From: a virus
Taxonomy: Duplodnaviria; Heunggongvirae; Uroviricota; Caudoviricetes
Length of the DNA: 64,000 nucleotides
IMG/VR virus record: IMGVR_UViG_2843020057_000001
Location: 10,516 to 74,515 of that record
Reading direction: 5' to 3' (one strand)
The notes beneath the pieces were generated by a model that saw only the letters and a program-made list of their open reading frames with translations, did not search any database and was not told where the DNA came from. Below are positions 1 to 64,000 of the stretch, piece after piece; positions within the stretch are counted from its first letter, which is position 1; every line of letters starts with the position of its first letter. Both the position numbers and the translations under genes were made by a program.

Positions 1-966
1 ATGAATTTTGCTCGCGACCTATACTTCAAGCGTGAATTTAGCAAGAACGGTGTATCAGGTCAAGAAGCAATGCGTAACGCTATTTTAGACGCACTTGGTG
101 GAGAATTCACTCCTACTTCTTGGGGTAAAAACAAGTATGATGTTTTCGAATTAATTTCTGAAGCGGTTGACGCAGTTGTTCCACGTTTATTAACGGACCA
201 ATTTGCTAACATTGCTGACATTCGTACTGTTGCTATTGGTGAAAAACCGATTTTCCAAGTACAAGATCCAAAGGCTATTCGGGTAGGTCGCGTAGCGGCC
301 GGTGACCAAGATATTCGTCGGCAAACTATCAAGGACACTCATTACTCAATTGAAACAGAAGACTTTGGTGCATCTGTATACACAGAACTCCACCAATTTA
401 TGACTGGAACTATTGACTGGAGTAACTTGATTGATCGTGTGGCGCAAGCATTTACAAATCACATTCAATCTACTATTGCAGAAGCATTGAATGACAGTTA
501 CTCATTACTTAATGCTACTGACAAGGTAACTGGTCAAGCAACTCTTGATCAAGTTGTTAAGCTTGCAGAACGTATTCAAGTTAAAGCTAACCGTAATGTA
601 GAAATTTATGGAACCAAGGCTGCTTTAAGCAAGTTAGCAGAAATGGCAAACGTAAATCTCTACTCAGGTGATATGAAGAACGAATTAAATGAAAAGGGCT
701 TCCTTGGTGTTGTTCGTGGATTGAAGTTAAACGAAATTCCACAAGCATTTAAGGTTAACAAAGATGAATTCGCCCTTGATGATAACAAGCTTTTGATTCT
801 TCCAGAAGGTGAAAAGATCGTTGGTGTGGTAATGGAAGGTGACGCTATCACTGTTGAACCAGACTACACAGGACGGAATGATTTACAAATGGGCTTTAAG
901 ACCATCGAACGTATGGGAATCATGGCTCTTCAAATGAAAGTATACGGTATGGCTGAATTAGGCTAA
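1..966 (+). CDS. Major capsid protein (SPbeta YonB-like); 5' end may be outside the window
   Basis: 321-aa ORF with strongly biased, high-expression-like codons, ahead of the head-tail genes; sequence pattern resembles SPbeta-type capsids (ELISEAVD..VP, AS.Y.E...F..G.IDW..L.D). Confidence 0.8.
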   Translation: MNFARDLYFKREFSKNGVSGQEAMRNAILDALGGEFTPTSWGKNKYDVFELISEAVDAVVPRLLTDQFANIADIRTVAIGEKPIFQVQDPKAIRVGRVAAGDQDIRRQTIKDTHYSIETEDFGASVYTELHQFMTGTIDWSNLIDRVAQAFTNHIQSTIAEALNDSYSLLNATDKVTGQATLDQVVKLAERIQVKANRNVEIYGTKAALSKLAEMANVNLYSGDMKNELNEKGFLGVVRGLKLNEIPQAFKVNKDEFALDDNKLLILPEGEKIVGVVMEGDAITVEPDYTGRNDLQMGFKTIERMGIMALQMKVYGMAELG

Positions 967-971
967 TCGTA

Positions 972-1002
972 AGCTGGGTGGGGTTCGACTCCTCATCTAG
1001 TT
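972..1002 (+). other. tRNA T-arm-like hairpin (loop TTCGACT), copy 1
   Basis: 12-bp stem (with G-U pairs) closing TTCGACT, starting 6 nt after the capsid stop; 24/28 identical to 5657-5684. Confidence 0.75.
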
Positions 1003-1035
1003 ATAGTGACAACATATGAGAGAGAGGTTTTGAGA

Positions 1036-1599
1036 ATGTCACGTGAAGTAAAGCGCCGGAAGCGCAAAATTATTGACCCCTCAACTGAAATAGTAGTTGC
1101 AAATAATACTTATGGTACTTTTGCTTACGAATCAAAGAATGGGGCACTTTCAATTGTTTTAGAAGAGAACGGTGATGAAGAATACATCACATACTCTGAG
1201 GCAAGAAAGCTAAAAAAGTATTTTGAAAATATGTCTCTGTTAATAATTGACGTTAACTCTGACGAAGATATTTCAATTATGGATGTTGTTCGCGGATTGC
1301 GATTAACAGATGTTTATAGTTCATACCTTAAATTTGTAGAAGGTTTTAATGAAGACGAATTTGATGAGGTGGAAGCATTGTATTCAGATGCTCTTGCTGA
1401 CTTTGTAGTTGATTCAGATATAGACGAATTTAAGGAAGTACTTAAAACTCCACTAAGAAATGCGATCGTTATGACAACGGTTGAGATGTATAAACAACGA
1501 CGCTTAACAAATCGTGACAAACAAGACCTTGTTAATAACAGAGATGAGGATTTCTGGGCGGATGTAGATGTGTCCGTTAAAGCGGTAGAAGGTCACTAA
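1036..1599 (+). CDS. Hypothetical head-associated protein
   Basis: ORF 1006..1599; ATG 1036 follows a GAGAGG RBS; acidic; directly after capsid. Confidence 0.6.
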   Translation: MSREVKRRKRKIIDPSTEIVVANNTYGTFAYESKNGALSIVLEENGDEEYITYSEARKLKKYFENMSLLIIDVNSDEDISIMDVVRGLRLTDVYSSYLKFVEGFNEDEFDEVEALYSDALADFVVDSDIDEFKEVLKTPLRNAIVMTTVEMYKQRRLTNRDKQDLVNNRDEDFWADVDVSVKAVEGH

Positions 1600-1624
1600 A
1601 TATTATTTGAAAGGGGAGTCTTTC

Positions 1625-2083
1625 ATGGCAAATGAAAGTAATGACCCTAAATATACATATTATGAAGAAGTCTACAAGGTTTTCTTGAATACAGTAGATT
1701 CATATGACTTCGCTCAAATGGATGATGACGAATTAGAAAGCGTCTTATATGGATATATGGATTCAGGTCGATTACTTTTCAGTACTTATATAGCTAAAGA
1801 TTTCATGGATGACGATCCTGAAAATAAGAGATTTAACTTCAAGATGACAAGAGTAGAAATTGCTTTACTTGCACAGGCAATGAAACTTGAGTGGGTTCGT
1901 GAACATCTGAATTCGGAAGAGTTAATGCGAAAAGCGATTGGTGATCGAGACTTTAATACGGTGCAGGGATATCAATACTTGGACCGTCTCCAGACTATGG
2001 AGAAACAATTGAGTAGAGAGATTACCGCTCAAATCAATCGATTAGAATACTCGAATCCAGAACTGTATGGTGAAATGAAATGA
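1625..2083 (+). CDS. Putative head-tail connector protein
   Basis: ATG 1625 after AAGGGGAG; position in morphogenesis operon; stop overlaps next start (ATGA). Confidence 0.55.
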   Translation: MANESNDPKYTYYEEVYKVFLNTVDSYDFAQMDDDELESVLYGYMDSGRLLFSTYIAKDFMDDDPENKRFNFKMTRVEIALLAQAMKLEWVREHLNSEELMRKAIGDRDFNTVQGYQYLDRLQTMEKQLSREITAQINRLEYSNPELYGEMK

Positions 2084-3138
2084 GTAGTTTTGCAACATCA
2101 TACCGCAGAAAGCAACGAGTCATTGGGGACAACAGAGTTAATAGAAATTATAATCGGCAGCTTGAGGGCTTTAATCTTTACTACAAAGATACTCTAACTA
2201 AGCATGATTGTATTATTGATGGTGTTCCAACGCAGGCAGTCTTTCAAGATCATTCGCAAAGCAATAATAAAGATTTATCTGATGACAAGTACGTTGTTGT
2301 CCCAAATTCAGTTGAAGTTGGTGTGGGCTCATATATTGAATGGGCGGACGAAACATGGATGGTTTTTACTGAAGAGTATAAAACGATTCCTTCTCATCAA
2401 CAATTAAAGATAAAGCATACGAACAGACGGCTTAAATGGTTGATGAACAAGAACAGTAAGCTGATTTGCAACTTTGGGAAAGGCTGGCCTGCTTATGTAC
2501 AGAACCAGACATTATATACCTTAGGGGTGTCATTCTCAGGACAAAATATCGCATTAGCAAATGCGAAAATGTCTGTTTACATCAAAGATGTTCCAGAAAC
2601 AAGAGCGGTAAAAGTTGGGACAAGACTTTGGATTGCTGGTCAAGTCTATAAAATTGAATTCGCTGACTACGTATCAAGACCGGGGTTAGTTAACTGGTTA
2701 CTAGACGAAGATACAAAGAATCCGGAAACCGATAATTCTGATTTGGAAATAGCTGATTATTGGGATTCTGGAGGTAAAGACGAAGACGATTCCACAAAAG
2801 ATGTATCTAAGTTGACTATGCCTACAGACGGCTCTGACAGCCATTCTGAGGACGAAAAGCCAAAAGTTGAATGGAATATCGAAGGAACAATTAAAGCTCG
2901 CCTAGGGCATACCTATGTCTATACAGCGATGAATTCTGATGGAACTAAGGCAGATGTCTCCGAATGGATGATTGGAACCCTTGAAGACTCTCCATTTTAT
3001 GTAAAAGAAAAAGATAATCATAGCATTACTGTGACTGTGAAAGACATCTATAAGCTAGTTGGACAAACAGTAACAATCACAGCAAAAGCCAATGACGAAA
3101 TAAAAAATATTGCAATAAAAATTATAAAGAAGTTCTAG
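2080..3138 (+). CDS. Putative head-closure/neck protein with C-terminal beta-rich (Ig-like) extension
   Basis: 352-aa ORF in the head-tail block, translationally coupled; acidic linker then a beta-rich tail. Confidence 0.5.
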   Translation: MSSFATSYRRKQRVIGDNRVNRNYNRQLEGFNLYYKDTLTKHDCIIDGVPTQAVFQDHSQSNNKDLSDDKYVVVPNSVEVGVGSYIEWADETWMVFTEEYKTIPSHQQLKIKHTNRRLKWLMNKNSKLICNFGKGWPAYVQNQTLYTLGVSFSGQNIALANAKMSVYIKDVPETRAVKVGTRLWIAGQVYKIEFADYVSRPGLVNWLLDEDTKNPETDNSDLEIADYWDSGGKDEDDSTKDVSKLTMPTDGSDSHSEDEKPKVEWNIEGTIKARLGHTYVYTAMNSDGTKADVSEWMIGTLEDSPFYVKEKDNHSITVTVKDIYKLVGQTVTITAKANDEIKNIAIKIIKKF

Positions 3139-3141
3139 GGA

Positions 3142-3705
3142 GTGAATGAGAGAGTGCCCGCAAAGGAAATTACAAATGAGGCTCCAAAACATGTGTCTTC
3201 AGTTATGAAGATTAGTGAGTGGAAACAGCAAATGATGGAAACAATGGCAATGGATGATGATTTAGCAAAATTACTTTATTATGACTCATCTGATGCATTA
3301 AGCCGTCCTGATTTAACCGAGGAGCAAAAATATGAACTGGTAACAGAGGGAGAAGAAAAGCGTCGGATTTATCCAACAAGATATAAGCCTGGGGTAGTTA
3401 TGGACCAGCAATCATTTATTGGTATGGCGATTTCTAATTTCTCATTTCCAGAAATTCATTATCACGTAGATAGTGACTTCGTGATGGGGTACTTATACTT
3501 CTTTATCCTTGTTGATAACAAAATTATGGATATCGATGAAGGACAAAGGCAAGATCAAATACTCGCTAGAATTTATGACTTATTCTCCGATTCTAGAAGA
3601 TACGGAATCGGGACTGTAAAAATTGGTCAACTTTCTGAATTATGGGAGCAAAACAATAAGTTTGGCGGCTACCAACTAATGATGAGAGTATACGACTTTA
3701 AGTAA
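3142..3705 (+). CDS. Putative tail-completion/terminator protein
   Basis: 187-aa ORF, two genes upstream of the tail tube. Confidence 0.5.
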   Translation: MNERVPAKEITNEAPKHVSSVMKISEWKQQMMETMAMDDDLAKLLYYDSSDALSRPDLTEEQKYELVTEGEEKRRIYPTRYKPGVVMDQQSFIGMAISNFSFPEIHYHVDSDFVMGYLYFFILVDNKIMDIDEGQRQDQILARIYDLFSDSRRYGIGTVKIGQLSELWEQNNKFGGYQLMMRVYDFK

Positions 3706-3717
3706 AGGACGTCTGCT

Positions 3718-4521
3718 ATGAGAATTAACTATTCTTATGTGATTCTCGGGAAAGATATACCTATAAACGATAAGGTAACTTTTCATATTCCCACAATTGG
3801 TGAATTAGCAGAAGCAGAAAACAATGACTTTAGTGATTGTACTCGTGTTTTTGTAACAGGGGTTCGGGAACAATTTAGTGGTGTTCCTGAGCAGGTTGAT
3901 CTGATAGAAGAAAGATTCCCGTCTCTATGGGATATGGCTTTTGACGATGAAATGAATGACCTTGTTGGAGAGGCCATGTTTGGTAAAGGCGCTACTTTAT
4001 TACGGCAATTTTTGAAAGCGCTTTCGTACTGGACTAGGACGAAAGAAGAACAGTACAAAATCTTGAGTAATAAAAAGATCGTAAGCGAAGAACTGGATTG
4101 GATTATCGACAGGGAAACATACATTGACCTATCTAACCTAATCAAAGCAGTTACTTTGTCAAAGCCCAATAGGGACTTGATTGCACCCAAGGGTGTGGGA
4201 AGTAATCCAAGAAAGATTCAAATGTGGAAAAACACATACAAAGGTCGATTACAACAAGCCATGAAAAGAAAAGGAACGGAATTAGGAGATCAAATCCTTC
4301 AGCTAGAAGTATTTGCGCCTGGATACATTAGCTTTGCTGATATTCAAGGTATGACCTATTACCAGTTTTCAAATCTTTTATCTGCTTATACCGCTAAGTA
4401 TTCATCAGAAAAACAGTATCAGATTTATACATCAGAAAAGTTCGATACGAAAGATATGAAAATGCCTGATCTAAATGAAGAAATAAAACTAATCAAATTT
4501 GATGAAAAAAATAAAGACTAA
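3718..4521 (+). CDS. Putative tail assembly chaperone-like protein
   Basis: 267-aa ORF with an AAAGGA RBS; C-terminal I..MTYYQF..L pattern recalls chaperone T segments. Confidence 0.4.
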   Translation: MRINYSYVILGKDIPINDKVTFHIPTIGELAEAENNDFSDCTRVFVTGVREQFSGVPEQVDLIEERFPSLWDMAFDDEMNDLVGEAMFGKGATLLRQFLKALSYWTRTKEEQYKILSNKKIVSEELDWIIDRETYIDLSNLIKAVTLSKPNRDLIAPKGVGSNPRKIQMWKNTYKGRLQQAMKRKGTELGDQILQLEVFAPGYISFADIQGMTYYQFSNLLSAYTAKYSSEKQYQIYTSEKFDTKDMKMPDLNEEIKLIKFDEKNKD

Positions 4522-4544
4522 ATACGAAAGGAGACATTGATTAT

Positions 4545-5651
4545 ATGTCTACTTATGGTTTGAAGGATGCGTCAAATATCACATTTGTAAAGCGTGGTAC
4601 TACTACTCCCGTTTTATACATTGATTACGCAAACCAAACAAATACGCAATGGCAATCTAACCGTGTATATGCCAAGAAGAAGGGTACACAAGCAATTGCA
4701 TGGGACTCTGCACGGACTGGTAAGTTAACCATTCAAACTGAAATGTTTGATCTTCGGCTCTTGGCAATGATGGCCGGTGACGATGATTTACATAAGGGAA
4801 CAAATACTATCTTTAAGCGAAAAGTATTCCAATTACGAGGAGATCGCTTAATTGATTTAGGCGCAAAGCCAGTTGAAGGTTCTGTATCTGTATTCCGTGT
4901 AGACGACAAGGATAAGCGTGAACACATTACTGAAATCCCTATGTTAGTTTCTGGAGACGCTGGTTCAGTTCCACAAATGGTAACTGATGTTGCTGTTTCT
5001 GCTAAGGACACAACTGCAACAATTACTTGGAGTTCTACAGCCAATGCAACTAGTTATGTTGTTTACCGAAATGGAGTAGCTACTGGATACCCTGTTGGTA
5101 CTTCATTTAACGACTCAAACTTAACTCCTGAAACAGAATACAAGTACACAGTTGTTGCTAAGAATGAAGCAGGACAATCAGTTCAATCTGCTGAAGTAGT
5201 TATTACTACTGCTACATCAGGTACTAAAGAAGCCGGCGCTGCTGTTAAGGCAACTGGAGATGCAATTAAGAAGGCGCAAGAAAATGCTAGTGGGGCTAAC
5301 TTAAATGGCTTGTACTTCAAGATGACTGATGGTGGAAATGGAATTCAACTTTCTGATGAAGCCGTTGTCGGTGCTGCCTACGCAGTGTACTACGTTGTAA
5401 AGCAAGACGGTGTATCTTCCTACACTATCAATGCACTTAAGTTTGCAACTAACTACGAAATTTACGCCGATGCCGTAATTCGTTCCCAGGACGGTGAAGA
5501 TAAGTTTGCGCAAATTCACTTTACTAATGTAAAGCCTGCTGCAAATGTAACATTCAACCAAAACTCAGAACAAGTAACTTCCCTTTCATTGGAATTTGAC
5601 TTGTTGGCTGATGAAAATAACGACCAAGCTATTTACGAATACATCGAATAG
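4545..5651 (+). CDS. Major tail tube protein with an internal fibronectin type III domain
   Basis: AAAGGAG RBS, biased codons; FN3 signature TATITWS...SYVVYRNG...LTPETEYKYTVVAKN inserted mid-protein. Confidence 0.75.
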   Translation: MSTYGLKDASNITFVKRGTTTPVLYIDYANQTNTQWQSNRVYAKKKGTQAIAWDSARTGKLTIQTEMFDLRLLAMMAGDDDLHKGTNTIFKRKVFQLRGDRLIDLGAKPVEGSVSVFRVDDKDKREHITEIPMLVSGDAGSVPQMVTDVAVSAKDTTATITWSSTANATSYVVYRNGVATGYPVGTSFNDSNLTPETEYKYTVVAKNEAGQSVQSAEVVITTATSGTKEAGAAVKATGDAIKKAQENASGANLNGLYFKMTDGGNGIQLSDEAVVGAAYAVYYVVKQDGVSSYTINALKFATNYEIYADAVIRSQDGEDKFAQIHFTNVKPAANVTFNQNSEQVTSLSLEFDLLADENNDQAIYEYIE

Positions 5652-5659
5652 CAATTAGC

Positions 5660-5684
5660 TGGATGGGGTTCGACTCCCCATTCA
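5660..5684 (+). other. tRNA T-arm-like hairpin (loop TTCGACT), copy 2
   Basis: 9-bp stem closing TTCGACT, starting 9 nt after the tail-tube stop; all differences from copy 1 keep pairing. Confidence 0.75.
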
Positions 5685-5737
5685 TCTTTCAACTAAGTAG
5701 ATTAAATTAATCCATTTATACGGTTATGAATGGACAG

Positions 5738-5766
5738 AAAGTCCGAAACCTCGGGCTTTATTTTTT
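5738..5766 (+). terminator. Intrinsic terminator after the tail tube gene
   Basis: AAAGTCCGA-AACC-TCGGGCTTT followed by ATTTTTT. Confidence 0.7.
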
Positions 5767-5800
5767 CAAGAATTTATAGATTTTATAAAAAGGGGAATCG

Positions 5801-8800
5801 TTGATGGAGAAAACGATTAAGTATTTAGAAAACGGAGAATACCATTATGCTACAGTTCGCTCTGTTGGTGATTTGGCACAATTAAAGACTAATTCAAAGG
5901 AAACACTTGTCGAAGCCATCAACGAGCTCTGGAATGGTGGAGGTAATGCTGATCTAAGTAAAGCACCAAAACCAGAAGGCTATGACCAATTAGTTCAAGA
6001 TGTTGCTGACGCTGTAAAAAATCAACAAGAAATCAGTCAACAATGGATTGAGTGGCAAAACGAAGAAGCTCAATTAACGGAAGAACGAAAACAAGCTTAT
6101 CTTCAAGCAATGAAAGAAATGCAAGAGGCCATTGATAAGGCTAAGGCAGATGCGGCAGCTCTTGATGATAAGACAACTAAATTAGACGAGCAAATCACCA
6201 AGACCTTTAGTGATCTTGATACATCAATTCAAAATATGCATGAACAGCTTCAAAAAGAAGCAGATCGCATGGATCAAGAATTGATTGATACAAAATCTGA
6301 TTTAACTAAGGTTCGTACAGATCTGCAAAATGCCCAACTAGATAATGGGAGAATTCATGACGAGCTAACTAATATTAATGGGAAATTTGAACACAAAGTT
6401 TGGCAAACAGATTTGGACCCGTTAAAGGAACAGATCGACAGAGCTGAAACCAGCGTCCAACAGACCAAAGATGAGTTACTTGGAAAGGCAAGTCGTCAAG
6501 ATTTAGATACAGTAACCAATACCGTTTCTAAACTTGATACACAGTTAAAAGAAACTGCCAAAGGCGTAGAAATCAGCGTTAAGAAAGATGAGCTCGGTGG
6601 TGAAATCGCTGAGGCGTTGACTAATAAAACGAACATTTTACTAGGTACAAGAAGATTCACTACTAATAACTGGCAGCAACGAGAGCATGTTGAAATGTGT
6701 AGCGATCCTTGGAAGGGATTCTTAGTAGCTAAGCAAAATAGTCCAATTGAGGGTATCCAACAAGCTTATGACGTAAAGGCTGGAACAACATATACTTTTA
6801 GTCTTTTCGCAAAGATGGATACTTTGGACGATAGTAACAAACCGCAAATTATCCTTGCCAAGACTAACCTTGATACTAGTCTTGATACCAAGATTGATGT
6901 ATGGCGTAAAGAAATTGAAGATATTACCTCTGATTTTAAGAGATATGACTTAACCTTTACGCCAAGTGAGGATTGTACGATATACCCTCATGTTATATCT
7001 AACAGCAATAATCCTATATTCGTTTGTGGTTATCAGCTAGAAATTGGAAAGACATCAACTCCATGGGAACCTAATCAAGAAGATGTTGGTGACTATGTAG
7101 AAAAGTCTGAGGCGCAATTCAATGTCTATAACGATAAGATTCAAGCCCTAACTGAAAAACAACGCCAACAGGGTGATACCCAAGAAAAGCTACGTACAGA
7201 AGTAACCCAAACCGCCGAAGGAACTCGACAAGTATCTGAAAATCTTAAAAAGACTAATGATGATATCACTAAACTTCGTGGCGAATTTGAAGTAAAAGCG
7301 GATCACATGAAGTCTGAGTATGAGACTTATACGAATAAAGCTGTAGGTCAAATCAGTGATAGTACATTAAATCTTATTCGGAATAGTTCATTTCAGAATA
7401 AAGACGAGGACTTTGCACAATGGCAGAATGTTTCTGCAAAGGCTAATGTACGTCAAGATGAAAATGGGCTGCGTTGGGTTGAATTAACTCAGTCAGGAAT
7501 GACTACAGATAATATCATTGGACTAACAAGTAACTATTTTAATATTAAACAAGGTAAGGTTACTGTTGCCGTTGACATTAAGAGTGGAACCAAGGCGGAC
7601 TTAGATATTGAATCTGTTTTGACGCTTGAATTATATGACGAAAATAAGAAACGTGTCGATTTTACTCGGCTTACACTCAATGATTTAGGTTTAAATAAGT
7701 CATTACTAGGAGATCATCAAGTACATCGTGGGCTATATCGATTAGGTATTGATAGAAATGATGCTAAATACATGACGGTAAAAGCATTATTGGCACGCAA
7801 TGGTGATTTGTACTTTACTAATTTCTCTGCAAGATTATCTTCTATTGATGATGGGGCATATGAACCTAATCCAGATGACTTAAATCAACAAATTCTTAAA
7901 CAGAATACAAAGATTGAGCAGAATGCTAAAGAAGTGGCCATTAAAGCAAACTCTGTTGACGTGACAAGAGATATCAAAAGTGCAGTAGATAATGTTCAAG
8001 TTGGTGGAACAAACCTGGCTAACAAAACAAATCAGGGAACTATTAACTGGATGTGTGATCCAGGTAATGGAACTACTAACTTAACTGAAATAAATATTAA
8101 TGGAAATAGAGGAGTCCGCTTTAATAATACCCGCAAAACAACTAGTTGGTGGGTAGCAAAGTATGCGCTTGACCTTAATAAATTTGAGCCAAGTACAGAT
8201 TATGTAGTTAGTTTTGATATTAGAACACCTATGAATGTTGAATTTTACGGAAGTATGTTTGACATAGCTGGTGGTGATTCGACGAATGGTTATTTTACTG
8301 ATACATCAATACACGGTGTTATTCCAGCAAATAAATTAACTCATATTAGTGTATCCAAGCATACAAAAGATAATTTCGACAAAGATCATTATCAAAGTTT
8401 CTATTTAAATTCTTGGAATCTATCTAGATGCGATTGGGTAGATTTTGTTAATTTTAAGATAGAAAAAGGAAATAAGGGAACAAATTATTCGCCTGCCCCA
8501 GAAGATGTCTCCGCAGAAATTAAATCTGTAAAAGACGCAGCAATCCAAGTAGCCAGTGACCAAATTAATCTTCACGTTAATGAATTATCTACTCAATTTG
8601 ATGACAAATTAAATAAACGTATTAATGAACAGAAGACGGCCAGTGAGAAGTTCACATCTGATGGTATTGAACAGGTTGTAACAAAAGTTACCAATGTGAA
8701 AAATGATGTGGATAGATTAGGCGATACTGTGAATAGTGTTGGATCACGGAATCTTCTTCATAACACAAGCAATCAGTGGAGAACATTAGCTAACGATGGT

Positions 8801-11800
8801 GATTGGTTGCAAAAGACAACCGCATCGTCTTGTTGGACATCTGTTGCGGACTATCATGGTGGAGACAAATTTACTTATGCTGCAAAGATTACTAATAATA
8901 GCCATCAACAAGCAGAGTTGGAAATTTGGTTGTGTGATCAGAATAAGAATTTAATTAATGGGCAAGCATTCCACGCTCCTATTCCTAAAGGTGCTAATGC
9001 TTATGATGCGAATGTTACATTCCCGATTACGACAGGAACTTGGTATATAAGAAGTTGGATAATCTTTACTGGAGGACACGCTCCTAAAGGAGATATTGTT
9101 CAGGTTAAAGATGAACGTTTAGTGGAGGGAGCAACTCCTGGTAGCTGGACGCCTAATCCAGATGATATTAACCAACAGATTACTAATACTAATAAGAAGA
9201 TTGACACGCAAACCATCGATTCCGCAAATATTGACCAGATGCTTACTCAAGGCCATTACTTTGTAAGGAATCTTACCGGGAACCCAATCGGTGGATGGGT
9301 TTATGTAGATGTGACTGGAAATAATAATGATCGTATCCGCCAGGATGTATATGCGGATCAAAATAACCAACATAAATATAGAAGTTGGAATGGTTCAAGG
9401 TGGTCTGGTTGGGAACAAGGTGCTTATATAAGTGATGTTAATAATGTAAAAACAGAAGTCACGGCTTCTGTCAAGAATCTTGGGGATCGTGTTACCACAG
9501 AAGTTGATTCCATTACAACACGACAAAATAACTTTGAAAATGAAGCCAAAGAACAACACTCAAATGATGTTGAACTGGTAAGAAAAAGTGATTTTGAAGA
9601 TGGGAGTAAAGGTAACTGGACCGTTACTGGTGTTGTACCTGCTACTAACCCCGCACCACCAGCTGAATTAGGGCAGTATGGAATGAAGGTTCTTCAAACT
9701 AATATTCGTGATGCGTACGAGGACGGCATCTGGTATTCTGTCAAGCCTGGAGAAAAGTTTGACGTAGACTTTTGGTGTGCACCATCTTCTGCGTTCCATA
9801 CAGCATTTGGGTTATGTTTTACAGATAAAAATAAAGAAAATTGGAATTGGCAAGGAATACAAACTGATCAATCGGGTCAATGGAAACACTATACTGGTAC
9901 GATAGCAGCGCCCACTAATGCTGCATTTGCAAGACCTTGGTATCAAATGGACAAACCAGCTAATAATACTACTAATTCGTCATGGATTGCAAAACCGCAT
10001 ATTAGAAGACAAAACCCACAAGTTGCTGAGAAAATCAGTGAGTTAAATACAAAATGGGACGTTGCTAACGGTCAAATTCAAGGTAAAGTTACCGAAACAC
10101 AAGTAAATAATATTTTGAATGGTAAAGGATATGCTACACAGTCATGGGCACAAACGATGTTCCAAATGAAAAGTGATTCCATTACTTTGCAGGCTGTTCG
10201 GGACAATATTACGAATGGAATTCAGAATCAGGTAAATAATATTGATCAGAAATTAAATAATACAAAGATTGGTAATAAAAATCTATTTGTTGGAACTAAT
10301 CGAGGAGATTATGGTTGGATGATATCTCCGGGGAGCGGTGAAACTTCTAAAGGCTCTCTATATATTGATGGAGAAAATGGAGTAAGATTTACTAATTCAA
10401 GAAAGACTACGAGCTGGTGGGTCATCCAGTTCCCATTTGATATGAATAAGTTAAAACCTAATACTTCATATACGATTAGTTTCGATATAAGAACTCCTCA
10501 AGATAGAAATGAGAATGTTTTTATAGGGCTTGCGCGTGGTGATTCATCAGGTAGTCCTTTTGTGGAGTCACCATATAAAGCAATTCATACAAAAGCAAAT
10601 CAGTTTGTTCATATTACGCAAACTTTGACTACGATATCAAATTTCGAGAAAAATCAACAAGCTTTCTATCTCAATAACGCAGGAATTGGACAGTGTGATT
10701 GGGTAGATATAGTAAATTTGATGATGGTTGAAGGTACGCAATCTGCTGAATGGAGTCCGGCACCAGAAGAAGTGGGAAGTGGTCAAAATTTACTTAGAGG
10801 AACCGCAGATTTCAGTTGGCCTACTGGACTTGGAACCAATGGCAATTTTAATACGAGCTTTGAGCGATTTGATGATACATCTATTGCTTTTCATTTATGG
10901 GGAAGTAAAGGTGGAGGTATCTACACTAAATGGGGTGGAGCGTTCCCAGACGGACAACTTCAAGTTGGCGAAACATATACATTTTCATTTGATATTAAAG
11001 GGTCTGGAACGTTTGCAAGTATTGGAAATGAAAGTCATGACACAAATGCGAGAGGATTGCAAGTTCCCGGTGATTGGCAAAGAGTCTCTATTAGTGGCAC
11101 GATAAAAGCTTTGGACAAGGCATTTATTATTTATTTCAGAGATAATTTCGATGTACGCATAAAGAACGTAAAAATTGAACGTGGCTCAAAAGCTACCCCG
11201 TGGACCCCACATCCTTTTGATGATAAAGATAAGGGTGTTAATCTGCTAAAATCAACTGCTTATTGGAATCCAGCAGATTGGAACCATATCAGTGATAATG
11301 TATGGTATGACGATAACTGGACAGATAATTTGGGACATAAAGCCTATGGACACCATACTGCATGGCAAGGTCTAGGACAAACTGTATATGTGACGCCAGG
11401 AGTATATACGTGGAGTGCACAGATTTATCTAAACGGACTAGATAGTAATGATTCTGTATATCCTTATATGGGTGATGGTCAATATAATGGTACAGCACAA
11501 GTTCAAGATATCCGAAAACCTATGCTGGGAGTTAATGACCAAAATCGATGGATTGATTATAGTACAACATTTTATGTGAAAAATGCTGGTAATTTATGCG
11601 TAAGACCTGAACTAAATAGAGATCATGGAACCATACATGTCGGATCACAGAAATTAGAGCATGGAATGGTAGCTACTCCATGGAGTCCATCACCATTAGA
11701 TGACAAGACTGCGACAATAACTCTTGATTCCGCAGATATTAATAGCATGAAGACACAGGGGCATTACTTTGTTAGAAACTTAGCAAATAGCCCAATAGCT

Positions 11801-12937
11801 GGTTGGGTTTATGTTGATGTCACTGGTAACAATAATGATCGCTTGAAACAAGAGGTTTATCAAGACAATGGCTATGAACATAGATCCAGACGATGGACTG
11901 GTAGTGGTTGGACTGAATGGACAACAGATGTAAACAATAAAAATGTTGTTTCGCAAATTAATATTACCCCTGATCAGATTAAAATTGCGTCGAATAAGAT
12001 TGTTATTGATGGTAACACTGATATCCATGGCGATTTAAGAACGGATAGAGTACGCCTTGTTGGTAAACAGGGTTTGATTGATATGACTGGTGATGATGGA
12101 ATGAGAATGGCTAACAAGAATGGTAGCTCTATTCTTATCGGGAACGGGAATATTGATTTAATGTATAACAATGATTTTCGAATGAATATTGATAGTTCTA
12201 TGATGACCCTTCTAAAAAAGGAAAGTTCTTTGGGCCAAAATAATCCAATAGCCATAGGAAGTATTGGAACTTCATTTTATGCAAATGATAAAAGAAGGGG
12301 AATGCAAATCCTCTATACTCCGGGCAAAGACGACTGGAGTTATAGAGGTGCTGATTATTTAGGCATCGGTTATTCTTTAGAGAATCAGGGAGCACAGGGT
12401 CAAAGAAAAATATACGATCAACTTGAATTATATCGCCAAGATACAACAATAAATGGTCATTTGAAGAGGAAGGGTATCCATGTACAAGATGCATTACATC
12501 TTTCTAATGGACTACAAATATATTTAGAAAACAAGGATAATAATATACAAGATCCAATCAAATTTATAGGTAGCAAGTACGCTGCATCCTCGCAAGCTGA
12601 ATACACTCAACCCTATTTAACCTTGGGGTATTCCAATAGTACGGGGAATGCTGGTTTAGGCATTAATTGGTGGGAATTAATTCCTACTGGAAGAATAAAC
12701 AGTAGTTACTCTTATATGTCGGCACATGGAACAGATGGGGAAGATGGACTAACTGTAAGTTGGTATTCATGGCCTGGCTGGTATGGGGGAAGAAAAGCCC
12801 CGTCAATTGTATATAAAGGAAAAGATGGCTCGCTAAAGAATGGTGGATTTGTATTCTATCCAGGTGGAGAAGTTTGTTTTTGGCAAGGTGACTTTAGATC
12901 TAATTTTAGATGGAGCGGAATAAAACAAACAGATTAA
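5801..12937 (+). CDS. Giant tail fibre/receptor-binding protein (2378 aa) with about 8 CBM-like modules and 2 knob-like repeats
   Basis: N-terminal GDL..LKT.SK..LV.AINEL fibre motif, then coiled coil; repeated NL(L/I)...W.P.P(E/D)D beta modules; duplicated GHYFVRNL...GWVYVDVTGNNNDR block; C-terminal beta-rich tip. Confidence 0.8.
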   Translation: MMEKTIKYLENGEYHYATVRSVGDLAQLKTNSKETLVEAINELWNGGGNADLSKAPKPEGYDQLVQDVADAVKNQQEISQQWIEWQNEEAQLTEERKQAYLQAMKEMQEAIDKAKADAAALDDKTTKLDEQITKTFSDLDTSIQNMHEQLQKEADRMDQELIDTKSDLTKVRTDLQNAQLDNGRIHDELTNINGKFEHKVWQTDLDPLKEQIDRAETSVQQTKDELLGKASRQDLDTVTNTVSKLDTQLKETAKGVEISVKKDELGGEIAEALTNKTNILLGTRRFTTNNWQQREHVEMCSDPWKGFLVAKQNSPIEGIQQAYDVKAGTTYTFSLFAKMDTLDDSNKPQIILAKTNLDTSLDTKIDVWRKEIEDITSDFKRYDLTFTPSEDCTIYPHVISNSNNPIFVCGYQLEIGKTSTPWEPNQEDVGDYVEKSEAQFNVYNDKIQALTEKQRQQGDTQEKLRTEVTQTAEGTRQVSENLKKTNDDITKLRGEFEVKADHMKSEYETYTNKAVGQISDSTLNLIRNSSFQNKDEDFAQWQNVSAKANVRQDENGLRWVELTQSGMTTDNIIGLTSNYFNIKQGKVTVAVDIKSGTKADLDIESVLTLELYDENKKRVDFTRLTLNDLGLNKSLLGDHQVHRGLYRLGIDRNDAKYMTVKALLARNGDLYFTNFSARLSSIDDGAYEPNPDDLNQQILKQNTKIEQNAKEVAIKANSVDVTRDIKSAVDNVQVGGTNLANKTNQGTINWMCDPGNGTTNLTEININGNRGVRFNNTRKTTSWWVAKYALDLNKFEPSTDYVVSFDIRTPMNVEFYGSMFDIAGGDSTNGYFTDTSIHGVIPANKLTHISVSKHTKDNFDKDHYQSFYLNSWNLSRCDWVDFVNFKIEKGNKGTNYSPAPEDVSAEIKSVKDAAIQVASDQINLHVNELSTQFDDKLNKRINEQKTASEKFTSDGIEQVVTKVTNVKNDVDRLGDTVNSVGSRNLLHNTSNQWRTLANDGDWLQKTTASSCWTSVADYHGGDKFTYAAKITNNSHQQAELEIWLCDQNKNLINGQAFHAPIPKGANAYDANVTFPITTGTWYIRSWIIFTGGHAPKGDIVQVKDERLVEGATPGSWTPNPDDINQQITNTNKKIDTQTIDSANIDQMLTQGHYFVRNLTGNPIGGWVYVDVTGNNNDRIRQDVYADQNNQHKYRSWNGSRWSGWEQGAYISDVNNVKTEVTASVKNLGDRVTTEVDSITTRQNNFENEAKEQHSNDVELVRKSDFEDGSKGNWTVTGVVPATNPAPPAELGQYGMKVLQTNIRDAYEDGIWYSVKPGEKFDVDFWCAPSSAFHTAFGLCFTDKNKENWNWQGIQTDQSGQWKHYTGTIAAPTNAAFARPWYQMDKPANNTTNSSWIAKPHIRRQNPQVAEKISELNTKWDVANGQIQGKVTETQVNNILNGKGYATQSWAQTMFQMKSDSITLQAVRDNITNGIQNQVNNIDQKLNNTKIGNKNLFVGTNRGDYGWMISPGSGETSKGSLYIDGENGVRFTNSRKTTSWWVIQFPFDMNKLKPNTSYTISFDIRTPQDRNENVFIGLARGDSSGSPFVESPYKAIHTKANQFVHITQTLTTISNFEKNQQAFYLNNAGIGQCDWVDIVNLMMVEGTQSAEWSPAPEEVGSGQNLLRGTADFSWPTGLGTNGNFNTSFERFDDTSIAFHLWGSKGGGIYTKWGGAFPDGQLQVGETYTFSFDIKGSGTFASIGNESHDTNARGLQVPGDWQRVSISGTIKALDKAFIIYFRDNFDVRIKNVKIERGSKATPWTPHPFDDKDKGVNLLKSTAYWNPADWNHISDNVWYDDNWTDNLGHKAYGHHTAWQGLGQTVYVTPGVYTWSAQIYLNGLDSNDSVYPYMGDGQYNGTAQVQDIRKPMLGVNDQNRWIDYSTTFYVKNAGNLCVRPELNRDHGTIHVGSQKLEHGMVATPWSPSPLDDKTATITLDSADINSMKTQGHYFVRNLANSPIAGWVYVDVTGNNNDRLKQEVYQDNGYEHRSRRWTGSGWTEWTTDVNNKNVVSQINITPDQIKIASNKIVIDGNTDIHGDLRTDRVRLVGKQGLIDMTGDDGMRMANKNGSSILIGNGNIDLMYNNDFRMNIDSSMMTLLKKESSLGQNNPIAIGSIGTSFYANDKRRGMQILYTPGKDDWSYRGADYLGIGYSLENQGAQGQRKIYDQLELYRQDTTINGHLKRKGIHVQDALHLSNGLQIYLENKDNNIQDPIKFIGSKYAASSQAEYTQPYLTLGYSNSTGNAGLGINWWELIPTGRINSSYSYMSAHGTDGEDGLTVSWYSWPGWYGGRKAPSIVYKGKDGSLKNGGFVFYPGGEVCFWQGDFRSNFRWSGIKQTD

Positions 12938-12948
12938 TAGAGGAAATT

Positions 12949-13263
12949 ATGGAAAAAATAGTCTTATTAAGAGAAGTAGTAAGTGATGGTGACAGCCAAA
13001 TTGCAATTTTAGAAACCTATCTAAGAGGTGATGGATCAACTCCAATGATTCAAGCGATGGGTGGAAGAGATAGTAATATTATTGGTTATAAAGATAATGG
13101 TGAACCAATTATTCGTCAGAACGAAGATGAATTGATTAAAACTGCAAAAATAAAATTAATGGCCGAAGCCATAAAAGAACAGAAAAAATTATGTGTTGAA
13201 AATGGTGTGGATCCTGATTTGGTAAATATGATAGGGCTAGAAAAGAAGGTAAATAATGAATAA
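12949..13263 (+). CDS. Hypothetical phage protein (possible fibre accessory)
   Basis: ATG 12949 after AGAGGA, inside ORF 12910..13263. Confidence 0.55.
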   Translation: MEKIVLLREVVSDGDSQIAILETYLRGDGSTPMIQAMGGRDSNIIGYKDNGEPIIRQNEDELIKTAKIKLMAEAIKEQKKLCVENGVDPDLVNMIGLEKKVNNE

Positions 13264-13468
13264 CCAACAACAACAAACAGGCAAGGCAGAAAAGGTAGCA
13301 AGTAAGTTAATTAACAAGTTAGCGTTAACAGAATTGGAGTTAGCTAATCGTGAAGTTGATATTGATGAACTTAATGAAAAAATTCAACAATTAACTCAAG
13401 CTAATCAACAACTTTCTGCTGAAAATCAACAACTTAAAAGTAACCAAGAAACTAAAACAGAAGAATAA
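13256..13468 (+). CDS. Small coiled-coil phage protein
   Basis: 70-aa heptad-rich ORF coupled to the previous gene. Confidence 0.6.
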   Translation: MNNQQQQTGKAEKVASKLINKLALTELELANREVDIDELNEKIQQLTQANQQLSAENQQLKSNQETKTEE

Positions 13469-13489
13469 GAAGAAAAGGGGAATATTAGC

Positions 13490-13768
13490 ATGGCTTTACG
13501 CAAAACTAAATCAACATCATTAACTGGTGAATCAGTAATCAATGGCACTACTGTTGTACGCATGACTGCTAGTTTATCAACGAGTGGTGGTTCAGATTCA
13601 GTAAATCAATATGTTCAAAATGTAGACTTATATAATGCAAACAAGCGTGACGTGCGTAAGGATATCTCTGCATTTCAAGAATATGTATATGAGCAACAAG
13701 ATGCTATTGATGCAGAACTTGAAGCTGATAAGGAAGCTGCCGTTTCTGAAAAGAAAGAAGCTCAATAA
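13490..13768 (+). CDS. Conserved small lactobacillus phage protein of the kind found before lysis genes
   Basis: AAAAGGGG RBS; MALRKTKSTSLTGES...YNANK..VR.D...FQ pattern recalled from Lactobacillus phages. Confidence 0.6.
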   Translation: MALRKTKSTSLTGESVINGTTVVRMTASLSTSGGSDSVNQYVQNVDLYNANKRDVRKDISAFQEYVYEQQDAIDAELEADKEAAVSEKKEAQ

Positions 13769-13866
13769 AACAAGGCTTTTACCAGCATATTTGGTCTTCG
13801 AAAACGCCTAATATACTGGATATTTCGTCGCCTAAGAAATTCACAGTTCCTTAATTAGGGGCGGCC

Positions 13867-14151
13867 ATGATCGGTGGTGACAGCATGGACAAAGATAAAG
13901 AGCTTGAACTACTAATGGATATTCAAGAAAAAGTCGGTCGAATTGACGAGAGACTTAAAAAAGTTGAAGATACAGATCGCAAAGCGGAAGAGGCGATTCG
14001 TTTAAGTGAAAAGAATGAAGAAAAAATTATTGAGCTTTCCGCAGCAGTTGAAGAACTTAAGGAAGGTCGAAAGTGGACCCAAAGAACTGCCATTGGTGCC
14101 ATTATCAGTGCCGCAATTGCAGTTTTATCTTGGATTCACCCGCCATTCTAA
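13867..14151 (+). CDS. XhlA/BhlA-like holin-accessory protein
   Basis: Coiled coil followed by KWTQRT and a C-terminal transmembrane helix (AIGAIISAAIAVLSWI). Confidence 0.6.
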   Translation: MIGGDSMDKDKELELLMDIQEKVGRIDERLKKVEDTDRKAEEAIRLSEKNEEKIIELSAAVEELKEGRKWTQRTAIGAIISAAIAVLSWIHPPF

Positions 14152-14164
14152 AGGAGTAAATAAA

Positions 14165-14434
14165 ATGAAAAAAGTATTGAATTTAATTAAAAATAAGGTA
14201 GTTAAGCCAGATGGAACACTTAATGGGAAGATCATTAGTGGTTTAGTAGCACTAATCATTGTATTTGTACAACAAATCTTTGCCTGCTTTGGAGTTCAAC
14301 CAAAAGGTGATGTGACTGCTTTTGTTGGACTTGCTAATACAGCGTTGACTATTCTCGGATTAGTTGGAGTATTGAGTGATCCAACGCCTGTAGAAGTTCT
14401 TGTTAAAGCGGAAAATAAAGTGTCTGAAAAATAA
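14165..14434 (+). CDS. Phage holin (phiLC3-like, two TM segments)
   Basis: ATG 14165 after AAAGGAG; KIISGLVALIIVFVQQI...ILGLVGVLSDPT matches the family pattern. Confidence 0.75.
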   Translation: MKKVLNLIKNKVVKPDGTLNGKIISGLVALIIVFVQQIFACFGVQPKGDVTAFVGLANTALTILGLVGVLSDPTPVEVLVKAENKVSEK

Positions 14435-14437
14435 TTC

Positions 14438-14486
14438 CGAGAATTTTTCGACATTTAATGACAGCGCTTACGGGATATGATATAAT
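14438..14486 (+). promoter_or_regulatory. Promoter with a degenerate copy of the 27-bp phage motif
   Basis: ATGACA-N17-TATAAT with extended TG; 14438-14464 matches the 38766 motif at 18/27 in the same register. Confidence 0.55.
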
Positions 14487-14524
14487 ACAAAATTGTGGTA
14501 CGAACGGGAAACGGAGAGTACACA

Positions 14525-15127
14525 TTGGTACAATTTAATAGTTTTTATAATGATCCAAATAATCGACAAATTCTTGAGGTTATTAATACACCTACGGGTG
14601 CTGTTACAATCTTTGAACCGTCAAAAGACGATGTTAATAAGATAATGCAACTCAAAGAAATGGTAGATGCATTTAATCAAGAAAATGTCGATGAAAATTT
14701 ACTAGATATTAATGGGACTACAATCCTAAAAGAATTGATCCCTCTTCTTACAGATTTGGAAATTGATCCAGACATGACTGATGAAGAAATGGCTCAAATT
14801 ATTGAAAATCCTACGGTGGAATTAAGTTTAATTACATCAGTTCTTTCAAGTGTAGTAACAAATATCTATACGTTAATGATTATGAACTTTAAGAATAATC
14901 TAGAATTACGTAATATGGTAGATCAAACTGAAGAGATTTCTGATAGTGCTTTAGCTATGTTTATTTCTAAACAGTCTAAGACTGACGAAGGACGTAAACA
15001 AATCGAAGAGATCAATAAGCAATCAGATAAGATCGTTAAGATGGAAACGGCTATTAAACAAGCTGAAGAAAAAACAAACGCAAAACCAGAGGAAGAGTCG
15101 CAAACTTCCGAAAAACAAGCTGGTTAA
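14525..15127 (+). CDS. Hypothetical tail-region protein (YomO-like position)
   Basis: TTG 14525 after GGAGAG, in frame with ORF 14495..15127. Confidence 0.55.
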   Translation: MVQFNSFYNDPNNRQILEVINTPTGAVTIFEPSKDDVNKIMQLKEMVDAFNQENVDENLLDINGTTILKELIPLLTDLEIDPDMTDEEMAQIIENPTVELSLITSVLSSVVTNIYTLMIMNFKNNLELRNMVDQTEEISDSALAMFISKQSKTDEGRKQIEEINKQSDKIVKMETAIKQAEEKTNAKPEEESQTSEKQAG

Positions 15128-15148
15128 TAAGAAATAAAATGGTACATA

Positions 15149-15209
15149 AAAATAGCGCAAGTAATGAAATGGACAGGAGATAGTCCATCTTTTTGCTTAC
15201 GCTATTTTT
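15149..15209 (+). terminator. Long hairpin, probable terminator
   Basis: AAAATAGCG...ATGGAC/GTCCAT...CGCTATTTTT nested stem. Confidence 0.5.
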
Positions 15210-15233
15210 GATTTTAAACAAGGAGGTTATTTT

Positions 15234-15758
15234 ATGTCTAGTTTTGTTATTGAAGGTACTTTAACCGTAGACATAAGTGGCCTAGAAGGATTGGCAGGAG
15301 AAATTCGCTCTGTAAGTATTAAGGCGCTTCAGGGTGAAATAAGAAAAGTAGCAGATCAAATATTAAGAGAATTAGTTGAGAAAGATTGGCCGGCAGGTCG
15401 GGCTTCTCCAGGATACGTTTCAACTGGTGAGTTAGTAGATGCCATCAATGTAACGGGTGGTGGGACTAGTTTATCTATTGAAATGGATGGTTCTCGTATG
15501 AGTATGAGTCCTCTAAGCACAGGAAATAGTGCAAACGGAGACTGGGGTGGAATTGAAAGCTGGGGAATCCATATGGGTGTACAGTCTCAGCCATTTAATG
15601 ACGAGATGCCAGCATATCTTAACTATGGTGGTGGCGGACTTGTTCCACATCAAGGTACTCACTATTTTGATAATGCCTTTTCTAAATATGTAGAAATAAT
15701 TCCTAAACTCCTTGCTGATGCTCTTCGTGCTGCTGGGTTTGAAGTATCTGGCGCATAA
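15234..15758 (+). CDS. Hypothetical tail-region protein (YomN-like position)
   Basis: AAGGAGG RBS; 174-aa ORF directly before the recombinase. Confidence 0.6.
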   Translation: MSSFVIEGTLTVDISGLEGLAGEIRSVSIKALQGEIRKVADQILRELVEKDWPAGRASPGYVSTGELVDAINVTGGGTSLSIEMDGSRMSMSPLSTGNSANGDWGGIESWGIHMGVQSQPFNDEMPAYLNYGGGGLVPHQGTHYFDNAFSKYVEIIPKLLADALRAAGFEVSGA

Positions 15759-15770
15759 GAGGGGATATAT

Positions 15771-16799
15771 TTGAAACGAAAAGAAGGATTAACGTATCAA
15801 ACAAAAAGCGATAGAAAAATCGTAAGATACGCAACGAAAGCAAGAATGGCAAAAGTAAATCCTAAAAACATTAAGATTTACGAGCGCTATCTTAAGAGTC
15901 GAATCATTCACAATTCTGACGTTAAAGATACTACATATAAGGTTTATCACTCTTATATGAATATCTTCATGTGTTATATTGCAGAAGAATGGGACAATTT
16001 TTATCTTTTGGATGAAGATATGTTAGAAGATGAAATGATCGATGTAATGGAAGGCTATATGGCTTTCCTTGCCGATGAATGTGGTAATGGTAAAAAAGTC
16101 ATTAACACTAAATTAAGTGCTGTATCCAGTTTCTACCTATGGGCAACTAAGCGAGGAATGATTCGAAGTCATCCTTTTGATGGAAAATTAGACCGTATTA
16201 AGAATGCTCAAGATGAAAAGAAGATTTCAGTTCACTTTTTACACGAAGACAAGATTAATCAAATCTATAAAACTCTTGAAGAAGAAGCGGAACCTGAGGG
16301 AGCAAGATATGATTATCAAGATAGATTGATTTGGGAGATTGCTTTTTATAGTGCTTGTCGTATCGGGGCATTATATAACTTAAGTTTGTCTAATCTGAAA
16401 CTTGATGAAAATAAATTCGTTGATATCAGAGAAAAGCGCGGAAAGCGAGTGGAAGTTCCATTCACAAATGAAACCAAGGAATTAATTAAGAAGTTCCTTA
16501 AGTGGCGTGAAGATAATGGAATTGATACAGATGCGTTCTTTGTTAATCGTTTAGGTGGTCATATGAGTAAACAGGCCATGTCAATCCGTATTCGCAAAAT
16601 AGGAGAAATTGTTGGTGTCGGTGATTTCAGAGCTCACAGTATTCGTAAGAGTCGATTAAACCAAGTTGGACAAAAAAATATTGAATTAGCCAAGCAATTA
16701 GCACACCACGAATCAATGGATACAACAGCACGCTTCTATATGGAAAAGAAGAGTGAAACAGCAACATTGAAAGAAATCGATGCATTGCTTTCAGAATAA
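15771..16799 (+). CDS. Tyrosine recombinase (XerC/D-like; SPbeta YomM-like position before the tape measure)
   Basis: Catalytic set visible: R (SACRIGAL), K (EKRGK), HxxR (AHSIRKS), H (LAHHES), Y (ARFYM); has an N-terminal domain. Confidence 0.9.
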   Translation: MKRKEGLTYQTKSDRKIVRYATKARMAKVNPKNIKIYERYLKSRIIHNSDVKDTTYKVYHSYMNIFMCYIAEEWDNFYLLDEDMLEDEMIDVMEGYMAFLADECGNGKKVINTKLSAVSSFYLWATKRGMIRSHPFDGKLDRIKNAQDEKKISVHFLHEDKINQIYKTLEEEAEPEGARYDYQDRLIWEIAFYSACRIGALYNLSLSNLKLDENKFVDIREKRGKRVEVPFTNETKELIKKFLKWREDNGIDTDAFFVNRLGGHMSKQAMSIRIRKIGEIVGVGDFRAHSIRKSRLNQVGQKNIELAKQLAHHESMDTTARFYMEKKSETATLKEIDALLSE

Positions 16800-16898
16800 A
16801 ATATCCATTTTATAAAGTTGTAATTAACAATTTTATACTTTAAACCGCAGAAGAATGGTACAAACGCAAAATCATTTCTTTTAGGCGGGTGAAATATA

Positions 16899-19800
16899 TT
16901 GGCAAGTAAAGAGCTGTCAATAAAAGTTAAAGTTAACCTCCCAACAGCAGGGGAAATTGAAAATCAAATTCAACGTTCTCTTCGTGGGTTAAAGGATATT
17001 AAGGTTGACGCAAATGTAAAATTAAAAGTTGGCAAACTTGGCAATCTCAAACGCCAACTAAGAAATGCTCTTGGTAAAGAAAACTTTAGAGTAAACGCAA
17101 ATGTTAAAGTACATGGAATGTCCGAATTAAATCGGGTGTCCAGTAAATTAAAAGAAATTAGACGTTTAGCAAATGAACCAATTAAGTTAAACGTTGATAT
17201 GGGTGGACATAACTTTGATAAGTCCATCGAAGAGGCACGGCGAAAAGCTAATAAAGAGTTAGAGAATATTAGTCCTCATTCTTCAAGTGCAATGCTTACT
17301 GCTCAAAAAGAAATGCGAGCGCAACAACGTGCAATTGAAAAAGCACAGAAAGAATACTTAAGAGCCCAAAATCAAGCAGTAAAAGCTAGTGACGAGCGTA
17401 TTAAACAGAATATGCAACATTATGCTAGTCAGGTTGCCAAACAACAGGAAGAGGCAGAAAGACAGTACGCTACAGCTGCTAGAAGAGCTGGATTAAGTGA
17501 TTCAGAAATAAGCAAGAACGTTCTTGGCTTTAGAGAACAACCTAAAGCTAGAATGACTCTCAAGAACACTGAAATTGAACAACAGTTAAAAAGAGACGCA
17601 GAAGCGTTTAGGAGATACAAAAGTGCATTAAATGACGTCACTAAAGCGCAAATGACCCTAGCCAAAGGTGGTTTAGGCGACAATGTATTTGCCGAAGTTC
17701 AGAGACAAGCTGGGGCGGCAGAAAAGAAGGTGCGATCTCTTGAAAGTGCTATAAGGAAAACAAGGTATGCATCTCAAGCATCAGATCTAAGAGAAGCTTC
17801 TGACGCAAGAATTAGAATGACGCGAGCTCAGGCCGCAGATCGAGCAGATGCAAAAGCACGCCGAGGAAAAAAGTCCTTTACGGGTATGGTGAATACCTTA
17901 AACACTTGGGACGTATTACAAAATGGTGTATATGGAGCTGCTGCTGTTGTAAATGGCTTAAATGAAGTTGATAAGGCCATTACAAAAGTTACAAAAGTTG
18001 TTCCCGACAGTCAAGCAGCGGTAAATAGATGGAAGAAGAATATCTATAAGGATGCTTCAGAAGTTGGTAAGACTGCTCCAGAATTTGCTGCTGCTGTAGA
18101 ACAATGGGCAACAGCCGGATATAATCTTAAACAATCAAATCGTCTTGCAAAGGCGTCAGTTATGGGTTCTTTCGTTGGTGAAGTGCCTGTAGAAGACATG
18201 GTTAGGTATATGTCTGTGCCAATGAAAGCTTTCCGAAAAGAAGGTATTAAGTCCAAAGATATTATTAACGCAATGAACCAAGTTTCTAACAAACATGCCA
18301 TTGAAATGAATGACTTGGGGGCTGCATATCAGAAAGCTAGTTCAACAGTTGGTGCTACTGGAACTAAGTTCTCACAACTAACAGGTATTATTACAGCTGC
18401 TCAAGAAGGTACTCGTGCGGGTGGAGATATGATTGGAACCGCATATAAGACGATTGGTTCACGTCTTGCTAAGATGGGTGCTGGATTAACAAAGCAGGAT
18501 CAAACCCGTGCAGCGTTCTTTAAGAAGTTGGGTGTTGATTTAACTGACAGCAATGGAAAGTTGAAATCTACTTGGCAAATTATGGATCAGTTAGGTAAGC
18601 AATGGGATAAGTTAGATAGTAAAGACAAAAACACCGCTGCCCAATATGCCGCTGGAGCGAACCATGCTAACATTTTCCAAGCTACGATGGATAATTGGAA
18701 AACCGCACGTAAAGCCATGAAAGAAGCACAAGCTCAGGTTGATTTAAAAGATAAAGATCATGGTTCTGCATATCAAGAATTCGAGAAGCAGAAACAATCA
18801 ATCGAATTCCAACTAGCTTCATTAAAGAATACATGGATGTCCTTCTTAAATAACATCTCTGGTGGTAGAGAAGGAATTTCCCAAATTCTTCAAAGTCTTA
18901 ATGGCATCGGATCTATCGCAGATAAACTTGCTTCAAATAAGCTATTCTCGCAAGCTATTAGATGGGGTGCAATCACTGCTGGTATAGTTATGGCACGTAA
19001 TGCAATAACGGGAATGGTTAAAAGCTTTGCAAGTATTGGAAATGCTGGAAAAGGAATCGAGAGTCTTAAATCTAGATTCACCAATGTTGGAAGTTCTGTT
19101 TCTGAATTAAGGACAAAAATTCGTGAATTAAGAGCAGAATTAGATGGCTTAAACGCCAAAGGTTTTAAGTCAAAAACAAAGCTAGATAGAAATGCAGAAG
19201 GAAGAACCAAGGGAGAGTATACAGGTAAAGACGTAGGTTTAATTAAATACTCTATTCCAGAGAATGATGTCCTCCAAACTAGACGTGGAGCCCGAAGACA
19301 ATATGGTCTATCTAAGAAGCATCCAACTCATTTTGCTCCAAAGGAACTTGCAAAAGAAAATGAAGATTTAGCAAAATCATATTCAAATGTTACTCCTGCA
19401 ATTAGTAGAGCAGAACAAAAACTAAAAGACACCAATGGGACTCTTTCTAAAGGAACTAAAGCAACTGCTAAATTAGGAAAAGTCATGGGTGTTGCTGGTA
19501 GTGTACTGGGAGTAATTGGTAGTGGACTTGGTGTCGTTGGCTTAGGTATTGATGCGATTACTATTGCGTCAGGAGCCTTAGAAATGATGGGTGTTCATCC
19601 ATGGGAGCTTATCCGAAAGGCAATTAAGCCGGCCCAGGCTAATGCCGAAGCATTTAGTAAATCTATGCAGAAAATTCATTCTGATATTGGAAATGTTAAT
19701 TCTGGCTTAAAGGACAATGTACTATTTAATGGCACTGCTGAAAAGTCAAAAAAGAGTCTTTCTGGATTAGACAAAGTCTTAAAAGGCGTTACAGACGGTT

Positions 19801-22800
19801 CTAATCAATTGAGCAAAGGTGACTGGAAAAACTTTAAGGATAGCTTTAATGCAATTTCAAAGGCTAATGGGCTTGGAATTAGAGCATATTCGAATAATGT
19901 TGAAGTATTAAAAGGTCAAATGACAGATCTTAAGAATGCTATTCACGATGTTAACTTGGAACAACTAAAGTCTGGTTCAAGAGAATTAGATAAGCTTGAT
20001 AAGACTGGTAAAAAAATTAATAGTCAAAAGACATTAAATGACTTGCTTAAGACTAATAATGATTATCTTAAAAAAGCTAAAGAATTAGAACAAGAGCGTG
20101 ATAACGCTAATATTGGTGTTGCAAGCAAAGCTCAAGGTGAGAAGAACGAGAAGAACTACCAGCGCAAGTTAGCAGCTTTACGTGGCTCTGCAATTCGTAA
20201 AGAAATGGATTCCGCTGCGTACCAAGAGTGGGCTCAACAATATCAAGACTATGGTGACTCTGTAAGAAAACAATATGGTGAATTAGCATCGATCCTTGAT
20301 TCTGGTATATTCAAGAAGACAGACTTTAATATGATGTCTTCAAATGAATTACGGAAGATGGGAACTGCTCAAACTATGAATCTGCAAAATGCAGCTAGAG
20401 CAAATAAAATTTGGAATGATGTTAATAAGCAGTTAACTCAGAATAATAAATTAGGTAGTCAGCAAGGTAAGTTAACAAAAGAGCAACAGCAATATCTTTC
20501 TAAGAATGTTAAAGGACTTGAAGGCATTAGTCGTAACATGAGTAAGTGGACTGATGCTCAAAGAACAGCGTTCGATGAGTATGGTAAGACTGCGGCAAAG
20601 AACCTTAAGAATCAACAAAGTCGAATGATGGATATCCTTACGGCTCAAGGAATGTCGAAAAGTGCTGCTCAAAAACAAGTTAATAAACTAGACGGTACAG
20701 GTCTAGGATATATTAATGCCCTTGGGAATAACTATAATGCTCAGGCGTTATTAAATGTTGACCCTGATTATGCAGCATTATATGGAACAAAATGGTATCC
20801 ACAACTACAGCATCAGCAAAGACAGATTCAAAATTATCAAGGTAGAAAAGGTAATAGGAATAACGAGACAATTGATGCGTTCCTTGATCCTCAAACTGGT
20901 GTTATGAACACAGGCATGATAGCGAGAAGCCAAGCAGTTATGACCTATGATTCTAAGACTAAGAGAAAATTCCAAAAAATGAATTTCATTGATGGAAATG
21001 GCAATATAAAGTTCGCACAAGTTGCAGATGCCTTTTCGGGGGTTAAAGGGCGAGATAATCCGCAAGAATTAATTAGCGAGTTGGCGGATGGCTCAATAAA
21101 TAAATTCAGTAAGCTTCATATTTCTGCAAATCAAAGTCACGGGAAATTAAGCAAAGATGTCAAAAGTGATATTCGGAACTTGGTGAATAAAAAAGGAGCA
21201 CGGGCCGCCGAAGAGTATATTAAGAAGCTACAAAATTCAGGTGCTCTTGGAAAAGATGCAATGGATTATTATGATTCACTTGATCGAAAGGGCAATGAAA
21301 CTAAGCGAACGCCTAAGAGTCAGCGTAGTCAAAGAAAGCCATCAGGTTCTAGAAAGTCTTCAGGTTCGTCTAAAAAGAATTGGTACGACAAAGATGATGA
21401 TGACCCAATGGCGAAGCCATTATGGAAACGTAATGATACTAAACCATCATCAAGTCGTCATCGTGGTACATCGAAGCCTGATACTAAAAATCAACCAAGA
21501 ACTTCTAAAAATCAGCAAAAAGCATTAGAGAAAGCAGCACAAGGTAAGCAACAGACCAAGAGCCCTAATTTAATACCTAATTTGCTTAAAAAATTAGGAT
21601 TTATTACAGATGCGAAGGCCGATAGAAAACCAAAAACAGCTAAGGATGTCGAAAAGAATCTTAAGGGACATAAGGTGTCAGACAAAGAGCTTAAAAATGC
21701 TCAGGCACTTCTTAAAAATAAGAAAGAGCAGAAAAAACTCGAAGATGATTTGAGAAAGAATGGGCAACTAAAGACTTCGAAACCATCTAGCTCTAATTCT
21801 AATAAAAAGAATTCATCAAAGAATAAGAAGCAAGCCGAAAAGGAAGGACGCGAAGAAGAGAAAGCCCGTCAAAAGGGTAGAGATAGTGCAAAGAAAACAT
21901 CATCCAAAAAATCTAATTCTTCCAAAAAACAGAATCAAGAACAAAAAGATCTTGCCAAACAGTTAAATAAAGGCAAAGGAGTAAAAGTAAAACTTCAACC
22001 AGATGCTAAAAGTTTAACGAAAGGGTTGAAAAATCTTGGTGGTAAAAAAGGTACCAAGATTAAGTTACAACCAGATACAAAATCTCTTACGAAAGGTCTT
22101 AAAAACTTAGGCGGCAAAAAGGGTACTAAAATAAAACTTCAAGCTGACACGAAAGGTTTAACAAAAGATCTTAAGAATCTCGGTGGTAAAAAAGGCACTA
22201 AAGTTAAGTTACAAGCAGACACCAAGGGACTTACTAAGAGTCTTAAAAATCTAGGTGGCAAGAATGGGACAAAGGTTAAGCTTCAGGCTGACACTAAGGC
22301 CCTAACAAAGAGTTTATCTAATCTTGGTAAAGGTAAAGGGGTAAAAGTAAAGCTTCAAGTCGATACTAAGGGGTTAGACAAATCGCTAAAGAGTCTCAAG
22401 GGGCTTAAGAAATCTCAGAACATTAAGATTAATGTTTCTGGTAACGCTTCAAGCAAGATAAGTAAGATCAAATCTTCTCTAAATGGATTGAGTGGTAAGA
22501 GTAAGAATATCTCTATTAACGTTCGAGGCAATGCAGTTAGTCAGGTAAATAAAATAAAGTCTGCATTAAACGGGATAAAAGGTTCTAAGAATATCTCAAT
22601 CAATGCCTCTGGTAACGCAGCTTCCTTTGCTTCCAAGGTTAAATCGTCACTAGCTGGAATCCATAATAAGCATGTAAATATCACCGCCTCTGGAAATGCC
22701 CAGCAAGTAATTAATCAAGTTAAGAGTTCTTTATCTGCTCTTCATGATAAGGCTATTACTATAACAGCTAACGATAATGCTACTGGTCCAATTAATAGAG

Positions 22801-25800
22801 TTAAGTCTGCTCGAAACTCTTTGAAGGATAAAACTATTCATATTAAAGCCGATGTTGGTGCAGCAATGGCCGGCATTAGCCAAGTTAGAGGTGCTTTAGC
22901 AAGTATCTCTGATAAAACAGTCCATATTAATGTTGTAAAGAATGAAACTACGGTAAGTAGTAAGAGTAGCAAGTCCAAATCAATGGCTATTACCCCAGAA
23001 AATTCACAGCCAGTCAGTCCTATGACTTCTATGTCTGTCGTTGCAGGAAATACCGCTATGAATATGGCCGTAGATAATGGTGCTGCTAATATGGGTGTTG
23101 ATACAAATTCTGCAACTAATGGTGACAAAGTAAGTGGAATTGCCACAACGGATCGTTCTGATTCTACCCAAAAAGTTAGCGAAGATTATTGGCGTTACAT
23201 GGGGAATGAACTTTACACAGGCTTGCCACTTGATGAAAAAGTTCAAAACCTTGAAAATGCAGTAACTAAAGCTGATGAAGACATGGACAAACTTATTAAT
23301 CTTTCAAAGCAGAGAATTGACTTAGATAATAAGCAAATTGCATATCAAAGAACTATGCAGGGCGCCTACCAGCAACAAATTACTGATGTACTTAATGAAT
23401 TGCATAAGTATGGTTTCCAAACAAATGGGAATCAGATTACTAATCTAAACCATGCAAAAGATATTACGGGTGATAATGCAAGTAAAGTTGATGAATTACT
23501 TGGTAAATATCAGACGGCTTATCAAAATTTCTCAGAAGCTACTAAGAAGATTGACGAATTGCAAACTGATATTTGGCAACAAGGCAAGAATCAACAAGAC
23601 TACAACAACACCAAAGACCAAAAGATGGTTGAAAAGTTACAACGTGAGTTAGAGCTTGTGACTACTGCTATTGATAACCAAAAGAATATTCTTGAGCGTG
23701 AAGGTAATTCACTAGAAGATAGTGATTATCGCATGAAGTTAAAGAATAATTCTGATCAGATTTATGCTAAGTCCGAGGCGGTTCAACAGTTGTTAGCTGA
23801 ATTTAATCAATTGAGCGTTGCTAACTTTGTTGGTACAAAAGACGCTGACAATGCAAAGAATTTAGCTGATTCATTAAGTCAAATTCGTGATGCGATCATG
23901 GAAAACCTTGATTCTATTGATGAATTAAAGAAGAGTATTCGTGATATTCAACTTAATTCTATTATTGAAAGCCTGTCTAAGTACACCGACAATCTTAGCA
24001 ATAGTATTGATCGGCTAAAGAACAATGTAACAAATCTTCAAGATGGGTTGTTAAGTGGAACATCTTATAACGACCTTATGAGTAGTAATTTTGATGTTGT
24101 TAACCTTAATCAAAAATCTGCTTATGAGAAGAGTGTGGCCGATAAGATTTCATTAGAACGTCAATTGGATAGTGCTCTAGATCAATTCGCTAGAAAGAAC
24201 GTTGATCGAACGGCACAAGTAGCCAATAATCAACTTCAAATTGAAGCACAAAAGTATAACGATATGCTTTCGATGGCAATTAACTATGCTAGAGGTACGC
24301 GTAATGAAGTTGGAGCTATTGATGTTAAATACAATGTATCTGTTGAATCTGACAAGATTGAAGTTCCTAACCTTACTCATAACCAAGAGTATGTACAGTC
24401 CTCAATTGCTTATCAGAAAGAAATGAATGAATTAAAAGCTGAGTACAACCGTTTAATGGGCAAAGCTAATACTGCTGAACAAAAAGAAGCAATTAATTCT
24501 GAAATGATCTATAAGCAATTAGAACTCCAGGAAAAAGTTTACAAGTCCATGATTGAAGCCGATCAAAAGGCGATCAATGATTTACGTGAACAAGCTAAGA
24601 ATCCTGATATGACAACAGAACAGCTTAAAACGATAACCGACCAAATTACAGAGTATGAAAAGAATGTTATTGATGCCCAAAATAGCATTAAGGACGCAGT
24701 TAAGAATCGTTTTGAGTATGAAAAGTCTCTTATTGATAAGCAAATTGATGAGTATAAACGTGCTAGCGACACAATAAGTACTTTAGTAAGTATTGCTGAC
24801 ACCCTTCATTTAGAAGGCTCTACTCAAGCCGCTATTATAAATCAGCAATATGCTTCCACCTACCGTGAGTACAATAATTACCTTGATTTACTCCAAAGAC
24901 TTCGAAACGAATTATCTGGATACGAAAAGAATTCCTACGAATACAATCAATTGAAGGCAATGATTGATGAATATCAAACTTCGCTTGATAGCACAATGTC
25001 TTCGCTTATGGATATAAGTAAAAATGAGTTTGGCCAAACTCTTGATTCTATTCAAAAGGAATTTGAAAAGAGTGTTAACAAAGGAATGACGGCTGACCAA
25101 GCTAAGTTCGATCAAGATGTATGGTATAACCCCATGCAAAAAGAACTTCGTCTTGAAGAAATGCGGTTAAAGATTGTTGAGTTGGAAGATAAGACGGTTG
25201 AAAAACGTATTGCTGCTCTCGATGCCCAAGAGAGAATGTCTAAAGCAGAAGCGGATTACGTTGATAAACAACTTGATTTGGCACTTGCACAACAAAAACT
25301 TGATAACACCATAAATAAAAAAGACGTTCGATACCTTGAAAAAGATAAGGACGGCAAATTTAACTGGACTTACATTGCAGATCAAGCAAATGTCGAAGAG
25401 GCACAAAGAGCTGTTAACTCTGCAAAACAAGCTCTTGAAGAGTCTAAGATTTCCAATCGAAATGACTACATTCAAAAAGTCAGTGAAACTATTAATAGTA
25501 TCAAGGACGGTTCGATTAATCAGGAAGAGGCTCGGAAACGTCTCGAACAGTTAAACGATTCATATAAGTTTATTCTTAAAGATATTCCTACTTTTGATAT
25601 TGCGAAAGTTGAGGATATCATCAAAGCCTACAATGACTATGAAAATAAGAATAGCGACATAATTAATGATTACAAACGAAGCGTTAAGCCGGAGGTAACA
25701 CAAGGCTACGAAACAATCGTTAAAGGGTTTGGAGATCAGTTTAAAGCTGTATCAAAAGATCTAGGCGAAATTTTCGGAAAGCAGTTAAGAGAAGCGCTTA

Positions 25801-25970
25801 ATCTACCAAATGGTATTCGGAATTCATATGGTGATGGAAATGATAAATCGCTAGTTATAAACGGTGATCTCAAACTCGAATTACCTAATGTTAAGGACGC
25901 CAATGATTTTGCGGAAGCTCTTAAGACATTACCTCAAGTAGCAAAACAATACGCAACAAAGAAAATGTAA
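16899..25970 (+). CDS. Tape measure protein (3023 aa)
   Basis: TP901-type core (VDKAITKVTKV...EQWATAGY...AMNQVSNKHAI), hydrophobic Gly/Ala segments, long helical Q/E/K-rich C-terminus. Confidence 0.9.
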   Translation: MASKELSIKVKVNLPTAGEIENQIQRSLRGLKDIKVDANVKLKVGKLGNLKRQLRNALGKENFRVNANVKVHGMSELNRVSSKLKEIRRLANEPIKLNVDMGGHNFDKSIEEARRKANKELENISPHSSSAMLTAQKEMRAQQRAIEKAQKEYLRAQNQAVKASDERIKQNMQHYASQVAKQQEEAERQYATAARRAGLSDSEISKNVLGFREQPKARMTLKNTEIEQQLKRDAEAFRRYKSALNDVTKAQMTLAKGGLGDNVFAEVQRQAGAAEKKVRSLESAIRKTRYASQASDLREASDARIRMTRAQAADRADAKARRGKKSFTGMVNTLNTWDVLQNGVYGAAAVVNGLNEVDKAITKVTKVVPDSQAAVNRWKKNIYKDASEVGKTAPEFAAAVEQWATAGYNLKQSNRLAKASVMGSFVGEVPVEDMVRYMSVPMKAFRKEGIKSKDIINAMNQVSNKHAIEMNDLGAAYQKASSTVGATGTKFSQLTGIITAAQEGTRAGGDMIGTAYKTIGSRLAKMGAGLTKQDQTRAAFFKKLGVDLTDSNGKLKSTWQIMDQLGKQWDKLDSKDKNTAAQYAAGANHANIFQATMDNWKTARKAMKEAQAQVDLKDKDHGSAYQEFEKQKQSIEFQLASLKNTWMSFLNNISGGREGISQILQSLNGIGSIADKLASNKLFSQAIRWGAITAGIVMARNAITGMVKSFASIGNAGKGIESLKSRFTNVGSSVSELRTKIRELRAELDGLNAKGFKSKTKLDRNAEGRTKGEYTGKDVGLIKYSIPENDVLQTRRGARRQYGLSKKHPTHFAPKELAKENEDLAKSYSNVTPAISRAEQKLKDTNGTLSKGTKATAKLGKVMGVAGSVLGVIGSGLGVVGLGIDAITIASGALEMMGVHPWELIRKAIKPAQANAEAFSKSMQKIHSDIGNVNSGLKDNVLFNGTAEKSKKSLSGLDKVLKGVTDGSNQLSKGDWKNFKDSFNAISKANGLGIRAYSNNVEVLKGQMTDLKNAIHDVNLEQLKSGSRELDKLDKTGKKINSQKTLNDLLKTNNDYLKKAKELEQERDNANIGVASKAQGEKNEKNYQRKLAALRGSAIRKEMDSAAYQEWAQQYQDYGDSVRKQYGELASILDSGIFKKTDFNMMSSNELRKMGTAQTMNLQNAARANKIWNDVNKQLTQNNKLGSQQGKLTKEQQQYLSKNVKGLEGISRNMSKWTDAQRTAFDEYGKTAAKNLKNQQSRMMDILTAQGMSKSAAQKQVNKLDGTGLGYINALGNNYNAQALLNVDPDYAALYGTKWYPQLQHQQRQIQNYQGRKGNRNNETIDAFLDPQTGVMNTGMIARSQAVMTYDSKTKRKFQKMNFIDGNGNIKFAQVADAFSGVKGRDNPQELISELADGSINKFSKLHISANQSHGKLSKDVKSDIRNLVNKKGARAAEEYIKKLQNSGALGKDAMDYYDSLDRKGNETKRTPKSQRSQRKPSGSRKSSGSSKKNWYDKDDDDPMAKPLWKRNDTKPSSSRHRGTSKPDTKNQPRTSKNQQKALEKAAQGKQQTKSPNLIPNLLKKLGFITDAKADRKPKTAKDVEKNLKGHKVSDKELKNAQALLKNKKEQKKLEDDLRKNGQLKTSKPSSSNSNKKNSSKNKKQAEKEGREEEKARQKGRDSAKKTSSKKSNSSKKQNQEQKDLAKQLNKGKGVKVKLQPDAKSLTKGLKNLGGKKGTKIKLQPDTKSLTKGLKNLGGKKGTKIKLQADTKGLTKDLKNLGGKKGTKVKLQADTKGLTKSLKNLGGKNGTKVKLQADTKALTKSLSNLGKGKGVKVKLQVDTKGLDKSLKSLKGLKKSQNIKINVSGNASSKISKIKSSLNGLSGKSKNISINVRGNAVSQVNKIKSALNGIKGSKNISINASGNAASFASKVKSSLAGIHNKHVNITASGNAQQVINQVKSSLSALHDKAITITANDNATGPINRVKSARNSLKDKTIHIKADVGAAMAGISQVRGALASISDKTVHINVVKNETTVSSKSSKSKSMAITPENSQPVSPMTSMSVVAGNTAMNMAVDNGAANMGVDTNSATNGDKVSGIATTDRSDSTQKVSEDYWRYMGNELYTGLPLDEKVQNLENAVTKADEDMDKLINLSKQRIDLDNKQIAYQRTMQGAYQQQITDVLNELHKYGFQTNGNQITNLNHAKDITGDNASKVDELLGKYQTAYQNFSEATKKIDELQTDIWQQGKNQQDYNNTKDQKMVEKLQRELELVTTAIDNQKNILEREGNSLEDSDYRMKLKNNSDQIYAKSEAVQQLLAEFNQLSVANFVGTKDADNAKNLADSLSQIRDAIMENLDSIDELKKSIRDIQLNSIIESLSKYTDNLSNSIDRLKNNVTNLQDGLLSGTSYNDLMSSNFDVVNLNQKSAYEKSVADKISLERQLDSALDQFARKNVDRTAQVANNQLQIEAQKYNDMLSMAINYARGTRNEVGAIDVKYNVSVESDKIEVPNLTHNQEYVQSSIAYQKEMNELKAEYNRLMGKANTAEQKEAINSEMIYKQLELQEKVYKSMIEADQKAINDLREQAKNPDMTTEQLKTITDQITEYEKNVIDAQNSIKDAVKNRFEYEKSLIDKQIDEYKRASDTISTLVSIADTLHLEGSTQAAIINQQYASTYREYNNYLDLLQRLRNELSGYEKNSYEYNQLKAMIDEYQTSLDSTMSSLMDISKNEFGQTLDSIQKEFEKSVNKGMTADQAKFDQDVWYNPMQKELRLEEMRLKIVELEDKTVEKRIAALDAQERMSKAEADYVDKQLDLALAQQKLDNTINKKDVRYLEKDKDGKFNWTYIADQANVEEAQRAVNSAKQALEESKISNRNDYIQKVSETINSIKDGSINQEEARKRLEQLNDSYKFILKDIPTFDIAKVEDIIKAYNDYENKNSDIINDYKRSVKPEVTQGYETIVKGFGDQFKAVSKDLGEIFGKQLREALNLPNGIRNSYGDGNDKSLVINGDLKLELPNVKDANDFAEALKTLPQVAKQYATKKM
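21975..22405 (+). repeat. About six tandem 69-bp (23-aa) repeats inside the tape measure gene
   Basis: Unit KG(T/V)K(I/V)KLQ(A/P)DTKxLTKxLKNLGGK; DNA copies differ at synonymous sites; bounds approximate. Confidence 0.85.
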
Positions 25971-25993
25971 TCGATTTGACCGAGGTTAAAACC

Positions 25994-26651
25994 TTGGTTG
26001 TACATAACTTCTTATTCATTTTCTATAAAAGGTATGTCATCATATTAAAGACACTTATCTAATGGAGGAATTGAAATGAATAAAGTAAAAGTGTTTATTG
26101 TAAATCATAAACTTATTACTGTCGTATGTTTCTTTATTTTGATATATGCGATAGCAGGTGGACTATACTTAGCTGATCAACATAGAAAACAACAGGAATT
26201 TTATGATGAACACCCCTTAGTTAATAAGGTTTATAAGTCTCATGTCTTAGAGAAGCCAGCTGAGGGTGATTGGACTACTACAGACTCGTACTATATTTTT
26301 GGAAATAATGAATATAGAGATAAAGTTATTGAAATTTTCCAAGATGAGGGAGGGTTGAAGAGAGTAAAAGAAATAATGAATGATGAAAATGAATATAAGA
26401 AAGAATTTGAGTCTAATACCTCTGAAAAATATATAGTTGAAGATGGAAATAAATTAATCATTGGTGATAATCCCGAAAATGTTTATTCTCACCAAGTAAA
26501 AGATGGTGAGAACTGGGTTGGTACGTATAATCCAGACAATAAAAACGAAGAAATGCCAGGTGAGATTCATAAAACAACACCAGTTAACATAAATTAATCA
26601 ATAACATAAACATATTTAATTTAACCAAGATTTACTTTTTGGTTGTACATA
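25994..26651 (+). repeat. 13-bp direct repeat TTGGTTGTACATA flanking a single-gene cassette
   Basis: Copies at 25994-26006 and 26639-26651, each overlapping the 3' arm of a hairpin. Confidence 0.7.
26076..26597 (+). CDS. Moron: N-terminally membrane-anchored hypothetical protein
   Basis: GGAGG RBS; TM helix LITVVCFFILIYAIAGGLYLA; AT-rich; interrupts the tail operon. Confidence 0.65.
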   Translation: MNKVKVFIVNHKLITVVCFFILIYAIAGGLYLADQHRKQQEFYDEHPLVNKVYKSHVLEKPAEGDWTTTDSYYIFGNNEYRDKVIEIFQDEGGLKRVKEIMNDENEYKKEFESNTSEKYIVEDGNKLIIGDNPENVYSHQVKDGENWVGTYNPDNKNEEMPGEIHKTTPVNIN

Positions 26652-26681
26652 TCAAAAATAAAAAGAAAGGAGCTGAATTGG

Positions 26682-28313
26682 TTGACGCAACCAATACTAA
26701 ATCAGGCGTCTAATTACGATGCGAAGAATTCATATACATTCACGTTTACGTATTTGGGCGCAGAGCATACGACAACGAATACATTATCAATTCGTGAAGA
26801 TGGACCGGGAACAAAACCTGTCTATGAAAAGGATCAAGTGTCGCTAGATAAAAACCACATTTTACCAGCAACAACTCTGAACAATGGCACGGCATATCTA
26901 GCAAAAGTTCGCGTTAAACTCAAAGATGGCTATTCTGAGTGGTCACCAGAGATTAAATTTACGTGTTATACAACACCACGAATTCTATTTGATACGATTG
27001 ACCAACATCAATTTATCTATACGAATGATGTATTAATGTCGGCTATTTATACGCAAGCACAAAATGAGCCTGTTACGTCATATCAATATACTCTTTACGA
27101 TCAAAGACATGTTGCTTTAGTTAAATATCCAATTCGGAAGCCGGAAAGAAATTCTCCAACAAGATTTTCAGAACGTGTTTCAAATATAAAAAAAGGTAAA
27201 TTATATTACATTGGATTGAAGGTAGTAACAGAGCACGGAATTATTTATGAGCAACTTCAAGAGTTTACCGCTCAATATATCACGCCATCTGTATCGGGTA
27301 TTATTCAGCCAACAATGAATAAAGATGACGGACAAATAGTTGTTGACCTTTTCCTAAAACAATTGTTGGGAACGTCAGCTCGTGCCTACATTCCTAAACG
27401 GAAGAATGATAATGCTGACAATTATACGTATTGGAAAGATGACTATGTTTTTGTGCCAAAAGAAAATCCTTTAATTTATACCAAGTTAGCAATGGCAAAA
27501 GCGAGTGACTGGATCGGAAAGTTCTGGGTAATGAATGTTCAGAATGGATTATTCCTAGACTTCTCGCCAGCCGAAGATAGAGGACAGCATATAAAGTTCT
27601 ATAAACATGATGATTATATTACCTGTGAAAAAGAATTTGGACAGATTAAATCCAGGACACGTTCTAATGTAATTAAGGATTTAAAACTGCGTCCTTTCTA
27701 TATGTTTGTATATGTTAAGGAATATCGAGTTGAAATAAAGATAGTTCCTGATCAGACATTCAAAGATGATGATTGGAATGAAGAGTTATCCAGAGAAGAA
27801 TTGTCTCAGTACGGTGAAATAACTAAAGAAACTCAACAAATGATAGACGCAGCAGAAGCAAAAATTAACGCTGCAAGACAAAGGCTCCAACAAATCCACG
27901 ATGAACATTGGCAACAATACATCACTAAGGTAGAGCAAGCAATATCTGACGCCAGAGCACGTATTTTAGGACAAAATGAACTACGCGATCGAGTGATGGA
28001 AATTGACGACCAATATTGGGACTACTTTGAAAATACTGAAATGATTAACTACTGGAAGGAATTAGCAAAGGCAGAACGTGAGTCTGAAGCTAAGTATGAA
28101 ATCTATCGTACCGAATATGAGCAAAGAATTAATGATGCCTTATCGGAGATTAAAAGTGGTGCTATGACGCTTGATGATGGTCGATTGAAACTAACCCAAT
28201 ACAGCCTTGTATATAGTTTTATTTTACGTGAAGTAATTGATTTTAATGATAGTAAACTGACATTAGATGGTCTTCAAGAGCTTTACAATGATTATTTACA
28301 AAAATATAAATAG
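26682..28313 (+). CDS. Baseplate/distal tail protein with Ig/FN3-like N-terminal part and coiled-coil C-terminus
   Basis: TTG 26682 after AAAGGAG, within ORF 26643..28313; first structural gene after the tape measure. Confidence 0.55.
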   Translation: MTQPILNQASNYDAKNSYTFTFTYLGAEHTTTNTLSIREDGPGTKPVYEKDQVSLDKNHILPATTLNNGTAYLAKVRVKLKDGYSEWSPEIKFTCYTTPRILFDTIDQHQFIYTNDVLMSAIYTQAQNEPVTSYQYTLYDQRHVALVKYPIRKPERNSPTRFSERVSNIKKGKLYYIGLKVVTEHGIIYEQLQEFTAQYITPSVSGIIQPTMNKDDGQIVVDLFLKQLLGTSARAYIPKRKNDNADNYTYWKDDYVFVPKENPLIYTKLAMAKASDWIGKFWVMNVQNGLFLDFSPAEDRGQHIKFYKHDDYITCEKEFGQIKSRTRSNVIKDLKLRPFYMFVYVKEYRVEIKIVPDQTFKDDDWNEELSREELSQYGEITKETQQMIDAAEAKINAARQRLQQIHDEHWQQYITKVEQAISDARARILGQNELRDRVMEIDDQYWDYFENTEMINYWKELAKAERESEAKYEIYRTEYEQRINDALSEIKSGAMTLDDGRLKLTQYSLVYSFILREVIDFNDSKLTLDGLQELYNDYLQKYK

Positions 28314-28331
28314 TGAAGAGGTGAGGGTCTT

Positions 28332-29372
28332 TTGATTATAGGTGTCGATTATTTTAACTATGGATTTGACCAACAATTTTATGACACCCCTATTCCAACC
28401 TCTGAGATTGACGAGGTTATGATGGGGGCTGGAATGTATGATGAAATGTTTATTAGTGTGGATACAACTTTAGATGATTCACAAACCAAACCAGCTCAAT
28501 GGAATCTGAAAACTATTATGGACGCTAAGTTTAATAATTCTCTTGAAGCTGGGAGTATTGACGGAGCTGGTCATATTGTCACCAAAATACAATGTTATCG
28601 TCGAGAATACATGAGCACGAATACAGATTGGCAATTAGTAGCGCAATTTGATTATGATGACCATTATAACCTTTATACGGTAGTTGATAGATTCATTGAA
28701 AATGGCAAAACATATGAATATGCAGTTGTTCCATTAGCCAATGAAATTCAAGGTGACTTACAAGTTGGCCCACCAATTGATAGCAAGTTTTATGGCTCCT
28801 TTATTTCTAATCTAGGTTCGAATTATTCAATGAACATCGACTTCAAGTTCTCGGATTTAGTTTGGAATTCTAACACGAGTACCAGTGTGCCGCTTAATGG
28901 TCAATATCCAATAGTGACGTTTGGAAATGCAAACTATCGAACTGGTACAGTTTCGTTCTTACCACTTACTCCGCAACAAGAATTTGGTTATGAAAACGAA
29001 ATTGATCCACACGCCGAATACATTAATAGAACTAATGTTATTGACTTCCTTAATGATGGACAAACAAAGGTAATTCGTCGTGAAGATGGAGATATTATTG
29101 TTTGTGCAACACATAATATTAAAACTACTCCGAAAGATGAAAGTCTTGAAGCTATTTCTACGGTAACATTTGATTTCACTGAAATAGGTAAATTAGATTA
29201 CAACACCATGGAAAAAGCGGGATTAATTGCTGATGCAGGTAAATCTGTCTACACATACGATGAAGATGGGAATATTAAGTGGAATCAGGAATATATTGCT
29301 GAAGATGGTTCTATTCAATCTAGAACTAGATATAGAAATTCATTCTTGTATGAACGAGATAATTTGAAGTAA
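28332..29372 (+). CDS. Putative distal tail (Dit-like) protein
   Basis: GAGGTGAGG RBS; position before the hub; YPIVTFGNANYRTGTVSF pattern. Confidence 0.5.
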   Translation: MIIGVDYFNYGFDQQFYDTPIPTSEIDEVMMGAGMYDEMFISVDTTLDDSQTKPAQWNLKTIMDAKFNNSLEAGSIDGAGHIVTKIQCYRREYMSTNTDWQLVAQFDYDDHYNLYTVVDRFIENGKTYEYAVVPLANEIQGDLQVGPPIDSKFYGSFISNLGSNYSMNIDFKFSDLVWNSNTSTSVPLNGQYPIVTFGNANYRTGTVSFLPLTPQQEFGYENEIDPHAEYINRTNVIDFLNDGQTKVIRREDGDIIVCATHNIKTTPKDESLEAISTVTFDFTEIGKLDYNTMEKAGLIADAGKSVYTYDEDGNIKWNQEYIAEDGSIQSRTRYRNSFLYERDNLK

Positions 29373-29384
29373 GAGGGATAAAGT

Positions 29385-31481
29385 ATGCCACTGAAATACA
29401 AAAAGCCCAATTACAATGAAACGTTATCGAATATTGTAAATGGGCTTGAAGAAAAAGTAAGTGGTCGAGCAGCAAGTGTTTTACGACAACCAATTCGCAA
29501 CCTTCAAACAACTATTCAAGTGTTGGATAATGATGGCTCCATAATTGATACTATTACTGGAAAAACAACTGGTGGAACTATTAATTATGATGCAACCTCA
29601 TTGATACGACGAACGGGAACTTTGAAGATGGTTGTTGATCCTTCATATATGCCAAATAACAAAAGTGTTTTTTGGTTCGATAAGAAGTTTAGAGTCTATC
29701 AAGGAGTTGTTGATTTATCTCGTTTCCCCAGGGAGGCAGTTAACTTTTTACTAGGAACGTTTTGGGTTAACGAATCCTCTCTACGTTTTGATAAAACAAC
29801 ACGTGAAATATCAGTTACGTTAGCTGACAAAATGACCTTATGGGACGGCCAAGGGCTAGAAAATAAACTCAAAATAAAGCGTGGAACACCTATGAGTGAT
29901 GCTATTAGAGGAATCATGGAATTAGTGGGAGAAACAGATTTTGGGTATATGTACACCAGTAATGGTGAAGAAATCCTTCAGTACGATTACGAAAAGGAAC
30001 CGGGAACTTCAATCAATGATATCATTGAAGACTTTCGTGATATGTACATGGATTTTATCTGTGGCTATAATTCTCTTGGTCAATTTGAATATCGTAAGTT
30101 GCCCATTCAAAAGGAAGAAGAAATTCCTAAGCCTAAATGGGAATTTGATGCAACTTCACAAGATAGAGCAGATCTCACCTTATCATTTCAAGAAAGTTAC
30201 GACTTAAAGAACGTTAAGAACAGATTTGTTGTTATTGGGTCCACATCAACCAAAACAGGCTATACACCTAAAGGTTCAGTAAAAATTACTGATACAAATA
30301 GCGAGTTTAATATAGATGCTATCGGAACTAGAACAAAAGTTATTCAAAATAGTGATCTTACCAATGATTTACAGTGTGTGTCTCAAGCACGCTATGAAAT
30401 GTGGAAGGCGGCACATTTTCAAGAAAAAGTAAGTATTGATGTTGCTCCAGTTTACTTCTTACAACCTAATGATGTTATTCTGGTCACCAATCCTGTAACA
30501 AAAAAAGTATATCAATATATGATTGATACTATCCAAATTGACTTAGATGTCGATGGGATCATGTCAATTGATGCTCATAAAATGTACTTTGTTAAGCCAG
30601 ATTATGGTGAGGCAGATATGCCAATTGTTGCAGCTATCAAGAATGGTATCAATAAATTAGGATGGCTGTCACTTCCCGAAGAAAGAATTAAAGATGCATA
30701 TGGTATTTCCGCCGATGGAAAGAATTACTTGAGTATCCGATTTGTTGTTGACGAAGAAGGTGGTTGGCAAGCAGAGACAACCGCATATAACACTTCCAGA
30801 AATCAAACACTAGAAATCGACCTTCGAGATTTTGAAAAGCTTAATCTTAAGGATGAAAATGGTGACGTTGGTAGATCTAAAGGTGATTATGCAGATCGTG
30901 TACTCGGACATGAAATGTTTCATGCAGTTTGTAATGATTTCTATGGTGCTGTTAAGACGATGGATATGCCTGTGTGGTTCAAAGAAGGATTTGCAGAATT
31001 ACTTCATGGTGGAAAAGATCGTTATGTAACGATAACGGGATTTGAAAGCAAGGAAGCTAAGAAGCAAGCATTAATTAAGCGAGCTAGAAACCAGCTAAAC
31101 GGAACATGGGAGAGTACATCAGATGACTATGTAGCTGCGTATCTTATTGCTTGTGCTATGTATTATTTGGCTGGAGACTTAAAAGGTATTCATGACATGT
31201 TTCAGCGACTAGAAAAAGAAAGTAACTTAAATTTGAACTTTCTATACAAAGCATTACCTATTACTGAATCGGCAGGTCAAATCTTCGATAAGGTAATTGA
31301 TGAAATGCAAAAGATGCCAATTTGGGATTTCTTAAATGATCCTACAGATGTAGACACATGTTCTATTGGTGGAAATCATATGCTTAATCTATATGACAGA
31401 CCACTTAGTCCAGAAGATGTGTTTAACAATCAGACGGCAACAACTGATTCATTAGGATTTAAAATTAAGTTCGACGAGTAG
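29385..31481 (+). CDS. Tail hub (Tal/DUF5048-like) protein with a C-terminal HExxH gluzincin metalloprotease domain
   Basis: N-terminal hub pattern (GGTINYDATSLIRRTG, TLADKM, VKNRFVVIG); HEMFH at 30909-30923; WFKEG Glu at 30984. Confidence 0.75.
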   Translation: MPLKYKKPNYNETLSNIVNGLEEKVSGRAASVLRQPIRNLQTTIQVLDNDGSIIDTITGKTTGGTINYDATSLIRRTGTLKMVVDPSYMPNNKSVFWFDKKFRVYQGVVDLSRFPREAVNFLLGTFWVNESSLRFDKTTREISVTLADKMTLWDGQGLENKLKIKRGTPMSDAIRGIMELVGETDFGYMYTSNGEEILQYDYEKEPGTSINDIIEDFRDMYMDFICGYNSLGQFEYRKLPIQKEEEIPKPKWEFDATSQDRADLTLSFQESYDLKNVKNRFVVIGSTSTKTGYTPKGSVKITDTNSEFNIDAIGTRTKVIQNSDLTNDLQCVSQARYEMWKAAHFQEKVSIDVAPVYFLQPNDVILVTNPVTKKVYQYMIDTIQIDLDVDGIMSIDAHKMYFVKPDYGEADMPIVAAIKNGINKLGWLSLPEERIKDAYGISADGKNYLSIRFVVDEEGGWQAETTAYNTSRNQTLEIDLRDFEKLNLKDENGDVGRSKGDYADRVLGHEMFHAVCNDFYGAVKTMDMPVWFKEGFAELLHGGKDRYVTITGFESKEAKKQALIKRARNQLNGTWESTSDDYVAAYLIACAMYYLAGDLKGIHDMFQRLEKESNLNLNFLYKALPITESAGQIFDKVIDEMQKMPIWDFLNDPTDVDTCSIGGNHMLNLYDRPLSPEDVFNNQTATTDSLGFKIKFDE

Positions 31482-31528
31482 ATTTTATTGAGGAGGACAT
31501 TAATACATATGAGAGGAAGTTGTATTAA

Positions 31529-32263
31529 ATGTCGAGATCTACTTTTCCACAAAAGATAGATGTATTTAGAGAATTATTTGATCTTCCGGCAAATCAAGTT
31601 GCAAATGCACTAGAATTGCAGAGATTAAAACAAAAGACAACACTAACAAATGATGAACAAAATCAAATTTCCGCATTAAGTGCCCAACTACAAGATTATA
31701 TGATTACACCTGAAACCATGAATAAACTTCAGGACGCAATTGTAGAAATTGAGACATTCTTTGATGGAAATGTAAGAAAGTATATTCTTGAAAAGCAGAA
31801 AGAATGGGATACCTACGTTAACGATTTTGATTATGTAGGTGAATGGGACGCAACGAAGAAGTTTAAGAAACATAATCTTATAACATATCAAGGTGCGCTA
31901 TATATTGTTACAAAAGATGTGGTAGCGGATAGGCAACATACACCAGATAATGATTCCGATCATTATAGAAGAGCATCCAGTAAGGGTGACAAGGGTGATA
32001 TAGGATTAAATGCTATTTTTAAGGGTGAATGGAATGGAGCTACTAGCTATAAGGCTGGTGATGCCGTGTCCGTTCGTGAAGGTCAAAGTTGGCGCCCGTT
32101 AGATTTAGTATTTATTGCTAAAAAAGATAATCAAGGTCAAAAGCCAACTATAGGTGCTGCAAGTGATTATTGGTTCCCATATCATAATTTAATTGTTGTT
32201 CCTAAAGAATATGCTAACTATAAATTTCATCCAGATATTCATCGAATTCAAATAGTTGATTAG
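31529..32263 (+). CDS. Baseplate-associated protein with short carbohydrate-binding-like repeats
   Basis: GAGAGGA RBS; two W(D/N)ATxxY/F..G(D/N).V.Y motifs separated by collagen-like KGDKGDIG. Confidence 0.5.
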   Translation: MSRSTFPQKIDVFRELFDLPANQVANALELQRLKQKTTLTNDEQNQISALSAQLQDYMITPETMNKLQDAIVEIETFFDGNVRKYILEKQKEWDTYVNDFDYVGEWDATKKFKKHNLITYQGALYIVTKDVVADRQHTPDNDSDHYRRASSKGDKGDIGLNAIFKGEWNGATSYKAGDAVSVREGQSWRPLDLVFIAKKDNQGQKPTIGAASDYWFPYHNLIVVPKEYANYKFHPDIHRIQIVD

Positions 32264-32273
32264 GGGTGGAAGA

Positions 32274-32663
32274 ATGGAAGTTAGCGAACAACAAAAAGGA
32301 TTATTAGAAGCCATGCGAACAATAGCTCAGCATGAAGCACAACGTAATTCAGGACCTCAATTTCAAACTGGTGTTGTGGTGGAAGACCCTGCCGGATATA
32401 AATGTATTGTTAGAGTGAATGACACTGAAAAAACATGTACATTACCAGAACACTTACATGATTGGGTAAGTAAAGACGATATAGTTCAAATTTGCGATAT
32501 GTATGGGAATGGTGCTGAGCTAATTGTCACTGGATCTTCTGGATCAACAAGAAAGAAAACATTGGTTGTTAACGATGAAGATAAAGATAAGTTAACTGGT
32601 GGCGTTACTAAATTTGCAGATGATAGTGGAAATTTAACCGATAATACATTAACGCTAGAGTAG
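32274..32663 (+). CDS. Hypothetical baseplate-region protein
   Basis: ATG 32274 after AGGGGTGG, within ORF 32256..32663. Confidence 0.55.
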   Translation: MEVSEQQKGLLEAMRTIAQHEAQRNSGPQFQTGVVVEDPAGYKCIVRVNDTEKTCTLPEHLHDWVSKDDIVQICDMYGNGAELIVTGSSGSTRKKTLVVNDEDKDKLTGGVTKFADDSGNLTDNTLTLE

Positions 32664-32677
32664 AGAGAGGGTATTAA

Positions 32678-34033
32678 ATGGCTGTAAAAAGAGCAAAATA
32701 TTTAGTTGCAGATGATGAATATCATTTCGTAACGGACGACAAGGCTCTTAGAGTCCTAGATTCAAATAATAATGAAATTGGAACTTTTAGAGAATTAGGC
32801 TTTGAGGGAAAGCTAATCACAAGCGGTGATTATAGAGACATAAAACATACTGGGGTGTACCGAATTAAAGGAGTAGGAGGTTTGCCCGGAAACATTCCAG
32901 GAGATAAGGAATCTATTCTGACAGTTACATCAATTGGTGATCAGAACAATCCAGAATTGACTTTCTATAAAGTAATAAGTCCTAACGGAGTAATTTTAGA
33001 AAATACTGTCTCACGAAGTAATCAGTCTGGATGGGGATCTGGCGGTGTTGATTTGCGAAATACCATTACGAATATTAACAATATTCTTGGTGATATTTCA
33101 AAACTCCAAACAGATTCAAAGAATATGACTGGGGCAATTAATGAGTTAAATTCCAAAATAAATAATGTATCTGACAACTCACAAAGTGGGTTGGAAAGCT
33201 TAAAAAAAGATAGTGACAATAGATATTTGTTCAAGTGGGGAGATACGGTTAATGGTGATCTTTCAATTAAGTTTGGAGCGAAATACAAACTTCGAGGTAA
33301 GAATGGTCATGACTACAATTTAGCCTCTATTGACGACAATAATAATATCCATATTGGAGATGCAGACACTAACTTACATTTTTGGGGTAATGATAATCCT
33401 ACTTTTAATGGTAAAAAGATATTCACAGAAGCTAATGTAGGTAGTGGATCGGGGTTAGATGCTGATAAACTTGATGGGATTGACAGCTCAGGTTTCTTAA
33501 AGATTAATAGCGATGATACTAAGTATAGCGGTCTTCGAATGGACAAACGGAATATTCATTTCAATATTAAAGATGGCGAAAATACAGAAACAGGATTAGT
33601 TTTTGATAAGAATAATAATTGGACTGCTAAAGTTGTTGCAACCGATATTGGTGATGTCCATATTCAAACAGGTGGTAAAGAGTATAAATTACCACCATTT
33701 ACCTTTAACCAAGATCGAAATTTTGTTCAATATGGAGGCGGTCATTGGATTAGGGCTAACGAACCTCAACTCAATTTCCAGACATATGATGAAAAGACTG
33801 GAAACTTTGATAAAGGGGTAGGGTTCTTTAAGCCAACTTGGGATCAAGGTTCTTTAGCAGTTGGAAATTGGAATACCTCTGAAGTTGTTGCTCAATTTGC
33901 TGTTGGAGCAAATCATGAAGCGGTTAAGCTTAATCATTCTCCTTACATCGGTGATCATAATAGAAGATTATTTATGCAAGACGAACAGCCCAGCGGAGAT
34001 ATTCCCGTAGGATCAGTTTGGATTGGTATTTAG
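32678..34033 (+). CDS. Second tail fibre/receptor-binding protein
   Basis: GDISKLQTDSK..TGAINEL motif and GSGSGLDADKLDG fibre motif; knob-like segment. Confidence 0.7.
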   Translation: MAVKRAKYLVADDEYHFVTDDKALRVLDSNNNEIGTFRELGFEGKLITSGDYRDIKHTGVYRIKGVGGLPGNIPGDKESILTVTSIGDQNNPELTFYKVISPNGVILENTVSRSNQSGWGSGGVDLRNTITNINNILGDISKLQTDSKNMTGAINELNSKINNVSDNSQSGLESLKKDSDNRYLFKWGDTVNGDLSIKFGAKYKLRGKNGHDYNLASIDDNNNIHIGDADTNLHFWGNDNPTFNGKKIFTEANVGSGSGLDADKLDGIDSSGFLKINSDDTKYSGLRMDKRNIHFNIKDGENTETGLVFDKNNNWTAKVVATDIGDVHIQTGGKEYKLPPFTFNQDRNFVQYGGGHWIRANEPQLNFQTYDEKTGNFDKGVGFFKPTWDQGSLAVGNWNTSEVVAQFAVGANHEAVKLNHSPYIGDHNRRLFMQDEQPSGDIPVGSVWIGI

Positions 34034-34046
34034 GGGGTGATTATAA

Positions 34047-34730
34047 ATGCCATTTGTAAAATATAGAGGAGCCAACGGAGAGTGGATTAAACTTGGTGGT
34101 GGCAATGTTCGCATTTCCAATGGACATACATGGATTCCACCACGTGCAAGAATTTGGAATGGTCATGAATGGTTGAACCTACTGGAGGAGCGTAAAATTA
34201 CGACCTGGACGGCAAATTGGTCGGAGGGATACTGGGGATCTGATCATAATAATATAGCACATACACATTACAATTCTCTTTGGCGTCATGATCGACTTGC
34301 ACAAGGTGACTATCAACCATATCATGACCGATTTAATAGATCAATTGAGCATGGTATGGCAGGCTTTGATGATGCGAATATTAGGGCGACATTAGCCGGA
34401 GCAAGAATTGAACGAGTTGAGTTATACTTGCACTCGTTACATTGGGCGTATATGTCGGGTGGAACTGCTGTGATCGGATTACATAATGCTAGAGGATGGC
34501 AGGAGTATTTCTCTGAAACAAATCACGGTGTGGCTCGTGTAAGGTACTATACTCGAGATCAAGGGCAATGGATCACTTTACCAAATTGGGTAGGAGATAA
34601 TTTAAGAGATAATAAAATTGCTGGAATTACAACGAGTGCAGACAACAACAGTCTCTCGCAATATGGAATATTTGCTGGGATTTGGGATGGTTGGAAGGCT
34701 CCTAAACTGCGTATCACTTATTGGAAGTAA
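34047..34730 (+). CDS. Tail-tip-associated protein, aromatic- and His-rich
   Basis: AGGGGG RBS; last gene before the endolysin. Confidence 0.5.
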   Translation: MPFVKYRGANGEWIKLGGGNVRISNGHTWIPPRARIWNGHEWLNLLEERKITTWTANWSEGYWGSDHNNIAHTHYNSLWRHDRLAQGDYQPYHDRFNRSIEHGMAGFDDANIRATLAGARIERVELYLHSLHWAYMSGGTAVIGLHNARGWQEYFSETNHGVARVRYYTRDQGQWITLPNWVGDNLRDNKIAGITTSADNNSLSQYGIFAGIWDGWKAPKLRITYWK

Positions 34731-34840
34731 CAATTAAATAATTAGATTTTATTTTTTTAACACTTATTAGTAAGCGGTTACAAAAACAAGGAGGGAACTT
34801 CTAAGGAGGACAAATAAATACTCGAAAGGAGCAATTTATT

Positions 34841-36142
34841 TTGTTCAAGAAGTTTCTAAAGAGGATGTTAATGGTAGCAGCAACTATCATTATGGTTGCC
34901 CCTGTATTATCAGGGGTCGCAAGTGCAGATGGTCGATCGTATGGGCCTGATCTCTCAAAATATCAAGGTGCATATACAAATAAGCCATATGCACGTGATC
35001 AATTCGCAATTTCACAAGTTGGTGGATACGCAAATGGTTATTTCTATGACCAATGGACATATCCAACACAAATTAGTTCAGGTATTGCTAATGGTTTGAG
35101 AATGCACACTTATATTTGGTATCAAGTTGGTGGAAATGCTCAATTGGGGAAGCAGGTTGTAGATCATTTTCTACCAAAGATCCAAGCGCCTAAGGGGTCG
35201 ATCATTGCATTAGATTATGAAGACGGAGCATCTTGGGACAAGAACGCAAATACGGAAGCCATTTTAGCAGGTATGCGTGAAATTAAGGCGGCAGGATACG
35301 TTCCAATGTATTACAGTTATAAGCCGTACACCTTGGCTCACGTTGACTATAATCGTATTATTGCTGAATTCCCTAACTCTGGATGGATTGCAGCATACCC
35401 AGATTACAATGTTCGTACAGAACCATACTGGGGTGTATTCCCTTCACTTCCAGGAATTAGTATCTACCAATTTACTAGCACGTATCGTGCTGGCGGTTTA
35501 GACGGTAATATTTCATTAGCACCTAATGGTCGTGACATTACTATGAGCGGTTACACTAATGGAAATTCACAGAAACCAAAGACCGAAACTCCTGCAACGG
35601 AACAAGGTAAGCAAATTCATAAGGATACTCATAACTACACCGTAAAGCCAAATGATAGCTGGTGGGCAATAGCAAATCGTTATGGCATGGAAATGAACGC
35701 TTTAGCACAACTGAATGGTAAGACCATCAATGATGTAATTCACCCAGGTCAAGTTATTCGTGTTGCTGATAAAGGAGATGGTCAATCAGTTTCAAACAAG
35801 GTTAACACCACCCCCGCACAACCAAAGCCAGCTCAACCTAGTGCACAATATTACACAGTACGCTACGGCGATTCATTCTGGTCCATTGCAAACAAATATG
35901 GAATGAATATGTACACACTTGCTGCTAATAATGGATTAAGCATTAACTCAGTTATTTACCCTGGGCAACGCTTAAAGGTGAGTGGTAACGCACAAGCAAC
36001 TCAAAAGGTTCACTATGTTAAATATGGTGAAACGCTAAGCGGAATTGCTGCACAGCTCGGAACTACTGTATCTCATTTACAAGCAGTAAACGGAATTCGA
36101 AACGCTAACTATATCTGGGTCGGCCAAAGAATCGCTGCATAA
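34841..36142 (+). CDS. Endolysin: signal peptide + GH25 muramidase + 3 LysM
   Basis: AAAGGAG RBS; Sec signal ending VASA|D; DLSKYQG and ALDYEDG GH25 motifs; three LysM repeats. Confidence 0.92.
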   Translation: MFKKFLKRMLMVAATIIMVAPVLSGVASADGRSYGPDLSKYQGAYTNKPYARDQFAISQVGGYANGYFYDQWTYPTQISSGIANGLRMHTYIWYQVGGNAQLGKQVVDHFLPKIQAPKGSIIALDYEDGASWDKNANTEAILAGMREIKAAGYVPMYYSYKPYTLAHVDYNRIIAEFPNSGWIAAYPDYNVRTEPYWGVFPSLPGISIYQFTSTYRAGGLDGNISLAPNGRDITMSGYTNGNSQKPKTETPATEQGKQIHKDTHNYTVKPNDSWWAIANRYGMEMNALAQLNGKTINDVIHPGQVIRVADKGDGQSVSNKVNTTPAQPKPAQPSAQYYTVRYGDSFWSIANKYGMNMYTLAANNGLSINSVIYPGQRLKVSGNAQATQKVHYVKYGETLSGIAAQLGTTVSHLQAVNGIRNANYIWVGQRIAA

Positions 36143-36180
36143 CATATTCGTTTGTAAAACATGGGTTTTATAAATTTTTT

Positions 36181-36215
36181 AGAGTGGATAAACTTAATGT
36201 TGATCCACTCTTTTT
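36181..36215 (+). terminator. Intrinsic terminator after the endolysin
   Basis: AGAGTGGAT...ATCCACTCT followed by a T run. Confidence 0.75.
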
Positions 36216-36248
36216 CATAAAGGTATTTATATTAGATGCTTTTTAATG

Positions 36249-36283
36249 GAACAGCTATTATAAGGAGCTGTTCTTTTCTTTTT
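36249..36283 (+). terminator. Second intrinsic terminator
   Basis: GAACAGCT...AGCTGTTC followed by TTTTCTTTTT. Confidence 0.65.
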
Positions 36284-36399
36284 AAAACAAAAAGAGCGTT
36301 TTCCAACGCCCACGTTATACCGGTACGGTTTAAGTAGTCAACTGAAACCAATATACACTCGGTATATCTTTCTTATCTTGATATACACATTTTAGCACA
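36281..36399 (-). ncRNA. Candidate structured small RNA, copy 1 of a tandem pair
   Basis: Minus-strand TGcTAAAAT extended -10 near 36389-36397; stem-loops; GC hairpin plus U tract; 42-nt core 36309-36350. Confidence 0.55.
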
Positions 36400-36520
36400 T
36401 TTAAAACAAAAAAGAGCGCCTATCAGGGCGCCCCACGTTAAACCAGTACGGTCTAAGTAACCAACTGAGACCATTTTGCACATGGCTTATTTCTTTATTC
36501 TAATCGTGCCTAATAAGCAC
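36400..36520 (-). ncRNA. Candidate structured small RNA, copy 2 of a tandem pair
   Basis: Core 36432-36473 is 36/42 identical to copy 1 with a compensatory pair; own hairpin plus U tract. Confidence 0.55.
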
Positions 36521-36676
36521 GTTAAAAAGCTAAGTAAAAAAGCTATGAAGCAACTACGTAAGTGGCTGCAAGTCTAGCCTTTGGGCTATACTTTTAGTAT
36601 TTTCAGCGGTGGTATTTATTCGCTATCGCTGTTTTATTTTTCTGTTGTTAACAGTTTTTAATTTTAAAATTAGATT

Positions 36677-37955
36677 GATGAATTATAGAATGAAGTTAGC
36701 CACCCAGTTGGTGGTAAATAAAAAACGCCATTCGGCGTGACATCAGGTATCATATTAAGTGAACCAAACCTATATGAAAGGATGTCCGTCAAATGACGCA
36801 CTTAAATGATACCATGTCTACTAGTTTATTGACTACTCATAAAAAGAATGCTCATCTTACTAAAGAAGAACGTGTGATGATTGCGACTTTAAAGTCGCAA
36901 GGACTTTCCAATCGCGCAATTGGTCGCCAATTAGGAGTTAATCATCAAACAATTAATAACGAGCTCAACCGTGGTACGGTCCGCCAACTTCGTCGTCAAA
37001 AATCTAATGGTAAGATTTACGAATATTCTTACTACATCTATAGTTATGAAGCTGGTCAGGCCACATATCTTGAACATCACCGCCATTCTGGTCGTCGTCG
37101 CTTATATTATTCTTCAAAGCAATTTTTACGATTAGCTGATCAGCTAATGCTTGGTGAGTTTGACGACCACCATTACTCCCCACAAGCGGTTATTTATAAG
37201 GCTCGAGATTTAATGAATGATGGTACCCTGATCCCAAAGTCGGTTGTAACTTTATATCAATGGATTAATGAGGGTGTGCTTCGTACGTCCAATTTAGACC
37301 TCTTTGAAAAACCTAAACGTAAGCATCATCGAACTCATCCGCAAGCTAAAAGGTGCTTGGGGCCTAATATTGCTCAACGACCTCAAACTGCGGACCAACG
37401 GTCCGAAATTGGCCATTGGGAACTAGATACAGTTCAGGGACAGAAAAACGGTAATGACAGTGTTGTACTAGTAATGACTGATCGCCTTTCACGAGTTAAT
37501 ATCACGAGTAAAATTGCTGGTAAAACTGCGCATGCAGTAAATCAGTTCTTTATAAATTTACGCCAGAAAATGGGCACAGATGCTTACTATCGCATCTTTA
37601 AGACAATAACCTCTGACAACGGTTCAGAATTTAGTGAGTTAACACAAGTTCACGATCATGTTTTCTATGCTGATCCGTATTCCCCTTGGGAACGTGGATC
37701 CAATGAGATCAATAACCGGTTTCTTCGCAAGGAGATTACCAAAGGTGAAGCTATAAATAACTATAGTAGTGCTCAGATCATAGCGACTAATGATTGGATG
37801 AATTACTATCCACGAGCTATGTTTAATGGACATTCGTCAATGGATATCTATCGTAAGGCCTTCTACCAAGAGATATCACAGCTCCATCAACCAATAATCA
37901 ATTGGTCAGTATTATTTATTTGAGTCCAGTGGCTAACTTATTCTTGAAATTTAGG
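36677..37955 (+). mobile_element. IS30-family insertion sequence
   Basis: Imperfect terminal IRs (..AGAATGAAGTTAGCCAC / GTGGCTAACTTATTCTT..); flanked by a 12-bp direct repeat TAAAATTAGATT at 36665-36676 and 37956-37967; exact ends uncertain by 1-2 bp. Confidence 0.88.
36793..37923 (+). CDS. IS30-family transposase
   Basis: N-terminal HTH; DDE motifs WELDTV, TSDNGSEF, ERGSNE. Confidence 0.95.
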   Translation: MTHLNDTMSTSLLTTHKKNAHLTKEERVMIATLKSQGLSNRAIGRQLGVNHQTINNELNRGTVRQLRRQKSNGKIYEYSYYIYSYEAGQATYLEHHRHSGRRRLYYSSKQFLRLADQLMLGEFDDHHYSPQAVIYKARDLMNDGTLIPKSVVTLYQWINEGVLRTSNLDLFEKPKRKHHRTHPQAKRCLGPNIAQRPQTADQRSEIGHWELDTVQGQKNGNDSVVLVMTDRLSRVNITSKIAGKTAHAVNQFFINLRQKMGTDAYYRIFKTITSDNGSEFSELTQVHDHVFYADPYSPWERGSNEINNRFLRKEITKGEAINNYSSAQIIATNDWMNYYPRAMFNGHSSMDIYRKAFYQEISQLHQPIINWSVLFI

Positions 37956-37966
37956 TAAAATTAGAT

Positions 37967-37994
37967 TTGACATAAGGTGTATATTAATTATAAA
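37967..37994 (+). promoter_or_regulatory. Sigma70-type promoter of the toxin-remnant/immunity pair
   Basis: TTGACA-N16-TATAAA. Confidence 0.55.
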
Positions 37995-38009
37995 TAGGGA
38001 GTTTTTATT

Positions 38010-38141
38010 ATGAAATATTGGGAATATTTAAATAAAATACTACTAATCATGGTGGTTATGCTATTTTTCGGAGGCTATAACTCTGTTAAGGCCGATATTA
38101 ATTCTAATGATTTAATGATGAGCTGGTTTAGAAATTATTAG
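38010..38141 (+). pseudogene. 43-aa ORF: signal peptide joined to a short tail; probable internally deleted secreted toxin
   Basis: AGGGAG RBS; MKYWEYLNKILLIMVVMLFFGGYNSVKA|DINSNDLMMSWFRNY*; directly before an SMI1/KNR4 gene; absent from the ORF track. Confidence 0.5.
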
Positions 38142-38152
38142 GGTATTCTTAT

Positions 38153-38656
38153 ATGGAAATAAATTCAGTTATAACGGCACTAAAAGAGATGTCGCAAGAT
38201 TCTAGTTATAAAATATATGTTCCGGGACAACTTCCTATGGATGTTACTTTCCAATTGAACGAAGGCGCAACGCTAAATGAGTTAGAGCAGTTAAATAAGC
38301 TTAATTACACTATTCCAAAAGATTATTTAAGGTTTCTAAATGAAATAAATGGTGCAACTTTATTTGATGATGGAAAGTACATTCAAAAATGCAAAATATA
38401 TTCGATACAAGAAATGTTTCATTGGCGAAAATTCCTAAGAGACTCGGGTTTCTTTTCCAATTGGGATAAGTTTCTCCCAATTCTTGACCTACAAGATATA
38501 GGACAATTAATGATTGATTTAGAACGATATGAGAATAAAGAGGATTATTTATTGTATCCAGACGAATCGAATAATTATTTCCACATTGGTTTCACTGAAT
38601 GGTTAAATAATTATCTTGTTACTAATGGAAGCGAATTCTGGTATATAAAATCTTAG
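38153..38656 (+). CDS. SMI1/KNR4 (SUKH) family immunity protein
   Basis: GAT..EL..L.....IP.DY..FL...NGA.LF signature. Confidence 0.85.
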   Translation: MEINSVITALKEMSQDSSYKIYVPGQLPMDVTFQLNEGATLNELEQLNKLNYTIPKDYLRFLNEINGATLFDDGKYIQKCKIYSIQEMFHWRKFLRDSGFFSNWDKFLPILDLQDIGQLMIDLERYENKEDYLLYPDESNNYFHIGFTEWLNNYLVTNGSEFWYIKS

Positions 38657-38765
38657 TTTTATCAAATTACAGCATTCTGCAATCGCTGATTTGCAAGTGC
38701 TAGTCTTATAATTAAATTAATAATAACGATCATCTAGTAAAAACTAGGTGATTTTTTTTATTTTT

Positions 38766-38813
38766 CGGGATATTTTCTAAATTCTGTGACAAAGCACAGG
38801 CAATTGTGATAAT
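38766..38813 (+). promoter_or_regulatory. Phage promoter with the 27-bp motif, upstream of the primase operon
   Basis: CGGGATATTTTCTAAATTCTGTGACAA ending in a GTGACA -35-like hexamer; TG-t-GATAAT -10. Confidence 0.65.
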
Positions 38814-38845
38814 TTAGTAAACGATTATTAAAAGGAAACAATTGT

Positions 38846-39895
38846 ATGCAAGCAAAAGAATTAAAGCAATACATTTTAGATGATACAGATAGAATTTATA
38901 TGCTTTTACGTAATGCAAATTTTCATGATTTTCGACAAAATTCAGAAGAAATAAGATGCGCTCTTCCTAATATGACCAATCCTACAGGGGTAATGATTAA
39001 ATTAAACAACTCATTATACACGTCATTATTTGAGTTGGGATATTCTGGAGACTTATTTGGAGCATTAGGAGTAGTTCTTGAAAAATCATTTAGCGAGGTT
39101 ATGCGCTGGGTTCATAGTTTATTAGGGTTGTCGAATGGGTATAAGAAAGACGATATTTTAGACCCATTGGCAATGCTAATAAAGTTGTCGGGTAATCATA
39201 AATCTGAACAGCAATTCACCAGCAACAAATTATATGATCAATCGGTCCTGAACAAGTTTGTTAATGGAATTCATAGGTCAATTATTGAGGAGGGAATAAC
39301 GCCTGATGTAGCTCGAAAGTTTAATATTATGTACGACCCACATATGAATAGAGTTATTTTTCCACATTTTGATTGGGAAGACTTTACAAAAGTTGTTGGA
39401 GTTCAGGGTAGGACAACTTTATCAAAAGTTGAAATTGAAATGACTGGAACGCCGAAATACTGGAATTATATAAAACATTATCGCAAAGCGTTAAACCTAT
39501 ATGGTTTTAATCAAGCTAGTGAAAATGTTAAAGAATCTAAGCAAATCATTCTATTCGAAGCGGAAAAGTCGGTATTAAAACAGTTTACATTTACCAACTG
39601 TGAGGGGAATTCGGTAGCACTTGGTGGTCATACGATTAGTGATAATCAAGTTGATTTTATCCTAAGAAAATTACCCAGTGATGGTGAGGTTATATTAGCG
39701 TTCGATCATGACGTTATGACTAAGGAAAACGAGGGAGAGAGATACATAATAAACCAGGCTAAGAAGTTCTCGGTATTCCGAAAGACAAGCTATATTTTCG
39801 ATACATATAATATTTTGGGCGAAAAAGACTCGCCGATAGATTGTGGTAAGAAGAAGTGGGATTACTTATTTAAATGGAGAAAGGTGATTGAGTGA
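38846..39895 (+). CDS. DNA primase (TOPRIM)
   Basis: ILFEAEKSVL and ILAFDHD TOPRIM motifs; VIFPHFD..VVGVQGR primase pattern. Confidence 0.8.
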   Translation: MQAKELKQYILDDTDRIYMLLRNANFHDFRQNSEEIRCALPNMTNPTGVMIKLNNSLYTSLFELGYSGDLFGALGVVLEKSFSEVMRWVHSLLGLSNGYKKDDILDPLAMLIKLSGNHKSEQQFTSNKLYDQSVLNKFVNGIHRSIIEEGITPDVARKFNIMYDPHMNRVIFPHFDWEDFTKVVGVQGRTTLSKVEIEMTGTPKYWNYIKHYRKALNLYGFNQASENVKESKQIILFEAEKSVLKQFTFTNCEGNSVALGGHTISDNQVDFILRKLPSDGEVILAFDHDVMTKENEGERYIINQAKKFSVFRKTSYIFDTYNILGEKDSPIDCGKKKWDYLFKWRKVIE

Positions 39896-41076
39896 GGCTA
39901 AATAAAGAACAAAAGCAAAAGATAATGAATCAATATGGTGTAGATCGTATTTGGAGTTTCAGTCGAGTTAACGTAGCACATAACTGTTTGCAAGAATATA
40001 TTCATACCTACCTGAGACATGATATTCCTCATACCGATAATGTTTATACCGTTTTTGGAAGCGAGGTTCATGACATTACCGAGTCATTAACTACAAAGGA
40101 ATTTGATTTAAACACTGCCTCAGATGCCTGGAAGCAGTTCGTAAAGAAGTGGGAAGAAGACCCAGAAGCTTTGCACTTTGATACGGAAAAGATTAAGCAG
40201 GGTTATTTAGGTAATTTAACACACTATTTTGCTAATACAGAATTGCCAGAAGGTGCGAAAATTCACACGGAATTACCTGTCATGACGAAGGTTGGTGGAA
40301 CCAATTCAAAACCTAAATATGTATTTGTGGGATATATTGATACTGAATACATTGATAATGATGGAAATGTTGTACTGGTCGACTATAAATCTTCAAGCAA
40401 ATCTAGTTTTTCAAAGGCAAAACTACCAGAAAAGTCAATGCAGTTAATGTTGTATGCTACTGGGATTCACCAACATGACAAGGTACCATTCGAAAAGATT
40501 AAGGCTCGCTTTGACATGATGAAATATGTAACTGTTCATTATAAACAAGAAAATGGTAAGTGGAATACCAGTATTCAAGAACGTTCAATTTGGGTCTCTA
40601 AGATGCAAAAGAAACTAGAGACTAAGTTAAAGAAGGCTGGAATCGACAAGGAAGAGTCGAGAAAATTAATCCAAATTGCTTCATTGGCAAATAACATGGA
40701 TAACTTACCAGATTCAGTAAAGGAACAGTTTTACATCACTAATTATTATATTGAGTTGGAGTTAACAGAAGAAAAGTGTCAAAAATTATTAGAAGATATT
40801 GAGAAACGTTGTGATGAGCTTATGGAATTAGAAAGTCTCTCTGAAGAAGATCAGGACAGTTTTGCAGAAGTTAATCACAGATATAATCCAGACGATTACT
40901 ATGAGACACATTTATGCTCATATCATACAAGTGAATTGTTTAAGAAAAAAGAATCATTATTAAAGAATGTATTAAAACCCCAATTTTCGGTGGAAGAGAA
41001 TAATCAGGATAATGAAATGCACTCATTGTTTAACGACGACAAAGAAGATACGACTCTTGAGGAATTATTTAGTTAG
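39892..41076 (+). CDS. PD-(D/E)XK (RecB/Cas4-like) exonuclease
   Basis: WSFSR...C; GYID...VDYKSS; MQLMLYA motifs. Confidence 0.8.
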   Translation: MRLNKEQKQKIMNQYGVDRIWSFSRVNVAHNCLQEYIHTYLRHDIPHTDNVYTVFGSEVHDITESLTTKEFDLNTASDAWKQFVKKWEEDPEALHFDTEKIKQGYLGNLTHYFANTELPEGAKIHTELPVMTKVGGTNSKPKYVFVGYIDTEYIDNDGNVVLVDYKSSSKSSFSKAKLPEKSMQLMLYATGIHQHDKVPFEKIKARFDMMKYVTVHYKQENGKWNTSIQERSIWVSKMQKKLETKLKKAGIDKEESRKLIQIASLANNMDNLPDSVKEQFYITNYYIELELTEEKCQKLLEDIEKRCDELMELESLSEEDQDSFAEVNHRYNPDDYYETHLCSYHTSELFKKKESLLKNVLKPQFSVEENNQDNEMHSLFNDDKEDTTLEELFS

Positions 41077-41086
41077 GAGACTTTAA

Positions 41087-44000
41087 ATGCAGGGTAAATA
41101 TGATTATTGGTTTAGTTATCATCAACATACTTCAATTTCAAATGGACTCGGTTATTGGGAAGTAATGACTAAGTTTGAAGACTATATAGACTATGCTATC
41201 AAACATCATATTCCTGCTGTCACAAGCTCGGAGCATGGTAATGTTATCATGTGGATTAAGCGTAAAGAATTGGCTGAGGAGGCTAACCTTAAATACGTTC
41301 ATTCTACAGAAGCCTATGTCACGATGAACTTGGACGACAAGAATCGTGGTTATCATACAGTCCTTATAGCAAAGAATTACGATGGCGTGAAAGAAATTAA
41401 TCGTTTATCCTCGGCAAGCTTTAATAGAAAAGATGGTCATTTTTACTATCGTCCTCGTATTTTGTTTGATGATTTGAAAGAAACCGTATCACATGGAAAT
41501 ATCTATGTAACAACAGCGTGTTTAGCTGGTGCATTAAGTCAAACATATAAGAACGTAGAGGAAGCCAGTGTGTGCAAACAATGGATAAAATTGGCTAGTG
41601 ACTACAAAGATAATGTCTTCTTGGAAGTTCAACCACACATAGATAAAGAACAGAAAGATTATAATGAATTTCTAACTCAAGTAGCGAGTGCGCACGGCCT
41701 TAAGCTAATTGCTGCTAATGATGTTCATGCACTTAATCCAGAACATGACCGCTTACGAAAAATTATTAAAAAGGGCAAGAAGAACAGCTATGACGATGAT
41801 GATAAGTTTGAATTATGGTGCAAAACACGAGAAGAAATGGTTGATACATTCAGGGAACAGGGCGTTTTAACCGAGCAAGAAATAAATGATGCACTTGATC
41901 TGACCGTAGAAATTGCAAATCAAGTAGAAGAGTTTGAGCTAGATAAAAGTCATAAATACCCTCATTTATACAAAAATCCTGAAAAAGAATTTCAAAATCG
42001 AATTAAACAAGGATTGAAAGATAGAGGAATTTTGGATTTACCAAAAGAGCAAAGACAAAAGTATTTTGACCGTGTTAAGTATGAATACAGTGTTTACAAG
42101 GGTAATGGGGCTATTGATTATATGCTGTCTCATGAAGATATTTTAAACGCCGCGAAAGAACATGGCATTAAATTTGGGTACGGGCGCGGAAGCGTCAGTG
42201 GGTCATTAATAGCTTATTTGTGTGGTCAGACCGAAATGGACTCAGTAAAACTTGGATTAAACTTTGAACGATTTATGAACCCTCAAAGAATTAGTTTAGC
42301 TGACATTGATGAAGATCTTTATAGGCCAGACCAGCAGTGGATTCAAAAATGGATGTTGACTAATCCCAAATGGCACGCTGCCTCAATTATGACTGCAAAT
42401 ACATACGGGTTAAAAGCTGCAATAAAAGTGATTGCTGATGGTATGGACAGATACGCAGGGAAACCAGCTTATATTCAATCTATTCGTAATCAAATTGGCG
42501 ATGATGGATTTATTCCTGAGCAATTATATGAAGAGCACCAGCAATTGATTGATGATGCAAAGAAGGTTGTTGGTGTTATCGACTCTTTTGGAAGACATGC
42601 CGCAGGGATTGTTATTGACACAAACGCCATTGACGATTCTATGGGAATACAAACAATCTCTGGTTGGGATTACCCTGTTACTCAAGTGGCGATGAAAGAA
42701 ATAGACCATTTTTCATGGGTAAAGTACGACCTGCTTGGGCTAGATAACGTGGGATTAATTAGTAAGACTGCTGAATTGGCAGGAATACCGTATCCTACGC
42801 CTGATTCTAACTTTATTGATTTTGAAGATGAAAATGTCTGGAAATCAATGAGAGAAGATAATATTGGGGTATTCCAAATGGAAGGTGAACGAGCAGGTAA
42901 ATTACTAAAAGATATGCTATCTCCAGAAACCATGGAGAAAATTAAGTCTAACGAAGCGGGAAAAAACGTTAAATATATGGATTTATTATCGCTGGTTAAT
43001 GCCGCACAAAGGCCATCAGGAGCCAGCTATGTTGATGCCGTTACTCATGGTGTATTTAAGGACAATGGTCATCTTGCTTTAAATGAATTCTTAGCACCAA
43101 CCCTTGGGGAATTGGTGTATCAAGAACAATTGATTCAGTTTCTTGTCCAATTTACAGGGCGCACCCCTGGTGAAGCCGATGTTCTGAGAAGAGCTGTGGG
43201 TAAGAAACAAAAGGATGTTATTGACCGCGAGGTTCCAATTATCCGGCAGGATTTTATTAAGACAATGATTGAAAAATACCATGACGCCCCAGAACACGCA
43301 GAATCAATAGCAAATGACTTTATGCAAGTATTTATGGACGCAGCTAACTATGGTTTCTCAATTAATCACTCCATGGCCTACTCATATATTGGATATATTT
43401 CGACATGGCTACGTTATTATTATCCGCTTGAATGGTGTACGGCCGCCTTTCAAATATGGGAAGGTAAACAAGAAAAACTAAATAGAGTAGTTAAATTCGC
43501 AAAATCAAAAGGTATCTCTTTAAAACCATTTAAGTTTGGTAAGTCAAAAAGTAATTATTATATGGATAAGCAAAATAAATCTATATACGAGGGAACTGCT
43601 TCTATCAAAGGCGTATCAACGAAAGCGGGCGATGAACTCTATCTTATAAGTGATAAACCAAATAAAAAATTTACAGACTTATTGATGGATATTTATGATA
43701 ATTCACAAGTGGTTATAAAAAATATCCTATATTCTCCTAAGGCTCTTTACAATAAGTTTAATGAATCAGAATTAAAGGAAATTGATTTAATTGTGAAAAA
43801 TGAATCTGATAAAGTGAAAGTCCAAGAGCCCCAAGGGTTTGCAATTACTAGTAAAGACATGATAAATTTGATTTTGTTGAATTATTTCTCTGAATTTGGC
43901 TCTCCAAGGAAACTCAAATTGGTTTATGAAAAGTTCCATAAAACATATAAGCCTAAAAATAAGAGATTCGTAGGAAAGAGTCGAAAATATCATGAATGTT

Positions 44001-44365
44001 TGGAATACGAAGAGTCATTAGGTGACGAAGATTATCCACTAATTACCACTTTACAGAATGAATATCGCCTATTAGGTAGATGCCTAACTACTAATAGTGA
44101 AATACCGGCAAATTACGCATTTATTACTAGCCTAGTAATAAGAAGCAATAAAGTAATAGTTGGTTTATATTCAATAAAACATGGACGTGAAGTAAAGGGG
44201 TTCATATCTAAAAAGTCATTTAAGCTTAATAGTATCTCGGAGGGAGATTTAATTACAGTCGAGAGGACGTCTATGCGCCCTAAAAATATATTAAAAGATG
44301 GGCATTGGCAAAAGAGTAAAACCGACAAAGAATTGTGGATTGACAGTTTAGTACGAAAAGGATAA
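41087..44365 (+). CDS. dnaE: Phage DNA polymerase III alpha subunit (DnaE type)
   Basis: PHP domain (HQHT, EAY, NDVH); GRGSVSGSL; FERFMNP.R...ADIDED; GRHAAG; KYDLLGL; YGFSINHS. Confidence 0.95.
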   Translation: MQGKYDYWFSYHQHTSISNGLGYWEVMTKFEDYIDYAIKHHIPAVTSSEHGNVIMWIKRKELAEEANLKYVHSTEAYVTMNLDDKNRGYHTVLIAKNYDGVKEINRLSSASFNRKDGHFYYRPRILFDDLKETVSHGNIYVTTACLAGALSQTYKNVEEASVCKQWIKLASDYKDNVFLEVQPHIDKEQKDYNEFLTQVASAHGLKLIAANDVHALNPEHDRLRKIIKKGKKNSYDDDDKFELWCKTREEMVDTFREQGVLTEQEINDALDLTVEIANQVEEFELDKSHKYPHLYKNPEKEFQNRIKQGLKDRGILDLPKEQRQKYFDRVKYEYSVYKGNGAIDYMLSHEDILNAAKEHGIKFGYGRGSVSGSLIAYLCGQTEMDSVKLGLNFERFMNPQRISLADIDEDLYRPDQQWIQKWMLTNPKWHAASIMTANTYGLKAAIKVIADGMDRYAGKPAYIQSIRNQIGDDGFIPEQLYEEHQQLIDDAKKVVGVIDSFGRHAAGIVIDTNAIDDSMGIQTISGWDYPVTQVAMKEIDHFSWVKYDLLGLDNVGLISKTAELAGIPYPTPDSNFIDFEDENVWKSMREDNIGVFQMEGERAGKLLKDMLSPETMEKIKSNEAGKNVKYMDLLSLVNAAQRPSGASYVDAVTHGVFKDNGHLALNEFLAPTLGELVYQEQLIQFLVQFTGRTPGEADVLRRAVGKKQKDVIDREVPIIRQDFIKTMIEKYHDAPEHAESIANDFMQVFMDAANYGFSINHSMAYSYIGYISTWLRYYYPLEWCTAAFQIWEGKQEKLNRVVKFAKSKGISLKPFKFGKSKSNYYMDKQNKSIYEGTASIKGVSTKAGDELYLISDKPNKKFTDLLMDIYDNSQVVIKNILYSPKALYNKFNESELKEIDLIVKNESDKVKVQEPQGFAITSKDMINLILLNYFSEFGSPRKLKLVYEKFHKTYKPKNKRFVGKSRKYHECLEYEESLGDEDYPLITTLQNEYRLLGRCLTTNSEIPANYAFITSLVIRSNKVIVGLYSIKHGREVKGFISKKSFKLNSISEGDLITVERTSMRPKNILKDGHWQKSKTDKELWIDSLVRKG

Positions 44366-44493
44366 CTAGTAGTGGGAGCTAGTTGTTCGTTGTTTAATGT
44401 GCAGATGGAAGCTGCTAAACATTAACCCAAAATAATTTGATTGGAGTTTGCTTCTTCACGTAGTGATAAACTACGTCTTCCAGAAGAGAAGCA

Positions 44494-44937
44494 TTGATAA
44501 TGAATAATTCATTTGAAGTAATCGTAAAGAATGAATGGTTTAATACCGACAAAGAATTAGTTTCAGTTGTTCATCAGTTAAGAAATTTACGGCAGGCTTT
44601 AGTTAAATTTGATTCGCCAGAGGCATATGAGTCGTATTGCAAATGCTATTCTGAAATGAATAGTCTGTTACGACAGGTAATTAAAGAAGAGACACCAAAT
44701 GTTGTAATGTGTAAAGAATTCAATGGAATTTGTTGGATTCTTGAACTTGATTACTTAGAAGATGGTGATTCGCCGTTAGAATTAGTTAGTTGGCCGACTA
44801 TCAACGAGCTAAAAGCAGAAGGACTTGATACATTAATAGGTCAAAGGGTCGAAGTATCGCGCTTAGATGATGCATTGGATGAGATTGATCTTGGGGAAGA
44901 ATTAGCAGATAACATTATGAGTTTGATTGAGGAGTAA
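44494..44937 (+). CDS. Hypothetical acidic protein
   Basis: 147-aa ORF ahead of the ligase; start uncertain (TTG 44494 or ATG 44500). Confidence 0.6.
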   Translation: MIMNNSFEVIVKNEWFNTDKELVSVVHQLRNLRQALVKFDSPEAYESYCKCYSEMNSLLRQVIKEETPNVVMCKEFNGICWILELDYLEDGDSPLELVSWPTINELKAEGLDTLIGQRVEVSRLDDALDEIDLGEELADNIMSLIEE

Positions 44938-44940
44938 TTA

Positions 44941-46305
44941 ATGCTGGAAGATATTAAGATTCTAAAAGGAATTTTTGATGATATCCAAAACGAATCATCA
45001 TCTAATACTAAAATTGGAATTATTAAAGACAATAAAGATAATGACTTGTTTAAGAAGACCTTACAATTCGTCTATGATGATTTTGTCCGCACAGGACTAT
45101 CCATAAAGACATTGGTCCAGACACCCCATGATACTACAACTATTACCGATTATGTTGGAGAGTATACGTTTGAAGGGTTAATGGAATATGTGAAAGAACA
45201 TAACACTGGTACATTATCTACAATACATCTTATTCAAGATTTTGCATCAGTATTCCCATCTGATATTGAGGAGTTTCTATATCAAGTGTTTGGAAAAGAT
45301 TTAAAGGTAGGGATTACTGCAAAATCTATCAATAAGGCACTTGGCAAAGGATTTATTCGAGAATTCAGTGTTCAATTAGCCCATCCTTATCATAAATATA
45401 TGGATAAGGTACCAGGTAAATCATTTACTTTAACTCAAAAATTAGACGGTCATAGATCTGTATTCATTGTTAAGAATGGCAAGGGGCAATTCTATACTCG
45501 TAAAGGGCTGCCAATTAGTGGATTAGAAATACAAACCGCAGAAGCCATGAAGTTAGCAGAGGTATTAGGGAATAACGGTTCTATAGATTATGTTCTTGAT
45601 GGCGAACTAGTATTATCTAATGATGACAACTTAAAAACGAAAGATTTATTTAGAGCAACTTCACGCACCTTACGCAGCGAAACGGCAGATAAGAGTCGAA
45701 TTCAATACAATATATTTGACGCTTTACCAACAAAAGAATTTGAACAAGGGAAATCAAAAGATACATTTGAGGTACGTAAAGATTTCTTGTCAATGATCAT
45801 GGACGCTATCGAATATGATTTTCCCAAATCTTTTAACCATTTACATCTAGTAAAGAATCTTTATAATGGTGCTGATCTTTCTATGATCGGTAAATTACAA
45901 CACGATTTGGTTGAACCTAATGATTGGGAAGGGCTTATGCTTAATCTTAATGATGAGTATTATATGACTAAGAGAACAACAGGGCTGCTTAAGATTAAAG
46001 AATTCTTTGATGCAGATGTCTTCGTTAAAGGTGTTTTTGAGGGGACAGGCCGTCTGAAGGGGACACTCGGTGGAATTATCGTTGATTATAAGGGTTATGA
46101 TATTCGTGTAGGAACTGGCTTTAAGCAGGATGAACGGGAATACTACTGGAACAATCCTGATGAAATCATTGGAAAAATAGTAGATATATCTTATTTTGAA
46201 GAAACACATAATCAGAACAATGACGATATAAGCTTGAGATTTCCCAGCTATGTTGGGCTAAGAGTAGATAAGACCGACAAAAGTGATGTTTCCTACGAGA
46301 TTTAA
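44941..46305 (+). CDS. ATP-dependent DNA ligase
   Basis: GAGGAG RBS; motif I KLDGHR; DGEL; EGLMLN; LLKIK; C-terminal OB fold ending SLRFP. Confidence 0.92.
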   Translation: MLEDIKILKGIFDDIQNESSSNTKIGIIKDNKDNDLFKKTLQFVYDDFVRTGLSIKTLVQTPHDTTTITDYVGEYTFEGLMEYVKEHNTGTLSTIHLIQDFASVFPSDIEEFLYQVFGKDLKVGITAKSINKALGKGFIREFSVQLAHPYHKYMDKVPGKSFTLTQKLDGHRSVFIVKNGKGQFYTRKGLPISGLEIQTAEAMKLAEVLGNNGSIDYVLDGELVLSNDDNLKTKDLFRATSRTLRSETADKSRIQYNIFDALPTKEFEQGKSKDTFEVRKDFLSMIMDAIEYDFPKSFNHLHLVKNLYNGADLSMIGKLQHDLVEPNDWEGLMLNLNDEYYMTKRTTGLLKIKEFFDADVFVKGVFEGTGRLKGTLGGIIVDYKGYDIRVGTGFKQDEREYYWNNPDEIIGKIVDISYFEETHNQNNDDISLRFPSYVGLRVDKTDKSDVSYEI

Positions 46306-46313
46306 ATAAATTA

Positions 46314-46362
46314 CGGGATATTTCCTAAATTTTGTGACAACAGAAAGGGAATAGATTAAAAT
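46314..46362 (+). promoter_or_regulatory. Phage promoter with the 27-bp motif
   Basis: CGGGATATTTCCTAAATTTTGTGACAA (25/27 to 38766); GTGACA-N17-TAAAAT. Confidence 0.7.
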
Positions 46363-46457
46363 AATAGAGCATTAAGAATTTAACGTCCTTAATGCTTATT
46401 ATTTTAGCTAAACACAAGTAAATAAAGAATAAAAATAAACAAAATTATATAAAGGGT

Positions 46458-46949
46458 GTGTTCGAAATAGCTAAAAATAAAGCAGGGACATGGTTTGGTC
46501 AGAAAGTTGAAAAGGACGGATTCAAGTTTGATTCAATAAAAGAATATAACTTTTACGAAAATTTTGTTAAGCCATCTGGATTAAAGTTCGAAGTACATAA
46601 AGGATTTAAGTTGCATCCTATTATCGAACTACAAAATGGTGATTTAAGACTTAGGTCTAGTATTTATACACCAGACTTTGTTCTTTACAACAAAGACGGT
46701 GGAATGAAGCATGTAATTGATATTAAATCAGGATTCACTCAATTCGCCATTGATTCTGCCGCAGCATTAAGATTCAAATTATTTGCGGATAAATACAAAG
46801 TCCCTGTTGAAGTTATTGTTCCAAGAGTTCATGACTTTCGAGTGAAGATCATGGGGACTACGAAGAAATTTGATCCACTTATTAGAGAAGATTTGACGTA
46901 TGACACATCTGAATTAGTAAAGGAAGCTTTTTCGAATTTGAAGGATTGA
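46458..46949 (+). CDS. DUF1064-like PD-(D/E)XK endonuclease
   Basis: DG.KFDS.KE..FY; YTPDF....VIDIK pattern. Confidence 0.7.
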   Translation: MFEIAKNKAGTWFGQKVEKDGFKFDSIKEYNFYENFVKPSGLKFEVHKGFKLHPIIELQNGDLRLRSSIYTPDFVLYNKDGGMKHVIDIKSGFTQFAIDSAAALRFKLFADKYKVPVEVIVPRVHDFRVKIMGTTKKFDPLIREDLTYDTSELVKEAFSNLKD

Positions 46950-46956
46950 GTTAATT

Positions 46957-47238
46957 ATGGTTTACAACATTTGGAAAGATCCCGAAGAGGACATGGAAAG
47001 AACAGCGATAGATCACTACTTCGATGATTTGGTGGGCAATGGCGTTATGCGTGATTATCATGACCTTATTATCGAAGGACTTATATCACAGGAAGCTATA
47101 AAGATTCCACTTATGAAAGAGTTACAAAAATCATACGATGTGGACATGAATAATGTTGGAAATATCAATTACTTTCAACAACAATTCACGGAAAGGATGA
47201 AACAATTTGGCTTCAATTTGGGAAAAGACATTTGGTAA
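46957..47238 (+). CDS. Hypothetical protein
   Basis: 93-aa ORF in a tight operon. Confidence 0.55.
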   Translation: MVYNIWKDPEEDMERTAIDHYFDDLVGNGVMRDYHDLIIEGLISQEAIKIPLMKELQKSYDVDMNNVGNINYFQQQFTERMKQFGFNLGKDIW

Positions 47239-47530
47239 ACGAAATGCCAAGAAAAACGTTGCCCGAGAATTGTCTGAAAAGATTATTGAATACAAAAATG
47301 ACTATGGTTACGAAACAATTGCAGAAGCAGTGGTTCAAGTAGGTAATTCATACGAATTTGCTAAAGATATGGATCACGCAGCTCCAATTTATGCAGTATG
47401 GAGAAGTGCCAAGGAGCTAAATGTACTTGATATGGCTGTCATGCGAGCTATTACTGAACAGGATAAATATGAAGATGAATCTGATTCTAATGATAATAGT
47501 GACGATCATGCAAATCTGGCTTTGGCATGA
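47207..47530 (+). CDS. Hypothetical protein
   Basis: 107-aa ORF overlapping the previous gene; start uncertain. Confidence 0.5.
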   Translation: MASIWEKTFGKRNAKKNVARELSEKIIEYKNDYGYETIAEAVVQVGNSYEFAKDMDHAAPIYAVWRSAKELNVLDMAVMRAITEQDKYEDESDSNDNSDDHANLALA

Positions 47531-47554
47531 ATTTAGTGATTAGGAGGAATTAAC

Positions 47555-48130
47555 ATAGCAAATAGTAATTATGCATTAATTGTTGGAGGAAATTCTTCCA
47601 ATAGAGAAGAAAATGATTATTACGCAACACCACCAAGAGCAATTGATGATCTATTAAATATGGTTGAGCTTGACGAAAAGATTTGGGAGCCCGCATGTGG
47701 TGGAGGACACCTTTCCTCAAGACTAAAAGAACGAGGGTATAGAGTTTACTCTTCCGATTTAATCGATAGAGGATACGAGGGTTTTGATGAGCAATATGAC
47801 TTTATTAATGGCAAGCCAAAGAAATTTAATGGTGATATTGTTACTAATCCGCCATTCAAATATGCATCAGATTTCATTATCAGAAGCTTAGATTCTATCA
47901 AAGATGGTCATAAGGTTTGTATGTTTTTGAAGTTACAGTTTTTAGAAGGACAGACCAGAAAGAAAGAACTCTTTTCCCGTAGGGAACTTAAACATATCTT
48001 CGTTTACAGTAAAAGAATTACGACTGCTAAAAACGGTGATTTTGATAAATATAAGAGTACAGCACTTTGCAACGCTTGGTTTGTATGGGAGAAAGGCTAT
48101 AACGGCTTGCCGAATGTAGATTGGATTTAG
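47555..48130 (+). CDS. Orphan amino-DNA methyltransferase (N6-A/N4-C type), probable ATA start
   Basis: AGGAGG RBS then an in-frame ATA; REENDYYATPP; motif I WEPACGGGHL; motif IV TNPPF. Confidence 0.8.
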   Translation: MANSNYALIVGGNSSNREENDYYATPPRAIDDLLNMVELDEKIWEPACGGGHLSSRLKERGYRVYSSDLIDRGYEGFDEQYDFINGKPKKFNGDIVTNPPFKYASDFIIRSLDSIKDGHKVCMFLKLQFLEGQTRKKELFSRRELKHIFVYSKRITTAKNGDFDKYKSTALCNAWFVWEKGYNGLPNVDWI

Positions 48131-48420
48131 TTAATAAAAGGTGGATTTTATTGAAAGATTGGTTAAAGAACAACAAGTATAAAATTATCATTTTACCTGC
48201 GGTTTTATTAGTTGGAATCTTTATTGGTACTTGCACTAATAAGACAGTATATGCAGATGAAGACTCACCATTAAAGTCAATTGGTGGTTGGGCGTTTATT
48301 TACCGTTCAGGACTAGCTGTAGATAAAGAAACCCATGTTCAATACATTGTAGTAAAGAATGGTGATGGTATCTCTGTTACTCCACGGTTAAACGCAAATG
48401 GAAAGCCAATGACAAAATAA
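48121..48420 (+). CDS. Membrane-anchored DUF6440-like protein
   Basis: TM helix, then VDKETHVQYIV...G.SVTPRLNANGKP; real start probably a later TTG. Confidence 0.6.
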   Translation: MDLVNKRWILLKDWLKNNKYKIIILPAVLLVGIFIGTCTNKTVYADEDSPLKSIGGWAFIYRSGLAVDKETHVQYIVVKNGDGISVTPRLNANGKPMTK

Positions 48421-48441
48421 ATTTTAAGGGGAATTAATTAT

Positions 48442-48585
48442 ATGACAGGATTGAAAGCACAAATTAAGAAGTATTTACGTAGTAACGGAATCAACATGAT
48501 TACTAATGAACAAGGTCGTTCAATTCGTTTAGGTAATGCTAAGACGCAAGACTTACTCAAGGTAGCAGTAAAGCATGGTTTCTAA
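48442..48585 (+). CDS. 47-aa basic hypothetical protein
   Basis: AAGGGG RBS; MTGLKAQIKKYLRSNGIN...KHGF*; absent from the ORF track. Confidence 0.6.
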   Translation: MTGLKAQIKKYLRSNGINMITNEQGRSIRLGNAKTQDLLKVAVKHGF

Positions 48586-48859
48586 AACTTTAACTAGAGA
48601 GAAGAAAATTAAAAATATTCATACATTAACAGCAACAAATTGTCCTTATTGTCATAAGTCAGATCCAATTTATACCTTTACAGATAATTGGAATTCGACA
48701 CTCGCTACAAAGCATATTGTGTTGAGTCACTCTTGTATAAATGAGGAAGATGATATTTTTGAAATTTGTCCCGATTATGGGAATAAGGTCGGTGTACTTG
48801 TAGAATTTAATTTTTGCCCTATGTGTGGAAGAGATTTGAAGGGGTGGAAGAATGACTAA
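48575..48859 (+). CDS. Small zinc-ribbon protein
   Basis: CPYCH...CPMCGRDL; start uncertain. Confidence 0.6.
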   Translation: MVSKTLTREKKIKNIHTLTATNCPYCHKSDPIYTFTDNWNSTLATKHIVLSHSCINEEDDIFEICPDYGNKVGVLVEFNFCPMCGRDLKGWKND

Positions 48860-49130
48860 CGAAGAATTTATTGCAGTAGCAAAGGCGAAAGTCTTTGAGA
48901 ACTATAGGGATAGAATCATAGCTAATTTTGAGACATTTCCTCACTCAGTAAAAATTTTTGTTACATGGTATTCAAAGGTATTACAAAATCACAAAGCATT
49001 ATTAGGTGTTTCTGATCCAAATGATCAACATTATTACGAGATCACATACAACGGCGATAAGGGTGAATTGTACCTAGACGTATACAACAAAGAAGAGAAT
49101 GTTTGCATCAAGGTAAATGAGAATGAATAA
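48852..49130 (+). CDS. DUF6275-like phage protein
   Basis: V.W.SKVLQNHKALL...YYEITYNGDK.ELYLDVY pattern. Confidence 0.7.
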   Translation: MTNEEFIAVAKAKVFENYRDRIIANFETFPHSVKIFVTWYSKVLQNHKALLGVSDPNDQHYYEITYNGDKGELYLDVYNKEENVCIKVNENE

Positions 49131-49329
49131 ATGGGAAATATTCATGCAAGGATTTTTCTCAGCGTTTAATTCTTATGCGTTATTTATATCTGTATTTGGC
49201 GATTATAGAGTAAAGCTTATCACTGGAGCTGAGTGGGTATTATCTGAACATCCTGGTTGGAAATTTGCTCTAGTATCACTTTTCTTGGTTGGATTAGTTT
49301 GTTCAATTTACAGTGTATGGAAAGGGTAG
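49117..49329 (+). CDS. Small membrane protein
   Basis: Two hydrophobic segments; coupled to neighbours. Confidence 0.55.
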   Translation: MRMNKWEIFMQGFFSAFNSYALFISVFGDYRVKLITGAEWVLSEHPGWKFALVSLFLVGLVCSIYSVWKG

Positions 49330-49339
49330 GAAAGACTGA

Positions 49340-49711
49340 ATGAGTAAAGAAAAATGTCCATACTGTCACTATAACCAGCGAAGGGATACTTATTCTATCT
49401 ATAGCGACGTTGATGGGAAGATAAAAGTATACCCAGATGGATCAATCGAGTGTAGCTACGACGACGATGGTATGCCATCTATGATGGGTGGCGATACAGG
49501 AACAATCCATTACTGTCCAATGTGTGGCCGTCGCTTAGATGGAAAAGAGAGCGTAGATTGGAACGATCTATTAGTAAAGATTGGATTCACATTATCATTG
49601 CTCATAATTCCTATTAGCATAACTTTAGCAGTTACGGTTAGTCCAAACTTCTTATGTGGAGTTATGTTGGGTATTATTTTGCCAGTCATTTCTATTGTTT
49701 GGGTGGATTAG
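49340..49711 (+). CDS. Zinc-ribbon protein with two C-terminal TM helices
   Basis: CPYCH...CPMCGRRL, then a hydrophobic tail. Confidence 0.6.
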   Translation: MSKEKCPYCHYNQRRDTYSIYSDVDGKIKVYPDGSIECSYDDDGMPSMMGGDTGTIHYCPMCGRRLDGKESVDWNDLLVKIGFTLSLLIIPISITLAVTVSPNFLCGVMLGIILPVISIVWVD

Positions 49712-49726
49712 GAGGTTAATAAAATA

Positions 49727-49894
49727 ATGATTTTATCATTCTTAATAACAGTAGGATTCTTTCTATTTACAGTTTTTCTAGCGTGCGCCATGTCTTCAGA
49801 TATTCCATGGCTAGAAATTCCAGCGGGGATTTTTATATTAGTGATGGTGTTTGGGGCATTGTGGTGGGCTGTTTACACGAGCTTCATAGAATAA
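49727..49894 (+). CDS. 55-aa two-TM membrane protein
   Basis: GGAGG RBS; MILSFLITVGFFLFTVFLACAM...; absent from the ORF track. Confidence 0.6.
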   Translation: MILSFLITVGFFLFTVFLACAMSSDIPWLEIPAGIFILVMVFGALWWAVYTSFIE

Positions 49895-49909
49895 CGAAAG
49901 GTTGATTTA

Positions 49910-50314
49910 ATGGCAGAAAATAAAATTAATAAATTACGAAAGAAATTAAAGAAAACAATTAAAAAATTTAATGAAAGTCAATGTAAGTATGTAGCCGTTG
50001 GTAAACACGCAGACAATACAGATATTGTAATGATTATAGATAGTTGGGGCGCAGATTCTCTACGGCATATCTTAACTATTCGTCCTGGTGGGATTTATTC
50101 TACAGATAGATCAACATTTAAGATTAATGACAACTTGTTAGAATTTATGACAAATTCCTATGAGTTGGTTAAAAAATTAAACGATACTGAAATCCACAGT
50201 GCTAATGTCCCAGACTTGGATGCAAATGACATTCCAACAATTAAAAACCCATTTGGGAACATTGACTCAATTACACAAGGCATTCAAGGGTTTAAGCCTA
50301 AGGTAGAGTTATAA
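49910..50314 (+). CDS. Hypothetical protein
   Basis: AAAGG RBS; 134-aa ORF. Confidence 0.6.
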   Translation: MAENKINKLRKKLKKTIKKFNESQCKYVAVGKHADNTDIVMIIDSWGADSLRHILTIRPGGIYSTDRSTFKINDNLLEFMTNSYELVKKLNDTEIHSANVPDLDANDIPTIKNPFGNIDSITQGIQGFKPKVEL

Positions 50315-50328
50315 GGAGGAACATCAAT

Positions 50329-51480
50329 TTGGCAACAAACAAGCAGTTTAATTATCCAGACAAAGAAATATATGAATTTGTACAAAAAGAATTACGTAAA
50401 CGTGGTATCACAGCATATTCGATTGGCGAAATTGCATACGAAATGCAACATGAATATTTACCAGATTATGAAATTAGTGATTTCGCCGAACAGTTTAACG
50501 AAGTTCTAAAGAAACGAGAAGTACTAAACCTTCTTGCGTTCGCCTTTGAATTGGACAATCTTGCTAATAAAGGCGCATTTAGTGAACCAATTCAAAATAT
50601 TATTGAAAATGATGCTGGCTTCTGGCAGATTGATGAAATTTTAGCTTCATCCTTGGCACAATTATTCGGCATGCTTGCGATTACGAATTACGGATACCTT
50701 GACAAAAATAAAGTAGGAATTGCAAGACGACTTGATGAGGAGGACAGTATTACTGTATTTTCAGACGATATTGTTTCTGCTCTTGCTTCGGCAGTAATTG
50801 GCCGCTGTGGTCATGGTTCTAAGCTGGAGCTTGATGATAAGACTGTAGAAGAACCTGTTAATAACAAATTCAGTGAGCTTAAATTCGTGGTAAACGGTAA
50901 AGAAGTTAGACCCCAAGGCGATCTACGTTATTTTGCAAAGCCTATTAAGAGTGATCACAAATTCCCTAATTGGGATCTAAATAATTTTGCAAATGATTTA
51001 GGAAAAACAATTAATGAATCGCGTGAACTCGCAGATAGATTAGAAGAAGAATTTAATCATGATTATTATGTTAACTTGAAAGTAGGCATGGATGAAGAGT
51101 TTGCTTGGCAACTAGCTATTGACCTATTAGATAATCAAATGGAATTAGTCGATGTAATTTTCGTCGATTTGGAATACTTCCTTGATTACGTATATCTCGA
51201 AGTTGATCCGCCTAGTGAGTTTGTTGATACAGCGCAAATGATTGCTCAATTCGTATTTGAACACGATCTTTATCCATATCCAGAGGACAGTAACGATTTA
51301 GAAGAAGCAGATGACGAAGACGATGAACTCGATATGAGTGAAATGACCAAGGCACTTGCTGCAATTACCCCATTATTCATGGAACACTTCAACTCATTGA
51401 TAAAGTCTGGATCACTAGACAGTCTAATTGATATATTGAGTGACAAAGAAGATAATCGAAAGGATGATGCTAATGAATAA
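50329..51480 (+). CDS. pgpA: Phosphatidylglycerophosphatase A (YutG-like) fused to an acidic C-terminal domain
   Basis: L..RGIT...I.E...Q; KREV; IDEIL; TNYGYLDK.K.GI; DDIV.ALASA in the first ~165 aa. Confidence 0.75.
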   Translation: MATNKQFNYPDKEIYEFVQKELRKRGITAYSIGEIAYEMQHEYLPDYEISDFAEQFNEVLKKREVLNLLAFAFELDNLANKGAFSEPIQNIIENDAGFWQIDEILASSLAQLFGMLAITNYGYLDKNKVGIARRLDEEDSITVFSDDIVSALASAVIGRCGHGSKLELDDKTVEEPVNNKFSELKFVVNGKEVRPQGDLRYFAKPIKSDHKFPNWDLNNFANDLGKTINESRELADRLEEEFNHDYYVNLKVGMDEEFAWQLAIDLLDNQMELVDVIFVDLEYFLDYVYLEVDPPSEFVDTAQMIAQFVFEHDLYPYPEDSNDLEEADDEDDELDMSEMTKALAAITPLFMEHFNSLIKSGSLDSLIDILSDKEDNRKDDANE

Positions 51481-51835
51481 CGAAACACAAGAAAACATTG
51501 ATATGAAATTGAGCCCAGATAATATTTACGGCTACATTTTTACAACCCAGGGCTATTCAGAAGATCAAGACGACAAACGTAAGAAACCGTTATTCTTCTG
51601 GAAAGGATTCCATATGTATCCACTTGTTGTGCAAAATCCAGAAGACTATGATTTTGAAGATCCAGATTTTGATGCAACGGAATTGGAATTCTTGGTTTGT
51701 ACAGAAGGTGGAGACCAAGATAACTATGAGTATGTTGAAATGAATGCAACAGAACTGCGTGATTTCTTGCGTGCGCATCCAGCATTCCGCATGTTCCCAG
51801 CAGCAGACTTATTTGAAGAATTACACGTGATTTAA
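51473..51835 (+). CDS. Hypothetical acidic protein
   Basis: ATG after AAAGGA within ORF 51440..51835. Confidence 0.55.
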   Translation: MNNETQENIDMKLSPDNIYGYIFTTQGYSEDQDDKRKKPLFFWKGFHMYPLVVQNPEDYDFEDPDFDATELEFLVCTEGGDQDNYEYVEMNATELRDFLRAHPAFRMFPAADLFEELHVI

Positions 51836-51837
51836 TT

Positions 51838-52462
51838 ATGGCACAATTATTTTTTAAGTATGGAGCTATGAATGCGAGGCAAATCATTGTCCTTGCTGAC
51901 TACAGCACACAATTACCAAGAACAAGATAAAGATGTTTTGATCATGACCAGCGCCATTGATGATCGCTATGGCGTTGGCAAGGTTTCTAGTCGAGTAGGA
52001 TTAAGTTGTGAAGCACAACCAATTAAACCAGAAGATAACGTAATTGAATTGATTACAAAGTTATTGAAGTTAGATACAGAAGGAAGAACTGTTTGGCCAC
52101 ACTGCATTTTAATCGACGAAGCTGAATTCTTAACTGCACAGCAAGTTGTTGATTTAGCTAATATTGTTGACACATATAATATTCCAATCATCTGTTATGG
52201 TTTACGAACCGATTTTCAATGTAACTTATTTGAAGGATCAAAAACATTGTTTGAAGTGGCCGACAAGTTAGAGGAAATCAAAACAGTATGCCAATGGTGT
52301 GACCATAAAGCAACAATGAATTTAAGAATGGTAGATGGCTCCCCGGTCTATGATGGCAACCAAATTCAAATTGGCGACCAGGAATATATTTCGGTTTGCC
52401 GCTACCACTACACAAATCCAGTAATTAAAGTAACTAAAAATAAAAAAGAAAAGGAAGTATGA
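51838..52462 (+). pseudogene. tdk: Thymidine kinase with a +1 frameshift in the P-loop
   Basis: MAQLFFKYGAMNA from 51838; GKSLSLL...ILIDEAEFL...YGLRTDF...C..C continues in another frame; one extra base at 51876-51877. Confidence 0.85.
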
Positions 52463-52466
52463 TACT

Positions 52467-53108
52467 ATTTTAAACACTAAGAATAACAACGGCGTAAAGA
52501 TTGCATTAACAGCTATGGGAGCATTAGCACTCGGTCTTGTAGCAACAGGAACAACAGCAAATGCCGACACAACTATTGACAGCAACCACGTGCAAGTAGA
52601 AGCGGGTGACACATTATCTGCCATCGCTCAAAAGCACGGAACGGACGTTGATACTCTTGTGCGTGATAATCATATTGCAAACAAACATTTAATTCACGTA
52701 GGAGATAAGTTGGTTGTTATGCCTGGTGTAAAGAACACCGATGTAAACGGGCAAGATACCGATAATCATGTAACGAACCCTGTAACTACACCAACTAGCG
52801 ACCAACAAAATACTACAACTAATAACACACCAGTTAATCAACAAACATCTGTAGCAAGTGGTGTATCAGGTATCTATGCCTCAGGTTCAGAGGCTGAGGC
52901 AAAGGCTTGGATTGCACAACGTGAATCTGGTGGTAGTTATACTGCTGCAAATTCGCGGTACTATGGTAAATTTCAGCTTGATGTCTCATACCTTAACGGA
53001 GATCTAAGCCCTGAAAATCAAGAAGCTACAGCTGATCGATATGTTGCGCAAAGATACGGTTCGTGGACTGCGGCCAAATTATTTTGGCAACAAAATTCAT
53101 TCTACTAG
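52467..53108 (+). CDS. Secreted LysM protein with an aggregation-promoting-factor (Apf)-like C-terminus
   Basis: Signal peptide ending ANA|D; LysM (VEAGDTLSAIA); AKAWIAQRESGGSY.A....YG..QL...YL...YGSW..A..FW; probable ATT start at 52467 (first ATG is 52515). Confidence 0.85.
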   Translation: MLNTKNNNGVKIALTAMGALALGLVATGTTANADTTIDSNHVQVEAGDTLSAIAQKHGTDVDTLVRDNHIANKHLIHVGDKLVVMPGVKNTDVNGQDTDNHVTNPVTTPTSDQQNTTTNNTPVNQQTSVASGVSGIYASGSEAEAKAWIAQRESGGSYTAANSRYYGKFQLDVSYLNGDLSPENQEATADRYVAQRYGSWTAAKLFWQQNSFY

Positions 53109-53171
53109 TGATTGGTGCTAAATTGAATTTCGTTGTACTTAATTGATTAAGTATGATATTATAATTGTGTA

Positions 53172-53309
53172 AACAAAAAGAGCTGCGCTACCAACACAGC
53201 TCTTTCAGTGTCATCGAGATTTATTAGCGGTGGCAAGTTACTAACGACATTATTTTAATAACGACGCAAGAAACACTGCCAGAGGCGATTTAGGCGGTGT
53301 TTTTCTTTT
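53172..53309 (+). ncRNA. Type I antitoxin RNA candidate (locus 1)
   Basis: TATAAT at 53160-53165; 5' hairpin 53177-53205; terminator 53271-53309; overlaps the 3' end of the minus-strand ORF. Confidence 0.6.
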
Positions 53310-53524
53310 GCATCATTATTGATTTTCGCATCACCTGGTGGGGACTTACAAGTGAGTACGAATCTCTTGAACGCTCTGACAACGTTACTTCCCGCATTAA
53401 TGCACTGAGTAACGGCATGGAGTAAATAGCTGAAAGCTATAACTATCAAAGTTAAGCCCAGAATAACCCCAATTGTCCAAGCGGCCCAAGGGCAACTTGA
53501 TTGCAAAAGTCCAATTAAGGACAA
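53255..53524 (-). CDS. Type I toxin candidate: one TM helix and a basic tail
   Basis: TG-a-TATAAT promoter at 53647-53639; AAGAAAGGAG SD (13-nt spacing); TM WTIGVILGLTLIVIAFSYLL; terminator at 53205-53171 on the minus strand. Confidence 0.55.
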   Translation of the reverse strand: MSLIGLLQSSCPWAAWTIGVILGLTLIVIAFSYLLHAVTQCINAGSNVVRAFKRFVLTCKSPPGDAKINNDAKEKHRLNRLWQCFLRRY

Positions 53525-53839
53525 ACTTTACGGCGCACTCCTTTCTTACAGTTAGAGGGCACCATAAACTTACGCTCATAGTGATCACCAACCTTCCATG
53601 GATTCGCGCCACCGCCATTAAATCTTTTTGACTGTTTCATTATATCATAGGTTTATAATAAAACAGTTAGGCTATAGAATAATACTGCCACAGCATTCAA
53701 AATAACCCTTGACAAATTTTGGCCCCACTAATTTACAAATGTGATACAACAACATTAAGGAAATCCAAATATGGATTCTTACCTTCCTAAGATGGCTCCA
53801 CTTTATGTGGGGCTTTTTCTTTTGCTTATTTTTAGTAAA

Positions 53840-53868
53840 GAAGTGTTATTTGTTCGTAATAACACTTC
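53840..53868. other. Perfect 11-7-11 inverted repeat; candidate tyrosine-recombinase core site
   Basis: GAAGTGTTATT-tgttcgt-AATAACACTTC, 95 bp upstream of the recombinase start. Confidence 0.6.
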
Positions 53869-53963
53869 CTAATTATCGCTATTTTAGCACCTATTTTTAT
53901 GATAAAATAAAGAGGTGTTATAATTCTATATATCAAAAAATAACACTAGTATTAGGTGGTTTT

Positions 53964-54557
53964 ATGAAACAGTTAGTCTTGCCTATAAAAGACTCTTATG
54001 TGTTATCTGAAGTACAAGATACGTTATTAAATAACTTTAAAGCTGGTCTTAGAAATTACACTATTTTCCAAGTCGGAAAGGCAACCTTACTTCGAGTAAG
54101 TGACGTACTCAGATTGAAACAGGAAGATGTCTATGATAAATATGGTGAGGTAAAAAGAAACGCATTTATTAAAGATAAGAAAACGGGCAAGCAAAATACA
54201 TTGTATTTAAAACCTGTTCGTGAGGATTTAGAGAATTATAAAAAATGGTTAGAAGAAAATAATTATTATCAAACTACGCCCTGGCTATTTCCATCAACTA
54301 CCAGACCAAATAAACACATCGATGAAAGAAGATATTATACGATTATGCATAAAGTTGGAGATCTCTTGGATATTCCATATCTGGGAACACACACCATGAG
54401 AAAGACTGGAGCATATCGAGTTTACGTACAGAGTAATTATAATATCGGATTAGTTATGTCATTACTCAACCATTCATCAGAAGAAATGACTTTGAGATAT
54501 TTGGGGCTGGATCAAGTGTCTCGAGAAAAGCTGTTAGATAAGATTAATTTTGGATAG
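53964..54557 (+). CDS. Short (197-aa) tyrosine recombinase, plasmid resolvase type
   Basis: ATG after AGGTGG; LLRVSDVL (R), KDKKTGK (K), GTHTMRKT (HxxR), LNHSS (H), LRYLG (Y); no N-terminal binding domain. Confidence 0.88.
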   Translation: MKQLVLPIKDSYVLSEVQDTLLNNFKAGLRNYTIFQVGKATLLRVSDVLRLKQEDVYDKYGEVKRNAFIKDKKTGKQNTLYLKPVREDLENYKKWLEENNYYQTTPWLFPSTTRPNKHIDERRYYTIMHKVGDLLDIPYLGTHTMRKTGAYRVYVQSNYNIGLVMSLLNHSSEEMTLRYLGLDQVSREKLLDKINFG

Positions 54558-54567
54558 AGGTTAGAAC

Positions 54568-54822
54568 ATGTTATCAGCAAGTATATTAGAATGGATTACC
54601 GCAGGACTTATTTGGGTTGAAGTTGCTGTGATTTTAGGATTAGCCAATCATCAAACTGCACGATTTGCTAGAGCACAAATGCCCTTAGGAGTTGTAATCA
54701 TCGCACTCATCTGTTCCCAGTTATTAATTATTGGAGTCACCTTTATGAAGATGTTTGTTCTAATCGGACAGTTAATATTACTACCAACTTTCTGGCAAGC
54801 ATTAAAAGAGTTCGAAAAATAG
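54568..54822 (+). CDS. Small multi-TM membrane protein
   Basis: AGAGG RBS; 84 aa, mostly hydrophobic. Confidence 0.6.
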   Translation: MLSASILEWITAGLIWVEVAVILGLANHQTARFARAQMPLGVVIIALICSQLLIIGVTFMKMFVLIGQLILLPTFWQALKEFEK

Positions 54823-55081
54823 CACTATATAATAGGTAGAAACTCGTTCAAAAATCATGGATATGAAATTCAATTAACCAAAGTATTAGTTTTTATTCCC
54901 TCTCAGGCAAAATTTAAATCTAGTTAACGTATAGTTGATCATTTAATTTGCACTGAGAGGGAATAATTATCAGTACATTGTATTCATAATTAAATTTTAG
55001 TAGAATGGACTTATGTGAAAGACCCCTCCGATGTCTTTTGCAATTACTAGAAAGTTTTCCACTGACTTTCTAGCACCCCGT

Positions 55082-55112
55082 AGACATTACTAAAATTAGT
55101 AATGTCTTTTTT
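55082..55112 (+). terminator. Intrinsic terminator
   Basis: AGACATTACTAA-AA-TTAGTAATGTCT followed by a T run. Confidence 0.7.
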
Positions 55113-55125
55113 ATTATTCTATTTA

Positions 55126-55139
55126 CGAACATATGTACG
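55126..55139. promoter_or_regulatory. Probable LexA (SOS) box
   Basis: CGAAC-ATAT-GTACG, one mismatch to the Firmicutes consensus CGAAC-N4-GTTCG, adjacent to a CATAAT -10. Confidence 0.55.
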
Positions 55140-55195
55140 CATAATGTACTGAATATACAAACTAACGTTCGATTAAATGTTAAAGGGTGACTATT

Positions 55196-55633
55196 ATGAG
55201 CAAAAAGATATACCGTGTTTTAGATGAAAACTCCGGCGCATATATTAGTAAGGTTGCTGGTTTCTTAAGATCAGAAGAATACAACAAAGTTGATTCTGCC
55301 TATGTTTATAACAAGCAACAAGCAACTCAAATTGTTAGATTGATGAACGAAACAAGAGATAAAATGCTAAATGGTGATAGCGACATACCAGAAAAGCTTG
55401 AAGAAAGTCTTCGAAATCAAACTCTTGCTATTATAGAAATAGAGCTAGAAGATGTAAAATTATCATTAGAAGAGATAGCTATGGCTTTAGAATCAGCAAA
55501 AGCAAAGAATATTTCTAAAGAACAAGCATTTAGAAATGCACAATGGGAACGTATTCGTCGTTACCATGACTATTTTGATTATGACAACAGTACACCAAGC
55601 CATAAGTATATTTATATGCACGATTTCTTTTAG
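55196..55633 (+). CDS. Hypothetical protein, probably SOS-inducible
   Basis: ATG after AAAGGGTG within ORF 55187..55633. Confidence 0.6.
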   Translation: MSKKIYRVLDENSGAYISKVAGFLRSEEYNKVDSAYVYNKQQATQIVRLMNETRDKMLNGDSDIPEKLEESLRNQTLAIIEIELEDVKLSLEEIAMALESAKAKNISKEQAFRNAQWERIRRYHDYFDYDNSTPSHKYIYMHDFF

Positions 55634-55647
55634 GGAGATGTTTACAA

Positions 55648-56037
55648 TTGAAAGGACCAATTCTAAATCCTACTAAAAAATTATTACGAAGAGCCAATAA
55701 AAAAATAGAGGAAATATATAATCCACGAAAGAAACAAGCTTTATTCGTGTTCACCACTAACCTTGATGGGTATCATCTTACCTATAAAATGAGTTTAGAC
55801 ACTTTCGCTGCCTTGGGTACAGCGATTTCGTACACCATAATAAGCGAAATTCCCGCTAAAGATATCGATAGTAAAGAATATATCCTATTTCTCTTTTCTA
55901 TTTATAATAAATGGAACAAGTTACCCATGGTTTTTAGAGGCTATACGCCAGAACAGGTTAAATGGTTTATGAAAAAATTTGGAAATAGAATATACAATGA
56001 AAAATCTACAGTAGATTGGTGGAAAAACACTTATTAA
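55648..56037 (+). CDS. Hypothetical protein
   Basis: AGGGAG RBS; TTG start; 129 aa. Confidence 0.55.
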   Translation: MKGPILNPTKKLLRRANKKIEEIYNPRKKQALFVFTTNLDGYHLTYKMSLDTFAALGTAISYTIISEIPAKDIDSKEYILFLFSIYNKWNKLPMVFRGYTPEQVKWFMKKFGNRIYNEKSTVDWWKNTY

Positions 56038-56207
56038 CTACTATATAATAGAGAAAGTTGCTATTATTATTGTAACTGAATTATTCATTTTCTTTGAAGT
56101 CCAGGATACTCCCAAGTCCTGGTCTTTTTTTTATAAATATTGATATTGTTGAGGTATACCAACAAGCCTTATAATTAAAAAGTAATATGCGTTAAGGAGC
56201 GGTATCA

Positions 56208-59093
56208 ATGGCAAAAAGTAGCACACAAACTTTTTACGGTACCAATAACCGTAAAAACCAGACACATAAGACTCGGCGACAGGTTGTTGAAGAATTTGTT
56301 GATGAATGGGTCGATAAAGATAACAATGGAATTATCAAGGAAGATGCTAACCGACAACCGTTTATAGATGATCTATTGAGAAGAGTATGTGGTATTGAAC
56401 AGCCAACACAATATATCCAATATGAGAAGGATGTTCAAGTTAAAGCTGATGGGGAAGTTACCACTCGGCGGATTGATGGTTACATTCCTTCTACTAAGGT
56501 TATGTGGGAAATGAAAGGAAGCAACAAGAAAGACCTTACTAAACCAATCGTTCAATCTGGTGGAGATATGCTTACACCATACGAACAAGCAAAACGTTAT
56601 GCTAACTTCTTACCACAAAACGAACAGCCACGATGGATTGTTATATCTAACTTTGTAGAAATAGATATTCATGACATGAACAAGCCTTTAGCTGATCCAA
56701 AAGTTATTATGCTTAAAGACTTAGCGACTAATTATAAGGCTCTCGACTTCATGGTTGATACTAATCAACAGCAAATTATTGATGAAAAGCAACTGTCGGT
56801 TGATGCGGGTAACTTGGTAGCAAAGATTTATGATGAGTTATCTAAAGCCTACTCGCTACATGCTAATATTGATGACCCCAAGATTCAAAGCAGTTTGAAT
56901 ATGTTGATTGTTCGATTAGTATTCCTTCTATACGCTGATGATACAGGTATTTTGGGACAAGAAAACATGTTTCAGAACTTCCTTGAACGACGTGAACCAC
57001 GTGATATTCGTCCAGCCCTTATTACGCTATTTGAGACGCTTGATAAGGACCCCGAAAAGGGCGAACGTGATGAATTCTTGGACCAGGAATATCTTCAATT
57101 TAAGTATGTTAACGGTGGAATGTTTAGTAATGAGAATGTTATTATCCCACAATTTACACAGGAGTTAAAAGACCTTATTGTAAACGAAGCTGGGAAAGGA
57201 TTTAACTGGTCAAGTATCAGTCCAACCATCTTCGGGGCCGTTTTCGAGAGTACATTAAACTCGAAATTACGTCGTTCTGGTGGTATGCACTACACGTCGA
57301 TTGAAAACATCCACAAGGTTATTGATCCACTGTTCTTAGACGACTTACGTAATGAGTTTGACAAAATTCAAAACATGCCTAACGTCAACCAACGAGTTGA
57401 CGCGGCTAGAGAATTCCAAGATAAGATAGCTAAACTTAAATTCCTTGACCCCGCTTGTGGTTCCGGGAATTTCCTTACCGAAACATATTTGTCCTTGCGT
57501 AAACTCGAGAATGAATGTCTCAGGATTATTGTTGGTAATAACATGCTATTAAATACTGATAGCGATATTCGAGTTAAAGTCAAAATTCAGAACTATTATG
57601 GCATTGAAATTAATGATTTTGCCGTTTCAGTTGCTCGGACAGCAATGTGGATTGCTGAAAGCCAAATGTGGGAACAGTCTCAGGACATTATTTATTCTCA
57701 AGACGATTTCCTGCCGCTTGACAGCAACGATTCAATCTATGAGGGTAACGCCTTACGTATGGATTGGACAGATATTGTGAAGCCTTATGAGCTGAACTAC
57801 ATTATGGGGAATCCTCCATTTATCGGCTATTCTTTACAAAGCAAGGCTCAGAAAAAAGAGCAACAAGATATATGTGTAGACAAAAAAGGTAAAAAGTTTA
57901 AGGCATCTGGGAAGTTAGACTATGTTTCGAATTGGTTCGTGAAAGCAGCAAAATATATAGACAACTCTACAATTCATGTAGCATTTGTTTCCACTAATTC
58001 TATTACTCAGGGGGAACAAGTCACATCTTTATGGGAGCCGCTTATTTGTGACTATAACATAAGAATAAATTTTGCCGTTAGAACATTTAAATGGAATAAT
58101 GAGGCCAAGAAAAATGCTTTGGTCTACGTAGTAATAATAGGCTTCTCTAATAAATCAAGTGAAAGTAAAGAGAAATTTATATTTGACGGTAGTAGCTCCC
58201 TTAATGCTCGAAATATAAACCCTTATCTAATCGATTTCCCTAATATTTTTGTACATACCAGAACTAAGCCTATTTGTAATGTACAAAGTATGATATCTGG
58301 AAACCGGCCTGCGGATGGTGGAAATTTAATTATTGAAGCAAAAGACTATAAGGAATTTATCCAAAAAGAACACAAAGCTAAAAAATATATAAAGAGATTT
58401 ATGATGGGCAATGAATTTATAAAGGGTAAGAAACGTTATTGCTTATGGCTTGTTGACGTAAGCCCTGCTGAATTAAGATCAATGCCTTTAGTAATGAAGA
58501 GAGTCGAAAAATGTAGAGAAGACCGAATGAAGGGTGCAGAAGACCGCAAAAAGTTGGGAAGAGAACGTCCGCATCTATTTAGAGAGACAAGAAATCCTAA
58601 GAGATATATTGCTATTCCAGTTGTTTCTGGTGGCAATAGGAAGTACATACCAATGGGATATTTGGATGATTCAGTAATTCCCGGAAACAAATTATTCATT
58701 ATAGAAGATGCATCGCTTTATAGTTTTGGAGTCTTAACTTCCATCGTGCACATGTACTGGGAACATACAGTAGATAGTAAATATGGTCCAAGCTATCAGT
58801 ATGCTAAGAAACTCGCCTATAATAATTTCCCATGGCCAGAAGTAAACGATGTACAAAAGCAAAAAATCTCAGAAACTGCCCAAGATATTCTTAACGCACG
58901 TAAGCTTTATCCAGATAGTTCTCTTGCCGATTTATATGATCCACTGACGATGCCAGTTGAACTCCGCAGAGCTCACGAAGAAAATGATAAAGCTGTTCTT
59001 AAAGCATATGGATTGAAGTCAAGCGCAACCGAACAAGAAATTGTGCAGCGGCTATTTGAAATGTATGAAGAATTAACCAAAACGGAGGATTAG
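56208..59093 (+). CDS. MmeI-like single-chain type IIG/IIL restriction-modification enzyme
   Basis: N-terminal IDG..-E.K nuclease motif; SPTIFGAVFE; GMHYTS; LDPACGSGNFL; MGNPPFIG; C-terminal SLADLYDPLTMP.ELR.AH..ND. Confidence 0.9.
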   Translation: MAKSSTQTFYGTNNRKNQTHKTRRQVVEEFVDEWVDKDNNGIIKEDANRQPFIDDLLRRVCGIEQPTQYIQYEKDVQVKADGEVTTRRIDGYIPSTKVMWEMKGSNKKDLTKPIVQSGGDMLTPYEQAKRYANFLPQNEQPRWIVISNFVEIDIHDMNKPLADPKVIMLKDLATNYKALDFMVDTNQQQIIDEKQLSVDAGNLVAKIYDELSKAYSLHANIDDPKIQSSLNMLIVRLVFLLYADDTGILGQENMFQNFLERREPRDIRPALITLFETLDKDPEKGERDEFLDQEYLQFKYVNGGMFSNENVIIPQFTQELKDLIVNEAGKGFNWSSISPTIFGAVFESTLNSKLRRSGGMHYTSIENIHKVIDPLFLDDLRNEFDKIQNMPNVNQRVDAAREFQDKIAKLKFLDPACGSGNFLTETYLSLRKLENECLRIIVGNNMLLNTDSDIRVKVKIQNYYGIEINDFAVSVARTAMWIAESQMWEQSQDIIYSQDDFLPLDSNDSIYEGNALRMDWTDIVKPYELNYIMGNPPFIGYSLQSKAQKKEQQDICVDKKGKKFKASGKLDYVSNWFVKAAKYIDNSTIHVAFVSTNSITQGEQVTSLWEPLICDYNIRINFAVRTFKWNNEAKKNALVYVVIIGFSNKSSESKEKFIFDGSSSLNARNINPYLIDFPNIFVHTRTKPICNVQSMISGNRPADGGNLIIEAKDYKEFIQKEHKAKKYIKRFMMGNEFIKGKKRYCLWLVDVSPAELRSMPLVMKRVEKCREDRMKGAEDRKKLGRERPHLFRETRNPKRYIAIPVVSGGNRKYIPMGYLDDSVIPGNKLFIIEDASLYSFGVLTSIVHMYWEHTVDSKYGPSYQYAKKLAYNNFPWPEVNDVQKQKISETAQDILNARKLYPDSSLADLYDPLTMPVELRRAHEENDKAVLKAYGLKSSATEQEIVQRLFEMYEELTKTED

Positions 59094-59103
59094 TAATTAA
59101 CCA

Positions 59104-59349
59104 ATGCAAAAATCAACAATAACATTAATTTGGACGATTACAGCTGTAGTATTAATACTTTTCAGCAGCTTCTTCATTCACAAAGAGAATATTGCGCCTG
59201 TGATTAATATAATTGGGTGCCTTATCCTAGTAAGAGAATTTACACAAACCTTTGGTAAAGGAAGTAAGAAGGTTATTTTCTGGGGTTATATAGGGATAGC
59301 TGCATGTTTGGTAGCTGTTTTCATAGATTTAATTCTACTAGCCTTCTAA
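59104..59349 (+). CDS. Small three-TM membrane protein
   Basis: 81 aa, hydrophobic; follows the RM gene. Confidence 0.55.
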   Translation: MQKSTITLIWTITAVVLILFSSFFIHKENIAPVINIIGCLILVREFTQTFGKGSKKVIFWGYIGIAACLVAVFIDLILLAF

Positions 59350-59406
59350 ACACAACTTTATAAAACATTCATTTTAGAAAATATTTGGCTATGATATAAT
59401 AACAAT

Positions 59407-59488
59407 GTGCTATTTGTCTCCCTAAGCGTAAATGGCATATTCATAAATAAACAACCCAGGAATCGTTTTGGTTCCTGGGTCTCTTTTT
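59407..59488 (+). ncRNA. Candidate ~80-nt sRNA
   Basis: TG-a-TATAAT just upstream; hairpin with a TCTCCCT loop; terminator ACCCAGGAA...TTCCTGGGT followed by a T run; no ORF. Confidence 0.4.
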
Positions 59489-59594
59489 ATCTGTATGATA
59501 TAATACTAAAGCAGGCAAGTTTTAAGGACGGTGGCCGACATCGTTTTGGAGGTGGTTCGCATGAACTTCACCATTAAGAAAGGATTATCGGCAC

Positions 59595-59684
59595 ATGAGC
59601 GCCTACCAAGCACTTATGTTAATGTTGGCATTTGCGACATTTATTATTGCATTGCCAACCTTTATTTTCACATTTTGTGCATAA
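59595..59684 (+). CDS. Type I toxin (holin-like toxin/TxpA-like), 29 aa
   Basis: TG-a-TATAAT at 59496-59504; AGAAAGGA SD; MSAYQALMLMLAFATFIIALPTFIFTFCA*; 5'-3' UTR complementarity; absent from the ORF track. Confidence 0.75.
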   Translation: MSAYQALMLMLAFATFIIALPTFIFTFCA

Positions 59685-59785
59685 TAAAAGACCGTCCTCG
59701 TATAACTTTGGCGAGTTGCAGGACGATCTTTTACTGATCTGATGTAACATGGCTACCGTCTTTTTAACGGGCCTGCTTTTTGTGC
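59685..59785 (-). ncRNA. Type I antitoxin RNA candidate (locus 2)
   Basis: Minus-strand TG-c-TATAAT at 59800-59792; hairpin AAAAGAcCGTCCT...AGGACGaTCTTTT overlapping the toxin 3' UTR; bounds approximate. Confidence 0.65.
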
Positions 59786-60144
59786 ATCTATATTATAGCA
59801 TGAAAGAGGGGAATTGAGTAGTCGGTGAATACTCAGTGACGTGTTCATGAGTCTTTCGTGTTATAAAAAGAAACTTTGTATAGAGTTTGGCTTTCCTTAA
59901 TGGGACATAAAATTTTTTACAAAAAGATAGACGAGGGAAGGATAAATCCTGATGATTTTGGTTTATCTAAACATTAGTAACAGAACTGCAGTATTCTGTC
60001 GACTCTATATCAATGAAAAAGAGCGAAGAAAGTTATGTGATACCACTTTGTAAAACTCTGGTTTTATAATAATACTGAATAACTAAAATAAGCCCCTCGC
60101 TACAGCTGTAGTGGGGAGCTTATTTCATCTGAAATTGTTATGTA

Positions 60145-60249
60145 TTATTCATTATTCTTGTCATCATCTTTATAGTATTCTTGAGTAAGTCTTCTAGGTT
60201 TGTTGATATTTGTGTCATCTTTATTATTGGGCTTAACATTTTGTGATTC
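60145..60249 (-). pseudogene. 3' remnant of a gene cut by IS30
   Basis: Open frame ESQNVKPNNKDDTNINKPRRLTQEYYKDDDKNNE* runs from the IS edge to a terminator hairpin at ~60087-60126; no 5' part found beyond the IS. Confidence 0.4.
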
Positions 60250-61303
60250 GGCAGATTGTAAAATTTAAGTTGAACATTTAAGTGGACAGAAAAACCCATC
60301 AAGGTCTTTAATGGTGTTACCACACAATCCATTAGAAAGAAGGACCTTGATGAGCACCACTATTTTATCATTCCAGAACCGTGTTGTCATTGAAACGCTT
60401 CATAGTGAAGGACGTTCCTTGCGATACATCGCTAACTACTTAGGCTTTAGTAAGACCACCATCTTTAACGAACTTCACCGGCTAAATAGTGAGTACCAGG
60501 CTGAGCTAGCGCAAACTGACTTTGAACAAAAGGTTAGTCAACGGGGGCGGAAGTCTTCACTCACTAAAAGCCTTAAGCACTTGATTGAGGAAAAGATTCA
60601 AGTCCAGAAGTGGTCCCCTGAACAAGTTGCCCATGTAGTTGGGATTGCCTACAAGACGGTCTATAACTGGATTGATCAAGGATGGCTTGATGTACAGTTA
60701 CCCGATTTGCCTGATCATGGAATTCGTCGTCATCGTGCTAAAGAAAAGCGTGGTACGTTCAGTCACGGCCGCTCCATTGAGGAGCGTCCTCATAAAGTCG
60801 AAACTCGCCAAGAATTCGGCCACTTTGAAGCTGATACCGTACTTTCTGGCAAACGTAAAGGTCAAGCTGTGGCGACTTTTGTGGAGCGTAAGAGTCGCCT
60901 GACAATTGTTAAACGGCTCCATGGCCGCGACAGTCAGTCTATGACTCAAGCCGTACTTGAACTAGCTAGTCAACTTCAAGACAAGCTCAAGACGCTGACC
61001 GTGGATCATGGGAAAGAGTTCGCTAACTATCAGACAATTGAACGGCAAACTGGTACTCCGGTTTATTTTGCCCATGCTTATTCACCACATGAACGCGGTA
61101 GTAATGAGAACCGTAACCGAGTTTTGCGACGATTTATTCCCAAGGGACAAGCTATTGAAGAGCTGAGCGATCGCCAGCTGGTTCAAATCAATTGGTATCT
61201 GAATTCCCGGCCACTTAAATGTCTTAACTGGCGCACACCAATCGAGATCTTCCTGCTTAATTTACGTCATTAAATTCGTTCAAGTTATTTCTTGCAATCT
61301 GCC
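60250..61303 (+). mobile_element. IS30-family insertion sequence (second type)
   Basis: 26-bp IRs GGCAGATTGTAAAATTTAAGTTGAAC / GGCAGATTGCAAGAAATAACTTGAAC; no target duplication. Confidence 0.92.
60311..61273 (+). CDS. IS30-family transposase
   Basis: HTH; FEADTV, TVDHGKEF, ERGSNEN DDE motifs; start may be ATG 60350. Confidence 0.95.
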   Translation: MVLPHNPLERRTLMSTTILSFQNRVVIETLHSEGRSLRYIANYLGFSKTTIFNELHRLNSEYQAELAQTDFEQKVSQRGRKSSLTKSLKHLIEEKIQVQKWSPEQVAHVVGIAYKTVYNWIDQGWLDVQLPDLPDHGIRRHRAKEKRGTFSHGRSIEERPHKVETRQEFGHFEADTVLSGKRKGQAVATFVERKSRLTIVKRLHGRDSQSMTQAVLELASQLQDKLKTLTVDHGKEFANYQTIERQTGTPVYFAHAYSPHERGSNENRNRVLRRFIPKGQAIEELSDRQLVQINWYLNSRPLKCLNWRTPIEIFLLNLRH

Positions 61304-61339
61304 AATAATAAACTTTTCCTTTAAATTTCAATAGAAAAC

Positions 61340-61353
61340 GTTTACAATAATAG
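61340..61353. promoter_or_regulatory. Probable cre (CcpA) site
   Basis: AGAAAACGTTTACA is 13/14 to TGWAANCGNTNWCA, upstream of a carbon-source transporter; position accurate to about 1 bp. Confidence 0.5.
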
Positions 61354-61411
61354 TGCAATATATTTTTTTATTTAGGTTTTTACTTATTTTACTTACAAAG
61401 GAGTGTTTCAA

Positions 61412-62788
61412 GTGTTTAAGTTTTTGGAACCGTCTCCGGATGCTAAAAAGCTTGTGCCAAAAGACAAAATTGCTAGTGTCTATCGGCGCAAACAAACCGG
61501 GGTTATTCTAGCAACCTGTTTTACCTATTTGGCTTACTACATCATTCGGTTGATTTTCACTACCGAACAAAAGCCAGTTATGAAGGAATATGGCTTTGAT
61601 ATTGGTCAAATTGGTTTGATTCTTTCCACCTTCGGGATTGGGTACGGTGTTGCTAAGCTGTTCATGGGTGGTTTGGCAGATAAGTCAAACACACGGACAT
61701 TCTTAGCATTTGGTTTATATCTTTCTTGTATTTTTAACGCATTTTTAGCATTTACTCGTAACTTCTACGTTATCTTATTCTTAATGCTATTAATCTCAAT
61801 TACCCAAGCCATGGGTGCACCTGCATGTCAGCGTGAAATTTCACTTTGGTTTGCCAAAAAGCACCGTGGGATTGTCTTTGCTGTTTGGGCTTCAGCACAC
61901 AACGCCGGGGCATTTGCCTGTGTTGCATGTATTCAAATTGCGACATTCCTCTTCTCTGGTTCACTTCCAGCTGTTTTCTTAACCGCATCTGTAGTATCAG
62001 CTATTATTGCAACTCTTATGTTAATTATTAATTCTGAGCGGCCAGAAGCAGCAGGTTTGCCAAACATGGCAGTTTACTCAGGCCACGTTGAACTAGATGA
62101 AAACGGTAATTCAACTGCTCAAGAACTTTCTAACAAGACTTTCTGGCAAATCTTAGTTCAAAACATCCTTTGCAATAAGGTTGTTTGGGCGGTTACCTTG
62201 ACTTCAATGTCAATTTACATTGTTCGTTACGGGATTATGAGTTGGATTCCAAGTTACCTACCAACTAAAGGGTTCAGTGTTGACTGGGCTAAGTGGTTAG
62301 TTGGTATCTTCGAACTTTCTGCCGTACCAGGTGTTATTATCCTTGGTGGTATCTCTGACTTGCTTAAGGGTCGTCGTTCACTCGTTTGCTTAATCTGTGT
62401 AATCGGATTAATTATTTGCTTAATCACTTATTTCACCAGCACTAGTCATGCGGTTATTGTTACAGTTCTCTTCATCATGGGGAGCTTGATTTACGCACCA
62501 CTTTCTCTTGTTGGTTTGATGGTTAACGAAGCCGTGCCAAACTACGCGGTTGGTCTTTCAACCGGGTTCATGGGCTTCTTCCAGTACGTCTTTGGTGAAA
62601 CTGCCGCCACTGCCTTGATTGGTCAATTGGTTAACCACTTTGGCTGGGGCGCATCTTCAGTAACTATTTACATTGCTGCCGCAGTTGCCTTCCTTCTCTT
62701 GATTTACCTTGTATTTAAGGAACGTCAAATCTTACGGATGGAAGCTAAGGTTAATGACAAAGATCAAGCTGAAAAAGCAGAAAACTAA
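61412..62788 (+). CDS. MFS organophosphate:Pi antiporter family transporter (GlpT/UhpT-like); host gene
   Basis: GTG after AAAGGAG; about 12 TM segments; Y.AYY..R; G.LADK.N.R; WF.KK.RG...AVWASAHNAG. Confidence 0.85.
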   Translation: MFKFLEPSPDAKKLVPKDKIASVYRRKQTGVILATCFTYLAYYIIRLIFTTEQKPVMKEYGFDIGQIGLILSTFGIGYGVAKLFMGGLADKSNTRTFLAFGLYLSCIFNAFLAFTRNFYVILFLMLLISITQAMGAPACQREISLWFAKKHRGIVFAVWASAHNAGAFACVACIQIATFLFSGSLPAVFLTASVVSAIIATLMLIINSERPEAAGLPNMAVYSGHVELDENGNSTAQELSNKTFWQILVQNILCNKVVWAVTLTSMSIYIVRYGIMSWIPSYLPTKGFSVDWAKWLVGIFELSAVPGVIILGGISDLLKGRRSLVCLICVIGLIICLITYFTSTSHAVIVTVLFIMGSLIYAPLSLVGLMVNEAVPNYAVGLSTGFMGFFQYVFGETAATALIGQLVNHFGWGASSVTIYIAAAVAFLLLIYLVFKERQILRMEAKVNDKDQAEKAEN

Positions 62789-62899
62789 TTAATATATCTA
62801 AATAGAACAACTTACAGTCTCTAAGTGGCCTCTGACAACAGTCAGGGGTCATTTTGATCCCTTATGATATAATGTTAATGATAAACAAGGGGAGAAATT

Positions 62900-63099
62900 A
62901 TGGCCGAAAAAAAGACAATCAAACTAGAAGACGTTGCTGAATTAGCTGGGGTATCAAAGACAACGGTGTCACGAGTTTTAAACAATCGTGGTTATTTAAG
63001 TGATAAGACAATTAAGAAAGTCCATGATGCAATGGATGAATTGAACTATCGCCCGAATGTGATTGCTCGCCAACTGTTTAAACAAAAAACTAATTTGGT
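62900..63099 (+). pseudogene. LacI-family (ScrR-like) regulator interrupted by an IS3-family element
   Basis: KLEDVAELAGVSKTTVSRVLNNRGY HTH; homology ends at KTNLV, where the IS begins. Confidence 0.85.
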
Positions 63100-63170
63100 T
63101 GCTTTCGTACAATACCCCTTAGGGTTGACACTTGAAATAATAAAAGTGTCAGTCCTAGGGGGTATTTTGT

Positions 63171-63878
63171 ATTGTAAGTTATTCAACTATTGAGAAACTT
63201 AAGCTACTTAGTAAGTATCAAGAATCGTATTACGACCTAACGGTCTTCTCCGATTATCACGGCGTGCGGCCAGCGAATATGAGTAAATGGATCAAACAAT
63301 TCTTAATGGCTGGATTAGCAGGTCTAATTAGGCCTAAGCATAATCGGAAATACTCATTAGAAACAAAGGTAGCCGCTGTCAAAGCTTATCTTTCAAGTGC
63401 GTATTCTAACCAGGAACTCCTTCAGCGATACCAAATTAGGAATATTTCTCAACTCCATCAATGGGTTATCAGTTACAATAGTGGCAACCTTACCGTTAAT
63501 CAGACAACGAGAAAGCGAGCTAGAAGAATGGGACGAAAAGTAACCTTTGATGAAAAGAAGAGTATCGTTCAATGGACGATTGACCATGACAATAACTATA
63601 AGGCGGCTGCTGAGAAGTATAACGTTAGTTATCAACGTGTTTATTCTTGGGTACGCAAGTACCAGGAAAACAATGATTGGGCAGCATTGAAGGATAACCG
63701 TGGGCGTAACAAGGGTAAAGAACCGACTAATGAATTAGAACGGTTAAGAAAAAAAGTTCGCGAATTAGAGGCCCGAGAGCGTGAACGGGAGGTTCAAATT
63801 GCATTTGCAAAAAAATTAGTCGAAATACGCAATCGGGAGGTGGATCGACCGGACGATATCAAGCAATTCAGGAAATGA
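63171..63878 (+). CDS. IS3 OrfA (repeated HTH), probable ATT start
   Basis: AGGGGG RBS, then in-frame ATT at 63171 upstream of ORF 63264..63878; ends AFAKKLVE.. Confidence 0.75.
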   Translation: MVSYSTIEKLKLLSKYQESYYDLTVFSDYHGVRPANMSKWIKQFLMAGLAGLIRPKHNRKYSLETKVAAVKAYLSSAYSNQELLQRYQIRNISQLHQWVISYNSGNLTVNQTTRKRARRMGRKVTFDEKKSIVQWTIDHDNNYKAAAEKYNVSYQRVYSWVRKYQENNDWAALKDNRGRNKGKEPTNELERLRKKVRELEAREREREVQIAFAKKLVEIRNREVDRPDDIKQFRK

Positions 63879-64000
63879 TAGCCGAGGGTTATTCAGTCCG
63901 TGAATTAACCAAAGCTGCTGGAGTGTCTAGGCAAGCTTACTACAAGTGGCTTAAACATGATCCAAATGAACGTGAAATCGAGGAATTGGAACTCCTCAAG
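63809..64000 (+). CDS. IS3 OrfB N-terminus reached by -1 frameshift (partial)
   Basis: A7 at 63809-63815; -1 frame reads RYQAIQE...AGVSRQAYYKW. Confidence 0.8.

Follow-up and report, generated by a model that had tools for sequence, protein, structure and literature searches.

The window analysed here is a 64,000-nt stretch of phage DNA corresponding to positions 10516-74515 of a 138.5-kb contig (35.8% GC). The same assembly contains a 1.94-Mb chromosome contig (39% GC) and a 9-kb contig, and a 128.8-kb Limosilactobacillus reuteri plasmid record contains a 92%-identical stretch. The window encodes a 3023-aa tape measure protein (TMP) on the plus strand (16899-25970; PHROG 4211/28), in which PhageMin_Tail was the sole Pfam domain. 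Three small tail ORFs separate it from the gene studied here (29385-31481, plus strand), which is followed by fibre-like proteins and then by an endolysin with a GH25 domain and LysM repeats that closes the tail/lysis module (34841-36142, plus strand; PHROG 291, E 2e-111; Pfam Glyco_hydro_25 and three LysM). This order of TMP, small proteins, hub, fibre-like proteins and endolysin is kept in a Bacillus velezensis relative. Distant relatives of the tail-tube protein were found in Clostridium phage c-st, C. difficile phiCD211-like phages, Brevibacillus phage Sundance and Geobacillus virus E3, all of them large Firmicutes phages. The tape measure, tail ORFs, fibre-like proteins, endolysin, plasmid relative and kin of the tail-tube protein together identify the region as the tail-tip module of a large siphophage-like phage-plasmid. 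Judged by its gene content the element is such a phage-plasmid of Limosilactobacillus, with putative virions known from their genes.

The gene at 29385-31481 is a single open frame of 698 codons and encodes a 698-aa tail hub protein in the Tal position, fused to a protease. It starts 12 bases past the stop codon of the upstream gene (29370-29372). A Shine-Dalgarno sequence, AGAGGG (29372-29377, plus strand), could be read directly from the letters 7 nt ahead of the ATG, its first base being the last base of that stop codon. Residues 1-411 (29385-30617, plus strand) form the hub domain and residues 412-698 (30618-31481, plus strand) the protease domain, which is supported by a profile match, a structural model, a fold match and dN/dS. 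They are joined by a short flexible linker (aa 405-411; 30597-30617, plus strand), which has a pLDDT below 50 in the hub model.

We examined the hub domain by profile searches and structure prediction. Residues 23-398 matched PHROG 1887, annotated 'tail protein', with an E-value of 1e-44, and Pfam DUF5048 matched residues 306-400 (E 1.2e-10). An AlphaFold model of the hub, built from 46 sequences (pLDDT 81.9), was compared with known structures by Foldseek and aligned with the baseplate hub of phage Mu (gp44; 9ki1_G) at an E-value of 1.6e-17 and a probability of 1.00. In all, 76 matches were obtained at E≤0.001, including T4 gp27, VgrG spikes and the Tal proteins of the siphophages 80alpha, NF5 and p2 (lactococcal). 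The model thus displays the four-domain hub fold of gp27 and Mu gp44, and the original prediction of a tail hub holds for the N-terminal 411 aa. Gene order agrees, the hub gene at 29385 lying downstream of the TMP and of the distal-tail genes (the three small ORFs). On the strength of the modelled fold, the gene is predicted to encode the central hub of the tail tip.

The C-terminal 287 aa matched the NCBIfam profile NF033876, 'flagellinolysin', at an E-value of 7.5e-37 (profile positions 48-317 of 384). For the whole gene the match covered residues 417-694 (E 4e-36; profile positions 44-316), and its score of 125 bits falls below the family naming cut-off of 205. Pfam matches of the protease domain to Peptidase_M9 and Peptidase_MA_2 were weak. 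Peptidase M9 (PF01752) scored 12.7-14.5 bits (E 0.02-0.08) against a gathering cut-off of 26, and membership of the M9 collagenases was rejected at the sequence level, the fold alone being shared. Searches of PDB sequences with the domain and with its profile returned nothing useful. An AlphaFold model of the protease, built from 41 sequences, reached a pLDDT of 94.8 and a pTM of 0.93, and was closest to the peptidase domain of the collagenase ColH (4ar1; VIA Z 12.4, 220 aligned residues, rmsd 3.6; Foldseek probability 0.97). Next came ColG (Z 11.5) and ColT (Z 11.2), then lugdulysin (M30) and M1 aminopeptidases. VIA and Foldseek therefore both placed the model of residues 412-698 in the thermolysin-like gluzincin peptidase fold, as had been anticipated. 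ColH, ColG and ColT are its best fold matches over ~220 residues; unlike them, the tail protein has neither activator nor collagen-binding domains, and it shares only ~13% identity with them. Clostridial collagenase is also the closest fold reported for flagellinolysin (PMC5595980). No flagellinolysin structure appears to have been solved.

The catalytic motifs could be assigned residue by residue. HEMFH (aa 509-513; 30909-30923, plus strand; codons CAT GAA ATG TTT CAT) would supply the zinc ligands H509 and H513 and the general base E510. At 21 residues past H513, the GAA codon of E534 (30984-30986) lies inside WFKEGFAELLHGGKDR, with DYVAAYL next. It opens the motif EGFA (30984-30995, plus strand), which aligned with the EG(T/A)AE of named flagellinolysins and makes E534 the predicted third zinc ligand and A537 the predicted hydrophobic 'basement'. 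In FliA(H), the flagellinolysin of Clostridium haemolyticum, the third zinc ligand and the 'basement' alanine are Glu262 and Ala265, and Glu262 follows His237 by 25 residues (PMC5595980). The Glu likewise comes 25 residues after the second His in Clostridium sp. TW13, versus 21 in the tail protein; a loop shorter by four residues thus brings E534 and A537 into register with the third ligand and 'basement' alanine described for FliA(H). Upstream, D482 (30828-30830, plus strand) precedes the first His by 27 residues, as Asp206 precedes His233 in FliA(H) (PMC5595980). It is a candidate Ca2+-site aspartate by spacing and alignment, and N517, assigned by spacing, is a second conserved candidate for this site.

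Reading of the letters confirmed every coordinate and motif of the original prediction, namely the ORF, HEMFH and the downstream Glu. The prediction had also listed, as typical of the flagellinolysin domain, the patterns GWL..E..I..YG, L.IDL.DF, DR..HE..HA and P.WF.EG.AE..G..R, and these were seen column by column against flagellinolysins named by NCBI. Conservation in this alignment extended along the whole domain and included HEMxH and EGxAE, so that the HExxH, distal Glu and 'basement' Ala typical of flagellinolysins are all found. A chance HExxH was ruled out by the profile E-value together with conservation across the whole domain. The C-terminal domain is, by sequence and model, a complete domain of the flagellinolysin family and a predicted zinc metalloprotease.

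In public records, proteins carrying the fusion are labelled "flagellin" or "DUF5048 domain-containing protein". Neither Flagellin_N nor Flagellin_C was found in the protein with Pfam or with HMMs built for this analysis, and the host genome (99.99% complete) had no Flagellin_N gene, whereas the control genomes have one. With no flagellin ends, a tail hub as its N-terminus and a host without a flagellin gene, the protein is not the true flagellin of its RefSeq label. Since flagellin ends are absent, the score of 125 bits is below 205 and the N-terminus is a hub, we consider it a member of the protease-domain family and neither a flagellinolysin nor a flagellin. The genes that RefSeq calls "flagellin" in plasmid records from at least five genera thus encode phage tail hubs, and any tally of motility or flagellin genes in which they are included is in error. 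Some genera with such labels are known to be non-motile.

Comparison with FliA(H) and with HgrFlaMP of Hylemonella gracilis showed both what is shared and what differs. The protease domains are homologous over ~270 residues, with 30-40% identity to Clostridia members, and have in common the HEMxH...EGxAE zinc site, the candidate Ca-site Asp/Asn and a DTGSIGG-type C-terminal motif. Both proteins would be displayed on an extracellular polymeric organelle, which for the tail protein is a putative virion. However, the tail protein lacks the D0/D1 ends of flagellin, its polymerising helical domains. In flagellin, the protease is inserted in the hypervariable region, whereas the tail version is a C-terminal appendage of the hub. 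Three copies per particle are expected for the tail protein, against thousands per flagellinolysin filament.

To assess whether the domain is maintained, we collected 134 distinct tail-type domains from protein matches and IMG/VR loci. H509, E510, H513 and E534 were invariant in 134/134, as were D482, Y582 and several Gly/Asp positions; N517 was kept in 133/134 and A537 in 121/134. Among unsaturated pairs, dN/dS was 0.02-0.04 for the protease domain and 0.02-0.03 for the hub. In the closest pair, with nine substitutions per domain, it was ~0.11 in both. The protease domain is under strong purifying selection, and its sequences indicate that the enzyme has been maintained and is no relic. Phage tail proteins often put enzyme folds to new use in binding, and a former protease, catalytically dead, could have been kept solely for receptor binding. 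This reading fits poorly with the four invariant catalytic and zinc residues, together with D482, Y582 and N517: a pseudo-enzyme is not expected to keep them, and we regard it as extremely improbable.

We then asked how widely the fusion occurs. All hub orthologs recovered from IMG/VR, with identities as low as 34% and contigs of 100-145 kb, carried the protease domain. Fusions were also found on "plasmids" of L. mucosae, Ligilactobacillus salivarius, Vagococcus fluvialis, Bacillus velezensis and B. wiedmannii. Carrier hosts comprise Limosilactobacillus, Ligilactobacillus, Liquorilactobacillus, Enterococcus, Vagococcus, Dolosigranulum and Bacillus, and the gene family rides on 100-145 kb phage-plasmids of Lactobacillales and Bacillus. 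Hubs without the protease were found only among very distant relatives, in Geobacillus virus E3 (396 aa) and Thomasclavelia phage TR-TP1 (386 aa). These orthologs share 22-26% identity and lie two genes past the tape measure, and their lengths show that they are hubs without any extension. B. velezensis pBvelV314_2, Geobacillus E3 and TR-TP1 all share the gene order from TMP to hub. The ortholog survey suggested by the original prediction thus found the domain in all IMG/VR hub orthologs of at least 34% identity and found it absent from the distant E3 and TR-TP1. Its presence in all these orthologs and across the carrier plasmids shows that the fusion is old and stable within this phage family. 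It was rare among species-representative genomes, with 1/300 among the other Lactobacillaceae searched.

Proteins of this kind seem to have escaped description. Tblastn and megablast searches with the domain against 50,697 phage records, from which its own genome or very near records may be left out, gave no match. Among BFVD structures, we obtained weak partial matches only, the best with an E-value of 2.8e-3 at a TM of 0.31. No description of a hub-protease fusion was found in the published literature that we searched. The suggestion that the device is undescribed in this phage group is consistent with these results. Tal proteins with an enzymatic C-terminus and the flagellinolysin protease family are known already, and neither the fold nor the family is new. 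What is new is the fusion of a predicted flagellinolysin-family protease to a modelled phage tail hub, for which we infer a function below.

In order to place the domain among its relatives, we scanned 1.84 billion representative proteins with it by HMMER and obtained 210 matches. The 11 matches at E<1e-30 were of the ~700-aa tail type or fragments of such proteins. Among the other matches listed, most were proteins of 500-1100 aa with Flagellin_N and/or Flagellin_C ends, and a few were giant RTX/Big-repeat or collagen/lectin proteins. The nearest relatives outside the phage group were true flagellins, including the NCBI-named flagellinolysins of Tepidibacter, Clostridium sp. TW13 and C. oryzae. 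A quick, unrooted IQ-TREE phylogeny of 112 domain sequences placed all tail-type domains on one branch (SH-aLRT 98), inside a supported group (95-99) that otherwise consists of flagellinolysins and includes three named Clostridia ones. The NF033876 match, nearest relatives and tree all indicate homology to the metallopeptidase of the flagellin hypervariable region. The original assignment to a flagellinolysin-type domain is accordingly supported by profile match, fold, residue conservation and tree. If the root falls anywhere in the large flagellin part of the tree, the domain came to the phage from a flagellin of Firmicutes; the root may alternatively lie on the tail stem. With M9 outgroups only ~13% identical, transfer between flagellin and tail may have gone in either direction.

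The fused architecture resembles the Tal proteins of Gram-positive siphophages, in which a gp27-like N-terminal hub encoded downstream of the tape measure bears an enzymatic C-terminal extension. In the Tal of Tuc2009/TP901-1, this extension is an M23 peptidase. The protein studied here differs in carrying an M9-like gluzincin of a protein-cutting family, not a peptidoglycan or teichoic-acid hydrolase, and in having no fibre or coiled-coil between hub and enzyme.

Such a position raises the possibility of a classical 'tail-associated lysin', a peptidoglycan endopeptidase that would cut stem peptides or cross-bridges and open the wall locally. The C-terminal enzymes of Tal proteins described so far degrade peptidoglycan or teichoic acid, and position alone therefore favours a wall polymer as substrate. 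In addition, no lytic domain was detected in the tape measure (Pfam, PDB sequence search) and no other enzyme domain in the tail-tip genes (Pfam). Against this, the active-site motifs are the same across lactobacilli and Bacillus hosts with different peptidoglycan chemotypes. To our knowledge, moreover, peptidoglycan metallopeptidases belong to the M23, M15 and LAS-type families and not to the M9-like gluzincins. Finally, the flagellinolysins that have been characterised act on L-peptide bonds of proteins (PMC5595980, PMC7643111). We consider peptidoglycan cleavage unlikely.

A second precedent is VgrG2b of Pseudomonas aeruginosa, in which a gp27-type hub carries a C-terminal thermolysin-like zinc metallopeptidase (PMC6899460). 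By analogy with this architecture, which is the same in principle, the tail protease could be an effector carried through the wall to cleave membrane or wall-synthesis proteins at the membrane face, and VgrG structures were indeed among the hub matches. However, VgrG2b belongs to the DUF4157 family and has a gp5/DUF2345 spike, a TTR linker and an immunity gene, within a Gram-negative secretion system (T6SS). The Pfam search of the tail protein gave neither DUF4157 nor DUF2345, so that neither the DUF4157 metallopeptidase nor the spike of VgrG2b is found and no sequence relation to the VgrG2b domain is apparent. The protein lacks a gp5-like spike: with the hub model reaching only to about aa 400 and the protease starting at aa 412, a beta-helical spike could not fit between them. 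Nor was an adjacent immunity-like gene evident. We therefore view delivery of an effector of this type as very unlikely. VgrG2b is nevertheless the only other hub-gluzincin fusion known to us.

As the models tether the domain beside the tube exit, we also considered a protease of assembly or ejection, which would process virion proteins, acting on the 3023-aa tape measure during its exit via the hub or on the hub itself. Proteolytic processing of tape measures and Tal proteins is known from several siphophages. However, the domain would lie outside the hub while the C-terminus of the TMP is inside the tube before ejection, and the distant relatives E3 and TR-TP1, which have long TMPs, do without the domain. 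Such a role appears improbable.

We assign a similarly low probability to a matrix-clearing enzyme that would digest surrounding material of non-host origin (mucus glycoproteins, biofilm matrix proteins), and not the host surface. Many carriers come from gut or mucosal habitats, and flagellinolysins degrade extracellular matrix proteins (PMC5595980), both of which would suit this role. On the other hand, the fusion also occurs in soil and rhizosphere Bacillus and in sponge-associated Vagococcus, and a virion with three enzyme copies would be poorly equipped for bulk clearing.

On balance, we favour the view that three hub-tethered copies of the protease at the tail tip cut wall-associated or surface proteins of the host during entry. 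At the distal end of the virion, the hub trimer would carry three copies of the protease, which on contact with a cell would cut protein and not glycan. The likeliest targets would be host proteins, associated with the wall or anchored at the surface, that either cover the receptor or constitute it. Once the target is cleaved, the tip could gain access to the membrane and set off DNA ejection. Catalysis would be of the gluzincin type, with Zn2+ held by H509, H513 and E534, E510 acting as general base, and a cleft stabilised by Ca2+. The enzyme would prefer a large hydrophobic residue at P1', as do the two flagellinolysins studied, which are Zn- and Ca-dependent endopeptidases that cut many proteins (PMC5595980, PMC7643111). 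A protein substrate is favoured because flagellinolysins cut proteins (PMC5595980, PMC7643111) and because VgrG2b does not hydrolyse peptidoglycan (PMC6899460). The carrier hosts share no obvious common surface protein, an observation that counts against a surface-protein target.

The virion-borne enzymes known to us from the tail tips of phages act on sugars or peptidoglycan; a conserved gluzincin predicted to cut proteins at this site points to a different route through the Gram-positive surface. The carrier phage-plasmids span commensal and probiotic lactobacilli as well as Bacillus, and their host-range determinants are of practical interest. The tail hub is also a second natural scaffold for the flagellinolysin protease besides flagellin, which is relevant to how proteolytic flagella arose: where the protease inserted in flagellins came from was stated as undetermined in work that does not mention phages (PMC5595980). 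We tentatively raise a broader possibility, which is doubtful at present, that the protease is needed for infection, cleaving a host surface shield or receptor before DNA ejection, and that large Firmicutes phage-plasmids are one vehicle moving the flagellinolysin module between tails and flagellar filaments. If true, the tail protease would do with proteins what the 'depolymerases' of other phages do with glycans.

The RefSeq/PGAP name given to the tail hub gene (window 29385-31481; 82342-83202 in NZ_CP102426.1, and likewise in other records) is 'flagellin'. Hubs labelled in this way were found in plasmid records of L. reuteri, Ligilactobacillus salivarius, Liquorilactobacillus mali and hordei, Enterococcus mundtii and Vagococcus fluvialis. 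This label is a systematic misannotation of the tail hub gene. In the V. fluvialis genome paper, 'an additional flagellin' was counted (PMC9413892), which may possibly be the tail hub gene.

A possible resemblance to flagellin was noted at the very end of the tail protein. MAFFT alignment placed its last beta-strand (SLGFKIKFDE, aa 694-698 region; window 31464-31478) against the flagellin 'QIGAN' segment, which in flagellinolysins is located after the protease. Residues G691 and F692 were invariant in a 41-sequence alignment of tail-type proteins. The last strand may be a vestige of flagellin origin, or it may be an accident of alignment.

The element carrying this gene was assembled as a separate contig (C2, 138,515 bp), with a GC content of 35.8% vs 39.0% for the chromosome (C1), i.e., 3 points lower. 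Its structural module includes a gene for a 3023-aa tape measure protein (window 16899-25970), in which a search for a lytic domain identified none that was recognisable. Tail length usually scales with the tape measure at ∼0.15 nm per residue, so that the tail would be expected to measure about 450 nm for a protein of 3023 aa. Immediately upstream of the tape measure gene, and still inside the structural module, lies a gene for a tyrosine recombinase of the integrase family (window 15771-16799; PHROG 1, E 1e-29). This is an odd location for an integrase, and the enzyme may act in plasmid multimer resolution.

The putative lysis genes are separated by the whole tail module, the GH25+LysM endolysin gene (window 34841-36142) being located ∼20 kb downstream of the holin-like gene (window 14006-14434; PHROG 13404, E 6e-22). 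In the related B. velezensis plasmid pBvelV314_2, a Pycsar anti-phage system composed of a cyclase and an effector (13940-15273) directly follows the lysis genes, whereas the matching position in the L. reuteri element is occupied by other cargo.

Finally, the flagellinolysin-type domain was found on scaffolds other than flagellin. Its non-flagellin carriers among the representative proteins searched (P0173, P0228, P0242, P0236, P0194, P0200 and P0139) include giant RTX/Big-repeat proteins of 2775-3546 aa, one S-layer/Shr-like protein and one protein combining collagen repeats with a legume lectin. Thus, in addition to flagellin, several surface-display scaffolds have received this domain as a graft.

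What the first reader, a model, noticed from the sequence alone, without database searches (positions are those of the whole stretch)
36281..36520. Tandem pair of ~120-nt covarying structured RNAs behind the endolysin
Seen: two adjacent units with a 42-nt core that is 36/42 identical. Read on the minus strand, each unit has a variable 5' hairpin, a small CCRW-GUGYAWA-WUGG hairpin, a stem GGUUU/AAACC versus GGUCU/AGACC (compensatory change), a loop CAGU that could pair with downstream ACUG/ACCG as a pseudoknot, and a GC hairpin with different but paired sequence plus a U tract. A G-U pair works only on the minus strand. Copy 1 has a TGcTAAAAT extended -10. No conserved ORF. I do not recognise a riboswitch, ribozyme, CRISPR repeat or ToxI unit. 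Inference: an unassigned phage ncRNA family (antitoxin, protein decoy or anti-defence RNA) expressed in lysogeny.
Basis: partly seen in the sequence, partly recalled or inferred. Interest (0 to 1): 0.72.

Follow-up and report, generated by a model that had tools for sequence, protein, structure and literature searches.

The report
Leftover antitoxin small RNAs behind endolysin
The two repeated units are copies of the small antisense RNA "antidote" of an uncatalogued toxin-antitoxin family common in Limosilactobacillus, but here the toxin gene has lost its start and promoter, so the locus is mostly a remnant.

Summary
The repeat is real: 36/42 identical, against at most 26 in shuffles. Both units are minus-strand, terminator-ended small RNAs. 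They belong to an sRNA family found in 39 of 71 Limosilactobacillus genomes and have no Rfam match.

In complete loci this sRNA lies back-to-back with a 24-40-aa hydrophobic/basic peptide gene (consensus MxHWCxxILIVPNKHVK). That gene has no Pfam, NCBIfam, PHROG or PDB match.
- The sRNA's variable 5' tail forms a 16-20-bp duplex with codons 3-10 of its own toxin mRNA in 17 of 17 loci.
- The conserved hairpin loop co-varies with a loop in the toxin 5'UTR.
So this is a type I toxin-antitoxin family with a divergent, trans-pairing layout.

In the window, the 33-codon plus-strand ORF at 36476-36577 is the toxin remnant. A deletion between the two direct repeats removed its start codon, ribosome site, 5'UTR and both promoters, and fused it to unit 2. 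Phage LR2 shows the same deletion. Unit 1 keeps its own extended -10 but has no target in this genome.

The scan flagged relatives of this module before, on other DNA.

The parts
36284..36383 (-). sRNA unit 1 (about 100 nt): an antitoxin-type small RNA with its own promoter and no cognate toxin in this genome
   Evidence: nhmmer hit 57.8 bits. CM R1 hit 76.7 bits, E 1.9e-12. MFE -28.1 kcal/mol, z -3.4. The tail has no complement elsewhere in the genome.
36389..36397 (-). Extended -10 box TGcTAAAAT of unit 1, directly after the unit 2 terminator
   Evidence: Sequence. A TAnAAT box sits in the same register in 32 of 41 family units, 26 of them with the TG extension. The same terminator-promoter junction is seen in the plasmid arrays.
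36327..36349 (-). Unit 1 P2 hairpin GGUUU-CAGUUGACUACUU-AAACC
   Evidence: The stem is 100% paired in 36 homologues with 3 covarying pairs. RNAalifold predicts it as the consensus.
36294..36311 (-). Unit 1 intrinsic terminator stem (T-run down to 36284)
   Evidence: Terminator scan.
36403..36500 (-). sRNA unit 2: body intact, native promoter deleted, 5' tail continuous with the antisense of the toxin remnant
   Evidence: nhmmer hit 70.5 bits. CM hit 88.1 bits. Alignment A2 shows the 126-nt gap relative to complete loci. MFE -32.4 kcal/mol, z -4.7.
36450..36472 (-). Unit 2 P2 hairpin GGUCU-CAGUUGGUUACUU-AGACC
36413..36434 (-). Unit 2 intrinsic terminator stem (T-run down to 36403)
   Evidence: Terminator scan.
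36497..36525 (-). Promoter-like site TTAACG-17-TAGAAT inside the toxin remnant; the only candidate driver of unit 2
   Evidence: Consensus scan, 9 of 12 matches. Function not shown.
36476..36577 (+). Toxin ORF remnant (33 codons from TTG, 31 from ATG 36482): ..MAYFFILIVPNKHVKKLSKKAMKQLRKWLQV. It has no Shine-Dalgarno sequence, no 5'UTR and no promoter.
   Evidence: ORF list. Aligns with 21 SD-bearing homologues. No SD-linked start was found. No plus-strand promoter-like site lies upstream.
36604..36641 (+). Intrinsic terminator of the toxin mRNA, conserved in all paralogues
   Evidence: Terminator scan, 10-bp stem plus T-run. Conserved block in alignment A2.

Best explanation
The two units are paralogous genes for the antitoxin small RNA of a type I toxin-antitoxin family that is widespread in Limosilactobacillus and not yet catalogued.

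How an intact module works:
- A 24-40-aa peptide gene (M-x-HWC, a hydrophobic run, invariant Pro, then a basic tail) and a roughly 95-nt sRNA gene are transcribed divergently from back-to-back extended -10 promoters.
- The toxin Shine-Dalgarno sequence sits in a small hairpin.
- The sRNA hairpin loop contacts a matching loop in the toxin 5'UTR.
- The sRNA's variable 5' tail then pairs with the mRNA from the start codon to about +30.
- This pairing is inferred to block ribosome binding and/or mark the duplex for cleavage.

What happened in this window:
- Recombination between the two direct repeats that create this complementarity deleted the toxin start codon, SD hairpin, 5'UTR and both promoters.
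- That left a silent toxin remnant (36476-36577, plus strand) fused to sRNA unit 2.
- Unit 1 is a second sRNA gene of the same array. It has its own promoter and a different tail, and no target in this genome.

Shown by computation: family membership, the covarying stem, tail-to-toxin complementarity, and the deletion.
Inferred: toxicity of the peptide, repression by the sRNA, and expression of units 1 and 2.
For: Family and structure
- The sRNA family is present in 39 of 71 genomes of the genus. The fetched loci hold 41 distinct units, and 32 of them have a TAnAAT -10 box in register.
- The P2 stem is 100% paired with UA, AU and CG exchanges.

Toxin partner
- A divergent small ORF with a strong SD occurs in 21 distinct forms.
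- In 17 of 17 complete loci the sRNA tail pairs with its own toxin mRNA at about +7 to +30. The mean is -22.1 kcal/mol against -10.7 for non-cognate pairs, and no non-cognate pair beats the cognate.
- A longer tail window extends the duplex over the start codon, at -21 to -33 kcal/mol.
- The SD lies in a hairpin in 17 of 17 loci. TGrTACAAT sits on the toxin strand 58-62 nt upstream of the start in 13 of 17.
- The variable bases of the sRNA loop co-vary with a motif at a fixed 5'UTR position: CG with CG, GA with TC, GG with CC, GCTA with TAGC.

The deletion
- Alignment A2 shows that LR2 equals a complete locus minus 126 nt bounded by the direct repeat ATCAATATTACTATGC. Window unit 2 has the same gap.
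- The four fused forms (window unit 2, LR2/G041, L035, L037) lack an SD-linked start and a -10 box.

This genome
- It also holds two complete paralogues, at C1:856 kb and C2:134 kb.
Against:
- Toxicity and repression are untested for every member of the family.
- The toxin matches no known toxin family, so 'toxin' rests on architecture and peptide composition.
- Loop-UTR pairing is short (5-9 nt), is missing in 2-3 of 17 loci, and a plain duplex-energy test did not separate cognate from non-cognate pairs.
- Fused forms recur in four sequence variants, and sRNA-only arrays recur on plasmids. Some of these 'remnants' may therefore be maintained for a purpose.
- The genomes compared are related, so the counts are not independent.
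Confidence: 0.75

Rival explanations
1. The tandem sRNAs are a working 'antidote array'. In this reading, mobile elements keep several individually promoted antitoxin sRNAs with different 5' tails. These would neutralise toxins of rival plasmids or prophages, or of host loci (anti-addiction or anti-abortive infection). Units 1 and 2 would then be functional cargo of this phage-like replicon, not debris.
For: - sRNA-only arrays with 19-35-nt gaps recur in several places. Each unit has its own TGtTATAAT box and a different tail: 3 units on NZ_CP030090.1, 4 on NZ_CP065541.1, 2 in G009, and 2 here.
- The terminator-promoter junction TTTTAAATGTGYTAWAAT is shared between arrays.
- Unit 1 has an intact promoter, stem and terminator.
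- The fused LR2 sRNA has the same tail as a complete locus elsewhere in the same host genome, G041.
Against: - The unit 1 tail has no target in its own genome. The only close match in 71 genus genomes is a chance hit inside an unrelated gene.
- Its best toxin match in the data set is imperfect, at -20.1 kcal/mol with an internal loop.
- The three extra sRNAs on NZ_CP065541.1 have no toxin partner on that plasmid.
- Preferential loss of toxin genes would produce the same pattern.
Confidence: 0.15
2. The fused form is itself a working, cis-encoded type I module. The toxin would be transcribed on the plus strand through the antisense of unit 2 and translated from TTG 36476 or ATG 36482. Unit 2 would then be a perfectly complementary antisense RNA over the leader and start, as in symE/symR or ldr/rdl.
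For: - The ORF is open and its C-terminal part is conserved.
- The toxin terminator is intact.
- The unit 2 terminator has no T-run on the plus strand, so read-through is possible.
- The fused layout occurs in four sequence variants.
Against: - There is no SD before either start codon.
- No plus-strand promoter-like site lies in 36281-36480.
- Alignment A2 shows the layout is a complete locus minus the segment that carries the start, SD, 5'UTR and promoters.
- The N-terminal HWC motif is replaced by sRNA-derived codons.
Confidence: 0.05
3. The units are an unrelated structured non-coding RNA (ribozyme, riboswitch-like element or protein decoy) or small minus-strand protein genes. The link to the peptide gene would be coincidental.
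For: - The hairpin loop (CAGUUnnUUACUU) and the CCGGUGUGCAAAAU block are highly conserved.
- Minus-strand ORFs of 36 and 39 codons exist.
- Both units fold better than shuffles.
Against: - The ATG of the minus-strand ORF is not conserved: AATTGG or AATCGG replaces AAATGG in 9 of 36 units, and no SD precedes it.
- Compensatory stem changes would alter the residues such an ORF encodes.
- Perfect tail-toxin co-variation in 17 of 17 loci is not expected for an unrelated RNA.
- No Rfam ribozyme or riboswitch matches.
Confidence: 0.03

Closest known systems
par (Fst / RNA I-RNA II) of Enterococcus faecalis pAD1, and Lpt/RNA II of Lacticaseibacillus plasmids
   Same: - Type I toxin-antitoxin logic in Lactobacillales.
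- A peptide of about 30 aa with a conserved Pro in the hydrophobic segment.
- The SD is sequestered in a 5' stem-loop.
- DNA direct repeats, transcribed in opposite directions, give the sRNA its complementarity to the translation-initiation region.
- A separate loop contact probably starts the pairing.
(PMC7472228 and PMC5608710.)
   Different: - The genes here are divergent and back-to-back, not convergent.
- There is no shared bidirectional terminator.
- There is no PXXXG motif: the sequence after Pro is N/S-K/G-H/L-V/I.
- The Pfam Fst_toxin model finds no match.
- The sRNA is about 95 nt and has a different fold.
Divergent, non-overlapping type I systems of E. coli: tisB/istR-1, shoB/ohsC, zorO/orzO, dinQ/agrB
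   Same: - The sRNA gene lies 5' of the toxin gene and divergent from it, without overlap.
- The sRNA acts in trans through a short (16-20 nt) complementary stretch.
- Extra homologous sRNA copies exist (agrA next to agrB).
(PMC4147584 and PMC8594479.)
   Different: - Those families are Gram-negative, and their sRNAs pair within the long 5'UTR rather than the coding sequence (PMC4147584).
- Here the main duplex covers the start codon and codons 3-10.
- The sequences and peptides are unrelated.
Prophage-borne type I systems of Bacillus subtilis (txpA/RatA, bsrG/SR4, yonT/SR6)
   Same: - Small membrane-type toxin plus antisense RNA, carried as accessory cargo on prophages.
- The present family sits behind the lysin gene in LR2, in G041 and in this window.
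   Different: - Those antitoxins are convergent and overlap the toxin 3' end (PMC8594479).
- None of their Rfam models match here.
ToxI (type III antitoxin RNA repeats)
   Same: Tandemly repeated antitoxin RNA units on mobile elements.
   Different: - ToxI is an array of 36-nt repeats cut from one transcript by ToxN, which it binds as a protein partner (established knowledge).
- Here each unit of about 100 nt has its own promoter and terminator, and it pairs with an mRNA.
- The two neighbouring genes are a lysin and an IS30-type transposase.

Membership tests
Type I toxin-antitoxin system (generic) | Small (under 60 aa) hydrophobic peptide gene next to the RNA gene | tested here: met
   There are 21 distinct SD-bearing peptides of 24-40 aa in paralogous and orthologous loci. 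In the window itself only a start-less remnant remains, at 36476-36577.
Type I toxin-antitoxin system (generic) | Antisense RNA with an extended complementarity to the toxin mRNA | tested here: met
   The duplex is 16-20 bp in 17 of 17 complete loci and is cognate-specific. Window unit 2 is physically antisense to the remnant. Unit 1 has no target.
Type I toxin-antitoxin system (generic) | The peptide is toxic when over-produced, and the RNA prevents its synthesis | not testable with these tools
   This needs expression experiments. No paper on this peptide motif was found.
Fst/Ldr (par) family | The toxin matches the Fst signature (Pfam PF13955) | tested here: not met
   None of the 22 peptides hit the model at E<=10. 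The model finds no match in the whole genome in six frames. A profile of the peptides finds no PDB chain at all, so neither of the two solved Fst-family toxins, Fst and PepA1 (PMC7472228), is matched.
Fst/Ldr (par) family | P/D/S/T-XXX-G(C) motif in the transmembrane segment (PMC7472228) | tested here: not met
   Pro is invariant, but the residue four positions later is V, I or L (alignment A3).
Fst/Ldr (par) family | Convergent promoters with a shared bidirectional terminator | tested here: not met
   The promoters are divergent and back-to-back, and each gene has its own terminator.
Fst/Ldr (par) family | Direct repeats give complementarity at the translation-initiation region, and the SD is sequestered in a 5' stem-loop | tested here: met
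Rfam antitoxin and sRNA families (13 type I antitoxin families plus all others) | Covariance-model match at or near the gathering score | tested here: not met
   The gathering-threshold search gave only rli28, at 59489-59670. The permissive search of 36000-36900 gave 21.9 bits at best, far below every gathering score.
tisB/istR-1-type divergent systems | Divergent, non-overlapping sRNA that pairs within the toxin 5'UTR | tested here: inconclusive
   The layout is met. However, the main duplex lies in the coding region at +7 to +30, and only a short loop contact lies in the 5'UTR.
ToxI / type III | Short repeats processed from one transcript, next to a ToxN-type endoribonuclease gene | tested here: not met
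   Each unit has its own -10 box and terminator. The two flanking genes are GH25/LysM and HTH_38/rve.

The most novel reading that the evidence does not exclude
Limosilactobacillus plasmids, prophages and phage-plasmids may carry arrays of 2-4 individually promoted antitoxin sRNAs. The units share one scaffold but have different 5' recognition tails. Such an array could act as a multi-specific antidote cassette that disarms the type I toxins of competing mobile elements or of host abortive-infection loci. The pair in this window would be one such cassette rather than debris.
Probability: 0.15. Interest if true: 0.7.

Novelty: new variant of a known kind. Interest (0 to 1): 0.45.

Why it matters
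**What the finding adds**
- It turns an 'orphan structured RNA' into a recognisable system.
- It exposes a type I toxin-antitoxin family that current resources do not label:
  - no Rfam, Pfam, NCBIfam or PHROG model matches;
  - the public name is 'hypothetical protein';
  - plasmid gene tables mostly list no feature at these loci; one L. reuteri toxin gene is listed as 'hypothetical protein'.
- The family is nevertheless multi-copy in a probiotic genus and also sits on Ligilactobacillus salivarius plasmids.

**Why the layout is unusual**
- The sRNA gene is divergent and does not overlap the toxin gene, yet it pairs with the start codon and early codons.
- Published surveys (PMC8594479) list this kind of layout only for Gram-negative families, and those pair within the 5'UTR.

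**Practical uses**
- The family could serve plasmid stabilisation or counter-selection in lactobacilli.
- The tail-toxin pairs are a natural set of orthogonal RNA regulators.

**Limits**
- This particular locus is a decayed copy, so by itself it is ordinary.
- The recurrent antitoxin-only arrays are the part that could be new biology.

Tried and rejected
**Searches with no useful result**
- Rfam at gathering and permissive thresholds: nothing relevant.
- Pfam, NCBIfam, PHROGs, PDB sequence profile and the ESM Atlas on the peptides: no hits.
- Pfam Fst_toxin against the whole genome: none.
The 42-aa paralogue returned only 'hypothetical protein' entries.
- A literature search for the peptide motifs found nothing relevant. 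No paper linking type I systems to L. reuteri described this module.

**Readings tested and dropped**
- My own long-range P1 stem (UAUACCG/CGGUAUA versus UAAGCCA/UGGUUUA). It appears in both MFE folds and is 83% paired, but it has almost no covariation, so it stays unproven.
- A minus-strand coding reading: no conserved ATG and no SD. My first frame check was one base off and is not used.

**Tests that did not discriminate**
- Loop-to-mRNA duplex energies did not separate cognate from non-cognate pairs. A position-specific comparison did show co-variation.
- Searches for a target of the unit 1 tail gave only a chance match, in its own genome and in 71 genus genomes.
- The covariance model found the sRNA scaffold in 5 of 5 sampled Limosilactobacillus genomes. 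It found none in 145 genomes of 41 other Lactobacillaceae genera, under stricter filters and on a sample only.

Full report
**Observation**

Window 36281-36520 holds two head-to-tail units.
- 36309-36378 and 36432-36501 are 74% identical over 70 nt, with spacing 123.
- The best 42-nt stretch is 36/42 identical. In 200 shuffles the mean was 20.3 and the maximum 26.
- On the minus strand each unit ends in an intrinsic terminator, at 36311-36294 and 36434-36413.
- Unit 1 is preceded by TGcTAAAAT at 36397-36389.
- Both units fold better than shuffles, with z -3.4 and -4.7.
- Rfam has no match at gathering or permissive thresholds.
- The upstream gene, 34841-36142, is a GH25 + 3xLysM lysin. The downstream gene, 36793-37923, is an IS30-type transposase with HTH_38 and rve domains.

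**Organism and replicon**

- The genome has three contigs. The window lies on the 138.5-kb contig C2.
- The only phage record with similarity is Lactobacillus phage LR2 of L. reuteri 6475, again beside its lysin.
- Plasmid matches are to Limosilactobacillus reuteri and Ligilactobacillus salivarius.

**A widespread sRNA family**

- A 400-nt query matched 39 of 71 genomes of the genus, often several times per genome.
- nhmmer found 45 units in the fetched loci, 41 of them distinct.
- The typical unit, in order:
  - a TGnTATAAT promoter (32 of 41 units have a -10 box in register, 26 with TG);
  - a variable 5' tail of about 20 nt;
  - the conserved block CCGGUGUGCAAAAU;
  - a hairpin GGUUU-CAGUUGAUUACUU-AAACC;
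  - GUACCGGU;
  - a terminator (alignment A1).
- The hairpin stem is paired in 100% of 36 sequences. Three of its five pairs show double-sided changes among UA, AU and CG. RNAalifold predicts it as the only consensus helix.
- A covariance model found the scaffold in 5 of 5 sampled Limosilactobacillus genomes and in none of 145 genomes from 41 other genera of the family. That search was a sample and used stricter filters.

**The partner gene**

- In most loci a small ORF lies upstream on the opposite strand. There are 21 distinct peptides of 24-40 aa with consensus MxHWCxxILIVPNKHVKxLIKK. Pro is invariant and the C-terminus is basic.
- Each ORF has a strong GGAGGTG-type SD. The SD folds into a hairpin directly before the start codon in 17 of 17 loci, with different stem sequences.
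- In 13 of 17 loci an extended -10 box, TGrTACAAT, lies on the toxin strand 58-62 nt upstream of the start. The two genes are therefore divergent, back-to-back and non-overlapping.
- The peptides match no Pfam, NCBIfam or PHROG family and no PDB chain.
- The Pfam Fst_toxin model finds nothing in the genome.
- Public records call them 'hypothetical protein', and most plasmid records list no feature at the locus. The toxin gene on two L. reuteri plasmids is listed as 'hypothetical protein'.

**Evidence for antisense control**

- The sRNA tail differs between loci but is always complementary to its own toxin mRNA.
  - In 17 of 17 complete loci the duplex has 16-20 bp and lies at about +7 to +30 from the start.
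  - The mean energy is -22.1 kcal/mol, against -10.7 for non-cognate pairs. No non-cognate pair beats the cognate.
  - With a longer window the pairing runs, with an internal loop, over the start codon, at -21 to -33 kcal/mol.
- A second contact is likely. The variable bases of the sRNA loop co-vary with a motif at a fixed position in the toxin 5'UTR. The pairs are GUUCGUUAC with GUAACGAAC, UGAUUA with UAAUCA, UGGUUA with UAACCA, and UUGCUA with UAGCAA. The match is 5-9 nt in most loci.
- From established knowledge of type I systems (PMC7472228, PMC4147584), the inferred mechanism is a loop-loop contact followed by tail pairing. This would occlude the ribosome site and/or create a substrate for a double-strand RNase. 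Neither toxicity nor repression has been tested.

**What sits in the window**

- The plus-strand ORF 36476-36577 encodes ..MAYFFILIVPNKHVKKLSKKAMKQLRKWLQV. This aligns with the family from the hydrophobic run onward but lacks the N-terminal HWC motif and any SD-linked start.
- Its terminator, 36604-36631, is conserved.
- Alignment A2 shows how this arose. Phage LR2 equals a complete locus (L012 or L018) minus 126 nt bounded by the direct repeat ATCAATATTACTATGC, that is, toxin codons versus sRNA tail. Window unit 2 has the same gap.
- The lost segment carries the toxin start, SD hairpin, 5'UTR and both promoters.
- Fused forms occur in four sequence variants: window unit 2, LR2/G041, L035 and L037. 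These are among the nine units without a strict -10 box.
- No plus-strand promoter-like site precedes the remnant. The only candidate driver of unit 2 is a 9-of-12 site inside the remnant, at 36525-36497.
- Unit 1 keeps its promoter, hairpin and terminator.
  - Its tail has no complement in this genome.
  - In the genus representatives the only close match is a chance hit inside an unrelated gene.
  - Its best toxin match in the data set is imperfect, at -20.1 kcal/mol.
- The genome also holds two complete modules, at C1:856 kb and C2:134 kb.

**Arrays of antitoxin genes**

- L. reuteri plasmids NZ_CP030090.1 and NZ_CP065541.1 carry one complete module beside the ParM gene. It is followed directly by two or three further sRNA genes.
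- Each further gene has its own TGtTATAAT box and a different tail, with gaps of 19-32 nt.
- The extra sRNAs of NZ_CP065541.1 have no toxin partner on that plasmid.
- G009 has a similar pair, with a 35-nt gap.
- The junction between the terminator T-run and the next -10 box matches the junction between window units 2 and 1.
- The tandem arrangement is therefore a recurrent architecture. Whether the extra sRNAs are kept for cross-protection or are what remains after toxin loss is open.

**Wider distribution**

L. salivarius plasmid pLMP1046 has the same divergent layout and a homologous toxin, MKLVIVFILVPNKHVKKLIKKAIKCLLNWLDD. Its sRNA tail forms a 16-bp duplex that includes two G-U pairs, but the sRNA body is different.

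**Comparison with known systems**

- The logic resembles par/Fst and Lpt: direct repeats provide the complementarity, the SD is sequestered, and binding is two-step.
- Three defining Fst features fail here: the Pfam model, the PXXXG motif, and convergent genes with a shared terminator.
[quoted passage not shown] Those are Gram-negative, and their sRNAs pair in the 5'UTR (PMC4147584).
- The T1TAdb survey lists all Gram-positive families with the antisense RNA on the 3' side of the toxin (PMC8594479).
- I therefore file this as a new variant of a known kind (type I toxin-antitoxin), and this locus as a decayed member of it.

**Relation to earlier scan notes**

- A sequence look-up showed that this scan had already flagged look-alike stretches in this genome and in two other genomes.
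- One of those notes proposes the same toxin/divergent-sRNA reading.
- Those notes were used as leads. The claims above rest on the calls cited.

**Limits**

- There is no functional test.
- Only one genome per species was searched, and the genomes are related.
- E-values from the covariance model are rough.

Noticed in passing
L067 (NZ_CP030090.1) 1400-1760; L066 (NZ_CP065541.1) 1380-1840: Arrays of 3-4 antitoxin-type sRNA genes beside ParM. Each has its own TGtTATAAT promoter and a different 5' tail. Only the first has a toxin partner nearby.
   Followed up: partly
L065 (L. salivarius pLMP1046) 340-720: The same divergent toxin/sRNA layout with a homologous toxin (…FILVPNKHVKK…) but an unrelated sRNA body. 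The toxin family therefore reaches beyond the genus, while the sRNA scaffold was not found outside it in the genomes sampled.
   Followed up: partly
window 36793-37923 (+): An IS30-type transposase gene (HTH_38 + rve) lies about 150 bp beyond the toxin terminator. A minus-strand terminator-like hairpin lies in between, at 36738-36725.
   Followed up: no
window 59489-59670 (+): Rfam match to Listeria sRNA rli28 at 68.8 bits (gathering score 45). Earlier scan notes link this to another type I toxin-antitoxin-like locus.
   Followed up: no
L064 (G041:C1:1155500-1160500) 1900-2800; L063 700-820: One host genome carries three copies: the LR2-type fused copy behind a lysin, a complete module about 680 nt further on, and elsewhere a complete module whose sRNA tail is identical to that of the fused copy.
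   Followed up: partly
window 36181-36211 and 36249-36285 (+): Two successive hairpin plus T-run elements follow the lysin stop codon. They look like plus-strand terminators that close the lysis module before the remnant locus.
   Followed up: no
L003 (G000:C1:855490-858569) 1033-1284 (-): An 83-codon ORF overlaps the toxin terminator region of the chromosomal module (…ISAVAFICYRCF…). Similar reading frames appear in other loci. This is probably an artefact of the conserved terminator hairpin.
   Followed up: no
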